A stretch of DNA of 49,345 bases from Verrucomicrobiota bacterium (GTDB taxonomy: Bacteria; Verrucomicrobiota; Verrucomicrobiia; Limisphaerales; UBA9464): positions 1-49,345 of the forward strand of contig JANYCC010000163.1 in assembly GCA_025360495.1 (NCBI GenBank), in the 5' to 3' direction. Under the pieces are notes generated by a model. That model did not search any database and was not told where the DNA came from. It saw only the letters and a program-made list of their open reading frames with translations. How positions within the stretch are numbered: the stretch's first letter is position 1; every line of letters begins with the position of its first letter. The position numbers and the translations under genes were made by a program. Below are positions 1-49,345 of the stretch, piece by piece.

Positions 1-3000
1 TGAGGTTGAGCCCGGTCCCGGCGGCCCGCAGGGACAGCAGGAACACGCAGGGCTCGGTGTCGGCCTGGAACAGGTTGACCACTTCCTGGCGTCCCTTGGT
101 CTCGCCGGTGAGGATGTGGGTGCGGATGTTCCGTTCGCGACAGACGCCCTCGATGATCTTGAGCATCTCCACGAATTGCGAGAACAGCAGCACCTTGTTC
201 CCGGCCGCGAGGATCGGTTCGATCAGCTCGAACAGGGTGTCGGTCTTGCCCGAGGCCGAGTCGCTGCCCACGAGCCGGGGATGGCAACAGATCTGCCGGA
301 GGCGGGTGAGCGCAGCCAGGACGTGCATCTTGGATTTCGCGACGCCCTTTTCCTGCAGGGTCTTCATCACCTGGTCCCGGCTGCGGCGCAACTCGGCCAG
401 GTAAAGCTTCCGCTGTTCGTCGTCCAATTCGCAGTCGCGTCGCTCCTCGATGCGATCGGGAAGGTCCTGGGCCACCTGGCGCTTGAGGCGGCGGAGCATG
501 AGCGGTCGCAACTTGGCGCTGAGGCGGCGGCGCAACGTGCCCATCTCCCAGTCCGGGCCCTCGCCCTTGGTCTCGTACAGCTCGTTGAAACTGGACTGGC
601 TGCCCAGATAGCCGGGTTGGATGAAGTCCACGATCGACCACAGGTCGAGCAGGCGGTTCTCCAACGGCGTGCCGGTGAGGGCGAGACGCTGGTCGGCCTC
701 GATCTCCTTCACCGCGACTGTGACCTGCGCGGTGGGGTTCTTGATGAACTGCGCCTCGTCCAGGACCAGGGCCCGGAAATCGAACTTGCACAACTCGTCG
801 AGGTCCCGTCGGAGGATGGCATAATTGGTGACGACGATGTCGTTCTCCGGGATCTGTTTGCGCAGGTTATGGCGCGCCTGTCCGGATTGCAGCACCAGCA
901 CCTTGAGATGCGGGACAAACTTCTCCGCCTCCCGCCGCCAGTTGTAGAGGACCGAGGCCGGGCAGATGACCAGGGACGGTTTGCGGTCCTTCTTGAGCGT
1001 GGTCTCGTGGAGCCAGGTCAGCCACGCCAGGGTCTGCAGGGTTTTGCCGAGACCCATGTCGTCGGCCAGGATGCCGCCCAGTTTCAACCGGGTGAGATTG
1101 CAGAGGAAATTGAAACCCTCCTTCTGGTAGGGGCGCATCTCCGCGTGGACCGTCAGCGGGAGCTTGGTGTCGGGAACGCCCTTGAAATTGGCGAGCTTCT
1201 CGCGCAGGGCCGCCACCGCCTTCTCCGCCCCGAGGGCCGCCACCGTGGCCTCGTCCAGTTGGGTGGCGTGCAGCAACGACGCCCGCTGCGCTTCCGGGGT
1301 CAACCCCTCCAACCCGAGAGTCGCCGCGGTTTCATGCGCCTTTTTGTTGGCGTCCACATCGATCTCGACCCAACCGCCGTCGGGCAGTTTGACGAACCGG
1401 GTGTTGGCCGCCGCAAGACGCTGGAGGTCCGCGGGTGAAAGCTTCATGCCCTCCGCCTCCCATTCGGCGCTGACGCTCAGCCAATCGATGCCCGAGCCCC
1501 GGAGCACGAGCTTGGGTCGGACGATGCGGCGGGTGAGGAACAGGCGTTGGAACGCGGGGTTCCCGAGGTACTCGGCGTCGGCGGGCCGATCCTGCCAGGA
1601 GAACGCCAGCTGCGACAGGGCGTGTTCATTGGCGTCCAGCACCCAAAGCCCGGGCTCCGGGGTGAACCAATCGGCCTGTTGCAACCAAAGGATGGTCGGA
1701 TGCAGGCGCGGGTCATCGAGCAATTCCGGCCGGCCGTCCCCGCCGTTGCGGACCACGACCCGTTGCCATTCGTGACCGTTCCACTGCCATTCCGAACCGT
1801 CCTTTTCGCTGATGGCGAGCAGGCGGACGCGGATCACCTCGTCGGCCAGCTCAAAGATGAATTGGGGCCGCGCCGTGTGGGTTTCGCACAACTGGTTCCA
1901 ATCGGCCCCGGCATCCTCCTTCGCCTGGGTCTTGCGCAACTCGGTGAGCAGCCGCTGGGAGAGCCGGCGGACCGGCACGATGGGACGTTGGGCCCAGGGT
2001 CCCAGCAATTGCGGGGGCGGCGCGTGGCGGAGCACCAGGAACTCATTGTCCACCAGCACCAGGGGGGGTTCCCCGACGAAGAACCGGCTTTCCGGAAGCG
2101 AGCGTTGCTGGCCGTCGCCGGCCACCAGCACGTGGGTGAAACTCATCTCGCCGTCGATGGTTTCCAACCGCGGCTTCAGCTCGGCCACGCGCCCGACGAA
2201 CTGCAGGTTGGTGGCCGTGCCATGGAGTTCCAACCGCGGACCGTGCGCCCATTTCGCCACCCAGGCCAGCAGGTCCGGACCTTCCAGCACCAGCAGTTCC
2301 CCCTCCTTCACCTTCTCCGCCCAATTCGCATGCAACCAGTCGATCACCTGCCAGTCCTCGGCCGGGAACAGTTCCGCCTCATGCGCCGCCCGGGTCCGCA
2401 GGTCGCACAGGTCCGACAGGAACTTCTCCTTCTCGCCCGAGCGGGAACGGAACAGGAAGAACCGCACGACGAGCCGCCACTGGTTGATGTCGGCGGTGGC
2501 GCGCCGGGGCTCGCACACCACGCGCAATGCGGCGCGCGGGGAATCCAGGTGGGTGTGGTTCGGCGGGAACAGCCAATTCTCCAATTCCTGGACGAAACCC
2601 GATTCTTTCTCGGACTGCTCCACCTCGGCGAACCGCTCGAAATTCGCGTGCTGGATCAGTTCCGTCGGCAGGGAACGGTTGGAGCGCAGGAACAGCATCG
2701 CCACCTCTTCCAGCCGGGGTTTGCCATTGGCGACCTGGATCCGGGCCCACCAATCGTGCTGGCCAAAATCGTTCCGTCGCAGGGCCAGTTTCTCCAGGTA
2801 ATCGTCAAACAACAGGTAGGCCCGTTGCGGATCGGCACAGCCCGAGAGCAGCCGCAGGACCGCCTCCCGGTCCGCCACCTTCTCCTTCGAGTCCGCCAGC
2901 TCGCGCCGCAGGTCGGCAAACGACCCATAGGTGCTGTTCAACACCCGGTGGTGGGCGTCGTATTTCGTCGTGTTGACCGCGCGCGGCGCGGCCAGTTTGT

Positions 3001-3025
3001 TGCTGCTGCGTGTACCTCTAGCCAT
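1..3025 (-). CDS. SNF2/SWI2-family helicase-like ATPase (3' end runs off window)
   Basis: Missing from the ORF track because no stop lies in the window. Manual translation from ATG 3025 (MARGTRSSNK...) gives MRPYQKEG, GILADDMGLGKTLQ, LVLDEAQFIKNP, ALTGTPLENRLLDLWS, KVLLFSQF and FLLSLRAAGTGLNL, which are SNF2 motifs. Confidence 0.95.
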   Translation of the reverse strand, partial: MARGTRSSNKLAAPRAVNTTKYDAHHRVLNSTYGSFADLRRELADSKEKVADREAVLRLLSGCADPQRAYLLFDDYLEKLALRRNDFGQHDWWARIQVANGKPRLEEVAMLFLRSNRSLPTELIQHANFERFAEVEQSEKESGFVQELENWLFPPNHTHLDSPRAALRVVCEPRRATADINQWRLVVRFFLFRSRSGEKEKFLSDLCDLRTRAAHEAELFPAEDWQVIDWLHANWAEKVKEGELLVLEGPDLLAWVAKWAHGPRLELHGTATNLQFVGRVAELKPRLETIDGEMSFTHVLVAGDGQQRSLPESRFFVGEPPLVLVDNEFLVLRHAPPPQLLGPWAQRPIVPVRRLSQRLLTELRKTQAKEDAGADWNQLCETHTARPQFIFELADEVIRVRLLAISEKDGSEWQWNGHEWQRVVVRNGGDGRPELLDDPRLHPTILWLQQADWFTPEPGLWVLDANEHALSQLAFSWQDRPADAEYLGNPAFQRLFLTRRIVRPKLVLRGSGIDWLSVSAEWEAEGMKLSPADLQRLAAANTRFVKLPDGGWVEIDVDANKKAHETAATLGLEGLTPEAQRASLLHATQLDEATVAALGAEKAVAALREKLANFKGVPDTKLPLTVHAEMRPYQKEGFNFLCNLTRLKLGGILADDMGLGKTLQTLAWLTWLHETTLKKDRKPSLVICPASVLYNWRREAEKFVPHLKVLVLQSGQARHNLRKQIPENDIVVTNYAILRRDLDELCKFDFRALVLDEAQFIKNPTAQVTVAVKEIEADQRLALTGTPLENRLLDLWSIVDFIQPGYLGSQSSFNELYETKGEGPDWEMGTLRRRLSAKLRPLMLRRLKRQVAQDLPDRIEERRDCELDDEQRKLYLAELRRSRDQVMKTLQEKGVAKSKMHVLAALTRLRQICCHPRLVGSDSASGKTDTLFELIEPILAAGNKVLLFSQFVEMLKIIEGVCRERNIRTHILTGETKGRQEVVNLFQADTEPCVFLLSLRAAGTGLNL

Positions 3026-3142
3026 GTCGGTCCCAAAAAGCCGTCCAGCCCCGCAGGGACAGGCACGTCGGATCATTATGTCTCCGGTACGCCCTCCCGG
3101 GGTCAACAGGAAACGTGGAAATTGCCGGGTTTTCGCCGACGA

Positions 3143-4321
3143 CTACACGCCGCCGATCCATTTCCGATCGTCCCACACCGCCTTCAAGGAGGTCAGGTTG
3201 CGGGGGTCAAACACATGGCCGGCGGCCTTCCCCAACCGCCCCTTGCGGAGCGCCTGCCAGGCATCGCTGGCATTGATCGCGACATGCTGCAACACGCTCG
3301 GATCCCGGTAGCAATCGATCATGCAGCGGGTGCACCCGTCGCGAATCAGCTTCGAGTCGTCCCACTCGTACACATTGCACATCGGCGTCTCCCAGAAATG
3401 GCACCGGTAGAGGTTCAGATGCCAGTCGAGGTAGAAGTACTTGTGGCCGCCCAGACACCCGAAATGCTCCTTCTCGCCCTTCACATGGCGTTGCATTTCG
3501 GTCAGCGATTCGGTCGGGTTGACCACCGGAAACCCGCTCCGCTGCTTCATCCGCTTGATCTTCTCGAACAACTCCCACATCTCGTCGTTCGAATAGCTCA
3601 CCAACCCGCCATCGCTGAAACTCAGGTAACTGCTCTTCAGGTTGGTCAGCGGATAACTGAAGGTGCAGCTCTTGAACCCCATCGCTTCCAGGAATTCGGG
3701 GAGCTTGTCGTAATCCTCGATCAACCGGCTGGCCGTCACGCTCGCCGTCGTCTGGATCCCGGCCCCTTGGAAAAATTGATTCGCCCGCCGGATCTTGCGG
3801 CATACATCCGGCAATCCCCGGTTCTTCTCGTGCTTCGCCACGTCATGGGCGTCGATCGACATGATCACGCTGCTCAGGCCGTCGGAAGCCAGCGCCCGCA
3901 TGTTTTCCTCGTTCCACAGGCCGCCGTTGGTGCAGATCATCGGGTGGATGCCCTGGCGCGCCGAGGCCCGCACCATGGCGCGGAGATCGCGATGAACCAT
4001 GGGTTCGCCGCCGACGAACAGCAGGTAGCCGATGTGGTTGCGCTTCGCGATGTCGATCACGTCCAACGATTCCTGGAGCGTCACCGAGCGGCGCTTCTTG
4101 GGGTCGAACTGCGAGCGCGCGAACCCGCAGAACCCACAGTCGGCGTTGCACAGGTTGGTGATCGCGAACTGGAGATAACCCGGCCCGCCATTCTTGAGGA
4201 CATCCCCCAACAATTTGAGGACCGGCGTGCGCGGGCGCGGAACGGGGCGCGACAGGTCATCGGCCACCGCGACGGAGGCGGCGGAGGCGGCGGGCTTTTC
4301 AGGCAGGACGGCGGAACTCAT
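3143..4321 (-). CDS. Radical SAM protein with C-terminal Cys-rich (SPASM/twitch-like) domain, function unknown
   Basis: CNADCGFC (CxxxCxxC), GGEP motif, C-terminal CLGG...YRC...CTRCMIDC. Confidence 0.9.
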   Translation of the reverse strand: MSSAVLPEKPAASAASVAVADDLSRPVPRPRTPVLKLLGDVLKNGGPGYLQFAITNLCNADCGFCGFARSQFDPKKRRSVTLQESLDVIDIAKRNHIGYLLFVGGEPMVHRDLRAMVRASARQGIHPMICTNGGLWNEENMRALASDGLSSVIMSIDAHDVAKHEKNRGLPDVCRKIRRANQFFQGAGIQTTASVTASRLIEDYDKLPEFLEAMGFKSCTFSYPLTNLKSSYLSFSDGGLVSYSNDEMWELFEKIKRMKQRSGFPVVNPTESLTEMQRHVKGEKEHFGCLGGHKYFYLDWHLNLYRCHFWETPMCNVYEWDDSKLIRDGCTRCMIDCYRDPSVLQHVAINASDAWQALRKGRLGKAAGHVFDPRNLTSLKAVWDDRKWIGGV

Positions 4322-4382
4322 GCAATCGGGCGCGCAGTGTTGTCAAAAACGCGCTTCCCGCAATCCTTTCGTTGCGGAGGGG

Positions 4383-4422
4383 GGATTCGGAGATCGGGGA
4401 TCGCAGATGGGAGATCGGGGGA
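4383..4422. repeat. Degenerate heptamer tandem repeat (AGATCGG-type)
   Basis: gattcgg agatcgg ggatcgc agatggg agatcgg; same unit family as 38911-38966. Confidence 0.7.
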
Positions 4423-4653
4423 AATGAGACCGGGCTGAACCGATGGGAAGGTGATGAACAACGAAGGGTGCGAAGGGATCGGAAAAGCCAAGGCACGCGA
4501 TGGAACCGGCCGGAACCGAAACCAGGGAGGGCGTACGAACGCGCGACAGCGTCTTGGAGCGCGGGAGTCCCCTACCGCTTTCCTGCGGGGATACGGGGCG
4601 GATTGGCGGCCGCTTTTCCCTATCGGCGCCCGGATCCAGGCAGGGGCGCCCGG

Positions 4654-4759
4654 ATGAAACCGAAAAATTCCCACGGTGTTGATCTGCGCACGCCGCCGCC
4701 GGAAACTGCGGGTCCAACCGGATCGGAATGTCATGGAAAACCCAGGGTCAATCGACCGA
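4654..4759 (+). repeat. Direct repeat copy 1 of putative promoter plus gene head (copy 2 at 6140-6208)
   Basis: TGAAACC-N12-CGGTGTTGATC (4655-4684) and gtcatggaaaacccagggtcaatcgaccga (4730-4759), which is 28/30 identical to 6179-6208. Confidence 0.85.
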
Positions 4760-4782
4760 GCAGCGCCGGCCACCTCCGAGCC

Positions 4783-6078
4783 ATGACCCCGCGCCGCCGA
4801 AGGCTTGCCGTCGCCGCGGTGATCGTGGGGATTTCCGCCCTGTGGCCGTTGATGATCTGGCGTTCGACCGGCTCCACACTCGGTCGACTCCGCGCCCAAG
4901 GCCTGCCGACAACACCCAAAGAGCTCGACGAATGGCGCCACCCGGTCCCGGACGCCGATAATCTGGCAACCGCGATTCTCGATGCGCAGTCGGCTTTCCG
5001 GACGCCCCGCGACACCAACACACCTTTTCTGACGAATCTCATGGTGCCTCCACATCCGGTGGACCCGACCTTGCTGGCCCGGTGGAGGACAGAGGTCGGT
5101 TACAATCGCGAAGCTCTGGAGGCACTACGGGCAGGCCGCGGACGGACGGCGTCGCACTATCCCGTGACCGTCCAAGCCGGGATCCCCATCAGTCCGTTCC
5201 GTTATCGGGAAGCGATGGCCCTGGCCCGGGTTTGCGCGCTCGCGTCGCTGACCGATGCGGAATCCGGCCGACCTGGCGAGGCGGTGAATGATGTCGAGGA
5301 CATCCTGTTGATCGCCCGAAGCCTTGAGCCAGAACCCAACAACCTTTCGCAATTATTTCGGGTCGTCTTCATCGAGACCGCCGCCCGCGCGACAGCCCTC
5401 AGCCTGCCCCGCGCGACCGTGGATGAAGGCGCGTGGAAAAGTCTTCAGGATGCCTTTGCCAAGGCGGATGACCTCCAAGGGATCCGGACCGGACTGGTGG
5501 GGGAAATCGCCAACGCGGATCGTGGATTTGACTTGATGACGCCCTTGGGGTGGTCGGGGGATTTTCACAGTTTTTTCTATCATTGCTCTGGTCGGCGGGC
5601 CGTGGACCAGGATTCCTATGTCGGATGCCTCGGGGACCTATTGGACGCCTTGAACCACCCGTTTCCCGACGCCATACGGCTAGGCGAAGCCCCCACTTTG
5701 CGCCTCAGGAGTCAGCACCAACGACTGTCCAAGAGATTCGGATTCTCCCCCATGAGCTCCTCGGGCGTGACCCGTGGCATCCTCTCCCAAGCCGGTTGCC
5801 TGGCCTACGCCCGGTCCGCGACCCTTGTCTGCGCCGTCGAACGTCACCGACTCGCGCACGAAGGCCGGCTTCCTGACAAGCTGAGTGATTTGGTGCCGGC
5901 ACTGATTTCCTCCGTGCCGACGGACCCGTTCGACGGGCAACCCTTGCGGTATCTGCGGACCGGCGAGTCTTATACCCTATATAGCGTCGGGCAGGACACA
6001 CGGGATGATGGGGGCCAGATTGGAAAACCGTTCGATGATACCCGAGGTCCCGATGTGGGGCTGAAGGTGGGCCGGTAG
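4783..6078 (+). CDS. Hypothetical membrane-anchored helical protein with GspG-like C-terminal motif
   Basis: Likely start ATG 4783 (MTPRRRRLAVAAVIVGISALW: basic residues then a TM helix). C-terminal PTDPFDGQPLRY...LYSVGQDTRDDGG. The 4372 start in the track runs through repeat DNA. Confidence 0.75.
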   Translation: MTPRRRRLAVAAVIVGISALWPLMIWRSTGSTLGRLRAQGLPTTPKELDEWRHPVPDADNLATAILDAQSAFRTPRDTNTPFLTNLMVPPHPVDPTLLARWRTEVGYNREALEALRAGRGRTASHYPVTVQAGIPISPFRYREAMALARVCALASLTDAESGRPGEAVNDVEDILLIARSLEPEPNNLSQLFRVVFIETAARATALSLPRATVDEGAWKSLQDAFAKADDLQGIRTGLVGEIANADRGFDLMTPLGWSGDFHSFFYHCSGRRAVDQDSYVGCLGDLLDALNHPFPDAIRLGEAPTLRLRSQHQRLSKRFGFSPMSSSGVTRGILSQAGCLAYARSATLVCAVERHRLAHEGRLPDKLSDLVPALISSVPTDPFDGQPLRYLRTGESYTLYSVGQDTRDDGGQIGKPFDDTRGPDVGLKVGR

Positions 6079-6139
6079 GTGGACGGCAAACGCCGTCTTT
6101 GAACAGCGGGACCGAGAACGGATCGCGGGATGAAACCTG

Positions 6140-6208
6140 ATGAAACCGAAATCCTCCCCCCGGTGTTGATCACGGCGCGTCATGGAAAACCCAAGGTCGA
6201 TCGACCGA
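6140..6208 (+). repeat. Direct repeat copy 2 of putative promoter plus gene head
   Basis: TGAAACC-N13-CGGTGTTGATC (6141-6171) followed by the ATG region of the 6182 ORF. Confidence 0.85.
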
Positions 6209-6457
6209 TTTGTGCTGGCACCTCTCCTGACACTTTTGGGTGTCGCCACCGTCGCGGCCCTCGGCACCGGCGTTTACCTCAGAGAATGGGACATCGTGTT
6301 GGAATGGCTCGTGTCAGTCGCGGGCCTCGTTGGTTTTTGCGGGCTGCTCGGGATCCTGAATGCGGCCTTGTTTGGACCGATTTTCTGGCTGATGAGCCGA
6401 ATGGCGGACCGGAAGGCCGGCGATGGGAATCGGATCTCTCCTCCTCGCCGGGATTGA
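6182..6457 (+). CDS. Small two-TM membrane protein
   Basis: 91 aa with two hydrophobic segments; fills the gap after the 4783 gene. Confidence 0.65.
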   Translation: MENPRSIDRFVLAPLLTLLGVATVAALGTGVYLREWDIVLEWLVSVAGLVGFCGLLGILNAALFGPIFWLMSRMADRKAGDGNRISPPRRD

Positions 6458-6482
6458 CACTATGGGAACACTCGCAAAAACG

Positions 6483-6747
6483 AACCACGGATGACACGGA
6501 TGACACGGATGACACGGATGACACGGATGACACGGATGACACGGATGAGAGGAAGAAAACGAACCGGCCAATCCATGAGGCAGGCAAGGATGTGCCCACG
6601 AAACTCACGAAACACACGAAAGGGAAGGCGCGCTTCCGGCCCCTGGGCATTCGTGCGTTTCGTGTGTTTCGTGGGCAGCCCTTTCTTTCCATGCCCATCT
6701 GTAATCCGTGGTTGGTTTCCTTCGTTCCCTTTGCGTTCTTTCGCGGC
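6483..6747. repeat. Nested inverted-repeat cassette built from 9-nt periodic units
   Basis: (CACGGATGA)x7 at 6486-6548 pairs with atctgtaatccgtggtt (about 6697-6713). Inner 28-bp arms at 6593-6620 and 6650-6677 (CACGAAACA units). Tail ctttgcgttctttcgcggc ends at 6747. Confidence 0.9.
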
Positions 6748-6768
6748 CCTCTATGCGGGTCGCGGCTC

Positions 6769-8010
6769 TCAGGCCGTCCCCAGCGCCAGCCCGATCAGGC
6801 CGCCGCCCAGCACCAGCCAGGCGGAGTTCACTTTCCAACGGAACAGGAGCAGGGCCGAAACCAACGCCAACAGCACCGTCGGCACGTCCATGATCGCCCC
6901 GACCGCAAGCCGGACCGTGACCACTGCCATCAGGCCCATTGACGCCGCATTCACGCCGTCCAAGAGCGCACCGGTGGCGGGCCACGAACGCAATTTGGGG
7001 ATCAATGTCCCACTCGCCGCCACGAGTACGAAAGCCGGCAGGAAAATCCCCACGGTCGCCGCCGCCGCCGCCGGGACTCCGCCCAGCACATAGCCAATGA
7101 ACGTCGCCGTTGTGAAGACCGGGCCCGGCGTGAACTGCCCCACGGCGACCGCATCGAGCAGTTGGTTCTCGGTCAACCAATGGCGGTGTTCCACCAGGTC
7201 GGTCCGCAGGAACGCCAGGAGCACATAACCACTCCCATATAATACCGACCCGATTTTGAGGAAGACACCGAACAGGGCCGCGGTGCTGAACGGTGCCATT
7301 CCCGCCACCGCAACCCCTGCACCCGTCGCGCCCGCCACCGGGGCGGAGAGCGCCGTCCCCCACGGCGACAGGCCGATCACGGGTACGCGGCCTTGGATCC
7401 CACCACCGCCCGGTCGCCCCAAGACCCGCAACAGGGCCACCAGTCCCGCCGCCAGCAGTACGGGGAGTTCGGAGATCCCAGCGAAACTCAGCGCCGTCGC
7501 GATCAGCCCGATCCCGGCGAGCCAACGGGTGCGCAGTGCGGTCCGTCCCAGCTTCCAGACGGCCTGTCCCACCACCGCGATGATCACCGGTTTGACGCCG
7601 TATAGCAGGCCTTGGGCGGCCGGCAGTTTTCCAAAACGGACATAAGCCCAGCCCACGCCGATCACGATCAGGGTCGCCGGCAGGATGAAACACAGGCCGG
7701 CGACCAAGAGCCCCGCCCACCCGGCGCGTCGATGCCCGAGCAGCAGCGCCATCTCGGTGGAATTGGGGCCGGGAATGAGGTTGGTGGCGCCCCAGAGATC
7801 GAGGAATTCGGCGTGCGTGACCCAACCCCGGCGCCTCACCATCTCCTCTTCCATCATCGCCACATGGACGGCCGGCCCCCCGAAAGTCGTGGAACCGAGC
7901 CGGAGGAACACGGCGGCCACCTCGCGCAGCCGGCGGTTTCGTTCCGGGCCACTCCTTCCGTTCCAGCTCGGGTCGGGCTGACTGGACCGGGGCGGTTCGA
8001 CCGTGGGCAT
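6769..8010 (-). CDS. chrA: Chromate efflux transporter (CHR family, long form)
   Basis: FLRLGSTTFGGPAVH, NLIPGPNSTE; second half FLKIGSVLYGSGYVL, GQFTPGP. Start at 8010 is approximate. Confidence 0.92.
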   Translation of the reverse strand: MPTVEPPRSSQPDPSWNGRSGPERNRRLREVAAVFLRLGSTTFGGPAVHVAMMEEEMVRRRGWVTHAEFLDLWGATNLIPGPNSTEMALLLGHRRAGWAGLLVAGLCFILPATLIVIGVGWAYVRFGKLPAAQGLLYGVKPVIIAVVGQAVWKLGRTALRTRWLAGIGLIATALSFAGISELPVLLAAGLVALLRVLGRPGGGGIQGRVPVIGLSPWGTALSAPVAGATGAGVAVAGMAPFSTAALFGVFLKIGSVLYGSGYVLLAFLRTDLVEHRHWLTENQLLDAVAVGQFTPGPVFTTATFIGYVLGGVPAAAAATVGIFLPAFVLVAASGTLIPKLRSWPATGALLDGVNAASMGLMAVVTVRLAVGAIMDVPTVLLALVSALLLFRWKVNSAWLVLGGGLIGLALGTA

Positions 8011-8218
8011 CCCCGGGACTCTGCGCGGCTGCGGTTTCGCCGGCAATCCGATCGATGGGTCCGGTAGGGCGAGTTTCCACCCGAGCCGCGTTGGTTTGGC
8101 GGCGGTGTGCATGGAAGGGGCATTCAAGATCGGCTCGGGTGGAACCTCGCCCCACCGGCCAATGCCTGTCTCCGTCATTGCCGCCGCGCCCTCCCATCGT
8201 TCAGCCTCGCCGTCACGG

Positions 8219-9469
8219 ATGATCATCGAGAAGTTCACCTTCGGCGTCGGCGACCGATTCGCCCATCAGGCCCGAGCCCAACTCCGCGCCTTCCAACAAC
8301 TCGCCTCCGACGGCGTCACGGTCACGCCCGTCTGGAACAAGTCGAACCGCGAACACACCTTCATCGGCAGCGAACCCCAAAGCGTTTTCGATGCCGCCCG
8401 CACCGCCGTCACCGCGCTCGGTTGGACCGCCGGGTGGCACGTCGATGCCGATCACATCCGTTTGGAGACCGTCGACCGTTTCATCCCCTGCTCCGATTTT
8501 TTCACGATCGATGTCGCGGATAGCATCGGACGCCCCGCCCCGGCCTCCGACGTGGCGGCTTTCGTGGACCGCCACCCGGAATTGGTCGGTGACATCGTGA
8601 TCCCCGGGATCGGCCAACCTTTCCGAACCACCCGTGCCGCCGTCGAATCCTGCGCCGGAAAATATCTTTTGGCCGTGCGGGATGCCGGGCGGATCCACCG
8701 GCACATCACCGCGGCCAATGGCGGACCCGGGGCCTTCATCGCGGAGGTGTCGATGGACGAGACCGATCAACCGCAAACCCCGCCCGAACTGCTGGTGATC
8801 CTGGCGGCGCTGGCCGACGAAAAGGTGCCGGTGCAGACGATCGCGCCGAAGTTCACCGGGCGGTTCAACAAGGGGGTCGATTATGTCGGCGACCTCGGGC
8901 AGTTCGAAAAGGAGTTCAACGACGATCTCGCCGTGATCGCGCAGGCCGTGTCGCGATACGGGCTCCCCGCCGGGCTCAAGCTCAGCGTGCATAGCGGCTC
9001 CGACAAATTCTCCCTCTACCCGATCATCCGCCGCGCCCTTTCCCGCACCGGTGCCGGGGTGCATGTGAAGACCGCCGGCACCACGTGGCTCGAGGAATTG
9101 ATCGGCTTGGCGGAGGCCGGCGGAGCGGGGCTCGACCTGGCCCGCGAGGTTTATGCGACCGCCTTGGAACACATCGACGAACTCTGCGGACCCTATGCCA
9201 GTGTGATCGACATCGACCGCGCCCGGTTGCCGTCGGCGGTGGTGGTCGGGCATTGGACCGGAACGCAATTTGCCGACGCCCTGCGTCATGTGCCGGACCA
9301 TCCGGAATTCAACGCGAGTTTCCGCCAACTCCTTCACGTATCGTTCAAGCTCGCCGCCAAACAGGGGCGCCGTTACCTGGATCTTCTCGTGGCCAACGAA
9401 CCCGTCGTCGCGCGCAACGTGACCGAAAACCTGTATTCCCGGCACCTGCGGCCCCTGTTCATCGGCTGA
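8219..9469 (+). CDS. uxaE: Tagaturonate/fructuronate epimerase family protein
   Basis: FGVGDRF, HVDADHI, EVSMDET, FNKGVDYVGD, KLSVHSGSDKFS, HVKTAGTTWLE. Start MIIEKF at 8219. Confidence 0.88.
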   Translation: MIIEKFTFGVGDRFAHQARAQLRAFQQLASDGVTVTPVWNKSNREHTFIGSEPQSVFDAARTAVTALGWTAGWHVDADHIRLETVDRFIPCSDFFTIDVADSIGRPAPASDVAAFVDRHPELVGDIVIPGIGQPFRTTRAAVESCAGKYLLAVRDAGRIHRHITAANGGPGAFIAEVSMDETDQPQTPPELLVILAALADEKVPVQTIAPKFTGRFNKGVDYVGDLGQFEKEFNDDLAVIAQAVSRYGLPAGLKLSVHSGSDKFSLYPIIRRALSRTGAGVHVKTAGTTWLEELIGLAEAGGAGLDLAREVYATALEHIDELCGPYASVIDIDRARLPSAVVVGHWTGTQFADALRHVPDHPEFNASFRQLLHVSFKLAAKQGRRYLDLLVANEPVVARNVTENLYSRHLRPLFIG

Positions 9470-9490
9470 ATTCCTTTCCCACCCCGAAGC

Positions 9491-10252
9491 ATGATCCCCA
9501 GCGAGGCAGCCGCACTGCTCGACCGGTTCCAACGCGGCGAGGTGACGCGTGACGAGGCGGTCCGCGCCTTCCAAGCCGCGCCGATGGTGGATCTCGGATT
9601 TGCCGTCGTCGACACGCACCGGGCATTGCGGAAGGGCTTTCCCGAGGTGATTTTCGGGGCCGGCAAAACCCCCGCCCAAGTCAACGCCATCGCCGCGAAA
9701 ATCATCGCCGCCGATGGACGCGTGCTCGTCACCCGGGTCACCGCCGATCACGCCCGGCATTTCCGTCGGAAGTTCCGTCGGGCGGGATATCACGAGGCGG
9801 CCCGGTGCCTGACCTTCGAGACCCAACCGTTGCCGCGCCGACCGGGGTATATCGCCGTGGTGGCCGCGGGGACCTCCGATCTGCCGGTGGCGGAGGAGGC
9901 CGCCGTCACCGCGGAATTCATGGGCAACGAGGTGCGGCGCATTTCCGACGTCGGGGTGGCGGGATTGCACCGCCTCTTGCAACGCCTGCCCGATCTGCAG
10001 GCCGCCAACGTCATCATCGTGGTGGCGGGCATGGAGGCCGCCCTGCCCTCGGTGATCGGCGGCCTGGTCGGCAAACCGCTGATCGGGGTGCCCACCAGCG
10101 TGGGTTATGGATCCCATTTCGGCGGGGTGACCGCCCTGCTCGGGATGCTCAATTCGTGCGCCAGCGGCCTGACGGTGGTGAACATCGACAATGGATTCGG
10201 AGCCGGTTATGCGGCGAGTGGCATCAATGCCCTGGCCGCCGGCAACCCGTGA
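9491..10252 (+). CDS. larB: Nickel-pincer cofactor biosynthesis protein LarB (PurE-like)
   Basis: DTHRALRKGFPEVIFGAGKT, AGTSDLPVAEEA, DVGVAGLHRL, PTSVGYG, NSCASGLTVVNIDNGFGAG. Confidence 0.93.
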   Translation: MIPSEAAALLDRFQRGEVTRDEAVRAFQAAPMVDLGFAVVDTHRALRKGFPEVIFGAGKTPAQVNAIAAKIIAADGRVLVTRVTADHARHFRRKFRRAGYHEAARCLTFETQPLPRRPGYIAVVAAGTSDLPVAEEAAVTAEFMGNEVRRISDVGVAGLHRLLQRLPDLQAANVIIVVAGMEAALPSVIGGLVGKPLIGVPTSVGYGSHFGGVTALLGMLNSCASGLTVVNIDNGFGAGYAASGINALAAGNP

Positions 10253-10272
10253 ATCCCCGTCCTCCCCGACCC

Positions 10273-11685
10273 ATGCGAACCCTTTACCTCGACATTTTTT
10301 CCGGGCTCAGCGGCGACATGTTTCTCGGTGCGCTGATCGATCTGGGCGCCGATTTGCCGAAGCTCGAACGCGAACTCCGCCGACTGCCGCTGGACGGTTA
10401 CCATCTCCACGCCGCCCGCGCCTCCAAAGCCGCGATCGAAGGGGTGAAGTTTGAGGTGCATCTCGCCGATACGGAGTGCGGACACGGGCACGGGCATGGG
10501 CACGATCACGATCACGATCACGATCATGGGCACGGGCACGATCACGCACCCGTAGCCGCCGAGGTGCCGAGGCGGACCACGGAAGGATCCCAACCGGTCC
10601 CGCCTCAGGACTTCGTCGGCCCCGGGAAAGCAGGGGATCCGCCTCAGGACTTCGTCGGCTACGGGAAAAAAGGAGTTCCGCCTCATCATTACGTCGGCCC
10701 CGGCCACCGGGATCATGCCGCCATCCGCCGGTTGATCCTGGAGAGCAGCCTCGGTGATTGGGTGAAGGAAAAATCGCTGGCCGTGTTCGGACGGATCGCG
10801 GTGGCGGAGGGCAAGATCCACGGGGTGCCGCCCGATCGGGTGCATTTCCACGAGGTCGGCGCCGTGGATTCCATCGTCGACATTGTCGGTGCGTGCATCG
10901 CGCTGGATCTGTTGGGAAGGCCGCGGGTGTTGAGCGGAAGGGTGGTCGAGGGGACGGGTTTCGTGAAATGTGCCCACGGACGGATGCCTCTGCCCGCACC
11001 GGCGACCCTGGAGATCCTCGGCGCCCGCGGAGTGGGCGTGACCCAATGCGAGGAACCGCACGAATTGGTCACCCCGACGGGTGCGGCGTTGCTGGCGGAA
11101 TTCGCGGAAACATTCGGCCCGATGCGCTCGGTGGTCGGGGCACGGGTCGGTTATGGACTTGGAACCCGGGACCACCAGACCCGGCCCAACGTGGTGCGCG
11201 CGCTCCTTTGGGAGGAGGAAGCCGCGGCGGAAGCGGGGCACGATTGGGAGACCGACACCGTGGCGGTGCTGGAGACCAATGTGGACGACCTGAACCCGGA
11301 GATCCTCGGGCACGTGTTGGACAAGGCGCTCCGTTGGGGTGCGCTCGACGCCTTTCACACGCCGGTGCAGATGAAAAAACAACGACCCGGCGTGTTGCTC
11401 ACGATCCTCTGCAGCCCGGGTGAAGCGGATCGATTCACCGAATTGCTGCTGACCGAGACCAGCGCGTTCGGGGTGAGACGGACCCTGGCCGAACGGCGCA
11501 AGCTCCGTCGCGAGGTGGTGGAGGTGAAGACCGCGTTCGGGAGTGTTAAAGTGAAATTGGGGCGGCTCGACGGCCGGGTGGTGCAGGCGGCGCCGGAGTT
11601 TGAGTCGTGCCGGTCGGTGGCGGTGCAGGCGGGGGTGACCTTGAAGGAGGTCTATGCGGCGGCGGCCCGGGCGGTGGAAGAATGA
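10273..11685 (+). CDS. larC: Nickel-pincer cofactor nickel insertase LarC
   Basis: LYLDIFSGLSGDMFLGAL, His-rich tract, VHFHEVGAVDSIVDI, ELVTPTGAA, LETNVDD, MKKQRPG, PEFESC. Confidence 0.94.
   Translation: MRTLYLDIFSGLSGDMFLGALIDLGADLPKLERELRRLPLDGYHLHAARASKAAIEGVKFEVHLADTECGHGHGHGHDHDHDHDHGHGHDHAPVAAEVPRRTTEGSQPVPPQDFVGPGKAGDPPQDFVGYGKKGVPPHHYVGPGHRDHAAIRRLILESSLGDWVKEKSLAVFGRIAVAEGKIHGVPPDRVHFHEVGAVDSIVDIVGACIALDLLGRPRVLSGRVVEGTGFVKCAHGRMPLPAPATLEILGARGVGVTQCEEPHELVTPTGAALLAEFAETFGPMRSVVGARVGYGLGTRDHQTRPNVVRALLWEEEAAAEAGHDWETDTVAVLETNVDDLNPEILGHVLDKALRWGALDAFHTPVQMKKQRPGVLLTILCSPGEADRFTELLLTETSAFGVRRTLAERRKLRREVVEVKTAFGSVKVKLGRLDGRVVQAAPEFESCRSVAVQAGVTLKEVYAAAARAVEE
10549..10704. repeat. 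GTAG-type REP-like cluster inserted in frame within larC
   Basis: One forward copy cccgtagccgccgaggtgccgaggcgga at 10549, then three reverse copies at 10594, 10633 and 10672 (e.g. gggatccgcctcaggacttcgtcggctacggg). Matches the intergenic copies at 36841-37040. Confidence 0.88.
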
Positions 11686-11710
11686 ATGTCAAATGTCCTG
11701 GCCGGGGCGC

Positions 11711-11738
11711 TTGACCTTCCCGATTCGGTTGATAGTGT
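11711..11738 (+). promoter_or_regulatory. Putative sigma70 promoter of the rpmH operon
   Basis: TTGACC-N16-TAGTGT with extended -10 TG, about 35 nt upstream of the rpmH ATG. Confidence 0.55.
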
Positions 11739-11771
11739 TCGCGGCTCCGCATCCCGCGGATCCCGTAGCAA

Positions 11772-11909
11772 ATGAAGCGTCAATATCAGCCTTCGAAAAT
11801 CTGCCGCGTTCGGCAGCATGGTTTCCGCGCCCGCATGTCCACCAAGGGCGGCCGCGCGAATCTCAACAACCGGCGCCGTAACGGCCGCAAGCGCCTCACC
11901 CCGGTGTAA
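11772..11909 (+). CDS. rpmH: 50S ribosomal protein L34
   Basis: Below the ORF-track cutoff. [45 protein letters not shown]; canonical position before rnpA. Confidence 0.97.
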
Positions 11910-11934
11910 GCCGGCCGGGCTGACGCCCGCGCCC

Positions 11935-12297
11935 ATGGCCTTCACCCTGCCCAAGTCGCACCGGATCCGCCGCCGCTCCCAGTTTCTGGCGGTCCGGGAC
12001 CAGGGCGCCCGTCTGCCCAGTGGCTGTGTCGTCATCAATTGGCGACCCCTGCCACCCGGGCAGCCGTGGATGGTCGGGATCATCACGACCAAATCCGTGG
12101 GCTCCGCCGTCGTCCGTAACCGCGCCCGCCGTTGGATCCGCGAAGCTTTCCGCCGTCAACAACACCAGTTTCTCACCCCGGCCCATGTCGTTTTGATCGC
12201 CCGCCCCAGCATCGCCCGTTCCTCCTATCTGTGGGTGGAAAAGGATCTCCGCCGCGCCCTGGGCCGGGCCGGACTCATCCCCACGACACCCGCGTGA
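11935..12297 (+). CDS. rnpA: Ribonuclease P protein component
   Basis: [26 protein letters not shown] (RNR motif); synteny. Confidence 0.95.
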
Positions 12298-12551
12298 AGC
12301 CCTCTGACCTGCTCCGCCTGAGCCTCCTCGCCGGATTGCACCTCTATCGTCTGGTGCTTTCCCCGGCACGGCAGGTGTTCTTTGGCGGGCCCATCTGTCG
12401 CTTCAGCCCGTCCTGTTCCTCGTACGCCATCGAAGCCATCCGACGGCACGGGCCGTTCTCCGGATCCCGCCTCGCCGCCCGACGCCTCTGTCGCTGCCAC
12501 CCTTGGGGCGGCTGCGGTTCCGACCCCGTGCCCACTCATCTGTTCTCCTGA
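12294..12551 (+). CDS. yidD: Membrane protein insertion efficiency factor
   Basis: [15 protein letters not shown]...[18 protein letters not shown]; GTG start overlaps the rnpA stop. Confidence 0.93.
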
Positions 12552-12562
12552 CCCCCGCTTTC

Positions 12563-14362
12563 ATGGACCGCAAGGGAATCGCCATTCTGGTTGCCGCCTT
12601 CGCCATTTTCCTCGCCCTGCCGTGGGTCTCGAAAAAGCTGTACCCACCCCTCCCGGTCCGGACGAATTCCGTTCCGACCCTGATCACCAACGGTGCCGTC
12701 GTGACCACGCCGACGACCCCGCAGTTGAATGGGATCAATCCGCTGCCGGGGGTCGCCGTCCCCAGTGTGCGGCCAGCCGGACCGGAGGAGATCTTCGTCC
12801 TGACCAACGCCCGCGCCCGCTTCGTCTTCACCTCCCACGGTGGCGGCGTCAAACGGGTGGAATTGCTCGCGTACAAGGCCTTTGCCGGACGCAAGCCTGC
12901 TTCCGGAGCCTCCAATTCACCGATCGTCCTCAACCACGACACCGCCCCGCCCCTCCTTTCCTTGCGCGACAATGCGCCCCTGGATGGTGACGGTGAATTC
13001 CAATTTCAACCCGAGGGCAACGGACTGCGGGCCATCAAGGATCTCCCGGGCGGACTCCGCATCACCCGGGAATTCCATCCCGGGACCAACGATTATCTCC
13101 TGAGTGCCGTGGTCCGGATCGAGAACCGGACCACCAACACGCTCCTGTTGCCCGCCCGCGAATGGGCCATTGGCACGGCGACGCCCATGAACAGCCACGA
13201 CAAGGGCGATGCCATCGGGGTCGATTGGTATAATGGTTCGTCCTCCTCCCAGGGTCTGGGATGGGTGTCCTCGCCGGGATTCCTCTGCATCCCGAGCAGC
13301 GCCCGCCAGGAATTCACCGCGGGCGAGTCCAATGTCGTCTGGGCCGGTGTCCACAGCCAGTTCTTCGCGCTGATCACCGTTCCGGACCGCCCCGCGGAAC
13401 GGACCGTCGGCCATCGCGTTTTGCTCCCCCCGCCGACCGCTGCCATGGTGAAGGGCGATCCGCTGGCGGTGGCGCAACCGATCGGGGTCCAGACCACGAT
13501 GCAGTATCCGGCGACGACCCTGAATGCCGGCCAGACGCTGGAACAACGGTTTTCGATTTACGCCGGGCCCAAGGAGTATTTCGGTCTTTCCCGCCTCCAA
13601 CCGGAACTCGACCGGGTCATGGGCTATGGATGGTTCGGCTTTTTCGCCAAGCCCCTGTTGTTGGGGATGAACCTGCTCCACAGCAGCATCTCCCTGCCCT
13701 ATGGCTGGTGCATCGTGGTGATCACGTTCCTGATCAAGTCGATCTTCTGGCCGCTGACCGCCGTGAGCACGCGCTCGATGAAGCGCATGGCGGAACTGGG
13801 ACCGCAATTGCAGGCGATCCGCGACAAATATAAGGAGGACCCGGCCAAGCTGAACGAGAAGACCCTCCAGTTCATGCGGGAGAGTGGGTACAACCCGGTC
13901 GCCGGTTGCCTGCCCATGATCGTCCAGATCCCGGTGTTCATCGGCTTCTTCACGATGATCCGGTCCGCCATCGAGTTGCGCGGGGCGAGTTTCATCTGGT
14001 GCGCCGACCTGTCGATGGCCGACACGATCTACATCGTCCCGGGACTGGGCTTCATCCCCTTGATCGGCGTGCCGGACGTGGGTCTCCCGATCAACCTGAT
14101 GCCGCTCTTCTATGTGGCGACGGCCCTCTGGCAGACGCATCTGACGCCGCCATCGCCCCAGATGGACCCGATGCAGCAAAAGATGATGCGCTGGCTGCCG
14201 CTGATGTTCCTGGCGCTGTTCTACAACTATCCGGCGGGGCTCACGCTTTACTGGACTGTCCAGAACCTGCTAAGCATCCTCCAGACAAAGCTGACCAAGA
14301 CGAAGGCCCGTGCCGTGGTCCCGGCAACTCCGGTGCGCCCCGTGCGTGCCAACCGTCGTTGA
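12563..14362 (+). CDS. yidC: Membrane protein insertase YidC
   Basis: N-terminal TM, periplasmic domain, YAGPKE, NPVAGCLPMIVQIPVF, PAGLTLYWTVQN. Confidence 0.96.
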   Translation: MDRKGIAILVAAFAIFLALPWVSKKLYPPLPVRTNSVPTLITNGAVVTTPTTPQLNGINPLPGVAVPSVRPAGPEEIFVLTNARARFVFTSHGGGVKRVELLAYKAFAGRKPASGASNSPIVLNHDTAPPLLSLRDNAPLDGDGEFQFQPEGNGLRAIKDLPGGLRITREFHPGTNDYLLSAVVRIENRTTNTLLLPAREWAIGTATPMNSHDKGDAIGVDWYNGSSSSQGLGWVSSPGFLCIPSSARQEFTAGESNVVWAGVHSQFFALITVPDRPAERTVGHRVLLPPPTAAMVKGDPLAVAQPIGVQTTMQYPATTLNAGQTLEQRFSIYAGPKEYFGLSRLQPELDRVMGYGWFGFFAKPLLLGMNLLHSSISLPYGWCIVVITFLIKSIFWPLTAVSTRSMKRMAELGPQLQAIRDKYKEDPAKLNEKTLQFMRESGYNPVAGCLPMIVQIPVFIGFFTMIRSAIELRGASFIWCADLSMADTIYIVPGLGFIPLIGVPDVGLPINLMPLFYVATALWQTHLTPPSPQMDPMQQKMMRWLPLMFLALFYNYPAGLTLYWTVQNLLSILQTKLTKTKARAVVPATPVRPVRANRR

Positions 14363-14382
14363 AGCCCAGTCTCCCATTTGCC

Positions 14383-14841
14383 ATGAACGCCCCGGCGCCC
14401 AAGGAAACGCTGACCCAGATGCTCCATCATCTGGGTTTCACCGACGCCTCCGTGCAGGAACTCGAGATCGACGGCCAGTTGATGCTGGACGTCCATACCG
14501 CGGACCCCGGACGCCTGATCGGTCGCCAGGGCGCCACGCTCGGCGATCTCCAATACCTGCTCAACCGCATGATCCACCGGGGCGATGACACCGCCCCGCG
14601 CATCGTCCTCGATGTCGGAGGTTACCGCCGCCAGGCCCGCGAGATGCTCATCCAGCGCGCCGTCGAGGGTGCTGAACGCGTCCGCCGTTCCGGGGACATG
14701 ATCGAACTGGAACCGATGAACGCCTATGACCGGCGCATCGTGCACCAGGCCCTCAAGGAAGACCCGGACATCGAGACCCATAGTGTCGAGGTCGAAGGGT
14801 CCGACAAGAAGGCCATCCTGCTGCGCCCGCGCCGGGTCTGA
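14383..14841 (+). CDS. jag: Jag/KhpB-family KH-R3H RNA-binding protein (no Jag_N domain)
   Basis: LIGRQGATLGDLQYL (KH) and LEPMNAYDRRIVH (R3H); follows yidC. Confidence 0.88.
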   Translation: MNAPAPKETLTQMLHHLGFTDASVQELEIDGQLMLDVHTADPGRLIGRQGATLGDLQYLLNRMIHRGDDTAPRIVLDVGGYRRQAREMLIQRAVEGAERVRRSGDMIELEPMNAYDRRIVHQALKEDPDIETHSVEVEGSDKKAILLRPRRV

Positions 14842-14920
14842 GTCGGCGGGGGCTGAAACCTATTCCCGGGAGTGCCTGCGACTTTGAGGCGCTTTCCGGG
14901 CAGGATCGGAGCTGTTTTCA

Positions 14921-17326
14921 ATGGGCCGCTTACCCCGACCGCTTCGTTGGATAATCGGGATCGTCGTCGGCACGGTGATCCTCTTGGGACTTGCCGCCCT
15001 CACGTTCCTGCTCACGTTACGCGCCAGCCTCGCCCGCTTGGACGGACCCCTCCCCATCCCGGGTCTCACGGCACCGGTCACCGTCGAACGGGATGACCAG
15101 GGTCTCGTCACCCTTTCCGCCGGTGACCGCGCCGATGCCGCCCGGGCCTTGGGATTCCTCCATGCCCAGGAACGGTTTTTCCAAATGGACCTGCTCCGCC
15201 GTTCCGCGTCCGGAACGCTCGCGGAATTGTTCGGACCCGCCGCCCGGCCGCGGGATCGCAAGGTGCGTCCGTTCCGGGGCCGGTTCCATGCCGCGGCCGC
15301 GCTCGGTCTCCTGCCGCCCGAGGAACACGCGATCCTGGATGCCTACACCGCCGGGGTGAACGCCGGGCTCGATGCACTGGTCGTCCGCCCACCGGAATAC
15401 CTGTTCCTCCGCCAGACACCCGCCCCATGGCAGTCCACCGACACCCTGCTGCTAAGCCTCACCTTCGGCTTCGCCCTGCAGGATGCGGCGGGCGACTTGG
15501 ATCGCCAGCGCGACCTGCTCCTCCGTGCCGTCGGCCCGGCCGCCTATCGATTCTATAATCCCCTAGGTTCGGATTGGGACGCCGCGCTCGACGGTCACGT
15601 CTTCGCCCCGCTACCGATCCCGCGTCCGGACGAATTCAGCGCTCCGGAAGCTCCCAAGGATTCTCCGGGAACCGCCGCCATGGGAATGTCCGACGACGCG
15701 ATGCGCCCCGGGAGCAACGCCTGGGCCCTCGCCGGTCGCCGCACCCGATCCGGATCCGCCCTCATCGCCGACGATATGCATCTGGACTTGGGACTTCCGA
15801 ATGTCTGGTTCCGGGCCGTGTTGAAATGGCGGGACGCCGATGGTCGGCAACACCGGCTCGCCGGGATCACCGTGCCCGGCGCCCCCACCCTGATCGTCGG
15901 CTCCAATGGCGACATCGCGTGGGGGTTCACCAACAGCCAGATCGACACCACCGACGTCATTGATCTCGAACTGGCGCCGGAACATCCCGGGCAATATCGG
16001 ACGCCCGACGGTTGGCGGGATTTTGAGGTTCTCGAGGAAACCCTCCGAGCCGCCGGAGCCCCGGCCGAAACGATGCGCGTGACGAACACGATCTGGGGCC
16101 CGGTCATTCCGGTCGCCGGCGAATCCCGGATGCGCGCCGTGTGCTGGGTGATGGCCCGGCCGGCATCCCTCGCCAGCCGTTTCGTCGATCTTGAGAAGGC
16201 CACGAACGTGACGGCGGCCCTCGACGCGGCGGCGCGGTCCGCCCGTCCGGTCCAAAACTTTGTCGTCGGCGATCGGGCTGGGAACATCGGATGGACGCTG
16301 ATCGGCGCAATTCCCGACCGGTTTGGAACCGATGGAACGAGGCCGGTTTCCTGGGCTGATGGCACGGCGGGTTGGCACGGACTGCTGCCACCCGAACGTC
16401 ATCCGCGGGTCGTGAATCCGGAGTCGGGCCAGATCTGGACGGCCAACCAACGCATCTTGGGTGACGCCGGTTATCTCGCCTTGGGGGACGGCGGCTGGGA
16501 CCTCGGAAGCCGTGCCGCCCAAATTCGCGATGACCTTTCCCCGCTGAAAGCAGCCACACCCGCGGAGATGCTGGCCATTCAACTCGATGACCAGGCCCGA
16601 CTGTTTCAGAACTGGCGGGAAAGGTTGATGCCGGCGCTCGACCGTCTCCGATCCCACGCGGCGGGCACCACCAATGAGGTGGTGTGGGCCTCGGCGCGGC
16701 AAAGGATCTCCGAATGGGACGGCAAGGCCGCGGCGACCAGCACGGCGTTTCCGTTCGTGGCCCGGTTTCGTCGCGAGGCCGTGCGTTTGCTTTTCGAGCC
16801 CGTGCAACAAGCCGTCCGAAAACTCGAACCGAAGGGTGGCTTTTTTCCCAACCAAGCGGAGGCCGTGGTGCAGCGGTTGTTGGCGGATCGTCCCGTGCAT
16901 TTGTTGAACCGGCGATACAGTTCCTATGAGGGACTGCTCGACGAGGCTGCCCGCCGGGCCAACACCGCCGGCGAATTCGTCGGAACACCCACTTGGGGCG
17001 GGTTGAACCGGCTTCAATTGCACCACCCCTTCAGTGAAGTTCTCCCCGCCTTGTCCCGTTGGTTGGATCTCCCGTCGTCCCCGCAGTCGGGTTATGCCAT
17101 GGGGATGCCACGGATTGCCGCACCCCGTTTCGGAGCCAGCGAACGGCTCGGGGTTTCACCGGGTCACGAAGAGGAGGCCTATCTCCACATGCCGGGCGGA
17201 CAGAGCGGCCATTTTCTCTCCCCATACTATGCGGCCGGGCATTCCGACTGGCGGGACGGTGTGCCCACGCCCTTGCTCGGCGGCCCCGTCCGGCATCTTT
17301 TGATCCTTAGTCCAGCGCGGCCCTGA
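14921..17326 (+). CDS. Penicillin acylase family Ntn-hydrolase
   Basis: N-terminal anchor, LGFLHAQERFFQMDLLRR, GSNAW (catalytic Ser), PGGQSGHFLSPYY. Confidence 0.93.
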   Translation: MGRLPRPLRWIIGIVVGTVILLGLAALTFLLTLRASLARLDGPLPIPGLTAPVTVERDDQGLVTLSAGDRADAARALGFLHAQERFFQMDLLRRSASGTLAELFGPAARPRDRKVRPFRGRFHAAAALGLLPPEEHAILDAYTAGVNAGLDALVVRPPEYLFLRQTPAPWQSTDTLLLSLTFGFALQDAAGDLDRQRDLLLRAVGPAAYRFYNPLGSDWDAALDGHVFAPLPIPRPDEFSAPEAPKDSPGTAAMGMSDDAMRPGSNAWALAGRRTRSGSALIADDMHLDLGLPNVWFRAVLKWRDADGRQHRLAGITVPGAPTLIVGSNGDIAWGFTNSQIDTTDVIDLELAPEHPGQYRTPDGWRDFEVLEETLRAAGAPAETMRVTNTIWGPVIPVAGESRMRAVCWVMARPASLASRFVDLEKATNVTAALDAAARSARPVQNFVVGDRAGNIGWTLIGAIPDRFGTDGTRPVSWADGTAGWHGLLPPERHPRVVNPESGQIWTANQRILGDAGYLALGDGGWDLGSRAAQIRDDLSPLKAATPAEMLAIQLDDQARLFQNWRERLMPALDRLRSHAAGTTNEVVWASARQRISEWDGKAAATSTAFPFVARFRREAVRLLFEPVQQAVRKLEPKGGFFPNQAEAVVQRLLADRPVHLLNRRYSSYEGLLDEAARRANTAGEFVGTPTWGGLNRLQLHHPFSEVLPALSRWLDLPSSPQSGYAMGMPRIAAPRFGASERLGVSPGHEEEAYLHMPGGQSGHFLSPYYAAGHSDWRDGVPTPLLGGPVRHLLILSPARP

Positions 17327-17340
17327 GGTGAATCGGGTGC

Positions 17341-17630
17341 CGGCCACGGCGCATTCCCATGCGCCACTACGGGCCACTCGCCCCGCGAGGAACGAGTGGG
17401 GGAGGGGTCGGCCGGTGGCGAGGTCCTCGTACTCGTGCTTCTCGTCCTCGGCCCTCGTCCCCTCGATCGGCCCTGTGCTTCGAGGATGAGACGCGAGGAT
17501 GAGACGCGAGGACGAGACGCGAGGACGATTAGACGGCTTGCGGGGCCTCCTCTTCCCGGCCCTCCTCTTTCGTGCCCCAGGAAGACTCGGAGACGGGACC
17601 AGCCACGGCGCATTCCCATGCGCCGCCACT
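17341..17630. repeat. Composite intergenic repeat cassette (hairpin E, arm F, 13-mer array, arm G, hairpin E)
   Basis: GGCGCAT-TCCC-ATGCGCC at 17348 and 17607; ctcgccccgcgaggaacgag at 17377; (cgaggaYgagacg)x3+ at 17481-17528; gggcctcctct...caggaaga at 17543. Modules are shared with 43520-43661. Confidence 0.85.
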
Positions 17631-17684
17631 GCAGAGGATCAATTCCGGCTTCGCAGCGGGGCGGCCGATCCTGATACTCCGCCC

Positions 17685-18719
17685 ATGATCAACGTGGGTC
17701 TCATCGGCACCGGCTTCATGGCCCTGGCCCATCTCAAGGCCTATCAAAAGGTCCCGGGCGCCCGGATTGTCGCGCTGTGCAACCCCAGCGGACGGCATCT
17801 GGACGGCGATTTTTCCCAAGTCGCGGGCAACGTGGGCGACCAGAACCCGCTCCGCCTCGACATGACCGTGGTGAGACCCTACCACCATGTCGCCGACCTG
17901 CTGGCGGACCCCGAGGTCCAGGCCGTGGATATCTGCACCCCAACCCGAAGCCATGTGGATCTGGCCCTCGCCGCCCTCGCCGCGGGTCGTCATGTTCTGG
18001 TTGAAAAACCCCTCGCGCGCCACACCGCTGGCGCCCGCCGGATTGTCGAGGCCGCCGCCATCGCCGCCGGTCGCGGCATTTTCCTGATGCCGGCCATGTG
18101 CATCCGCTTCTGGCCGGAATACGCCTGGGTCCGTCAGGCGATCCGGGCCGGGACCTACGGACGGGTCTTGGACGCCCGTTTCCGTCGGGTCGCCCAACCC
18201 CCCGCCTGGGGCCGGCAACATTTCCTCCAAGGCAATGACTCCGGCGGGGCCCTGCTCGACCTGCACATCCATGACACCGACTTCATCCAGCATTGCTTTG
18301 GTCGCCCGCAAGCGGTGACCTCGTCGGGCTACAGCCGGGTCAGCGGGGCGATTGACCACGTCTGCACGCTCTACCGGTATCCCGGCGGACCGGTGGTGAC
18401 TGCCGAGGGATCATGGAGCATGGCCGTCGGATTCGGATTCAACATGGCGTTCACCGTCAACTTTGAACAGGCCACCGTGGACTATGACCTGGCCCGCGGT
18501 GCCGATGCCTTGCGCCTCTTCGTCCCGGGCGCGCCCGCCACGACCCTCCGACCCGACGGGGGCGATGGCTATGTGGGTGAAATCAGGCATTTCGTCGAAT
18601 CCATCCGGACCGGACGCGCCCCGGAAACCGTCACTCCTCACGACGCCCTGAGTGCGGTGGAGATCTGTGAGGCGGAAGAGGCCTCCATTCTTCGCGGCGA
18701 AACCATGATGCTCCCATGA
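17685..18719 (+). CDS. Gfo/Idh/MocA family oxidoreductase
   Basis: VGLIGTGFMA (Rossmann), HVLVEKP, GGALLDLHIHDTD. Confidence 0.92.
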   Translation: MINVGLIGTGFMALAHLKAYQKVPGARIVALCNPSGRHLDGDFSQVAGNVGDQNPLRLDMTVVRPYHHVADLLADPEVQAVDICTPTRSHVDLALAALAAGRHVLVEKPLARHTAGARRIVEAAAIAAGRGIFLMPAMCIRFWPEYAWVRQAIRAGTYGRVLDARFRRVAQPPAWGRQHFLQGNDSGGALLDLHIHDTDFIQHCFGRPQAVTSSGYSRVSGAIDHVCTLYRYPGGPVVTAEGSWSMAVGFGFNMAFTVNFEQATVDYDLARGADALRLFVPGAPATTLRPDGGDGYVGEIRHFVESIRTGRAPETVTPHDALSAVEICEAEEASILRGETMMLP

Positions 18720-19540
18720 ATGACCCCATCACGATCCGCGCCGGATTCAGTCCGCCGGCCCGGGTGACCGACGTCGTGTTCGACTGGGACGGGACCCTCT
18801 CTTATATCCGGGCGGGTTGGGGCGAGGTGATGCAGGCGCTGTTTCTCACCCATCTCCCGGCCGTCGCCGGCGAAGACCTGGAAAGCCGGCGCCGGTTGGC
18901 CCATGACGACATCTGGCGTCTCAATGGCAAACCGACCATCCATCAGATGCAATGCCTCGCCGAACGGGTCACTGATCGGGGCGGTCGCGCCCTGTCCCCG
19001 GGCGATTACCTCGACTTATATGCCCGGGCGCTCGGTCGGGTGGTGGGGGCGCGCTTGGATGATGTCCGGAGCGGGTTGGCGACGGCGGATGACTTCATGC
19101 CGCCGGGCACCCGCACCCTGCTGCAGTCCCTGCTTCAGCAGGGGGTGCGACTCCATGTGGCGAGTGGCACCGAACAACATCATGTCATCGCGGAAGCCGA
19201 AGCCCTCGGGGTGGCACCTTGGTTTGAAGGGCGGATCCATGGCCCGCTGACCGCCGACGATCGCAATTACAGCAAACGCGGCATCATGGAAGCCGTGCTC
19301 GACCAGCAGCGCATCCTTCCTGCGCAATTGGCGGTATTTGGGGACGGGCAGGTGGAGATCGAGCAGGCCCGATCGCTGGGGGCCACCGCCATCGCCGTGG
19401 CCACCGACGAGGAGATCTTCGGCTCGGGTCGGATCGATCCCTTCAAACAGGCGCGACTCAGTGCGGTGGGTGCCGATGCCGTGATCCCGGATTACCGCAA
19501 TCTACCCGGATTGCTGGCGTTGCTGGGAATCACGCCGTGA
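18716..19540 (+). CDS. HAD-family hydrolase
   Basis: VVFDWDGTLS motif I and FGDGQVE motif IV; ATGA overlap with the upstream gene. Confidence 0.88.
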   Translation: MNDPITIRAGFSPPARVTDVVFDWDGTLSYIRAGWGEVMQALFLTHLPAVAGEDLESRRRLAHDDIWRLNGKPTIHQMQCLAERVTDRGGRALSPGDYLDLYARALGRVVGARLDDVRSGLATADDFMPPGTRTLLQSLLQQGVRLHVASGTEQHHVIAEAEALGVAPWFEGRIHGPLTADDRNYSKRGIMEAVLDQQRILPAQLAVFGDGQVEIEQARSLGATAIAVATDEEIFGSGRIDPFKQARLSAVGADAVIPDYRNLPGLLALLGITP

Positions 19541-19541
19541 A

Positions 19542-20969
19542 TCACCGGGTCAACCGGTAGAGATCCTGTGCACCGGAGATCGGATGGACGACCGTGTTCT
19601 TCCCGTTGACGACGATCGGGTCCGGCGAAACGGTGGTCCAGACACCGGGCGGCACCATGTCGGTGGTGGATTGCAGGAAGAATCCCGCTGAATTGCCCGG
19701 CCACGACACGATCACTTCCGCTCCCGAGCGATTGATGGACAACGCCGGCGGCGGCGGCAACGCGACACTGAACAGGGTGCCATAGCCCGAACTCCCGCCA
19801 TTACCCGCCGTCCCGTATAGGATGTTGCCCACCAGGACCAATCCCGCCTGAGGGCCATACCCGTCCCCATTTGTCGCGGGGAACGACCCGGATGCCGCGG
19901 TGAAGCTATGCAAGATGGCGAAAGCCCCGCCGTGGGTGTTGACGGCGAAGACCGAACCGTGGCCCGAACCACCGCCCTCGGACGCGGTCCCGTACAGGGT
20001 GGATCCCGACAGGACCAATCCGGCCCTCGGACCGGCTCCATCGCCGCCGACGAAAGCATGCAAGGTCCTGAAATCTGTCCCGTCAACCTGGACCGAGAAC
20101 ACCGTGCCCTTACCCGGATCGCCCCCCCCGAGGGCCGTCCCATAAAGGGTGTTTCCCGCCAGTATCAAACCGGCGGACGGAGTGACCCCATCGCCATTTC
20201 CCGTGAAATCATGCAGGATGGCAAAACCAGAGCCATCGGCATTGACCTTGAACACCGTGCCACCCCCCGACAATCCGCCCCGGGTTGCCGTCCCGTACAG
20301 GACGTTGTCCGAAAGGACCAATCCGGCCTGCGGCGACACCCCGTCGCTGCCGCCGGAGAATTGGTGCAGGGTCTCGAAGCCGGTGCCGTCGGTGTTGAGA
20401 GTGAACAACGCGCCTTTGTCGGAGGTGCCGCCCCCATTGGCCGTCCCGTACAGGGTGTGATCCGCAACCACCAACCCGGCCTGCGGCCAGGCCCCATCCC
20501 CGTTGGTATAATCCGGGGCACCGGAGTTGGCCGTGAAGCTGTGGAGATTCTTGAAACCGCTCCCGCTGATGTTCACGGAAAACACCGAGCCATTCCCCGA
20601 ATCGCCTCCGGAAAACGCCGTCCCATAAAGGATGTTGTCCGACAACACCAATCCGGCCACGGGATTGGCACCGTCGCCATTGGCAAAGGAAGGGGCGGGG
20701 TTTGCCGTGAAATGATGGAGGATGGCGAAACCGGTGCCGTTGGTGGTGATTTTGAACAACGTGCCCTTGCCCGCAGTGCCTCCCTGAATCGTCGTTCCGT
20801 AGAGGGCATTGCCCGATGAAATCAATCCCGCCCGTGGAAATCCCCCTCCACTGCCGCCGGTGAAACTGTGCAGATTCTTATAGGTCTGGGCCGCGGCCCG
20901 ATCCCACGGCAGGAGGCCGAGACCGGCGATCAGCAGGGGCAGGAGGAATGAACGGACGGGATGGGTCAT
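19542..20969 (-). CDS. Secreted Gloeobacter/Verrucomicrobia (GloVer) tandem-repeat protein
   Basis: Signal peptide MTHPVRSFLL...AAAQ; about 6 repeats of P.AGL..SG..LYGT...GG..G.G.VF.....G..F..LH.F; C-terminal LSI...VSWP...LQST...YRL tail. Alternative start at 21053. Confidence 0.88.
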   Translation of the reverse strand: MTHPVRSFLLPLLIAGLGLLPWDRAAAQTYKNLHSFTGGSGGGFPRAGLISSGNALYGTTIQGGTAGKGTLFKITTNGTGFAILHHFTANPAPSFANGDGANPVAGLVLSDNILYGTAFSGGDSGNGSVFSVNISGSGFKNLHSFTANSGAPDYTNGDGAWPQAGLVVADHTLYGTANGGGTSDKGALFTLNTDGTGFETLHQFSGGSDGVSPQAGLVLSDNVLYGTATRGGLSGGGTVFKVNADGSGFAILHDFTGNGDGVTPSAGLILAGNTLYGTALGGGDPGKGTVFSVQVDGTDFRTLHAFVGGDGAGPRAGLVLSGSTLYGTASEGGGSGHGSVFAVNTHGGAFAILHSFTAASGSFPATNGDGYGPQAGLVLVGNILYGTAGNGGSSGYGTLFSVALPPPPALSINRSGAEVIVSWPGNSAGFFLQSTTDMVPPGVWTTVSPDPIVVNGKNTVVHPISGAQDLYRLTR

Positions 20970-21244
20970 GCCACGACCCCGGGACGGTCCGGTGGGACTG
21001 GTGGGGTGGTGGACGGCACCGGCTGCCGCGCCGCTGTCGAAAAGGGGTTTCATGTTTTTTTGACGCCGGAATTCCAAGGGCCGTGGTCCCGGGGCCGCGG
21101 CATTCCCTGTCGATTGCCGCCCCGCCCCGAACGCACCCTTCCCCAGCCAGTGCGGAATTCCCGTCCCCAAGGCGCCAAATGATTTCAGAAACCTTTCCGG
21201 ACGGTGCCCGGCGACGCGTGCCCAGCCCGACCCCGCACCCGCGG

Positions 21245-21835
21245 TCACGCCCGTTCCATCTCATGCCGCAGCCAGGCCTTGGCATAAGCCCATTGGCGCA
21301 TGGCCGTCCGCTCCGAGATGCCCAGGATTCCCGCCGACTCCTCAATGCTCAACCCGACGAAATACCGCAGCTTGACCAACTCCGCCTTTTCCGGGTCTTC
21401 GGCGGCAAACTTCCCGAGGGCCTCATGGACCGCGAGGACTTCGTCATCACTCACCGGGGCGACGATCTCCACCTCCGCCACATCGACCCGCTCCTGTCCG
21501 CCCCCGTGGCGCCGGGCCTGTCGGCGCCGGGCGCGATCAATCAGGATGCGGCGCATCGCCTCGGAGGCTGCGCCAAAGAAGTGCGCACGGCTTTTCCAGT
21601 GCGGCGGCGGGTCACCCGCAACCCCCGCGACCCGCAGCCAGGCGTCGTGCACCAGCGCCGTGGCCTGAAGCGTCTGACCCGGCGCCTCCAACGCCATCCT
21701 CGAAGCCGCCAACTGGCGGAGCTCGGTGTAAACGAGCGCCAGCAACTCTTCACCGCCATGCCCGTCACTGCTGGCGATCCCGTCCAGAATGCGGACCAGG
21801 TCGTGAGGCGGGACATGGGGATGAGGATCACTCAT
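21245..21835 (-). CDS. ECF sigma factor, Rhodopirellula/Verrucomicrobium kinase-associated type
   Basis: LLALVYTELRQLA, QTLQATALVHDAWLR, AMRRILIDRARRR, VKLRYFVGLS, WAYAKAWL. Confidence 0.93.
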   Translation of the reverse strand: MSDPHPHVPPHDLVRILDGIASSDGHGGEELLALVYTELRQLAASRMALEAPGQTLQATALVHDAWLRVAGVAGDPPPHWKSRAHFFGAASEAMRRILIDRARRRQARRHGGGQERVDVAEVEIVAPVSDDEVLAVHEALGKFAAEDPEKAELVKLRYFVGLSIEESAGILGISERTAMRQWAYAKAWLRHEMERA

Positions 21836-21877
21836 TCAGCGGTTCTTTCCAAGGCAACGGGCCGTGACTTTTCCCCG

Positions 21878-24800
21878 TCATTTTACTCCCATTTCAAGGG
21901 CCGGACCCCCGATCAACTTTTCTGCCTCTTGCAGGAGCAGCCTGGCAACCAGCCAGTCCGGGTCGCCCGCTTTCCCGCGCCACTGGGGCAGGATCTGTTG
22001 GCGGGCCTCCTGGAGCCCGGCCCGCGCACCCTCCCGATCATTCTGTTGGTGGCGGATCATCGCGAACAGGACCGAAGCCGCGGCTTTCGACGGCGGCCAC
22101 GGAATGTCCATCCGGTTCAACTGCTCCGCTGCCCGGGCCCAGTGTCCCGCACGATATTCGTTCAGTCCAGAGGTCAGAAAAAACCAGTGACGAAGGTCTG
22201 CGTCCCCTTCCAAGCCGCGGGCACTTTCAATGATGGCGGCAATGTCCGCGGCGGCGACTCCGGAATCGGGAGCCAGGAGACAGACCTTGGCCGTGCTGTC
22301 GGCCTCGTTCACCACTCCCGTATCCTTGAAGCGTTTCACCATCGCCGCGCAGGTCGCCCGGTAGCGCGGGTGATCCCGCCCCGCAACTTCCACGGCGGCC
22401 AAAAGGAACCAGACCATCCGCTCGTCCAAAGACCGACCTTCCCGCAGGCGTTCCTCCAAGGAATCCGCCGCTTCGGCAAATCTCCCTTCCTCGGCCAGTT
22501 TTTCCGCCGAGAGCGGTTGTTTCCAAAACTGCGCTGAGGACATCGAGGGCAACTGCTCGGTGCCGTCGAACTCAAAGGACAGGTACTTCAGCTTCGGCAG
22601 ATTGCGCAGGGCTTCCAAGTTGAGCGGGTCCGGTGGCAGGGTGATGCGTTCGAGGGTCGGAATCTCGGCCAGCACACCCACGTTCATGCCCGCGGCACCG
22701 CCGTCCAGGAAAAGGCTGGTGAGGGGCAGGCCTATGAGTGGGCGCACGTCGGTCACCTTCCCATTTTGAACACTGAGGAACCGGAGCGGCATTCCCTCCA
22801 GCGGGGTCAGGTCCGCGACTTTCGTGTTGGACAGCACGAGCACTGAAATGGGTGCTCCCGTCAGGCAGGTGAGGTCGCTCACGGCCTGATCCTGAATCGT
22901 GACGGACCACGTGCCATCCGGGAATGTCCGGTCCAGCGTGACCCTGCCTCCCGCCTTTCGCAACGGACCGAGGAACCGTGCCTGCCGGTCCCATTCCCGC
23001 CAAAACCGGTCTTTCGGACGAACGAGTTTGAGGGAACCCGGACCCGACGGGCGAACGGAATCGAGCTGCCGGATTCCCGGGTGCGTCCTCAGTGCGGAAA
23101 TGGCGGCATATTCCGCCTCCGGCAGGTTGGGGGAACCGATGGGAAGCACCAACACCTCCAGCGTTGGAAGGCGGGAGAGCACGGAGAAACCGGATGATTG
23201 GTCACACCCGTGCAGGCTGAGTTCCCGGAGCGGCATCTTGAGCAGGAAACCAAGATCCCGGACATAGGGTGCGTCCTGGATCGACAGTGTTTCCAATGGC
23301 AGGTCCGCAAGCGGGCTGAGGTCCTTGGCCAGAACCGCGGTCGCGAAGAGCTTTCTCAACTTCGTTTCTGACAGCGCGGAGAGATCATTGATGGGCAAAT
23401 ACTCAATGGCCAGGACTTCCAATGGCATGCCCCGGAGAGGGGCCAGATCCGCCACCCCGGTTCCGCCGATGGACAACTCCTTCAATGGCAAACCGTGCAG
23501 GGCCGCAAGATTGGTGATCTTGGTGCCGGTCGCGTACAGCCTCTCGAGGCCCGAAAGGCTCATCAGTGGCGACAAATCCGAGAGATGCGTCCTCCGCACC
23601 GAGAGTTCCTTCAGTGGCATCCCGTGCAACGGACCGAGTTCCTCGATGCCCACGCACTCATCGCAGTTCAGCACCCCGAGCGGCATTCCTGCGAGCGGGC
23701 GAAGATCCGTGATCTTCGTTTCGCTCAGGTCCAGGGCGAGCAGCCCGTCCGACCGCATCGTGAGGCGGTTTTCGAGCGGCGTCTCCGGCGGGATCGGCAA
23801 TGTTTTGAGCCGTTCCAGCCAGTAGGCCAGGAGGACTTTCTTTTCCTCGTTCAAAAGCCTGCCCACCCGCATGAGTTCGGCCGCGGACCGATGTTCCGTC
23901 TGCATCGCGACGAAGAGCTCGCCCAGGTTTTCACGCGCCAGCGCCCGCGGATCGGCAGATGCCGCGAGCAGCCTGTCGCACAGTGCCGCATTGGATTTGG
24001 CGCGCAGGTCGTCCGGTGCCAGCACCAGCACCGCCCGGTAGGCCGCTGCGGCTTCTGCCAACCGGAGTTGGCATTGTAACAGGTCGGCTTTGGCCCCCAG
24101 GTATTCGGCAGAATCCGGCCGGAGCTTCAGGGCATAGTCCAGCTTGTCGATGGCCCCGTCGAATTGCTCCCGGGCCACCAATGTCCGCGCCAATTCGGCG
24201 AAGGCCGGTGCGGTCGCCCGTAAATCCTCCAGGACCGCGCGGGTGCGTCTCTCGGCCGTCACGGCCCGCTCCGCCTCAGATCGCGCCCGTGTCGCCTGAT
24301 GCTCGGCCCGGGCCGCCTGCCAGACACTCGCCGTCAGCCCGACCACCAGCGCCGCCGCCACGGCCACCGCCGCCGAAACGGAAAACTTGTTTCGCCGCGC
24401 CAGGCGTTGAAAGCGATAGAGCCGGCTGGCAGGTCGGGCCAGGACCGGCTCGTCGTCCAGATGCCGCTGGAGGTCCATGGCCAGCTCATTGGCAGTCTCA
24501 TACCGCCGGGTCCGGTCCTTCTCGAGCGCCTTCATCACAATCCAGTCCAGGTCGCCCCGGAGGGTGCTGATGAGTTTCACGCCGTCGAGGCGACGGCACC
24601 GGGCCAGTTTCGTCCGCACATCGGCCCCCAGGGTGCTGAGAAACGTGGAGGGCCTTTGGGGTTCCCGCTCCCGGATCACCCGACGCATCTCATCATATCC
24701 AGCCTTCAGGAATTCCTGGGGATCAAAGGGCGTCCGGCCCGCAAGCAACTCATAGAGGAGCACGCCCAGGCTGTAGATGTCACTGCGGGTGTCGAGATCG

Positions 24801-25639
24801 GACCCGTCCCTCTCCACCTGCTCCGGGCTCATGTAGAGCGGCGTGCCGATCACCTGGTCAAACCGGGTGTGAATCGTCGGATCGGTGAGTTGATGTTGCC
24901 GGGTCGCTTTGGCCACCCCAAAATCGATCACCTTGGGGACTCCCGCGTCCGCCGGACCGTCGCCCTGGGTCACCAGGATATTGGAGGGCTTCAGATCCCG
25001 GTGAATGATCCCCTTCTGGTGGGCGTGCTGCACGGCATGGCAGACTTCGATGACCAACTTCAGACGTTCCTGGATGGGCAGGTTCCCCCGGTCGCAGTGA
25101 TCGGTGATCCGGATCCCACGCACCAGTTCCATGGCGAAAAAGGGACGCCCAAATCGCGTGGCTCCGGCGTCGAGAACGCGGGCGATATTGGGGTGCTCCA
25201 TCAGGGCCAGGGCCTGGCGTTCCTGCTCAAAGCGGACCATCACCTCCTGCGTATCCATTCCCAGCTTGATGATCTTCAGGGCCACCCGCCGACGCACCGG
25301 CCGTTCCTGCTCCGCCACCCAGACCACCCCGAATCCGCCTTCCCCAATCTGTTCCACCAGCCGATAGGGTCCGATGCGTTCCCCCGCTTGCTCCGGCTTC
25401 AGACGGGCCAACTCAGCGGCAACCCCGGGATCATCCGGACGCGGCGTTCGATCAACAACGGGCGTCTTTTCAAGGAATTCGTCCGCACTGTCGTAGGCGA
25501 ACAGGAGCTCCCTCAGCCGTTCGCGCAATCCGGCATCCGCCCCGCAGAATCCTTCGACGAACGCGTCCCGCGCTTCCCGTGATGGCTGATCAATCGCCTG
25601 GTTGAAGGCAGCCTCGATTCGCTGAAGGCGGGGGTCCAT
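21878..25639 (-). CDS. Hanks-type Ser/Thr kinase with TM helix, TPR-like and LRR domains
   Basis: GEGGFG, VALK, HRDLKPSN, DFG, GTPLYMSPEQ; TM SVSAAVAVAAALVVGL; two blocks of L..L.....I.DL.PL.GMPL repeats. Confidence 0.95.
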   Translation of the reverse strand: MDPRLQRIEAAFNQAIDQPSREARDAFVEGFCGADAGLRERLRELLFAYDSADEFLEKTPVVDRTPRPDDPGVAAELARLKPEQAGERIGPYRLVEQIGEGGFGVVWVAEQERPVRRRVALKIIKLGMDTQEVMVRFEQERQALALMEHPNIARVLDAGATRFGRPFFAMELVRGIRITDHCDRGNLPIQERLKLVIEVCHAVQHAHQKGIIHRDLKPSNILVTQGDGPADAGVPKVIDFGVAKATRQHQLTDPTIHTRFDQVIGTPLYMSPEQVERDGSDLDTRSDIYSLGVLLYELLAGRTPFDPQEFLKAGYDEMRRVIREREPQRPSTFLSTLGADVRTKLARCRRLDGVKLISTLRGDLDWIVMKALEKDRTRRYETANELAMDLQRHLDDEPVLARPASRLYRFQRLARRNKFSVSAAVAVAAALVVGLTASVWQAARAEHQATRARSEAERAVTAERRTRAVLEDLRATAPAFAELARTLVAREQFDGAIDKLDYALKLRPDSAEYLGAKADLLQCQLRLAEAAAAYRAVLVLAPDDLRAKSNAALCDRLLAASADPRALARENLGELFVAMQTEHRSAAELMRVGRLLNEEKKVLLAYWLERLKTLPIPPETPLENRLTMRSDGLLALDLSETKITDLRPLAGMPLGVLNCDECVGIEELGPLHGMPLKELSVRRTHLSDLSPLMSLSGLERLYATGTKITNLAALHGLPLKELSIGGTGVADLAPLRGMPLEVLAIEYLPINDLSALSETKLRKLFATAVLAKDLSPLADLPLETLSIQDAPYVRDLGFLLKMPLRELSLHGCDQSSGFSVLSRLPTLEVLVLPIGSPNLPEAEYAAISALRTHPGIRQLDSVRPSGPGSLKLVRPKDRFWREWDRQARFLGPLRKAGGRVTLDRTFPDGTWSVTIQDQAVSDLTCLTGAPISVLVLSNTKVADLTPLEGMPLRFLSVQNGKVTDVRPLIGLPLTSLFLDGGAAGMNVGVLAEIPTLERITLPPDPLNLEALRNLPKLKYLSFEFDGTEQLPSMSSAQFWKQPLSAEKLAEEGRFAEAADSLEERLREGRSLDERMVWFLLAAVEVAGRDHPRYRATCAAMVKRFKDTGVVNEADSTAKVCLLAPDSGVAAADIAAIIESARGLEGDADLRHWFFLTSGLNEYRAGHWARAAEQLNRMDIPWPPSKAAASVLFAMIRHQQNDREGARAGLQEARQQILPQWRGKAGDPDWLVARLLLQEAEKLIGGPALEMGVK

Positions 25640-25901
25640 CAAGGAGAGGAGGCACCATCCGGCCGCCAATACGAGATCAACTGCCGGGAATCTGCGCGTC
25701 GGATTCCCGCGTTCCCTTCACGGAAACGGCGGGTGCGGAAGTGGTCCTTGGGCCCACACACCGCTCACGAACCCCCCCCTCACCCGTGCTGCATCCCCAC
25801 CCGGATGATCCGTCAAGTCCCCGCACCTGCCGGGTTTACAATGCGAATGATCCCAGCCAATGTCCCCCGCACGGGAGGCCGGGCTTCCCCTTTTTGAGCG
25901 C

Positions 25902-26903
25902 ATGACTGCTGATATCCGACACGATTGGTCGCTGGACGAATTGCAGGCGACCCATGACATCCCCTTGCTGGAACTCGTGTTCCGGGCGGCGTCCGTCCAC
26001 CGGCAATTCCATGACCCGGCGGAGATGCAGGTCAGCAAGCTGATCTCGATCAAGACCGGGGCCTGTCCTGAAGACTGTTCGTATTGCGCCCAATCGTCCC
26101 GTTACAGCACCGGCATCGACCCCGCCGGCCTGATGGACAAGGATCGGGTGTTGGAAATCGCGGTGCGGGCCCGGGAAGCCGGCGTGTCCCGCGTCTGCCT
26201 GGGTGCAGCTTGGCGAAGCGTGCGCGATGGCGAGCAATTCGACCGCGTGCTGGAGATGGTCCGGTCGGTGACCGACCTGGGATTGGAAGTCTGTTGCACG
26301 CTGGGGATGCTCTCCGAGGACCAGGCCCGACGCCTCGAACACGCCGGTCTTTACGCCTATAATCATAATGTCGATTCGTCCGCCGAGTTTTACGAGACGA
26401 TCATCACGACCCGCACGTACGCCGATCGGTTGGAGACCCTGGCCAATGTCCGGAAGACCCATCTCACCATGTGCTCGGGCGGGATCATCGGCCTTGGGGA
26501 AACCGTCTTGGACCGCCTCAAAATGCTCCAGACCCTGTCGTCGATCCGGCCCCATCCGGAATCGGTGCCGATCAACATCCTCAGCAAGGTGGTCGGAACG
26601 CCGCTCGCCGGGCAGGCCGATGTCCCGGTCTGGGAGGTGATCCGGATGATCGCCACCACCCGGTTGGTGATGCCCGCCTCGGACGTGCGACTCACGGCGG
26701 GTCGGGTGAAATTGGATCAGACGGCGCAGGCGCTTTGTTTCCTGGCGGGTGCCAATTCGATCTTCTCGAGTGAGACCGAGTTCATGCTGACCAAGGCGGT
26801 GCCGTCGCCGAGTTATGATGCCGACCGGGTCCTGCTGGAGGCACTGGGGATGCGGATGCGCGAGCCCTTCCAGCACGGCCAGGCCGTGACCGTTTGCGGT
26901 TGA
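25902..26903 (+). CDS. bioB: Biotin synthase
   Basis: [46 protein letters not shown]. Alternative start at 25860. Confidence 0.96.
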
Positions 26904-26920
26904 CCTCTCGGAAGGAGCCT

Positions 26921-26944
26921 GACCACGGATTCCACGGATTCCGG
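26921..26944. repeat. Short copy of the ACCACGGAT 9-mer family
   Basis: gaccacggattccacggattccgg between convergent genes; resembles 6483-6548. Confidence 0.55.
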
Positions 26945-26964
26945 AGAGCCAGGCTGATTCCCCT

Positions 26965-27768
26965 TCAACCGGGCGGTTCCAGTCGCACCTGGCCGTCGCT
27001 CACCCCCCAGCCTCCATCCACGGCGATCACCTGGCCGGTGACAAACCGACTTTCCTCAGACAAGAGCCATACAACCGCGGCATCCAAGTCCTCCGGTCGC
27101 CCGATCCGACCGCCATCCAACGGCTGTTTGGTGCGGATGAAATCCAGGATGGCGACGTCTCCTTGGGCCCGCTGGGACATCGGGGTGGCGACCAAGCCTG
27201 GGGCGAGCACATTGAAACGGAGCCCGTTCGCGGCGTAGTAGGCGGCGGCTGAACGGGTGAGCCCGACGATGGCGGCTTTGGCCGCGGCGTAGGCGTGCGT
27301 GGCAAAGAAACGTGGGGACGGCGAGGAACCCAGGACGGATCCGCAATTCACCACACTCCCGCCCCCGCCCTGTTCCAAGAACGCCTGCACGGCCGCCCGG
27401 TTGGAGTTGAAAACCGTCGTGAGGTTGAGGTTGAGCGTATGGTCCCAACCCTCCGCGGTGATCTCGTGCAACGGACCGTCCCCTTGCCGCCGACCGCTTC
27501 CGCCCGCCACATGGTACAGGCCATGGAAACCTCCGAATTCAACCCGGGCCGTCCGGATTGCCTCGACCGCAGTGTGCCTTTCGATGGCGTCCGACGTCAG
27601 CACCCGCACGGCCGATCCCAATTCGGTGGCCAGGGCGTTCGCCTTGTCCGGATCGCGACCGACGGACACCACTCGCGCGCCGGCCCGGACGCAGGCCCGC
27701 GTGGCCGAGAGACCCAGACCGCTGGTGCCGCCGATCACCACGATGCACTTGTCGGAAAGAACGGCCAT
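26965..27768 (-). CDS. SDR family oxidoreductase
   Basis: IGGTSGLG, YAAAK (YxxxK), FVTGQVIAVDGG. Confidence 0.93.
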   Translation of the reverse strand: MAVLSDKCIVVIGGTSGLGLSATRACVRAGARVVSVGRDPDKANALATELGSAVRVLTSDAIERHTAVEAIRTARVEFGGFHGLYHVAGGSGRRQGDGPLHEITAEGWDHTLNLNLTTVFNSNRAAVQAFLEQGGGGSVVNCGSVLGSSPSPRFFATHAYAAAKAAIVGLTRSAAAYYAANGLRFNVLAPGLVATPMSQRAQGDVAILDFIRTKQPLDGGRIGRPEDLDAAVVWLLSEESRFVTGQVIAVDGGWGVSDGQVRLEPPG

Positions 27769-27913
27769 GAGAGGTTGATGATGACGGGGCATCGACCGGT
27801 GGGCGAGTCCCCAAAAGAAGGGCGCCGGTCATTCCGGGCCCTGCCGGGGTGGGACTGACGGCAGCAACCAAAACAGAACAACCGGCGCCAAAAAGGGCCG
27901 CATGCGGGCTTGT

Positions 27914-28372
27914 TTATCCGACGGACACCCGGATCGGGCGATGTTCGGCCAGGCGTTTTGCGCGGAATCCGGGATCCTCCTGCACCAACCGGAGCAAGAC
28001 TTCGGAAAGCGCCGCGATGGCCAGGGGTTTTTCGCAGACTGCCAGCACCCCGGCCTGGGCGGCCGCCGCGTACACGTCGCCATGCACGCTGAGCAACACC
28101 ACCCCCACCGCCGGGTTGACCTGTTGCAATCCGCTCAAAACCTCCCAACCCCCGCGCTGCGGCCGGTTCACGTCCAGAAGCACCAAGTCAAAAAGACCGG
28201 CGGCATACCGGTGCACGCCGTCCGATCCATCCCCCACGGAACTCACCTCGAATCCCTCGCACTCCAACGCCATCCGGAGCGATTCCCTCACTTCGGGATC
28301 CGACTCGATCAGGAGAAGTTGCCCCCGCCTGGAGCGCACCGGAACCGATGGGATGGCCGCGGGAGCGGTCAT
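27914..28372 (-). CDS. Single-domain response regulator (REC)
   Basis: LLLIESD, DLVLLDV, CEKP; no output domain. Confidence 0.8.
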   Translation of the reverse strand: MTAPAAIPSVPVRSRRGQLLLIESDPEVRESLRMALECEGFEVSSVGDGSDGVHRYAAGLFDLVLLDVNRPQRGGWEVLSGLQQVNPAVGVVLLSVHGDVYAAAAQAGVLAVCEKPLAIAALSEVLLRLVQEDPGFRAKRLAEHRPIRVSVG

Positions 28373-28396
28373 GGGGGGATCACCCGGGGATGCCGG

Positions 28397-28660
28397 TCAG
28401 GCCCCGCGGTGGGCCGGAGCCGTTTTCCGCGACGCGCTCTTCGGCGCCGGGGCCCCCTTGTGGGACTTGGGTTTGCTGACCCGTTTGTGAGGCTTGGCCT
28501 TGGACTTCTTGGCCGATTTCGCGGCCGGCTTGGACGGTGCGCTCAGCGGCGGATTTCCACCCGGCGGATTTCCACCCGGCGAAACGGGGGCCTCTTCGGC
28601 CATTGCCAGCCCCCCGACGGAGAGCGCGATCGAAACCAAAATCATTCGGATTGTTTTCAT
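28397..28660 (-). CDS. Small exported Lys/Pro/Ala-rich basic protein
   Basis: Signal peptide MKTIRMILVSIALSVGGLAMA, PGGNP twice, KPAAKSAKKSKAKPHKRVSKPKSHK; 87 aa. Confidence 0.72.
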   Translation of the reverse strand: MKTIRMILVSIALSVGGLAMAEEAPVSPGGNPPGGNPPLSAPSKPAAKSAKKSKAKPHKRVSKPKSHKGAPAPKSASRKTAPAHRGA

Positions 28661-28844
28661 GGAGACAGAGCTTAGCTCGAATCGCAAATCGGGCGCAACG
28701 GCGGGTCTCCTCCAATGGGGCCAACCCTCATGACGATCCAACCTCTCGTCGGTGATCCCGCGCCGCCAGCAAACAGGCCGGACAGCGCAGAGGTTTCCCG
28801 CCGCTGCGGCCGAAGGCGTGATACGCCGTCGACGAAGAAGGGAC

Positions 28845-28862
28845 ACGCGAACGCCGTGCCAA
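28845..28862 (-). promoter_or_regulatory. Putative sigma54 (-24/-12) promoter
   Basis: Minus strand TTGGCACGGCGTTCGC is GG-N10-GC with a TGGCACG -24 box; divergent from a sigma54 activator operon. Confidence 0.65.
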
Positions 28863-29097
28863 GAGTCCCGACCGGAAGACCCCCGCCAATTCCGCCCGAA
28901 TCCGCGAACTTTTTGCGGGGGCGCATCGGGCGATCGGCCAGTTGATTGCCACTTTGGAAAGGGATTGGCCATGCGACCGGGTTTTGCCGGCCCCGCCATG
29001 AAACCCATGGGACGGGTTGCGCAGTGGGGTTTGGGGTGCGTCTTGAAGTTCGTCCCTGACGCACCGGCCCGCTCGGGTGCACACTCAACCCCAACGG

Positions 29098-30462
29098 ATG
29101 CTACTCAACGTCAACCGCCGGATCACGGTGTTCGCCCTGGCGCTGGCGGCCGCAGGGGCCACGCTGGTGTGGGCCGGGGGCATCGCCTGGCTCACTGCGC
29201 GCCAACTCGGCGGCCAGCTTTCCGAGGAACAGGTCCAAAGCTTCAAGATCGGTGACGAATTCAACGCCGATCTCCGACAGGTCCAAAGCCTCATGGTCCG
29301 CTGCGAAATCCAGCGCGACGCCGAGCCGGTCCGCCAGTTCGAGACCGCCCAACGCCGCCTCGATGAATGGCTCGCCGAACAGGAGAAACGCATCTCCCGC
29401 CCGCTCGAACGCCAGTTGCTCAATGAGATCGACGCGGTTTATGACCGCTATTCCAGCGAGGCCCACCGCCTGATCGACCAGATCGGCACCAACGCCTCGG
29501 CGACGGAAATCGCCCCTTACCGGCTCAAGGTGGACGAAAGCATGAAGGAACTGGGGGAACTCGACAGCCGTCTGCTGGCCGCCCACGAACAGGCCCTGGT
29601 CGATGCCGTGGATGCTTCGCGCGCCCGGATGCGCCTTCTCCAGTGGATCATTTTGGGATCCCTTTTCTCCATCATCACGCTGGTGACCTTTCTCGCCGTC
29701 CTCGTCTGGCGCGATCTCATCCAACCGCTCCGACTGCAATTGGTCGAATCCCAGGACCTGATCAGCCAACAGGAGAAACTCGCCTCCCTCGGGGTCCTGG
29801 CCGCGGGGGTCGCCCATGAGATCCGCAATCCCCTGACCGCCATCAAAGCCCGGCTGTACACCCAACAGAAGGCGCTCGCCTCCGGTTCCACAGCCGCCGA
29901 ACATTCGCTCATCATCAGCCGGGAGATCGACCGTCTGGAACAGATCGTCCGCGGTTTTCTCGACTTCGCACGCCCGGCCGAACCCAGTCCCGAACCGCTC
30001 GAAGCCCAGGCTTTTCTTCGCGAAGTCCGCGACCTGCTCGCCCCGGCGTGGGAGGTCGACGGCGTCCGGATCGAGGTGGAATCCGATGCACCCATCCCGT
30101 TCGACGGCGACCGCGCCCAACTCAAGCAGGTGCTCATCAACCTCGTCCGCAATGCCGTCGAGGCCGCCGGGCCCCGCACCATCGTCCGGCTCCGCGCCCG
30201 CACCGCGCAGGCCCGTCTCCGGGGCGTCCTTGTCCCGGTCGTCATCCTCGAGGTCATCGACCAGGGACCCGGCATCCCACCCGAGGCGCGGGACCGGTTG
30301 TTCGATCCCTTCTTCACCACCAAGGAGGATGGCACCGGGCTCGGACTCAGCATCGCCGCCCGCATCGTCGAGAAACACGGCGGGGCCCTCGAATACCAGA
30401 CCGACCCCGGGGTGGGCACCACGTTCGGGGTGGTGCTCCCCCATCTCGCCAAGCCGACCTGA
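29098..30462 (+). CDS. Membrane sensor histidine kinase (NtrB-like core)
   Basis: Two TMs flanking a helical periplasmic domain; AAGVAHEIRNPL, QVLINLVRNA, DQGPGI, FFTTK, GTGLGL. Confidence 0.95.
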   Translation: MLLNVNRRITVFALALAAAGATLVWAGGIAWLTARQLGGQLSEEQVQSFKIGDEFNADLRQVQSLMVRCEIQRDAEPVRQFETAQRRLDEWLAEQEKRISRPLERQLLNEIDAVYDRYSSEAHRLIDQIGTNASATEIAPYRLKVDESMKELGELDSRLLAAHEQALVDAVDASRARMRLLQWIILGSLFSIITLVTFLAVLVWRDLIQPLRLQLVESQDLISQQEKLASLGVLAAGVAHEIRNPLTAIKARLYTQQKALASGSTAAEHSLIISREIDRLEQIVRGFLDFARPAEPSPEPLEAQAFLREVRDLLAPAWEVDGVRIEVESDAPIPFDGDRAQLKQVLINLVRNAVEAAGPRTIVRLRARTAQARLRGVLVPVVILEVIDQGPGIPPEARDRLFDPFFTTKEDGTGLGLSIAARIVEKHGGALEYQTDPGVGTTFGVVLPHLAKPT

Positions 30463-30481
30463 TCCCGCCAACCTCCGTCCC

Positions 30482-31918
30482 ATGAACCGTCCGTCCCGGG
30501 TCCTGCTGATCGAAGACGATGCCAGTCTCGGGTCCGCCTTGGAGGCGGTGCTCGGCGCCGAGGGCTACCTGGTCACGGCCACCCGCCGGGGCGACGAAGG
30601 ATGCCAGCAGGCGCAGGCGACCCGTTTCGATGCCGTGTTGACCGACCTCCGCCTTCCGGGGATGGGAGGACTCGAGGTCGTGCGCCGCCTTCATGCCGCG
30701 TGGCCGACGCTCCCGATCATCCTGATGACCGCGCATGGGACCACCGACACCGCGATCGAAGCCATCAAGTTGGGGGCCTATGATTACCTGCTCAAACCGT
30801 TTGAAATGGATGAATTGCTGGTGCTGATCGAACGGGCGATCGACCAGGGCGAACATGCCGCCGACGCGTTGGTCTTGGGCGGGACCCCGACCACCCCGGG
30901 GGCCATCGTGGGCACCAGCCGCGCGATGCAGTCCATTTACAAGGAGATCGGCCGGATCGCCACCAAGCCGGTCAACGTGCTCATCCGCGGGGAGACCGGG
31001 ACGGGCAAGGAACTCATCGCGCGCGCCATCTTCCAACACGGGGACCGTTCGCGGGCGCCGTTTGTCGCGGTGAATTGCGCGGCGATCCCGGAGACTTTGC
31101 TGGAGAGTGAACTTTTCGGGCACGAACGCGGGGCCTTCACCGGTGCGGTGGAACGGAGGATCGGCCGGTTCGAACAGGCCGACACCGGCACGCTGTTCCT
31201 CGACGAGATTGGCGAGATGGGGGCGAGCACGCAGGCCAAGTTATTGCGGGTGCTCCAGGAACGCACCTTCCAGCGACTCGGCGGACGCGAGGCGATCGCC
31301 GTGGACGTGCGGGTGATCGCGGCCACGCAGGTGAACCTGGAGGAGGCGATCGTGGCCAAGACCTTTCGCGAGGACCTGTTTTACCGGCTCAACCAGTTCA
31401 CCATCTCCTTGCCGCCTTTGCGCGAGCGGGCGGAGGACATCCCGTCGCTGGCCACGCATTTTCTCCAAAAACACAGCCAATCACTGGGTATTGCGGCACC
31501 GTCGGTCGCGCCCGAGGCGTTCGAGGCCCTGCGCGGTTACTCCTGGCCGGGCAACATCCGGGAACTGGAGAACGTCGTCCGACAGGCCCTCCTGCAGGCG
31601 GGAAACCATGCGGTCACGGCGGGCCATTTCCGCCAGGTGTTGGCCGCCGCCCAACGCCCGGCCACGTCCACCACGGAGTCCTTCAGCCAGGTGGTCGCCG
31701 ATGTCCTCGCAGGTGCTCAACGGGGCGAGGTCGTGGATTCCTATGATGTGTTGGTGCGGCGTTTGGAACGGGAACTCTTCTCCCAAGCCATTCTCCTGGC
31801 GGGGGGCAACCAGGCCAAGGCGGCCCGTTGGCTGGGGATCTCGCGCGTCACCATGCGCGAAAAACTCCGCCAATACGGCCTTAAGGAATCACCGGACGCC
31901 CCCGAAATCCTCGGGTGA
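30482..31918 (+). CDS. Sigma54-dependent response regulator (NtrC family)
   Basis: REC (LIEDD, LTDL, LLKP), GETGTGKE, ESELFGHERGAFTGA, LFLDEIG, WPGNIREL, C-terminal HTH. Confidence 0.96.
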   Translation: MNRPSRVLLIEDDASLGSALEAVLGAEGYLVTATRRGDEGCQQAQATRFDAVLTDLRLPGMGGLEVVRRLHAAWPTLPIILMTAHGTTDTAIEAIKLGAYDYLLKPFEMDELLVLIERAIDQGEHAADALVLGGTPTTPGAIVGTSRAMQSIYKEIGRIATKPVNVLIRGETGTGKELIARAIFQHGDRSRAPFVAVNCAAIPETLLESELFGHERGAFTGAVERRIGRFEQADTGTLFLDEIGEMGASTQAKLLRVLQERTFQRLGGREAIAVDVRVIAATQVNLEEAIVAKTFREDLFYRLNQFTISLPPLRERAEDIPSLATHFLQKHSQSLGIAAPSVAPEAFEALRGYSWPGNIRELENVVRQALLQAGNHAVTAGHFRQVLAAAQRPATSTTESFSQVVADVLAGAQRGEVVDSYDVLVRRLERELFSQAILLAGGNQAKAARWLGISRVTMREKLRQYGLKESPDAPEILG

Positions 31919-32478
31919 GGATTCGAGTGGATGAAGCACCCATCGTTCACGTGAACCTCTTAGCCGAACTCAGCCAGGCGGCCGCGAAACGGGAACTTCG
32001 GTTCCTCGTCATCGGTGGTTTTGCCGTCGCGGCCCATGGGTACGGTCGCACCACCCGGGACGTGGACATCGTTGTCTGCCGCGAGGATCGCGCCGCATGG
32101 TTGACCCTGCTCAGCGGGCTCGGCTACGCGCCCTGGCACGATGGCGGATCCTTCCTCCAGTTTCACGGGCCGCCGGACTCGCTTCCCCTGGATGCGATGT
32201 TGGCGAATTCCGACACCTTTGCGAAACTGATGGCCGGCGCGCAATCCACGGTGCTCGAGGAAACCCAGGTGCTCGTGCCGGATCTGCCCAGTCTGTTGGC
32301 AATGAAACTTCATGCGTTGAAACATGGGGGCCTGAACCGTCAGTTCTCCGACCTCGACGACATCCTCCAGTTGCTTTCGGTCAACCGGATCAACCCGAGG
32401 GCACCCGAGATCCGCGCCCTCTTCGAGCGTTACGGCAGCCCGGAACACTATGAGCGAGTCCTCAAAGCCCTCGGCTGA
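31915..32478 (+). CDS. Pol-beta-superfamily nucleotidyltransferase (AbiEii/DUF6036-like)
   Basis: VIGGFAV...RTTRDVDI (GG...DxD), LLAMKL, DLDDI. Start is GTG 31915 (overlaps upstream stop) or GTG 31951. Confidence 0.8.
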   Translation: MRIRVDEAPIVHVNLLAELSQAAAKRELRFLVIGGFAVAAHGYGRTTRDVDIVVCREDRAAWLTLLSGLGYAPWHDGGSFLQFHGPPDSLPLDAMLANSDTFAKLMAGAQSTVLEETQVLVPDLPSLLAMKLHALKHGGLNRQFSDLDDILQLLSVNRINPRAPEIRALFERYGSPEHYERVLKALG

Positions 32479-32641
32479 TCAGTTCGTCCAACTGGGCCCG
32501 GTCCCCGACTTCGAACTTCCCGATTGGTCGGGCAAGGATCGCACCCCGCCGCCCATGACCCTCGATCAGTTGTATGCGATGAGCGTCGCCCGGCATCCCA
32601 AGCCCGAATGGAAGCCCCCGTTGCCGGAATTCATCCTTTGA
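32450..32641 (+). CDS. Small Pro-rich hypothetical protein overlapping the NTase
   Basis: 63 aa, 29-bp overlap with the NTase gene; no recognisable domain. Confidence 0.55.
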   Translation: MSESSKPSADQFVQLGPVPDFELPDWSGKDRTPPPMTLDQLYAMSVARHPKPEWKPPLPEFIL

Positions 32642-32660
32642 GCCTCGCACCCAATCCCAA

Positions 32661-32776
32661 GGGCGTATCTGGGCATCGTGGGAAGGCGGGTAGGAAAACC
32701 CGCCCCCCGGAGCTGTCGCGGCCCACCCGACCCCCTACTCCAAGCGCCCGGCTTCCCACCATGCCCAGATGCGCCC
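32661..32776. mobile_element. MITE-like element, 116 bp, 30-bp TIRs, 9-bp target-site duplication
   Basis: Left TIR gggcgtatctgggcatcgtgggaaggcggg (32661-32690) is 27/30 complementary to the right TIR (32747-32776); CAATCCCAA at 32652-32660 and 32777-32785. Confidence 0.85.
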
Positions 32777-32840
32777 CAATCCCAACCTCCCGAACCCGAC
32801 CTCTTGCTCCCGGGCGTTTTCTTGGTAGGATGACCGGACG

Positions 32841-34043
32841 ATGAGTTTCGTCGCGGAGTTCAACCGCCTGCCTTTGTCCGACCTGCTGCACCGGGCCCGC
32901 ACCGCCCCGGTGACGGAGGTCCGGCGCGTGGCGCAGGCGGGCGAACGCTCGCTCGCCGACTTCGCCACCCTGCTCTCCCCGGCCGGTGCGACCGAATTGG
33001 AATCCCTGTGCGGACGGGCGCAAACACTGACCCGCCAGCGGTTCGGCAAGGTCATCCGGCTCTTCGCCCCGTTGTACCTGAGCAACGAATGCATCAACAA
33101 CTGCGCCTACTGCGGGTTCTCGCGCGACAACCCCATCCTTCGCGTGACGCTGGGGACCGATGAGATGGTGCGCGAGGCGACCGCCCTGACCGACCAGGGC
33201 TTCCGCAACATCCTGCTCGTTGCCGGCGAACATCCGAAATTCGTCTCCAACGGCTACCTGGCCGAGTGCACCCGCGTCCTCCACGGGTTGGTGCCGTCGG
33301 TGTCGCTGGAGGTCGGCCCCATGGAAACCGCCGATTACGAACCGATCGTGCAGGCGGGGGCGGACGGCTTGGTGGTTTACCAGGAAACCTACGACCGGGA
33401 CCTGTACGCGCGCCTGCATACGGCGGGGCCGAAGCGGGATTTCGACTGGCGGATGGAATGCCCCGAACGGGCCTACGCCGCGGGTTTCCGGCGTCTCGGT
33501 CTCGGGGCCCTTTACGGTCTCGGTGATTGGCGTGCGGAGGCGATCTGTGTGGCGGCGCATGCGGCCTACCTGCTGCGCCATTGCTGGAAGGCGATGCTCA
33601 CGGTCTCCCTCCCCCGCATCCGTCCCTGTGCCGGCGAATTCCAACCGCTCAGCCATCTGGATGACCGGGACCTGGTGCGTTTGATCGCGGCCTTCCGGTT
33701 GTTTCTCCCCGATGTGGGACTCGTGCTTTCGACCCGCGAACCGGCCTGGCTGCGCGACGGATTGTTTCCGCTCGGCATCACCCACGCCAGCGCGGGCAGC
33801 CACACCGAACCCGGCGGCTACACCGGCGCGGGCCACGCGAAAATCCACCAGACCGTGCGCGGCCGCATCGTCGACGCCGGGGCCGGGGCCAGCATCGTCC
33901 CCACCGATTCCGGACGTTCGACCAATGCCACCGGGCAATTCGTGATCGCCGACGATCGCCCCCCGGCCGAGGTCGCCGCCTTGATCCGCCGACTGGGTTA
34001 CGAGCCGGTGTGGAAGGATTGGGATGCCGCCCTTTCCGCCTGA
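32841..34043 (+). CDS. thiH: 2-iminoacetate synthase
   Basis: FAPLYLSNECINNCAYCGFS, VYQETY, SLPRIRP, LSTRE, SAGSHTEPGGY, GYEPVWKDWD. Confidence 0.93.
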   Translation: MSFVAEFNRLPLSDLLHRARTAPVTEVRRVAQAGERSLADFATLLSPAGATELESLCGRAQTLTRQRFGKVIRLFAPLYLSNECINNCAYCGFSRDNPILRVTLGTDEMVREATALTDQGFRNILLVAGEHPKFVSNGYLAECTRVLHGLVPSVSLEVGPMETADYEPIVQAGADGLVVYQETYDRDLYARLHTAGPKRDFDWRMECPERAYAAGFRRLGLGALYGLGDWRAEAICVAAHAAYLLRHCWKAMLTVSLPRIRPCAGEFQPLSHLDDRDLVRLIAAFRLFLPDVGLVLSTREPAWLRDGLFPLGITHASAGSHTEPGGYTGAGHAKIHQTVRGRIVDAGAGASIVPTDSGRSTNATGQFVIADDRPPAEVAALIRRLGYEPVWKDWDAALSA

Positions 34044-34111
34044 TGCCCCCATTCGTCTTCGTCTTCAACCGGACCCCGATTCTGATCGACTGAGCCTGCC
34101 CCTTTTCGCCT

Positions 34112-36004
34112 GTGTTCACTCTCTCCAACCTCGCCAAGGGATTTGGCGGACGCACCCTGTTCTCCGACGTCAGCCTCACCATCAACCGGACCGACCGGCT
34201 GGGCCTGGTGGGACCCAACGGCGCCGGCAAATCGACCCTGTTCAAGCTCCTGCTCGGTGACGAGGAACCGGACGAGGGCATCGTCTCCCGCCAACGCGGC
34301 GCCACGGTCGGATTCTTGCCGCAGGAAAGCGCACCGGCCGGCGAGGAAACGGTCCTGGAGATCGCCACCAGTCAGATCCACGGGGATGATCATCATCATC
34401 CGGACGGGACCTCCATCGCCAAGGCCAAGCGCATCCTGAAGGGTCTGTCGTTCTTGGAGACCGACTTCGAACGCCCGCTCCGGGAGCTTTCCGGCGGCTG
34501 GGTGATGCGCACGCACCTGGCCCGGTTGCTGGTTGAGGAACCGGACCTGCTGATGCTCGATGAGCCGACCAACCACCTCGATCTGGAAACGCTGATCTGG
34601 TTCCAAGAATACCTTAAGAATTATCCGGGTGGCATCGTGGTGATTTCGCACGACCGGGAATTCCTCAACCAACTGGTGACCGGCATCCTGGAATTGCGCA
34701 GTGGCCGGCTGTGGCGTTACCAGGGCAACTTCGACAAGTTTTTGGAGGAACGGGCCGCGCAGGAGGAACAGCAACTCGCCGCGCACAAAAACCAGCAGCG
34801 CGAGATCACCCGCCTGATGGATTTCGTGAACCGCTTCCGGGCGAAGAACACGACCGCCACCCGCGCCCAGGCCAAGCTCAAGCAGATCGACCGCATGGAG
34901 ATCATTGACGCCCCGGAAGCCGCCGCGGCGACGGTCGGGTTCGATTTCCCGCAGCCCGAATCCAGCGGCCATCGGGTCGTCACGCTCCGCGATGTCCATT
35001 TCGCCTATGGCGAGAACCGCGTTTACACCGGCGCCGCCTTTGAGGCCGTGAAGGGGGAACGGATCGTGTTGGTCGGCCCGAACGGCGCGGGCAAATCCAC
35101 GCTGATCAAGCTGCTCGCCGGGGCGCTCATCCCCCAGTCGGGCGAACGCGATCTCGGGCTCCGGGTCAAGCCGGGCTATTATTCCCAGTATCGCACCGAG
35201 ATGTTGCAGGCCGGCCGCACCGTCCTGGCCGAAGCCCTCGACACCCCGGCCCGGGTCACGGAACTCTATGTCCGCACCCTGCTCGGCTGCTTCCTGTTCC
35301 GCGATGACGACGTCTTCAAGAAGGTGTCGATCCTCAGTGGCGGTGAAAAGAGCCGGCTCGCGTTGGTGAAGATCCTGTTGGATCCCCCCAATTTGCTGCT
35401 CATGGATGAGCCGACCACCCATCTGGACATGGCGAGCATCGACGCCTTGGTGGCCGCCCTTTCCGAATATACGGGCACCCTGGTGTTCATCAGCCACGAC
35501 GTCTATTTCATCCGCGCCCTCGCCAAGAAGGTCATCCATGTCCATAGCGGTCGACTGACCCCCTATTCGGGCGACTACGATTATTACCTGGAAAAGACCA
35601 AGGCCACCTCGGCGCGGGTCGCCTTGACGGCGGCGGTGGACGGCCGGGCGACCGGACGACTGGCCGACGCGCGGCCGACCAATGTCGCCGTGGAGTCGGA
35701 AGGTCCGGCCCGACTCTCCCAGAAGGAGCGCAAACAGCAGGCCGCCGAAGCCCGCCGCCAACTGGGTACGCAGGGCCGGCTCGTGTCGGGCCTCGAGGCC
35801 CGCATCGCTGCGGCGGAAAAGCGCCAGTCCATCCTGGCGACCGAACTCCAACTCCCGGCGACCTATGCCAAGACCGGGCGCATCCAGGAAATCAACCTGA
35901 CGATGCGGGCGAACGTGGGGGAGATCGAACGTCTGAACAAGGATTGGGAGGCAGCCGCCACGCGTCTCGCCGAACTCGAAGCCGCCGCGCTCGACACGGC
36001 CTGA
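34112..36004 (+). CDS. ABC-F family ATP-binding protein
   Basis: Two NBDs (GPNGAGKST, LSGG, DEPT.HLD, SHD), an inter-domain linker, a C-terminal coiled coil, no TM. Confidence 0.95.
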   Translation: MFTLSNLAKGFGGRTLFSDVSLTINRTDRLGLVGPNGAGKSTLFKLLLGDEEPDEGIVSRQRGATVGFLPQESAPAGEETVLEIATSQIHGDDHHHPDGTSIAKAKRILKGLSFLETDFERPLRELSGGWVMRTHLARLLVEEPDLLMLDEPTNHLDLETLIWFQEYLKNYPGGIVVISHDREFLNQLVTGILELRSGRLWRYQGNFDKFLEERAAQEEQQLAAHKNQQREITRLMDFVNRFRAKNTTATRAQAKLKQIDRMEIIDAPEAAAATVGFDFPQPESSGHRVVTLRDVHFAYGENRVYTGAAFEAVKGERIVLVGPNGAGKSTLIKLLAGALIPQSGERDLGLRVKPGYYSQYRTEMLQAGRTVLAEALDTPARVTELYVRTLLGCFLFRDDDVFKKVSILSGGEKSRLALVKILLDPPNLLLMDEPTTHLDMASIDALVAALSEYTGTLVFISHDVYFIRALAKKVIHVHSGRLTPYSGDYDYYLEKTKATSARVALTAAVDGRATGRLADARPTNVAVESEGPARLSQKERKQQAAEARRQLGTQGRLVSGLEARIAAAEKRQSILATELQLPATYAKTGRIQEINLTMRANVGEIERLNKDWEAAATRLAELEAAALDTA

Positions 36005-36023
36005 GCGGGCGCCTCTTGACGGC

Positions 36024-36740
36024 TCACGCTGGCGCCACGGTCTTCGGCGCGCGGCCCCAACGGCACAGGAACCAATGGGTGGGCACAAACGCGAGCGCCA
36101 GCAGGGCCCCCATCCAGGCACACAGGTAGGCGGCCGGGGGCATCCATGACTGCGGTTGTGCGTCGTCAAAGCCGAAGACGTAATTGATGTTGTTCGGCGC
36201 CATGTGGCCCGCATAGGCCGCACCGGCGGGGGGCAGGAACAGGAAACAGATCACGCACAGGGTCCAACCCAGGGCGGTCCAGGCCGGCAGCGCACGCCGG
36301 TCATAACCCAGGCGACGGACCAGATACAGCAGCAGAAACGGCAGCCATCCGTGAAAGAGTGACAACCCGCGCAGGAACAGCGGGCGTTGCGCGTCGAACA
36401 TATAGGCCGTCATCCCGGTGATCCGCCCCCCGAGGAGTTGGGCCACGAAATCCACGCACCACAGCATCTGTGGCAGCAGGATCCCGACGGCGGCCATCGA
36501 GACCAGCAACCGGTTCTCCCACCAGACGCCGGCCAGGGTCAGCAACAGGGCGATATCGCAGAAATAGAGGAAATTCGTCGGACCGTACTTCACCCAGTAA
36601 GCGGGGATCAACACCCCCAGGAAGGCGGTGTAGGCGAGCTTGAGCCCGAGGGGCACACGACGCACCGCTGCAGGGCCGGCGGCCGGGTCGAAGTCGGTGG
36701 CGGACATGCGTGGATCAGTCCGGACTACATTCATCTTCAT
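36024..36740 (-). CDS. Uncharacterised multi-pass membrane protein
   Basis: Several TM segments; YGPTNFLYFCD, LSLFHGWLP, NINYVFG. Alternative start at 36707. Confidence 0.8.
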   Translation of the reverse strand: MKMNVVRTDPRMSATDFDPAAGPAAVRRVPLGLKLAYTAFLGVLIPAYWVKYGPTNFLYFCDIALLLTLAGVWWENRLLVSMAAVGILLPQMLWCVDFVAQLLGGRITGMTAYMFDAQRPLFLRGLSLFHGWLPFLLLYLVRRLGYDRRALPAWTALGWTLCVICFLFLPPAGAAYAGHMAPNNINYVFGFDDAQPQSWMPPAAYLCAWMGALLALAFVPTHWFLCRWGRAPKTVAPA

Positions 36741-36840
36741 GGCGCCCGTTTCTTAGCAGCGGGCCGCGCGGGTCCATGAATCGGTAATCCGCAGGGGCCG
36801 ATTGATGCAGGTGATGGCCCGCATGGCGAGCCCGGCAAGT

Positions 36841-37040
36841 CCCGTAGCCGACGAGGTACGAGGCGGATCCCCGTAGCCGACGAGGCACGAGGCGGATCCC
36901 CGTAGCCGACGAGGTTCGAGGTGGACCCCCATGCCGGCCGGAATGATGGGTCCAGGTCCTTTTTTGTGATCTTTTGCGTTCTTTTGCGGCCACCCAGTCG
37001 GGGGCCTGCCGGGGTCCGCCTCGTACCTCGTCGGCCACGG
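36841..37040. repeat. GTAG-type REP-like cluster (3 forward, 1 inverted) with an embedded 10-mer array
   Basis: GTAGCCGACGAGG..CGAGGCGGA with GTAG at 36844, 36873 and 36902 (29-nt period); inverted copy at 37011-37040; ttttgtgatc ttttgcgttc ttttgcggcc at 36962-36991. Confidence 0.92.
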
Positions 37041-37097
37041 CCTGGCAACGGCTGCGTGACATTCACCCGGGATCCGTCAATCCTGTTCTTCTTCCAC

Positions 37098-38033
37098 ATG
37101 CGCGCCCTGGCCGTTCTTCTGCCGTGTCTCTGGTTGATCTTCCAAATCCAAGGCCCCGCCGCGGCAGCGTCACCACCCCACCCCGTCCGCGTGCTGGTGT
37201 GGGATGAGCAACAGCCCCAACAACGGATGGCCTATTCGAATTTCCTCGGCCAGGAAATCGCCGCCTTCCTCCGCACCCAACCCGGCCTCGAAGTCCACAC
37301 CGCCGCCCTGAACGACCCCGCCCAAGGCCTCGATCCGGCGGTGCTCGACCAGACCGACGTGCTCATCTGGTGGGGCCATGTGCGCAACAAGGAAATCACC
37401 CCGGACACCGGACGCGCCCTGGTCCGGCGCATCCAAGCCGGGCAACTGTCGCTCATCGCCCTGCACTCCGCTCACTGGTCGACCCCGTTCGTTGAGGCGA
37501 TGAATGAGCGGGCCCGGCAGGACGCCCGGTTCGCCCTGCCGGAATCCGACCGGGCGACCGCGCTGTTGGTGGAGACCAACCGGTATCCCAGCCGCTACAC
37601 CCCGCCGCGATCCGATGACCTCCGCACCCCGTGCACCTGGTATCGCAAGCCCGTGGAAGGCCCGGTTGAGATCACGTTGGCGTTGCCTAATTGTTGTTTC
37701 CCCGCCTACCGCCCCGACGCCATGCCCAGCCAGATGCGCGTCCTCCGCCCCGAACATCCCATCGCCCGCGGACTGCCGCCGACCTTCATCATTCCGCGCA
37801 CGGAAATGTATAATGAACCCTTCCATGTCCCGCCTCCGGACGAGGTCGTCTTCGAGGAGCGCTGGGCCACAGGCGAATGGTTCCGTAGCGGAAGTGTCTG
37901 GGCCCTGGGCCGGGGTCGGGTCTTCTATTTCCGACCGGGCCACGAGCTGTACCCGGTCTTCAAGGAGGCGACCTGCCTGAAGATCCTCGATAACGCCGTG
38001 CGCTGGCTTGCCGCCGAACAGTCCCGGCGCTGA
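37098..38033 (+). CDS. ThuA-domain (trehalose-utilisation-like) exported protein
   Basis: Signal peptide; VRVLVWDE, DVLIWWGH, LHSAHWS, EMYNEPF, GRVFYFRPGHE.YP. Confidence 0.85.
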   Translation: MRALAVLLPCLWLIFQIQGPAAAASPPHPVRVLVWDEQQPQQRMAYSNFLGQEIAAFLRTQPGLEVHTAALNDPAQGLDPAVLDQTDVLIWWGHVRNKEITPDTGRALVRRIQAGQLSLIALHSAHWSTPFVEAMNERARQDARFALPESDRATALLVETNRYPSRYTPPRSDDLRTPCTWYRKPVEGPVEITLALPNCCFPAYRPDAMPSQMRVLRPEHPIARGLPPTFIIPRTEMYNEPFHVPPPDEVVFEERWATGEWFRSGSVWALGRGRVFYFRPGHELYPVFKEATCLKILDNAVRWLAAEQSRR

Positions 38034-38085
38034 AAAGTCCCGGCGCTGAGTCAAGTCCGGGTCCGGGTCCAAGTCTGCACCCGGG

Positions 38086-38817
38086 TCACCAATCATTGCC
38101 GCGGCGCCCACTCCCCCGGAGCCGGAGCAGCAATTGCAGCAGCTGGAGCACCGCATTGAGCATGGAGGCCACGTAGGTCAGGGCGGCGGCGCCCAGCACC
38201 TGTTCCACCCCCGCCAATTCCGTGGGGTTCACCAATCCCAAACGGACCAATTCGCGCTTGGCCCGCGAACTGGCATCATATTCGACCGGCAGCGTGATGA
38301 CCTGAAAGAAGACGACGACCGAAAACAACATCACCCCCAGGATCACGAGGGTGTGACCGAAGCCGTTCCGGGACCCGAATCCGCCGAGCAGCGCCCCGGC
38401 AATGATGATCCACCAGGAGGCCTGGCTGGCGAAACCCGTCACCCCCACCAAGGCCATTCGCAGACCGAGCGGCCCATAGGCGGCCTTGTGCTGGATCGCG
38501 TGCCCGACCTCATGCGCGGCCACGCCCATCGCCGCCAGGGAAGTGCCGTCATAAACCGATTCCGACAGGAAGACGGCCCTTTTCGAGGGATCATAATGGT
38601 CGGTCAATTCCCCCTCGACCCGGAACACCTCGTGATTGGCCATGCCATTCCGGTCGAGCAACGTCCGGGCCGTCTCGGCCCCGGTGACACCGCGCGCGCC
38701 CGCCACCCGCGAATTGACGGCGTAGGCGGACGAAAGCCGCATCTGGGCCCAAAGCGCCACCAAGGCTCCGGGGATCGTCACCCAGAAATAGGGATCGATA
38801 TAAAAATAGGCGAGCAT
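38086..38817 (-). CDS. Neutral zinc metallopeptidase (YugP-like)
   Basis: LTDHYDP, AAHEVGHAIQH, TLPVEYDASSRA, AALTYVA. Confidence 0.92.
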   Translation of the reverse strand: MLAYFYIDPYFWVTIPGALVALWAQMRLSSAYAVNSRVAGARGVTGAETARTLLDRNGMANHEVFRVEGELTDHYDPSKRAVFLSESVYDGTSLAAMGVAAHEVGHAIQHKAAYGPLGLRMALVGVTGFASQASWWIIIAGALLGGFGSRNGFGHTLVILGVMLFSVVVFFQVITLPVEYDASSRAKRELVRLGLVNPTELAGVEQVLGAAALTYVASMLNAVLQLLQLLLRLRGSGRRGNDW

Positions 38818-38910
38818 GGTTGGATTCCGTATCTGGGCACCGCACCAGGGTCGATACCCCTGAGACCAAGGGGAAGATACCCAAGGTCTGGCCGCCCGCA
38901 ATCCCCGTCC

Positions 38911-39040
<130 letters not shown>

Positions 39041-39075
39041 GCCCCCCCCTGCCCCCGCCCGCCAAGATGGGCGCG

Positions 39076-39606
39076 ATGGACACCGAAGAAATCTTTGACG
39101 TGGTCGATGCCGAGGATCAGGTGACGGGACAGCAGCCCCGACCCGAGGTGCATCGGCTCGGATTGCGGCACCGGGCCACCCACATACTGATCTTCAATGG
39201 GCGGGGTGAACTTTTTCTCCAACAGCGTTCCCTGGCCAAGGACATGTGGCCCGGCGTCTGGGACTCCTCCGCCTCCGGCCATGTCGATCACGGAGAAGAC
39301 TACGACTGCTGCGCGCTCCGGGAACTGGGCGAGGAACTCGGCCTGCCCCCCGACGCGCGGCCGGTTCGTTGGTTCAAGCTGGCGGCCGCGCCGGCCACCG
39401 GCATGGAGTTTTGCTGGGTTTACCGACTCGATCATGAAGGCCCGTTCCACCTGCAGGAATCCGAGGTGCGGGGTGGTGGCTGGTTTTCCGCCGCCGGCAT
39501 CGAGTCGTGGCTGCAACATCGCCCGGACGACTTTTCCAGTGCCTTCCGGTTGATCTGGAGCGAACTGGCCTCCCGCGGACTGCGCCCCGGGGGATCCGCT
39601 GCTTAG
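39076..39606 (+). CDS. NUDIX hydrolase (IDI-like fold)
   Basis: VHRLGLRHRATH, LQQRS..KD..PG.WD, Nudix box GHVDHGEDYDCCALRELGEELG. Confidence 0.88.
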   Translation: MDTEEIFDVVDAEDQVTGQQPRPEVHRLGLRHRATHILIFNGRGELFLQQRSLAKDMWPGVWDSSASGHVDHGEDYDCCALRELGEELGLPPDARPVRWFKLAAAPATGMEFCWVYRLDHEGPFHLQESEVRGGGWFSAAGIESWLQHRPDDFSSAFRLIWSELASRGLRPGGSAA

Positions 39607-40364
39607 CCGATCACCCGGATGAACCCGTCGGCGTGCAACCGGGCCACCACCGCCAGGTCATCCTCGCGCGCGCATAATTCCACATCCGCCGCCAAGTCCG
39701 GAATCTTCAGCAACCGGCGGCCATTGCGCGCGTGTTCCGCCATTGCCCCCGTCAGATCGACCCCGGCCGCCCGGTACGCATTGCGCGCCAACCGGGCCGA
39801 ATCCAACACTTCCACCCCCGCGAGGATCGGCCACAGTCGATCGACCAACGCCCCGGCCCCGAGAACGTCCTCGTAGGCGGCATCCTCATAGGTCCCGCTG
39901 CACACCACGAGCACTTCGCCGTCGGCATGCCGCGCCACCCAATTCGCGACCGCCCCGACATTTCGCAACGCCGCCGGCAACACCGCCACCGCCGCCGCAC
40001 AGGCCCGCAACGCCCGGGTCCCGTTGGTCGTCGTCGCCACCACCACCCGGCCCCCGACCTGTTCGGCCGTGAATTCACGCGGCGAATTCCCCAGGTCAAA
40101 CTCCACCCCACCCGTCCGATCCGCCCGGATTCTCACCCCGTCCCGTTCCCCGGCGAGCAGGACCGTCGGATCCCGCCGCCGCCACGCCAACGCCTCGGGG
40201 ATGTCCGCCACCGGGACCACCGCCGCCGCCCCATTGGCCAATGCCGTCAGCAGCGTTGTCGTGGCCCGCAGGACATCGAACACCACGCACACCGCCCCGG
40301 AAAGATCCCGACCCGCCAACGCTTGGAAATCGGCCGGCGTGAACAACACTTCAATGGATTTCAT
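39603..40364 (-). CDS. comB: 2-phosphosulfolactate phosphatase family protein
   Basis: VVFDVLRATTT, LAGERDG, FDLGNSPRE, TTTNGT, EDVLGAG. Confidence 0.9.
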   Translation of the reverse strand: MKSIEVLFTPADFQALAGRDLSGAVCVVFDVLRATTTLLTALANGAAAVVPVADIPEALAWRRRDPTVLLAGERDGVRIRADRTGGVEFDLGNSPREFTAEQVGGRVVVATTTNGTRALRACAAAVAVLPAALRNVGAVANWVARHADGEVLVVCSGTYEDAAYEDVLGAGALVDRLWPILAGVEVLDSARLARNAYRAAGVDLTGAMAEHARNGRRLLKIPDLAADVELCAREDDLAVVARLHADGFIRVIG

Positions 40365-41344
40365 GATGCCTGCCGCCGCGCACCCGGACGGACAGGCCGA
40401 TCCTGCACCGTCGCGGGCGCGGTATCCACCCTGCGCTCGCCGCCCGCCGCCCAAGCCCGGCCCAGATGGGTCCGGGCATATTGGAACAGGTATTGTTGGG
40501 CATAACCGCTCCGGGACCCGAAATGGGTCGCACTGAACCGTTGCAACCGGGCCGGCGTCACGCGTCGGGCGCGCGGAAAATAAAATCGCTGCAACGCCTT
40601 CGCGATCCAGACATCGACCGGGAAGGCCCCGGGAAATCCGTAGGCGAAGAGCAGCACGCAATCGGCCACCTTCCGACCCACGCCCGGCAACGCCAGCAGG
40701 GCTTCCCTCGCCGCCGTCTCACTTTGGGTCCGCAATCCCGCCAGGTCGATCGCGCCCGCCGCCACCGCCCGCGCGGTGCCGAGCAGGTAGGGCGCTCGGA
40801 AACCCAGTTTGCATTCTCGCAAGGCACCCTCCCCGGCCGACGCCAACCGTTCGGCCGCCGGGAAAGCCCACGCCGGCGGATGCCCGGGCGGCACCTTCAC
40901 CGGTTCCCCAAAGCGTTCCGCCAGCAACCGGACCATCCCCTGGATCTGCACGACCTGTTTCGACGATGAACAGATGAAGCTGGCCAGGCATTCCCACGGA
41001 TCCTGTCGCAGCAATCGCAATCCCCGGCAGGCCGCCATCGCTGCCCGCATCGGTTCGTCGTCCGGGAAAGTCGCCAACACCGCCGCCAGGTCCTCGTCCA
41101 AGGCGAGGTGATGATCCAGCCATCCCCAGTCGGACCCCTCATGGGTGGTGACGATCCGCCACTGTCGTCCACCGTCCTCGATCCGCACCCACCGTCCCGA
41201 AACAACCCCTTCCCAAGCCTCGTCCACCCGGTGCCAACGGAAGGCCTGGCCGCCCCCCAACGTGGCCGACAGGTCATAATCCCGGATCGGCACTTCGCGT
41301 ACGGACGTCCCCCGTCCGGCCGGGTTCAGCGCAGGTTGCGACAC
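40361..41344 (-). CDS. ogg: 8-oxoguanine DNA glycosylase (HhH-GPD)
   Basis: GQAFRW, LLRQDPWECLASFICSS, LPGVGRKVADCVLLF, FPVDVW, GYAQQYLF. Confidence 0.9.
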   Translation of the reverse strand: MSQPALNPAGRGTSVREVPIRDYDLSATLGGGQAFRWHRVDEAWEGVVSGRWVRIEDGGRQWRIVTTHEGSDWGWLDHHLALDEDLAAVLATFPDDEPMRAAMAACRGLRLLRQDPWECLASFICSSSKQVVQIQGMVRLLAERFGEPVKVPPGHPPAWAFPAAERLASAGEGALRECKLGFRAPYLLGTARAVAAGAIDLAGLRTQSETAAREALLALPGVGRKVADCVLLFAYGFPGAFPVDVWIAKALQRFYFPRARRVTPARLQRFSATHFGSRSGYAQQYLFQYARTHLGRAWAAGGERRVDTAPATVQDRPVRPGARRQAS

Positions 41345-43470
41345 GCGTATAATTGGTATTCGTGGAACAGCCGGCCCCGGTAGTGGACCTCCAACGGGCC
41401 GAGTGGCTCGACGCTTTCGAACTCCTTATACAGGCGCGGGGGCAGGGCCTTGGCCGGATCGTCCGGAGTTTCGCGCACGAACAGCGCGGTCTCCCCCCTG
41501 CGCCCGGAATAGCCCGGCCAGAAGGCGAACTGGCTCTTCGGGACGTCCGTGGTCAATTCATACACCAAGGGCGCCAGCACCGCTCCGGGATGGGCCTCCG
41601 GCAGGTAGAAACTGATCAGTCCCGCACGTCCGTAATGGTCCGCGACTATAAAAACCGGCCGTCCTTCGGCGAGCAACTTCTCGCGCGCCTTCCCGACCCC
41701 GAGCGCGAATTCCCGCAGCCCGCGCAGGCGCTTCAAGGGCTCGTATTGTTCCGGCAGGGGCCATCCCACGAGTTTCTCGACCAGGTTGGTGTCGTGCAAC
41801 AACGCGACGAACGGCAATCCGACGGCCAGGCCCGTGGCCACCCACGGGGCGACCGCGACCCGGGCCTCCCGCACCCGACGGTGCCAGTATAAGGTGGCCA
41901 ACAGCGCCACGGGGATGATCCCGCCGGCCACCCAGTTGGGCTGGACGCGTGACCGGAAGCTATAGGCGAAATAGAACAGCAGGATCGGCGCCCCCAACGC
42001 CCAGAGATAACGTTCCAACACCGGGGCCGGACGCCGCCACACCATCCATCCCGCCACCACCGCCAACCCCACCAGGACGGGGTTGAGCAACAGGGGCACG
42101 ACCAGCAGGAAATCCTGCACATACCGTAGCGTGAACCGATACGGCTCGGAGAGTCCGCCGCGCTCACTGAGGTGCCGCAGGGTGATCCAACCATGTTGCG
42201 AGTTCCACACCAGGACCGGGACAGTCGACAACGCGAGCAGGCCGAGCGCCAGCCAGGGTCCCGGACGCCGCAACTGGCGCCATCCCCCCGGAATCACCGC
42301 CAATGCGAGCAGCATCGTCGCCACCTGGAACGGTGCGAAATACTTGCTGAGGAATCCCCCCGCCCAAGCCACGCCCACCCAAAGCCACCAACCGGTGGAA
42401 TCCTCCGTCACGGCGCGCCAACCCGCGAGCATGCCCACGGTGCAGAAGAAAACGGTCAGCGGGTCGATGGTCATCAGCACCGAACCCGCGGCCAGCAACG
42501 GCACGGCGTTCAGGATCACCAGGAAGAGGAAACCGGTCCGGGCATCCGTCTGACGGGCCACAAAACGGAGCAGCATTCCGCCCATGGCCGCCGCCAGCAG
42601 CGGCGGCAGCAACCGCACCCCCAGTTCCCGGTCGCCGGCGATGTGTGTTCCCAACCACTGCGCATAGGCGATCAACGGAGGTTTGCTATAATAGGAGAGA
42701 TCAAGGTGTTTGGACCACAGCCACTGATAAGCCTCGTCCTCGCTCAGTTCGATCACCCGTCGCCAGATATAGAACCAACGTCCGGCCAGCAGCGCCCCGA
42801 TCAAGACCCAGCCCAGCCGCAGCCAGTGCGACGCCGTGTCACCCACCTCGGCGGTCCCTTCCGTCCGGATCCCTTCCTCCGGCGAGAGCAGCAGCGGAAG
42901 GCGTCTCCACCAGATCGGGAACAACCGCCCGCCGAGAATCCGCCATAGTCCGTCCAGCATGCGCGGCACCAGCGCCCCGTAAGTGACCCCCACGGCCCAA
43001 CCGGCCAGCACATCGGTCGGATAATGCACCCCGAGGTACATCCGGGAAACGCCCACGCCCAGCCCGACCGCCGCCATCGGGACCCAGCGGCGTCGATAAT
43101 ATAAGAAGGTGACGACCGTCACCGCGCCCCAGATCGCCGCGTGTCCCGACGGCATCGAATAAGACATCCCGCGGCCCGCCAGGAGCCGTGTTTCCGGGTG
43201 ATCGGTGAACGGGCGCGGCCGTTGGATCACCTTCTTGAGATTGCCCACGATCAGCGGGTCGCCGATCAGCAGCGTGACGGCCATCACGACCGAGAAGATC
43301 CGTCCCCGGCGTCCACCCCACAGCCACAGGGACAAAACCAACGCCGCCACCACCGGCCACAGCAACCGGTTCCCGCTCAGGAAAGCCATCACCGGGTCGA
43401 GCCACGGGGCCGCGAGATCCTGGTTGAAAAACCGGAATCCGGCCATGTCGCAGCGCTGCAGCCAACTCAT
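41326..43470 (-). CDS. Fusion of PAP2 phosphatase and ArnT/PMT-like (GT-C) glycosyltransferase
   Basis: PAP2 C1 KKVIQRPRP, C2 PSGH, C3 SRMYLGVHYPTD; then EDEAYQWLWS...YYSKPPL, LSKY and many TMs. Confidence 0.9.
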   Translation of the reverse strand: MSWLQRCDMAGFRFFNQDLAAPWLDPVMAFLSGNRLLWPVVAALVLSLWLWGGRRGRIFSVVMAVTLLIGDPLIVGNLKKVIQRPRPFTDHPETRLLAGRGMSYSMPSGHAAIWGAVTVVTFLYYRRRWVPMAAVGLGVGVSRMYLGVHYPTDVLAGWAVGVTYGALVPRMLDGLWRILGGRLFPIWWRRLPLLLSPEEGIRTEGTAEVGDTASHWLRLGWVLIGALLAGRWFYIWRRVIELSEDEAYQWLWSKHLDLSYYSKPPLIAYAQWLGTHIAGDRELGVRLLPPLLAAAMGGMLLRFVARQTDARTGFLFLVILNAVPLLAAGSVLMTIDPLTVFFCTVGMLAGWRAVTEDSTGWWLWVGVAWAGGFLSKYFAPFQVATMLLALAVIPGGWRQLRRPGPWLALGLLALSTVPVLVWNSQHGWITLRHLSERGGLSEPYRFTLRYVQDFLLVVPLLLNPVLVGLAVVAGWMVWRRPAPVLERYLWALGAPILLFYFAYSFRSRVQPNWVAGGIIPVALLATLYWHRRVREARVAVAPWVATGLAVGLPFVALLHDTNLVEKLVGWPLPEQYEPLKRLRGLREFALGVGKAREKLLAEGRPVFIVADHYGRAGLISFYLPEAHPGAVLAPLVYELTTDVPKSQFAFWPGYSGRRGETALFVRETPDDPAKALPPRLYKEFESVEPLGPLEVHYRGRLFHEYQLYACRNLR

Positions 43471-43519
43471 GCGACGAGCCTACCGGGAAAGCCGCCCGGG
43501 ACCAGCACTGCGAGTTCAC

Positions 43520-43661
43520 GGGCCTCCTCTCCCCCACCCTCTCCTCCTTCGTTCCTCAGGAAGAGAGGGAGACCGAGCCGGATCCGAAGCGCATTCCCAT
43601 GCGCTGCCACGGTCCCCCTCGCCCCGCGAGGAACGAGCGGGGAGAGGGTTGGGGAGAGGGG
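43520..43661. repeat. Inverted purine/pyrimidine arms enclosing hairpin E
   Basis: cctctcccccaccctctcctccttcgttcctc pairs with gaggaacgagcggggagagggttggggagagg; AGCGCAT-TCCC-ATGCGCT at 43588-43605. Confidence 0.87.
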
Positions 43662-43663
43662 AA

Positions 43664-44479
43664 TCAATAGGTGCCGCCAGTTGCGTCCGACCCGTGGTTT
43701 CCCGTCCCGTCCAACAACTGACGTGCCCCTTCGGCCATCAGGTTCAGCTCGGTGCCGGTCTGAAAGAACTGGAAACCCTGCGCCAACCCGCGCCGGATGC
43801 CCGCCGACCCGCTCACATAACGGCCGGCCACCTTGCCATGCCGCTGCGCCGCCGCGACCACTTTCCCCATCGCGTCGTCCACCCTCGGATGCTCCATGTC
43901 GCCGCGCAGGCCCATCGAAAATGAAAGATCACTCGGGCCCACAAACAGGACATCCAGTCCCGGCGTCGCGGCGATCTCCTCGATCCGCTCGACCGCCCCC
44001 ACCTCCTCGATCACCGCGATCACCATCACGTTGCGGTCCGCAAAATCGGTGTACCCCTCCGGACTGGGCCACCGGAACGTCGCCAGTCCCGCACCGGAGC
44101 CCCGGCGTCCCGCGGGCGGATATTTGCAGGCGGCGACCGCCTGCCGGGCCAGTTCCGGCGTGCTGGTGAAGGGGAAAATCACGCCCAACACCCCGGCATC
44201 GAGCACCCGTTTCGCCATCCACAATTCATTCACCGGAACCCGGGCGAACGGCATCGCCTTCAATCCCCGCGTCGCCAGGACGATGTTCCTCACCGTCTCC
44301 AGGCTGAGCGGCGAATGTTCCATTTCCAGCCAGAGGAAATCAAAGCCCAGGCCCGCCGCCTGCGCCGCCACCTCGACCCCGTTGGTCGTGATCGTGACCC
44401 CCACCACCGGGTGCCCGGCACGCAACCGGGCCCGGACCGGGTTCTCCCACGGCGGGGTGGATTCTGGATCTTCAGGCAT
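43664..44479 (-). CDS. HpcH/HpaI aldolase family protein
   Basis: GFDFLWLEMEH, KRVLDAG, KYPPAGRRG, DVLFVGPSDLS. Confidence 0.92.
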   Translation of the reverse strand: MPEDPESTPPWENPVRARLRAGHPVVGVTITTNGVEVAAQAAGLGFDFLWLEMEHSPLSLETVRNIVLATRGLKAMPFARVPVNELWMAKRVLDAGVLGVIFPFTSTPELARQAVAACKYPPAGRRGSGAGLATFRWPSPEGYTDFADRNVMVIAVIEEVGAVERIEEIAATPGLDVLFVGPSDLSFSMGLRGDMEHPRVDDAMGKVVAAAQRHGKVAGRYVSGSAGIRRGLAQGFQFFQTGTELNLMAEGARQLLDGTGNHGSDATGGTY

Positions 44480-44506
44480 GGTCTGGAAATCAGTTCGGCG
44501 AACGGT

Positions 44507-47002
44507 TCATTTCCTCATCAGCCAGATTTCCGAAACCTGACAGCCGCGTCCGTTCCCGCCCAACCCCGGTTCGCGACTCCAACTCAACTCCAATCCGCCG
44601 CCGGCCGTCGCCTCCGGCGGCACGTCGAATTCGACCGGACGATACGGCCATTCTTTCTTCAGCAGCGGATGGATCTCATACTTTCCGTTCGCGACCAATC
44701 GGATGGGTCGCTTGGGGCTGTCGCCCACATAGAGAACCCGCACCTTATACCGCGCCTGGGGATCCAGTCCCGCATAACGCACCCGTAACGGTTGGTCGAC
44801 CAGCGATTCCGCATGGTCCAGCCACGACCGCCGCATCGCCGCCTCGGGCTTCTCGTCCGGCTCATCGACCACGTCTCCCTCCTCGAAGCCGACCTTCGAT
44901 GAAACCAGGCTGGCCGGGTCCTGCTCAAACGGCAGTCCCCGCACGAGATGCGGCTGCCGCGCGACATTTCCCAGGTCGTCATAGAATCCGCCCGGCCCGG
45001 GGTTGGTCCAATTCACGATGCGATCGATGGCCTTGAGCCGCTCCGCCTCCGTCGGATTCCGCCGGGCCGATTCGAATTGTTCGCGCAGCCAACGGCGGTT
45101 GTTCAGGGGATAATCAATCGTGTCCAGGCTCGCCCCACGGTCCACGCCGATCGCCTGATAGCGCGGCACACTCAACTGCATCCGGATGCTCTGGAACAGC
45201 GCCTCTCCCAATTCGAACACCCGCGCCCTGAGGTCCGGCGCCACCGGTGCGCCCAACGCCCGGTCCAGGATCGTCTCCGCCTCGTTCAATGCCACCCGCG
45301 ACCCCAACCGCTCCGCCTCGCGCAACCGTTCCATCGCCCGTTCCTCCAGATCGGCCTCATGGATCAACCGGCTCCGGATATAGGCGTCATAATAGGCGCG
45401 GAACAACCCCTGTTGAAACCGCCAGTTCGTCCGGTCCCGCGGGGCGGCGGTGCGCTCCATCTCCCGGAATTGCTGGAGCGTGGTGGCCACCCCCTCGTTG
45501 GCCATCAACGGCCCCCGCCAGTTGCGCTCCAAGGCCAGCAATCCCTGCGCAAAACTGTCGGTGTAACGATCCCCGATGAAATACCGGCTGTAATCGCGCA
45601 GGATCTCGGTGACCGGTGCGTCCGGATTCCAGCCCAGCGCGCTCCAAACCGCCTTGTTCACATCATCGTTGCATCCCTCGGAATAAGTCAGGAACCCGAC
45701 CGTATAAGGCTGCAACAGGCGGAATATCGCCGCCTCATCCAGGGGACGCGGATTGATGCATTCGCGGCCCTCGGTGATCGCGAACGCCGTGTCCCAGTCC
45801 GGCACCGGATACTGGCATTGCCGCGTGTGGGTGATGTCCGGGTAATGCCGGATGGGATATTGTTTGGGGATCGCCGCCCGCAGTTCCGGCAGGCTGATCC
45901 GGACCTGGGGACCGAACACCACGCCGCTCAGCCAGGCCGGTTGATCCTTCGCCAGGATTCCCAGGAATTCGTCCAGCCATTCCCGGTTGAAACTCTGTGG
46001 CGAAACCCACATCTGCGCCTTCGGATGCGTGCGGTGCAAGGACCCGGCCTGTTTCTCCAACAGCGCCATCAGATGCTTCGGGGGCGTGTGTCCCGGATCC
46101 CCGCCGGGGACATAAACCGCGTCGATGCGGGGCAGGCGTCGGAAGACCTCGTCCCATTCCTTCAGGGCGGACGCGACCGTCTTGGGATCGGAATAATCCG
46201 GGTCCATCGCCGGATACCAGATCCAGACGTCCAACCCATAATCATCGGCCAGCTTCGACATGCCCGTCATCATCTGCAGCGGCGGCAGCGGGAAATGCGG
46301 GCTGTCCGCGTCGTCATCCGAGCGTGGCGGGATCAGTTCCACGGCATTCGCCCCGAACACGATCAGGTCGCGGTAATATTGCTCCCAGGTCGCCAGGTCC
46401 CACGCATCATAAGAGTGGGTCTTGGGACGGTACCCGAGTTGGTGCCCCCGCAGTGCGTACTGGGGCGCGGTCGTGAGGTTGAAGTCATCGGGCACCGCAA
46501 TGATCCCCGGGGCCAACCGCAATTGGCGCAGCAGATTCCCGACCCCGAACAACACTCCGCGAGCATCGTTGCCCACGATATAAACCGCAGGCGCGCCCGC
46601 CGCCGGCCGCACCCGGATCCGGAATCCCTCCGGGGCACCCGCCGGCGGGTCCGACAGGATCCCGTCCGGTGCGGGCTCCGATCCCGTCAATGCTTTCAGG
46701 GCCGAAGCCTGTCCCACGGCGATGACTGGTTTCCCGTCGGTGGGCCAGGTGGGCACCACTTCCCAGCGGATATGCGACCGCTTCTCCACCTCTTCCACCA
46801 GCATCGTGACGGCCTTCTGTTCCGGTCGGGACAGATTTGCCGGTGCCACCACGACGCCCCCGGTCAGGTCCAAGGCCAGCGCCCGGACTTCAGCGAGACC
46901 CGCCAGTAGCAGGACCCCGGACATCGCCGCGATCATCGCCCGGAACCGGACCCTTGGCCGTGGGGACGCAGCAAACGAATGAGTATGCCGGGGGAAATCC
47001 AT
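44507..47002 (-). CDS. Large exported protein with GH20/GH67-type N-terminal domain; putative glycoside hydrolase
   Basis: Signal peptide (alternative start 46936); PEGFRIRV...IVGNDARGVLFGVGNLLR; barrel-like core and beta-rich C-terminus. Function is inferred. Confidence 0.65.
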   Translation of the reverse strand: MDFPRHTHSFAASPRPRVRFRAMIAAMSGVLLLAGLAEVRALALDLTGGVVVAPANLSRPEQKAVTMLVEEVEKRSHIRWEVVPTWPTDGKPVIAVGQASALKALTGSEPAPDGILSDPPAGAPEGFRIRVRPAAGAPAVYIVGNDARGVLFGVGNLLRQLRLAPGIIAVPDDFNLTTAPQYALRGHQLGYRPKTHSYDAWDLATWEQYYRDLIVFGANAVELIPPRSDDDADSPHFPLPPLQMMTGMSKLADDYGLDVWIWYPAMDPDYSDPKTVASALKEWDEVFRRLPRIDAVYVPGGDPGHTPPKHLMALLEKQAGSLHRTHPKAQMWVSPQSFNREWLDEFLGILAKDQPAWLSGVVFGPQVRISLPELRAAIPKQYPIRHYPDITHTRQCQYPVPDWDTAFAITEGRECINPRPLDEAAIFRLLQPYTVGFLTYSEGCNDDVNKAVWSALGWNPDAPVTEILRDYSRYFIGDRYTDSFAQGLLALERNWRGPLMANEGVATTLQQFREMERTAAPRDRTNWRFQQGLFRAYYDAYIRSRLIHEADLEERAMERLREAERLGSRVALNEAETILDRALGAPVAPDLRARVFELGEALFQSIRMQLSVPRYQAIGVDRGASLDTIDYPLNNRRWLREQFESARRNPTEAERLKAIDRIVNWTNPGPGGFYDDLGNVARQPHLVRGLPFEQDPASLVSSKVGFEEGDVVDEPDEKPEAAMRRSWLDHAESLVDQPLRVRYAGLDPQARYKVRVLYVGDSPKRPIRLVANGKYEIHPLLKKEWPYRPVEFDVPPEATAGGGLELSWSREPGLGGNGRGCQVSEIWLMRK

Positions 47003-47080
47003 TTGCGATGGAGGTTGGCAATTTGCGGACGAGGAATCACCAACGAACTCCACAACGAACTCCCAACTCCCCGGCCCCAG

Positions 47081-48037
47081 TCATCCCCGGTCTTCGATCG
47101 CCCGGCGCACCCGGTCGGACACCCAACCTTCCGCGTTGATGAAAGAGGCATGGATCGGCAGGCGGGCGCGAAGTTCCAAACCGTGCCCGGCACAGGCTTC
47201 GGAATAGGGATCCGGCACGGTCCAAACCTGGGTGGGATCGGCGCATTCCAGGACCTCACCCAAACTCCCGAGGTCATCGATCAACGGCAAGAGGGCGCTC
47301 CAATGCGGATTGAGATTCGGATCGATCTGGAGGGCCACGCCTGGCGAAGCCCGCCGCCAGTGGGCGATCAGGTCCTCATACTCCTCCAGGCTGGGGGCGT
47401 GGGGTGCCACCCGCAGGGTCGAACCAGGGTTGGGCGCGAAGTTCTGCAGCATGACCGCCTGCAGATGTCCGTGCCGGGCGTGCAATCCGGCCAAGGCGTC
47501 CAGGGAACGTAATCGCGATTCCTGGCTCTCGCCCAACCCGATCAGGATCCCGGTCGTGAACGGAACCCGGGCGGCACCGGCCGCCGCGATGGCCGCCAGG
47601 CGTCCCGCCGCGGTCTTCTCCGGGGCCACGGTGCGATTGAACGAGTCGTCCCCATTCTCCAGCATCAACGTCATCGCGGCATTGACGGGCCGGAGTCGGT
47701 CGAACTGGGCGCGGGTCAGGGCGCCCAGGTTGCTGTGGGGAAGAAAACCCCGTTCCAGTGCGCGTTCACAGGCCCAGCGGGCATAGGCGATGAAATCCGG
47801 GAACCCGCGACGGCGCAGTTCGGAACGCAAATGAGGCAGGGTGTCGGATGCCTCACCGGCCAGGAACTGGATCTCCGACACACCCTGCGCCTGGGCGAGA
47901 TCGAGCAAGCGATGGAACTCGGCGTCAGCGATCAATCCCTGGTGATCCGTGCGAAAACCGCAATAAGTGCAGTGCCAGGGACAGTCCGGGGTGAGCGCCA
48001 CGGTGAACGAGGGCGAATAGGTGACCGTGCGGGGCAT
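47081..48037 (-). CDS. cofG: CofG-like radical SAM protein (FO synthase subunit 1 family)
   Basis: VTYSPS...LTPDCPWHCTYCGF, LPHSNLG, MTLMLE, PFTTGILIGLGES, HGHLQAVMLQNF, LRARLPIH. Confidence 0.75.
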   Translation of the reverse strand: MPRTVTYSPSFTVALTPDCPWHCTYCGFRTDHQGLIADAEFHRLLDLAQAQGVSEIQFLAGEASDTLPHLRSELRRRGFPDFIAYARWACERALERGFLPHSNLGALTRAQFDRLRPVNAAMTLMLENGDDSFNRTVAPEKTAAGRLAAIAAAGAARVPFTTGILIGLGESQESRLRSLDALAGLHARHGHLQAVMLQNFAPNPGSTLRVAPHAPSLEEYEDLIAHWRRASPGVALQIDPNLNPHWSALLPLIDDLGSLGEVLECADPTQVWTVPDPYSEACAGHGLELRARLPIHASFINAEGWVSDRVRRAIEDRG

Positions 48038-48332
48038 GAACGGACAAGCTACCGGCGCCCCGACCCCCGCGGCAATCCGAACCGAACAGGACCGGGCGCG
48101 GATTCTGGCACTGCCCCCATGGACGCCAAGCGCCATCGGGTGCCCGTTCGGCTTCCACACGTTCGGAGCACTTCGGAAGAAAACCTCTTCGGACCCCTGG
48201 CACCCTTTGTTGTTCCAAACTCACGCGCCCCCGATCCGGACCCGGACCAGTGCCGCTCCGAAACCGGACCAACACCGCGTTCATAAGCCTCTTTTCCGGC
48301 CTGTTTCCCGTCACTTTCACCGGAATTGTCCG

Positions 48333-48350
48333 CTGGCATCCCCGATGCTT
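48333..48350 (+). promoter_or_regulatory. Putative sigma54 (-24/-12) promoter
   Basis: CTGGCATCCCCGATGCTT is GG-N10-GC, 50 nt upstream of ATG 48400. Confidence 0.65.
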
Positions 48351-48399
48351 GGGCAGGCATCGCGTCCCACACGGTGTGGGTCGCAAAGAGAAACACACC

Positions 48400-48804
48400 A
48401 TGACACTTATCAAAACAAACAGCGTCTCCCTGCGGTCGGTCCTGATGACCCTGCTGGTCACCTTCACGCTCAGCCTTTTTTCCGGCCTGTCCCTGGCGTC
48501 CGGGGGCAGTGGCTCGGGGGGCGGCGGCGGCGGCACCGCCAACGTGGACACCATCAAGGTCAGCAAATGTTATTATGACGCCCCCACCGGACAGATGCTC
48601 ATCAAGGCGGCCAGCTCGGATCCGACCGCCCGTCTTTATGCCTATCGCCCGGACGGAACCTATCAGGGCGAGGTGCAGAACGGCGGCGGCAGCCGGTACG
48701 GCGGCACGGTGATGGGCTGGATCCCGTACGATCCCGGCACCATGACGATCAAGAGCAGCTCCGGCGGCACCGTCACCGTGCCGACGACCCCGTTCCAGAT
48801 CTGA
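48400..48804 (+). CDS. Small exported hypothetical protein
   Basis: Signal peptide, Gly/Ser linker, beta-rich domain of about 90 aa. Confidence 0.8.
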   Translation: MTLIKTNSVSLRSVLMTLLVTFTLSLFSGLSLASGGSGSGGGGGGTANVDTIKVSKCYYDAPTGQMLIKAASSDPTARLYAYRPDGTYQGEVQNGGGSRYGGTVMGWIPYDPGTMTIKSSSGGTVTVPTTPFQI

Positions 48805-48829
48805 ACGTCGATCCAACCCCGGACACGAT

Positions 48830-49345
48830 ATGAAGACGTCCTGCATGGCCCTGGCTGCCGCCGTTTTCACGCTGTCGGGAGCGGCTCAGACTTATATCAT
48901 CACGGATCTCGGCACGCTCGGGACCAACGCCAGTTTCGCCACGGGCGTCAACAACTCCGGCCAGGTGTCCGGGTACTCGGTGGACGGCGCGAACGCGGCC
49001 CGGGCGTGGCGCCATTCACCGGGTTCCGGTTTGACGGATCTGGGCTCGTTCGGCGGCACGGATACGCGGGCATCAGCCATCAACAACGCCGGACAGGTCA
49101 CCGGGTATTCGACGGATCAAAACGGCGTGGCCCACGGGTTCGTCCTCAACAACGGCGCGCTGAAAGACATCGGGGGTTTCGGTGGTGGCGCCGATGTCTT
49201 TCCGCAATCGATCAACACTCCGGGTCAGGTCGCCGGGTACTCCCAGGTCAGCAATGCGGACCGGCCTTTCCTGTTCACTGAAACCCGGGGCTTCACCGAT
49301 CTCGGCACGATCGCGAGCACCCCGCCTCCCGCGATGGCCGCGGCC
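48830..49345 (+). CDS. Extracellular HAF-repeat protein (runs off window)
   Basis: Missing from the track. MKTSCMALAAAVFTLSGAAQTYIITDLGTLG...GVNNSGQVSGYS...TDLGSFGG...AINNAGQVTGYS...HGF. Confidence 0.9.
   Translation, partial: MKTSCMALAAAVFTLSGAAQTYIITDLGTLGTNASFATGVNNSGQVSGYSVDGANAARAWRHSPGSGLTDLGSFGGTDTRASAINNAGQVTGYSTDQNGVAHGFVLNNGALKDIGGFGGGADVFPQSINTPGQVAGYSQVSNADRPFLFTETRGFTDLGTIASTPPPAMAAA

What the first reader, a model, noticed from the sequence alone, without database searches (positions are those of the whole stretch)
10549..10704. REP-like repeat cluster has invaded larC in frame, next to its His-rich segment
Seen: directly after the His tract, larC carries 156 bp (52 codons; PVAAEVPRR...PPQDFVGPG..PPQDFVGYG..PPHHYVGPG). 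It consists of one GTAG-forward repeat and three reverse copies. This is the same 1+3 architecture and nearly the same sequence as the intergenic cluster at 36841-37040 read in reverse (gggatccgcctc-aggactt-cgtcggctacggg vs gggatccgcctc-gtacct-cgtcggctacggg). The intergenic period is 29 nt; in larC it is 39 nt, which preserves the frame. The third copy now encodes HH. Known: REPs are normally extragenic, and Rickettsia palindromic elements are a precedent for in-frame insertion. Inference: selfish repeat DNA is being turned into protein sequence in a tolerant metal-binding linker.
Basis: partly seen in the sequence, partly recalled or inferred. Interest (0 to 1): 0.78.

Follow-up and report, generated by a model that had tools for sequence, protein, structure and literature searches.

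The report
Mobile repeat cluster inside nickel-insertion gene
A cluster of four copies of a small selfish DNA repeat, normally found between genes, sits in frame inside the nickel-insertion gene larC of a Verrucomicrobiota bacterium and adds 52 amino acids to a variable surface loop; the event looks real, but events of this kind have been described before.

Summary
larC (window 10273-11682, 470 aa) carries a 156-nt, stop-free, in-frame segment (10549-10704, aa 93-144). It consists of one forward and three reverse units of a GTAG-tagged REP family.

- **Family size:** a strict pattern finds 210 units in 108 clusters in this genome, against 1 in a reversed-genome control.
- **Match to the family:** reverse unit 2 is 32/32 identical to two units on contig C380.
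- **Location of clusters:** by a codon-usage model of my own, only 3 of 108 clusters lie in coding sequence.
- **Relatives:** none of 39 relatives' LarC, none of 38 metagenome LarC loci and no other database protein has the segment. The two closest relatives lack both the insert and the repeat family.
- **Transposase:** a RAYT-like HUH tyrosine transposase gene on contig C158 is flanked by the same repeats. So are its orthologues in 15 of the 19 closest loci found in other genomes.
- **Insertion site:** it is the hypervariable His-rich loop, directly before the residue that aligns with H70 of the solved Moorella LarC.

In-frame intragenic GTAG REPs are already documented (Di Nocera 2013), including in a verrucomicrobium. 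This is therefore a new member of a known kind.

Not shown: translation or activity of this LarC, and the exact number of middle copies, which rests on a short-read assembly.

The parts
9491..10249 (+). larB-like gene (AIR carboxylase family) immediately upstream of larC
   Evidence: ORF; Pfam AIRC 2.3e-14
10273..11682 (+). larC, 470 aa, intact open frame (stop codon 11683-11685)
   Evidence: Pfam Ni_insertion 1.3e-132 over residues 4-461. NCBIfam LarC1 199.7 bits and LarC2 143.8 bits, both over cut-off. Coordinates.
10480..10548 (+). His-rich tract (GHGHGHGHDHDHDHDHGHGHDHA, aa 70-92) encoded by 6-nt tandem repeats
   Evidence: (TRF period 6, 10479-10546)
10549..10704 (+). REP cluster insert, 156 nt = 52 codons (aa 93-144), no stop; P+G make up 20 of 52 residues
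   Evidence: absent from relatives' LarC
10549..10578 (+). Forward REP unit (GTAG at 10552; centre GGTGCC, a unique +1-nt variant of subfamily A), read as PVAAEVPRRT
   Evidence: nhmmer E=0.048
10597..10627 (-). Reverse REP unit 1 (subfamily B; GTAG mutated), 27/31 identical to unit 2. With the forward unit it forms a doublet 48 nt apart.
   Evidence: the doublet folds at -22.6 kcal/mol, z -2.8
10634..10666 (-). Reverse REP unit 2 (subfamily B, centre AGTCCT, GTAG intact), read as DPPQDFVGYG
   Evidence: 32/32 identical to C380:7589-7620 and 7662-7693; strict pattern hit at 10639
10675..10705 (-). Reverse REP unit 3, degenerate (22/31 identical to unit 2), read as PPHHYVGPG; abuts conserved HRDH of LarC
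36841..37041 (.). Intergenic REP cluster of the same family: 3 forward subfamily-A units with 29-nt period (36841, 36870, 36899) and 1 reverse unit (37013-37041), upstream of a ThuA-domain gene
   Evidence: The Pfam ThuA match starts at residue 90 of ORF 36921-38030, so the cluster lies before the likely start.

Best explanation
A cluster of GTAG-type REP units entered the His-rich loop-coding part of larC in the lineage of this genome. The cluster is a heterodimeric doublet (subfamily A forward, subfamily B reverse) extended by two further tandem reverse units.

The family is the non-autonomous partner of a RAYT-like HUH tyrosine transposase encoded on contig C158. That enzyme, or recombination or slippage between repeat copies, is the inferred source of the insertion and of the 39-nt tandem expansion.

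Five of the six reading frames of each unit are open, and the site is a surface loop whose length varies freely among relatives. A version of 156 nt (a multiple of three, without stops) could therefore persist, and it is now read as a Pro/Gly-rich 52-aa extension of the loop.

- **Shown:** the repeat identity, the family and its distribution, the absence of the insert from relatives, the REP-flanked RAYT-like gene, the intact frame, and the loop position relative to the solved LarC.
- **Inferred:** the mechanism of arrival, translation of the segment, retained LarC activity, and neutrality of the insert.
For: **Repeat identity**
- 210 strict hits against 1 control, in 108 clusters.
- The larC units match the pattern at 10552(+) and 10639(-).
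- Unit 2 is 32/32 identical to two C380 units.
- A(+)/B-or-C(-) doublets about 45 nt apart are the commonest arrangement, 30 of 108 clusters. The larC forward unit and rev1 are 48 nt apart.
- A C380 doublet folds at -29.9 kcal/mol, z -6.3. The larC doublet folds at -22.6 kcal/mol, z -2.8.

**Extragenic habit**
- 3 of 108 clusters lie in coding-like frames by my codon model.
- 42 of 108 have no spanning open frame at all.

**Insert absent elsewhere**
- 40 of 41 genomes (G000 included) have a LarC match; G007, 83% complete, has none.
- In the 39 relatives with a match, none has a hit spanning query residues 115-130, and every hit is split at the insert.
- 21 LarCs extracted from relatives lack the segment. 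The 8 relatives' loci my pattern failed to extract have gaps of 0-63 nt between the two halves.
- G016 (85% identical) and G010 (83%) have 0 REP hits. The REP-rich G013 (188 hits) and G009 (59 hits) also lack the insert.
- 38 metagenome LarC loci reach at most 72% identity. The REP pattern (relaxed form) found no unit in any of them, apart from one loose hit in L155, and the 8 loops I could extract (8 of 38) lack REP peptides.
- A search with the 52-aa peptide among longer proteins returned only this protein, out of 9 candidates.

**Transposase**
- C158:776-1342(-) matches NCBIfam REP_Tyr_transpos at 54.5 bits. It has an HUH motif (PDHLHLL) and a Tyr motif (FYILANPVRA), REPs on both sides, and a stop codon supplied by a REP GTAG.
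- Orthologues (64-67% identical) in G022 and G028 are also REP-flanked.
- In a scan of genome contigs, 15 of the 19 closest loci have the REP within 1.5 kb, against 3 of the other 61, with 0 control hits.

**Tolerant site and intact gene**
- Loop length varies widely among relatives, and four of them carry a 100-190 aa insert at this site.
- The segment ends directly before H145, which aligns with chain residue H88 of PDB 12bi. That is H70 of the solvent-exposed His patch of Moorella LarC (PMC13510736, passages read).
- G000 LarC keeps every column that is invariant across 20 LarCs.
- dN/dS outside the loop is 0.11-0.12 against three relatives.
- LarA-like, LarE and LarB genes are present, and larC is single-copy.

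**Recurrence**
- The G028 RAYT orthologue itself carries a 44-aa in-frame REP cluster.
- Two other G000 genes have single in-frame units in variable linkers.
Against: - **Assembly:** the genome is a 482-contig short-read assembly. Public contigs of 4 runs (1 study, possibly the source samples) break inside the repeats, and none spans the whole insert. The number of middle units therefore rests on the assembler.
- **Single unit is a weak palindrome:** it folds no better than shuffles, z -0.15 to +0.66. Only doublets fold well.
- **RAYT-like protein is below thresholds:** it scores under the NCBIfam cut-off (54.5 against 80 bits) and has no Pfam Y1_Tnp hit at E<=0.01.
- **No insertion signature:** no target-site signature could be read, because the junctions lie in hypervariable His-coding DNA.
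- **Long branch:** dS to the nearest relatives is 1.2-1.6. The branch on which the event happened is long, and dN/dS says nothing about the time since insertion.
- **No direct evidence** that the segment is translated or that LarC works.
- **Approximate coding calls:** the coding/non-coding calls for the 108 clusters come from a home-made codon model, not a gene finder. One further cluster (C145) is borderline.
Confidence: 0.85

Rival explanations
1. Assembly artefact: the REP units were threaded into larC, or their number mis-resolved, by a short-read assembler following repeated k-mers.
For: - The genome has 482 contigs.
- Unit 2 shares a 32-mer with other loci.
- Public k-mer contigs break at 10473, 10641-10666 and 10692, and none spans the insert.
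- In runs X3/X4 the bin 10682-10705 has no cover.
Against: - A 131-nt piece, aligned over 10555-10641, extends 44 nt upstream into the skipped His-tract repeat. It joins the forward unit to rev1 and the start of rev2 in all 4 runs.
- A 1.8-1.9-kb piece starts inside the unique rev3 variant (10692-10713) and runs on into larC.
- No joint skips the insert.
- The result is in frame and stop-free.
- These runs come from one study and may be the source samples, so they are not independent.
Confidence: 0.07
2. The insertion is real but has inactivated LarC, or is in the process of doing so: a young pseudogene that still has an open frame.
For: - The insert ends directly beside the residue aligned to H70 of the His patch that the Moorella study links to nickel binding.
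- Unit 2 is identical to genomic copies, which fits a recent event.
- dN/dS cannot resolve recent relaxation of constraint.
Against: - The 470-codon frame is intact.
- All columns invariant in 20 LarCs are kept.
- larC is the only copy, while LarA-like, LarB and LarE genes are intact.
- Relatives tolerate 100-190 aa at the same site.
- Units 1 and 3 and the forward unit have diverged by substitutions only, and the one length change still leaves the total a multiple of three.
Confidence: 0.12
3. The repeat-derived peptide has been co-opted. It lengthens or tunes the nickel-binding loop (the new His-His in unit 3), or the DNA/RNA hairpin regulates larC expression.
For: - Unit 3 differs from unit 2 in 4 of the 9 nt that code QDF to HHY, all amino-acid changing, next to a His tract.
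- The insert can fold at -33.7 kcal/mol, z -2.5.
Against: - The centre of the unit is the part that varies among subfamilies anyway.
- The insert is found in one genome only, so nothing can be said about conservation.
- There is no Rfam match.
- Three units are too few for a selection test.
Confidence: 0.06
4. The segment is native LarC sequence, and the genomic repeats derive from it or resemble it by chance.
For: None found.
Against: - 210 copies against 1 control.
- The family occurs in other genera and families whose LarC lacks the segment.
- The units flank a RAYT-like gene in several genomes.
- Only this protein carries the peptide.
Confidence: 0.01

Closest known systems
Intragenic GTAG-tagged REPs (Di Nocera, De Gregorio and Rocco 2013, BMC Genomics, PMC3733652; passages read)
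   Same: - Short GTAG-tagged units that are mostly extragenic, often in head-to-head dimers or clusters, and linked to RAYT genes.
- A minority lie wholly inside ORFs in frame.
- Dimers or groups encode 20-30 aa, and clusters of 43-82 aa are reported.
- The authors suggest tolerance in flexible linkers or loops.
- The most intragenic GTAG cases were in Opitutus terrae, a verrucomicrobium.
- REP termini can supply the TAG stop of a flanking ORF, as seen here at the C158 gene.
   Different: - The host gene here is larC. The passages I read name mainly DNA repair, replication and RNA-related genes as hosts. The paper's list of target ORFs is a supplement that I could not open, so larC may or may not be in it.
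- I did not compare this family's consensus with the paper's GTAG-1 to GTAG-24 families, because the figure is not held.
- The single unit here has only a 5-bp stem.
Rickettsia palindromic elements (RPE; Ogata et al. 2000, as cited in PMC3733652 and PMC3184786; original not read)
   Same: Selfish palindromic repeats inserted in frame into otherwise conserved protein genes, adding a peptide segment without breaking the gene.
   Different: - RPE-1 is a single, longer element, different in sequence and host phylum (recalled, not tested).
- Here the insert is an array of four units of about 30 nt from a RAYT-linked GTAG family.
REPIN / BIME doublets with RAYT (Nunvar 2010 and Bertels and Rainey 2011, as cited in PMC3733652; PMC8049555 seen in a search listing only)
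   Same: - Inverted doublets with a short spacer that fold into a long hairpin.
- Two unit types alternate in orientation.
- The cognate HUH Y1 transposase gene is flanked by the units.
- Distribution among related genomes is patchy.
   Different: - The RAYT-like protein is below the NCBIfam equivalog cut-off.
- Tandem same-orientation arrays with periods of 25-43 nt are frequent here.
- Mobility was not tested.
LarC of Moorella thermoacetica (PDB 12bi-12bl; PMC13510736, abstract and passages read) and of Lactiplantibacillus plantarum
   Same: The same two-domain nickel-insertion enzyme (E 9e-87 to chain 12bi_D), with a His-rich region in LarC1 before the helix that starts at the aligned H70.
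   Different: - The loop between the aligned blocks is about 10 residues in the Moorella chain (76-87). Here it is about 85 residues, of which 52 are repeat-derived.
- No activity data exist for this protein.

Membership tests
GTAG-type REP / REPIN family | Short unit (20-40 nt) tagged by GTAG at one end | tested here: met
   In 108 aligned units, G/T/A/G are each present in 102-107 of 108, followed by a near-invariant 20-nt core. The larC forward unit and rev2 keep the GTAG; rev1 and rev3 have lost it.
GTAG-type REP / REPIN family | Unit is an imperfect palindrome (stem-loop) | tested here: inconclusive
   Single units form only a 5-bp stem (CCGCC/GGCGG) and fold no better than shuffles, z -0.15, -0.67 and +0.66. 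Doublets fold strongly, z -6.3 and -2.8.
GTAG-type REP / REPIN family | High copy number, predominantly extragenic | tested here: met
   210 units against 1 control in 108 clusters. 105 of 108 clusters are not in a coding-like frame by my codon model. This is an approximate method.
GTAG-type REP / REPIN family | Inverted doublets or mosaic clusters of alternating unit types | tested here: met
   '+-' is the commonest architecture, 30 of 108 clusters. A(+) is paired with B or C(-) about 45 nt apart.
GTAG-type REP / REPIN family | Cognate RAYT gene flanked by the units | tested here: met
   The C158 gene is flanked at 708/754 and at 1389/1506/1623/1657. The REP is present near 15 of the 19 closest orthologue loci in other genomes, with 0 control hits.
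GTAG-type REP / REPIN family | Mobilisation by the RAYT | not testable with these tools
   Only indirect evidence: patchy distribution among relatives (0 to 188 hits per genome) and presence/absence at larC.
RAYT (NCBIfam NF047646 REP_Tyr_transpos, equivalog) | Score at or above the curated cut-off of 80 bits | tested here: not met
   The C158 protein scores 54.5 bits, and its G022 and G028 orthologues 56.5 and 52.1. There is no Pfam Y1_Tnp hit at E<=0.01. I therefore call it RAYT-like, not a member of the equivalog.
RAYT (NCBIfam NF047646 REP_Tyr_transpos, equivalog) | HUH motif and catalytic Tyr motif | tested here: met
   PDHLHL and Y.LANP are invariant in the three orthologues. That these are the catalytic motifs is recalled knowledge of the HUH Y1 family.
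LarC (nickel-pincer cofactor nickel insertion protein) | LarC1 and LarC2 domains over family thresholds | tested here: met
   Pfam Ni_insertion 442.9 bits. TIGR00299 199.7 bits (cut-off 90) and NF052512 143.8 bits (cut-off 50). PDB 12bi E 9e-87.
LarC (nickel-pincer cofactor nickel insertion protein) | CTP-dependent nickel insertion activity | not testable with these tools
   Context only: larB is adjacent, and LarA-like and LarE genes are present elsewhere in the genome.
Rickettsia palindromic elements (RPE) | Sequence membership in an RPE family | not tested
   No RPE sequence was on hand. The resemblance is in behaviour only (in-frame insertion).

The most novel reading that the evidence does not exclude
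The repeat-derived segment is not merely tolerated but is being recruited. It forms a Pro/Gly-rich tether next to the nickel-binding His patch of LarC, and its third unit has acquired His-His. This would make it a caught-in-the-act case of selfish REP DNA extending a metal-binding loop. The same REP family also contributes peptides to other proteins of this order, including its own transposase in G028.
Probability: 0.06. Interest if true: 0.6.

Novelty: new member of a known kind. Interest (0 to 1): 0.3.

Why it matters
This is a clean, well-bounded example of repeat DNA becoming coding sequence.
- Filled and empty sites can be compared across 39 relatives.
- The donor family and its likely transposase are identified.
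- A cryo-EM structure now defines the insertion site, beside the proposed nickel site of LarC.

That makes it a convenient test case for how much insertion an enzyme's metal-binding loop can absorb. It also warns annotators that Pro/Gly-rich 'linkers' in Verrucomicrobiota proteins can be REP arrays.

It does not open a new category. Intragenic in-frame REPs were catalogued in 2013.

Tried and rejected
- **Relaxed repeat pattern** (2+1 mismatches): 381 hits but 157 in the control. Too loose, so it was dropped for genome counts.
- **GC3 thresholds for coding calls:** they could not separate a frame from its antisense shadow. A first codon model had the same fault. The retrained model was used.
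- **My early note that all intragenic reverse units share one frame was wrong.** The kinase reads another frame.
- **Four long open frames spanning clusters** (C145, C52, C237, C183): Pfam domains start only downstream of the REPs. **C313** had no Pfam hit at all, so it stays unclassified on the codon model alone. None of the five was counted as intragenic, and C145 stays borderline.
- **Y1_Tnp hits on C476 and C325**: no REPs were found on those contigs, so they were not taken as the cognate enzyme.
- **Junction alignment for a target-site duplication:** uninformative in His-coding DNA.
- **Rfam on 10000-11000:** no match.
- **Exact 30-mer from larC in metagenome contigs:** 0 hits. The LarC protein scan there found nothing above 72% identity, so no same-species allele with or without the insert was available.
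- **RNA runs:** no RNA holder was listed for the stretch, so expression was not examined.
- **Contig depth:** the 131-nt piece is lower than its flanks. The tool warns that contig depth cannot rank parts of a gene, so this was not interpreted.
Disorder of the insert is inferred from composition only.
- **Supplement of PMC3733652** listing REP-bearing ORFs could not be opened. It may already list comparable hosts.
Full report
**The observation**

The window carries larB (9491-10249) followed by larC (10273-11682, 470 aa). larC matches Pfam Ni_insertion at 1.3e-132, and both NCBIfam LarC1 and LarC2 models above their cut-offs.

The repeat finder reports three direct 39-nt copies at 10600, 10639 and 10678 (100, 85, 67% identity). 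It also reports an inverted arm at 10549-10576 that pairs with each of them (86, 78, 70%). Tandem Repeats Finder gives period 39 in larC (score 138) and period 29 in the intergenic array at 36841-36930 (score 152). Relative to reverse unit 2, unit 1 is 27/31 identical and unit 3 is 22/31. The forward unit equals the intergenic unit apart from a 1-nt insertion and 4 mismatches.

**The repeat is a genome-wide family with subfamilies**

- The 29-mer from 36841 recurs 7 times exactly and 137 times with up to 5 mismatches in the 5.8-Mb, 482-contig, 64% G+C genome.
- Aligned copies show a near-invariant core that begins with GTAG.
- A pattern that fixes the two halves and frees the centre finds 210 units, against 1 in the reversed genome. 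They fall into 108 clusters.
- The centre defines subfamilies: A (GGTAC 111, GGCAC 13, GGTGC 8), B (AGTCAT 25, AGTCCT 10) and C (CGTGAG 9, CGTAAG 8).
- The commonest architecture is a '+-' doublet (30 of 108 clusters). It is usually an A unit facing a B or C unit about 45 nt away. Same-orientation arrays have periods from 25 to 43 nt.
- Single units are poor hairpins (z about 0), but doublets fold strongly. A C380 doublet gives -29.9 kcal/mol, z -6.3.

**The larC units belong to this family**

The larC forward unit is an A-like unit with a unique extra base. The reverse units are subfamily B. Unit 2 is 32/32 identical to two units on contig C380, whose cluster has a comparable layout: forward A-type units followed by reverse B units. 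The forward unit and rev1 lie 48 nt apart and fold together (-22.6 kcal/mol, z -2.8).

That cluster is 3 forward plus 1 reverse of subfamily A.

One result weighs against an easy call. A profile built from A units alone scores the larC forward unit only at E=0.048 and a reverse unit at E=5.7. The centre-free pattern and the exact 32-mer carry the identification.

**The repeat is normally extragenic**

With a codon-usage model trained on this genome, only 3 of 108 clusters sit in a frame that looks coding on both sides:
- larC;
- a single unit in a 1547-aa Ser/Thr kinase-WD40 protein (C202);
- a single unit in a 455-aa Gate-domain protein (C176).

In both other cases G000 has extra residues in a variable linker relative to its closest orthologues.

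Forty-two clusters have no spanning open frame at all. Of five long spanning frames checked, four (C145, C52, C237, C183) have Pfam domains only downstream of the repeats. C313 has no Pfam hit, so it rests on the codon model alone. C145 is borderline. These calls are approximate, because no gene finder was available.

Five of the six frames of each unit type are open. Openness alone is therefore cheap. The constraint on an insert is its length modulo three.

**The insert is absent everywhere else I could look**

- LarC was found in 40 of 41 genomes (G000 included). G007, at 83% completeness, had no match.
- In every relative the match splits at the insert, and no hit spans query residues 115-130.
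- In the two closest relatives (G016 85%, G010 83% identical) the halves are 6 and 0 nt apart. The DNA alignment places the extra 156 nt between the His tract and the conserved HRDH.
- I extracted 21 relatives' LarCs and none has the segment. The 8 loci my pattern missed have gaps of 0-63 nt between the halves.
- 38 LarC loci from metagenome contigs reach at most 72% identity. The relaxed REP pattern found no unit in any of them, apart from one loose two-mismatch hit in L155. The 8 loops I could extract (8 of 38) lack REP peptides.
- A search of the large protein collection with the 52-aa peptide, among longer proteins, returned only this protein out of 9 candidates.
- The family is patchy. 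G000 has 177 hits with the exact pattern, G013 188, G028 93, G009 59, G007 24, G022 24, G021 15. G016, G010 and 20 other genomes have none.
- REP-rich G013 and G009 still lack the larC insert.

**A cognate transposase**

The NCBIfam REP-associated tyrosine transposase model finds six places in G000, none above its 80-bit cut-off. One of them is C158:776-1342 on the minus strand (54.5 bits). It has A units on both sides, at 708/754 and at 1389/1506/1623/1657. Its TAG stop is the GTAG of a unit. Its HUH and Tyr motifs are invariant in orthologues from G022 and G028 (64-67% identical), which are flanked by the same repeats.

A scan of one genome per species found 285 relatives, of which 80 were kept. 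The strict repeat pattern lies within 1.5 kb of 15 of the 19 closest loci and of 3 of the other 61, with no control hits. The record titles place these loci in Verrucomicrobiota, with names such as Verrucomicrobiia, Limisphaerales and Pedosphaera.

I call the protein RAYT-like. It fails the equivalog cut-off and has no Pfam Y1_Tnp hit at E<=0.01.

The G028 orthologue itself contains a 44-aa in-frame cluster of these units. In-frame capture therefore recurs in this order.

**Where the insert sits in the enzyme**

A full-length LarC structure is in the PDB (12bi, Moorella thermoacetica; E 9e-87). HMMER aligns query 1-58 to chain 19-76 and query 144-467 to chain 87-407.

Our H145, the first residue after the insert, aligns with chain H88. 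That is H70 of the solvent-exposed His patch at the LarC1-LarC1 interface, which the authors propose as the nickel site. All alanine substitutions they report there lowered activity except H72A (PMC13510736, abstract and passages read).

In relatives this loop varies from about 20 to about 45 residues. Four of them carry a 100-190 aa insert at the same place. The site clearly accepts insertions.

Several findings argue that the gene is still in use, though none proves it:
- G000 LarC keeps all columns invariant among 20 LarCs.
- dN/dS outside the loop is 0.11-0.12.
- larC is single-copy.
- LarA-like and LarE genes are present.

**Assembly**

Public k-mer contigs of four runs hold the stretch. 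The runs come from one study and may be the source samples, so they are not independent.
- A 131-nt piece, aligned over 10555-10641, extends 44 nt upstream into the skipped His-tract repeat. It links the forward unit to rev1 and the start of rev2.
- A 1.8-1.9-kb piece starts in the unique rev3 variant and continues into larC.
- No joint skips the insert.
- No single piece spans the whole insert.
- The shared 32-mer of unit 2 is a branch point.

The presence of REP units inside larC is well supported. The exact number of middle units is not.

**Mechanism and comparison**

The best reading is that a RAYT-linked GTAG REP doublet entered the loop-coding DNA and its reverse unit was then amplified in tandem, or that a ready-made cluster was copied in by recombination. 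Selection then kept only a length that preserves the frame. The arrival mechanism is inferred. No target signature is readable.

This matches what Di Nocera and colleagues described in 2013. They reported GTAG REPs wholly inside ORFs in several species, with the most GTAG cases in Opitutus terrae. More than half were dimers or groups encoding 20-30 aa, and clusters of 43-82 aa occurred. They suggested tolerance in flexible linkers, and noted REP termini that supply TAG stops (PMC3733652, passages read). Delihas's 2011 review lists further in-frame repeat fusions (PMC3184786, passages read).

The finding is therefore a new member of a known kind. It is made somewhat more useful by the solved structure of the host enzyme and by the clear filled and empty sites.

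Noticed in passing
L007, L025, L028, L030 (LarC of G028, G026, G038, G029), at the position of window 10549: Four relatives carry a conserved insert of about 100-190 aa in the same LarC loop (GPHGGPLV...ELSVFETNVPPRFRLYF...LEATDELPEPHEF), flanked by further His-rich runs. It looks like a folded domain. In L025 no Pfam family covers it.
   Followed up: partly
L046:792-1496 (G028:C50): The RAYT-like orthologue of G028 contains a 44-aa in-frame cluster (reverse-forward-reverse) of the same REP family that flanks it. The element has been inserted into its own presumed transposase gene.
   Followed up: partly
G000 C202:12703-12726 (L033) and C176:4357-4380 (L034): Single REP units lie in frame in a Ser/Thr kinase-WD40 protein (read SASSRRRLQ, after an ASASAS hexamer-repeat run) and in a Gate-domain protein (read PPPQVVGH). 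Both are in linkers where G000 is longer than its orthologues.
   Followed up: partly
G000 C365:15321-16105 (L047); window 8065-8155: There is a second, unrelated GTAG repeat family (TAGGGCGAGG, then 3 nt, then CCCGAGCC-like), with 186 hits against 2 in the control. It flanks another RAYT-like gene on C365 (78.4 bits, just under the cut-off). One doublet lies in the window, upstream of the UxaE-like gene.
   Followed up: partly
L044 (G000 C158) around 776-780: The stop codon of the RAYT-like gene is the TAG inside the GTAG of the adjacent REP unit.
   Followed up: yes
L035:548-700 (G000 C380): Truncated A units (GTAGCCG directly joined to AGGTACGAGGCGG, lacking 3 nt) are paired with full B units in a doublet repeated with a 73-nt period.
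   Followed up: no
L021 (LarC of G023), same loop: Another relative has a different, non-His insert of about 40 aa (…STTPPPKSSASIIQFRTTNKPPSEF…) in the loop. Its origin was not examined.
   Followed up: no
window 6486-6548, 17481-17525, 38912-39039: Several other short perfect or near-perfect tandem repeats occur in the window: 9 nt x 7, 13 nt x 3.5, and 7-nt arrays.
   Followed up: no
window 10511-10641 in runs X1-X4: The short contig that crosses the left junction has about half the word depth of the flanking larC contigs in X1 and X2 (4.5 against 9.9 and 8.0). It could reflect hairpin or G+C bias, or a mixed population. It cannot be interpreted from contigs.
   Followed up: no
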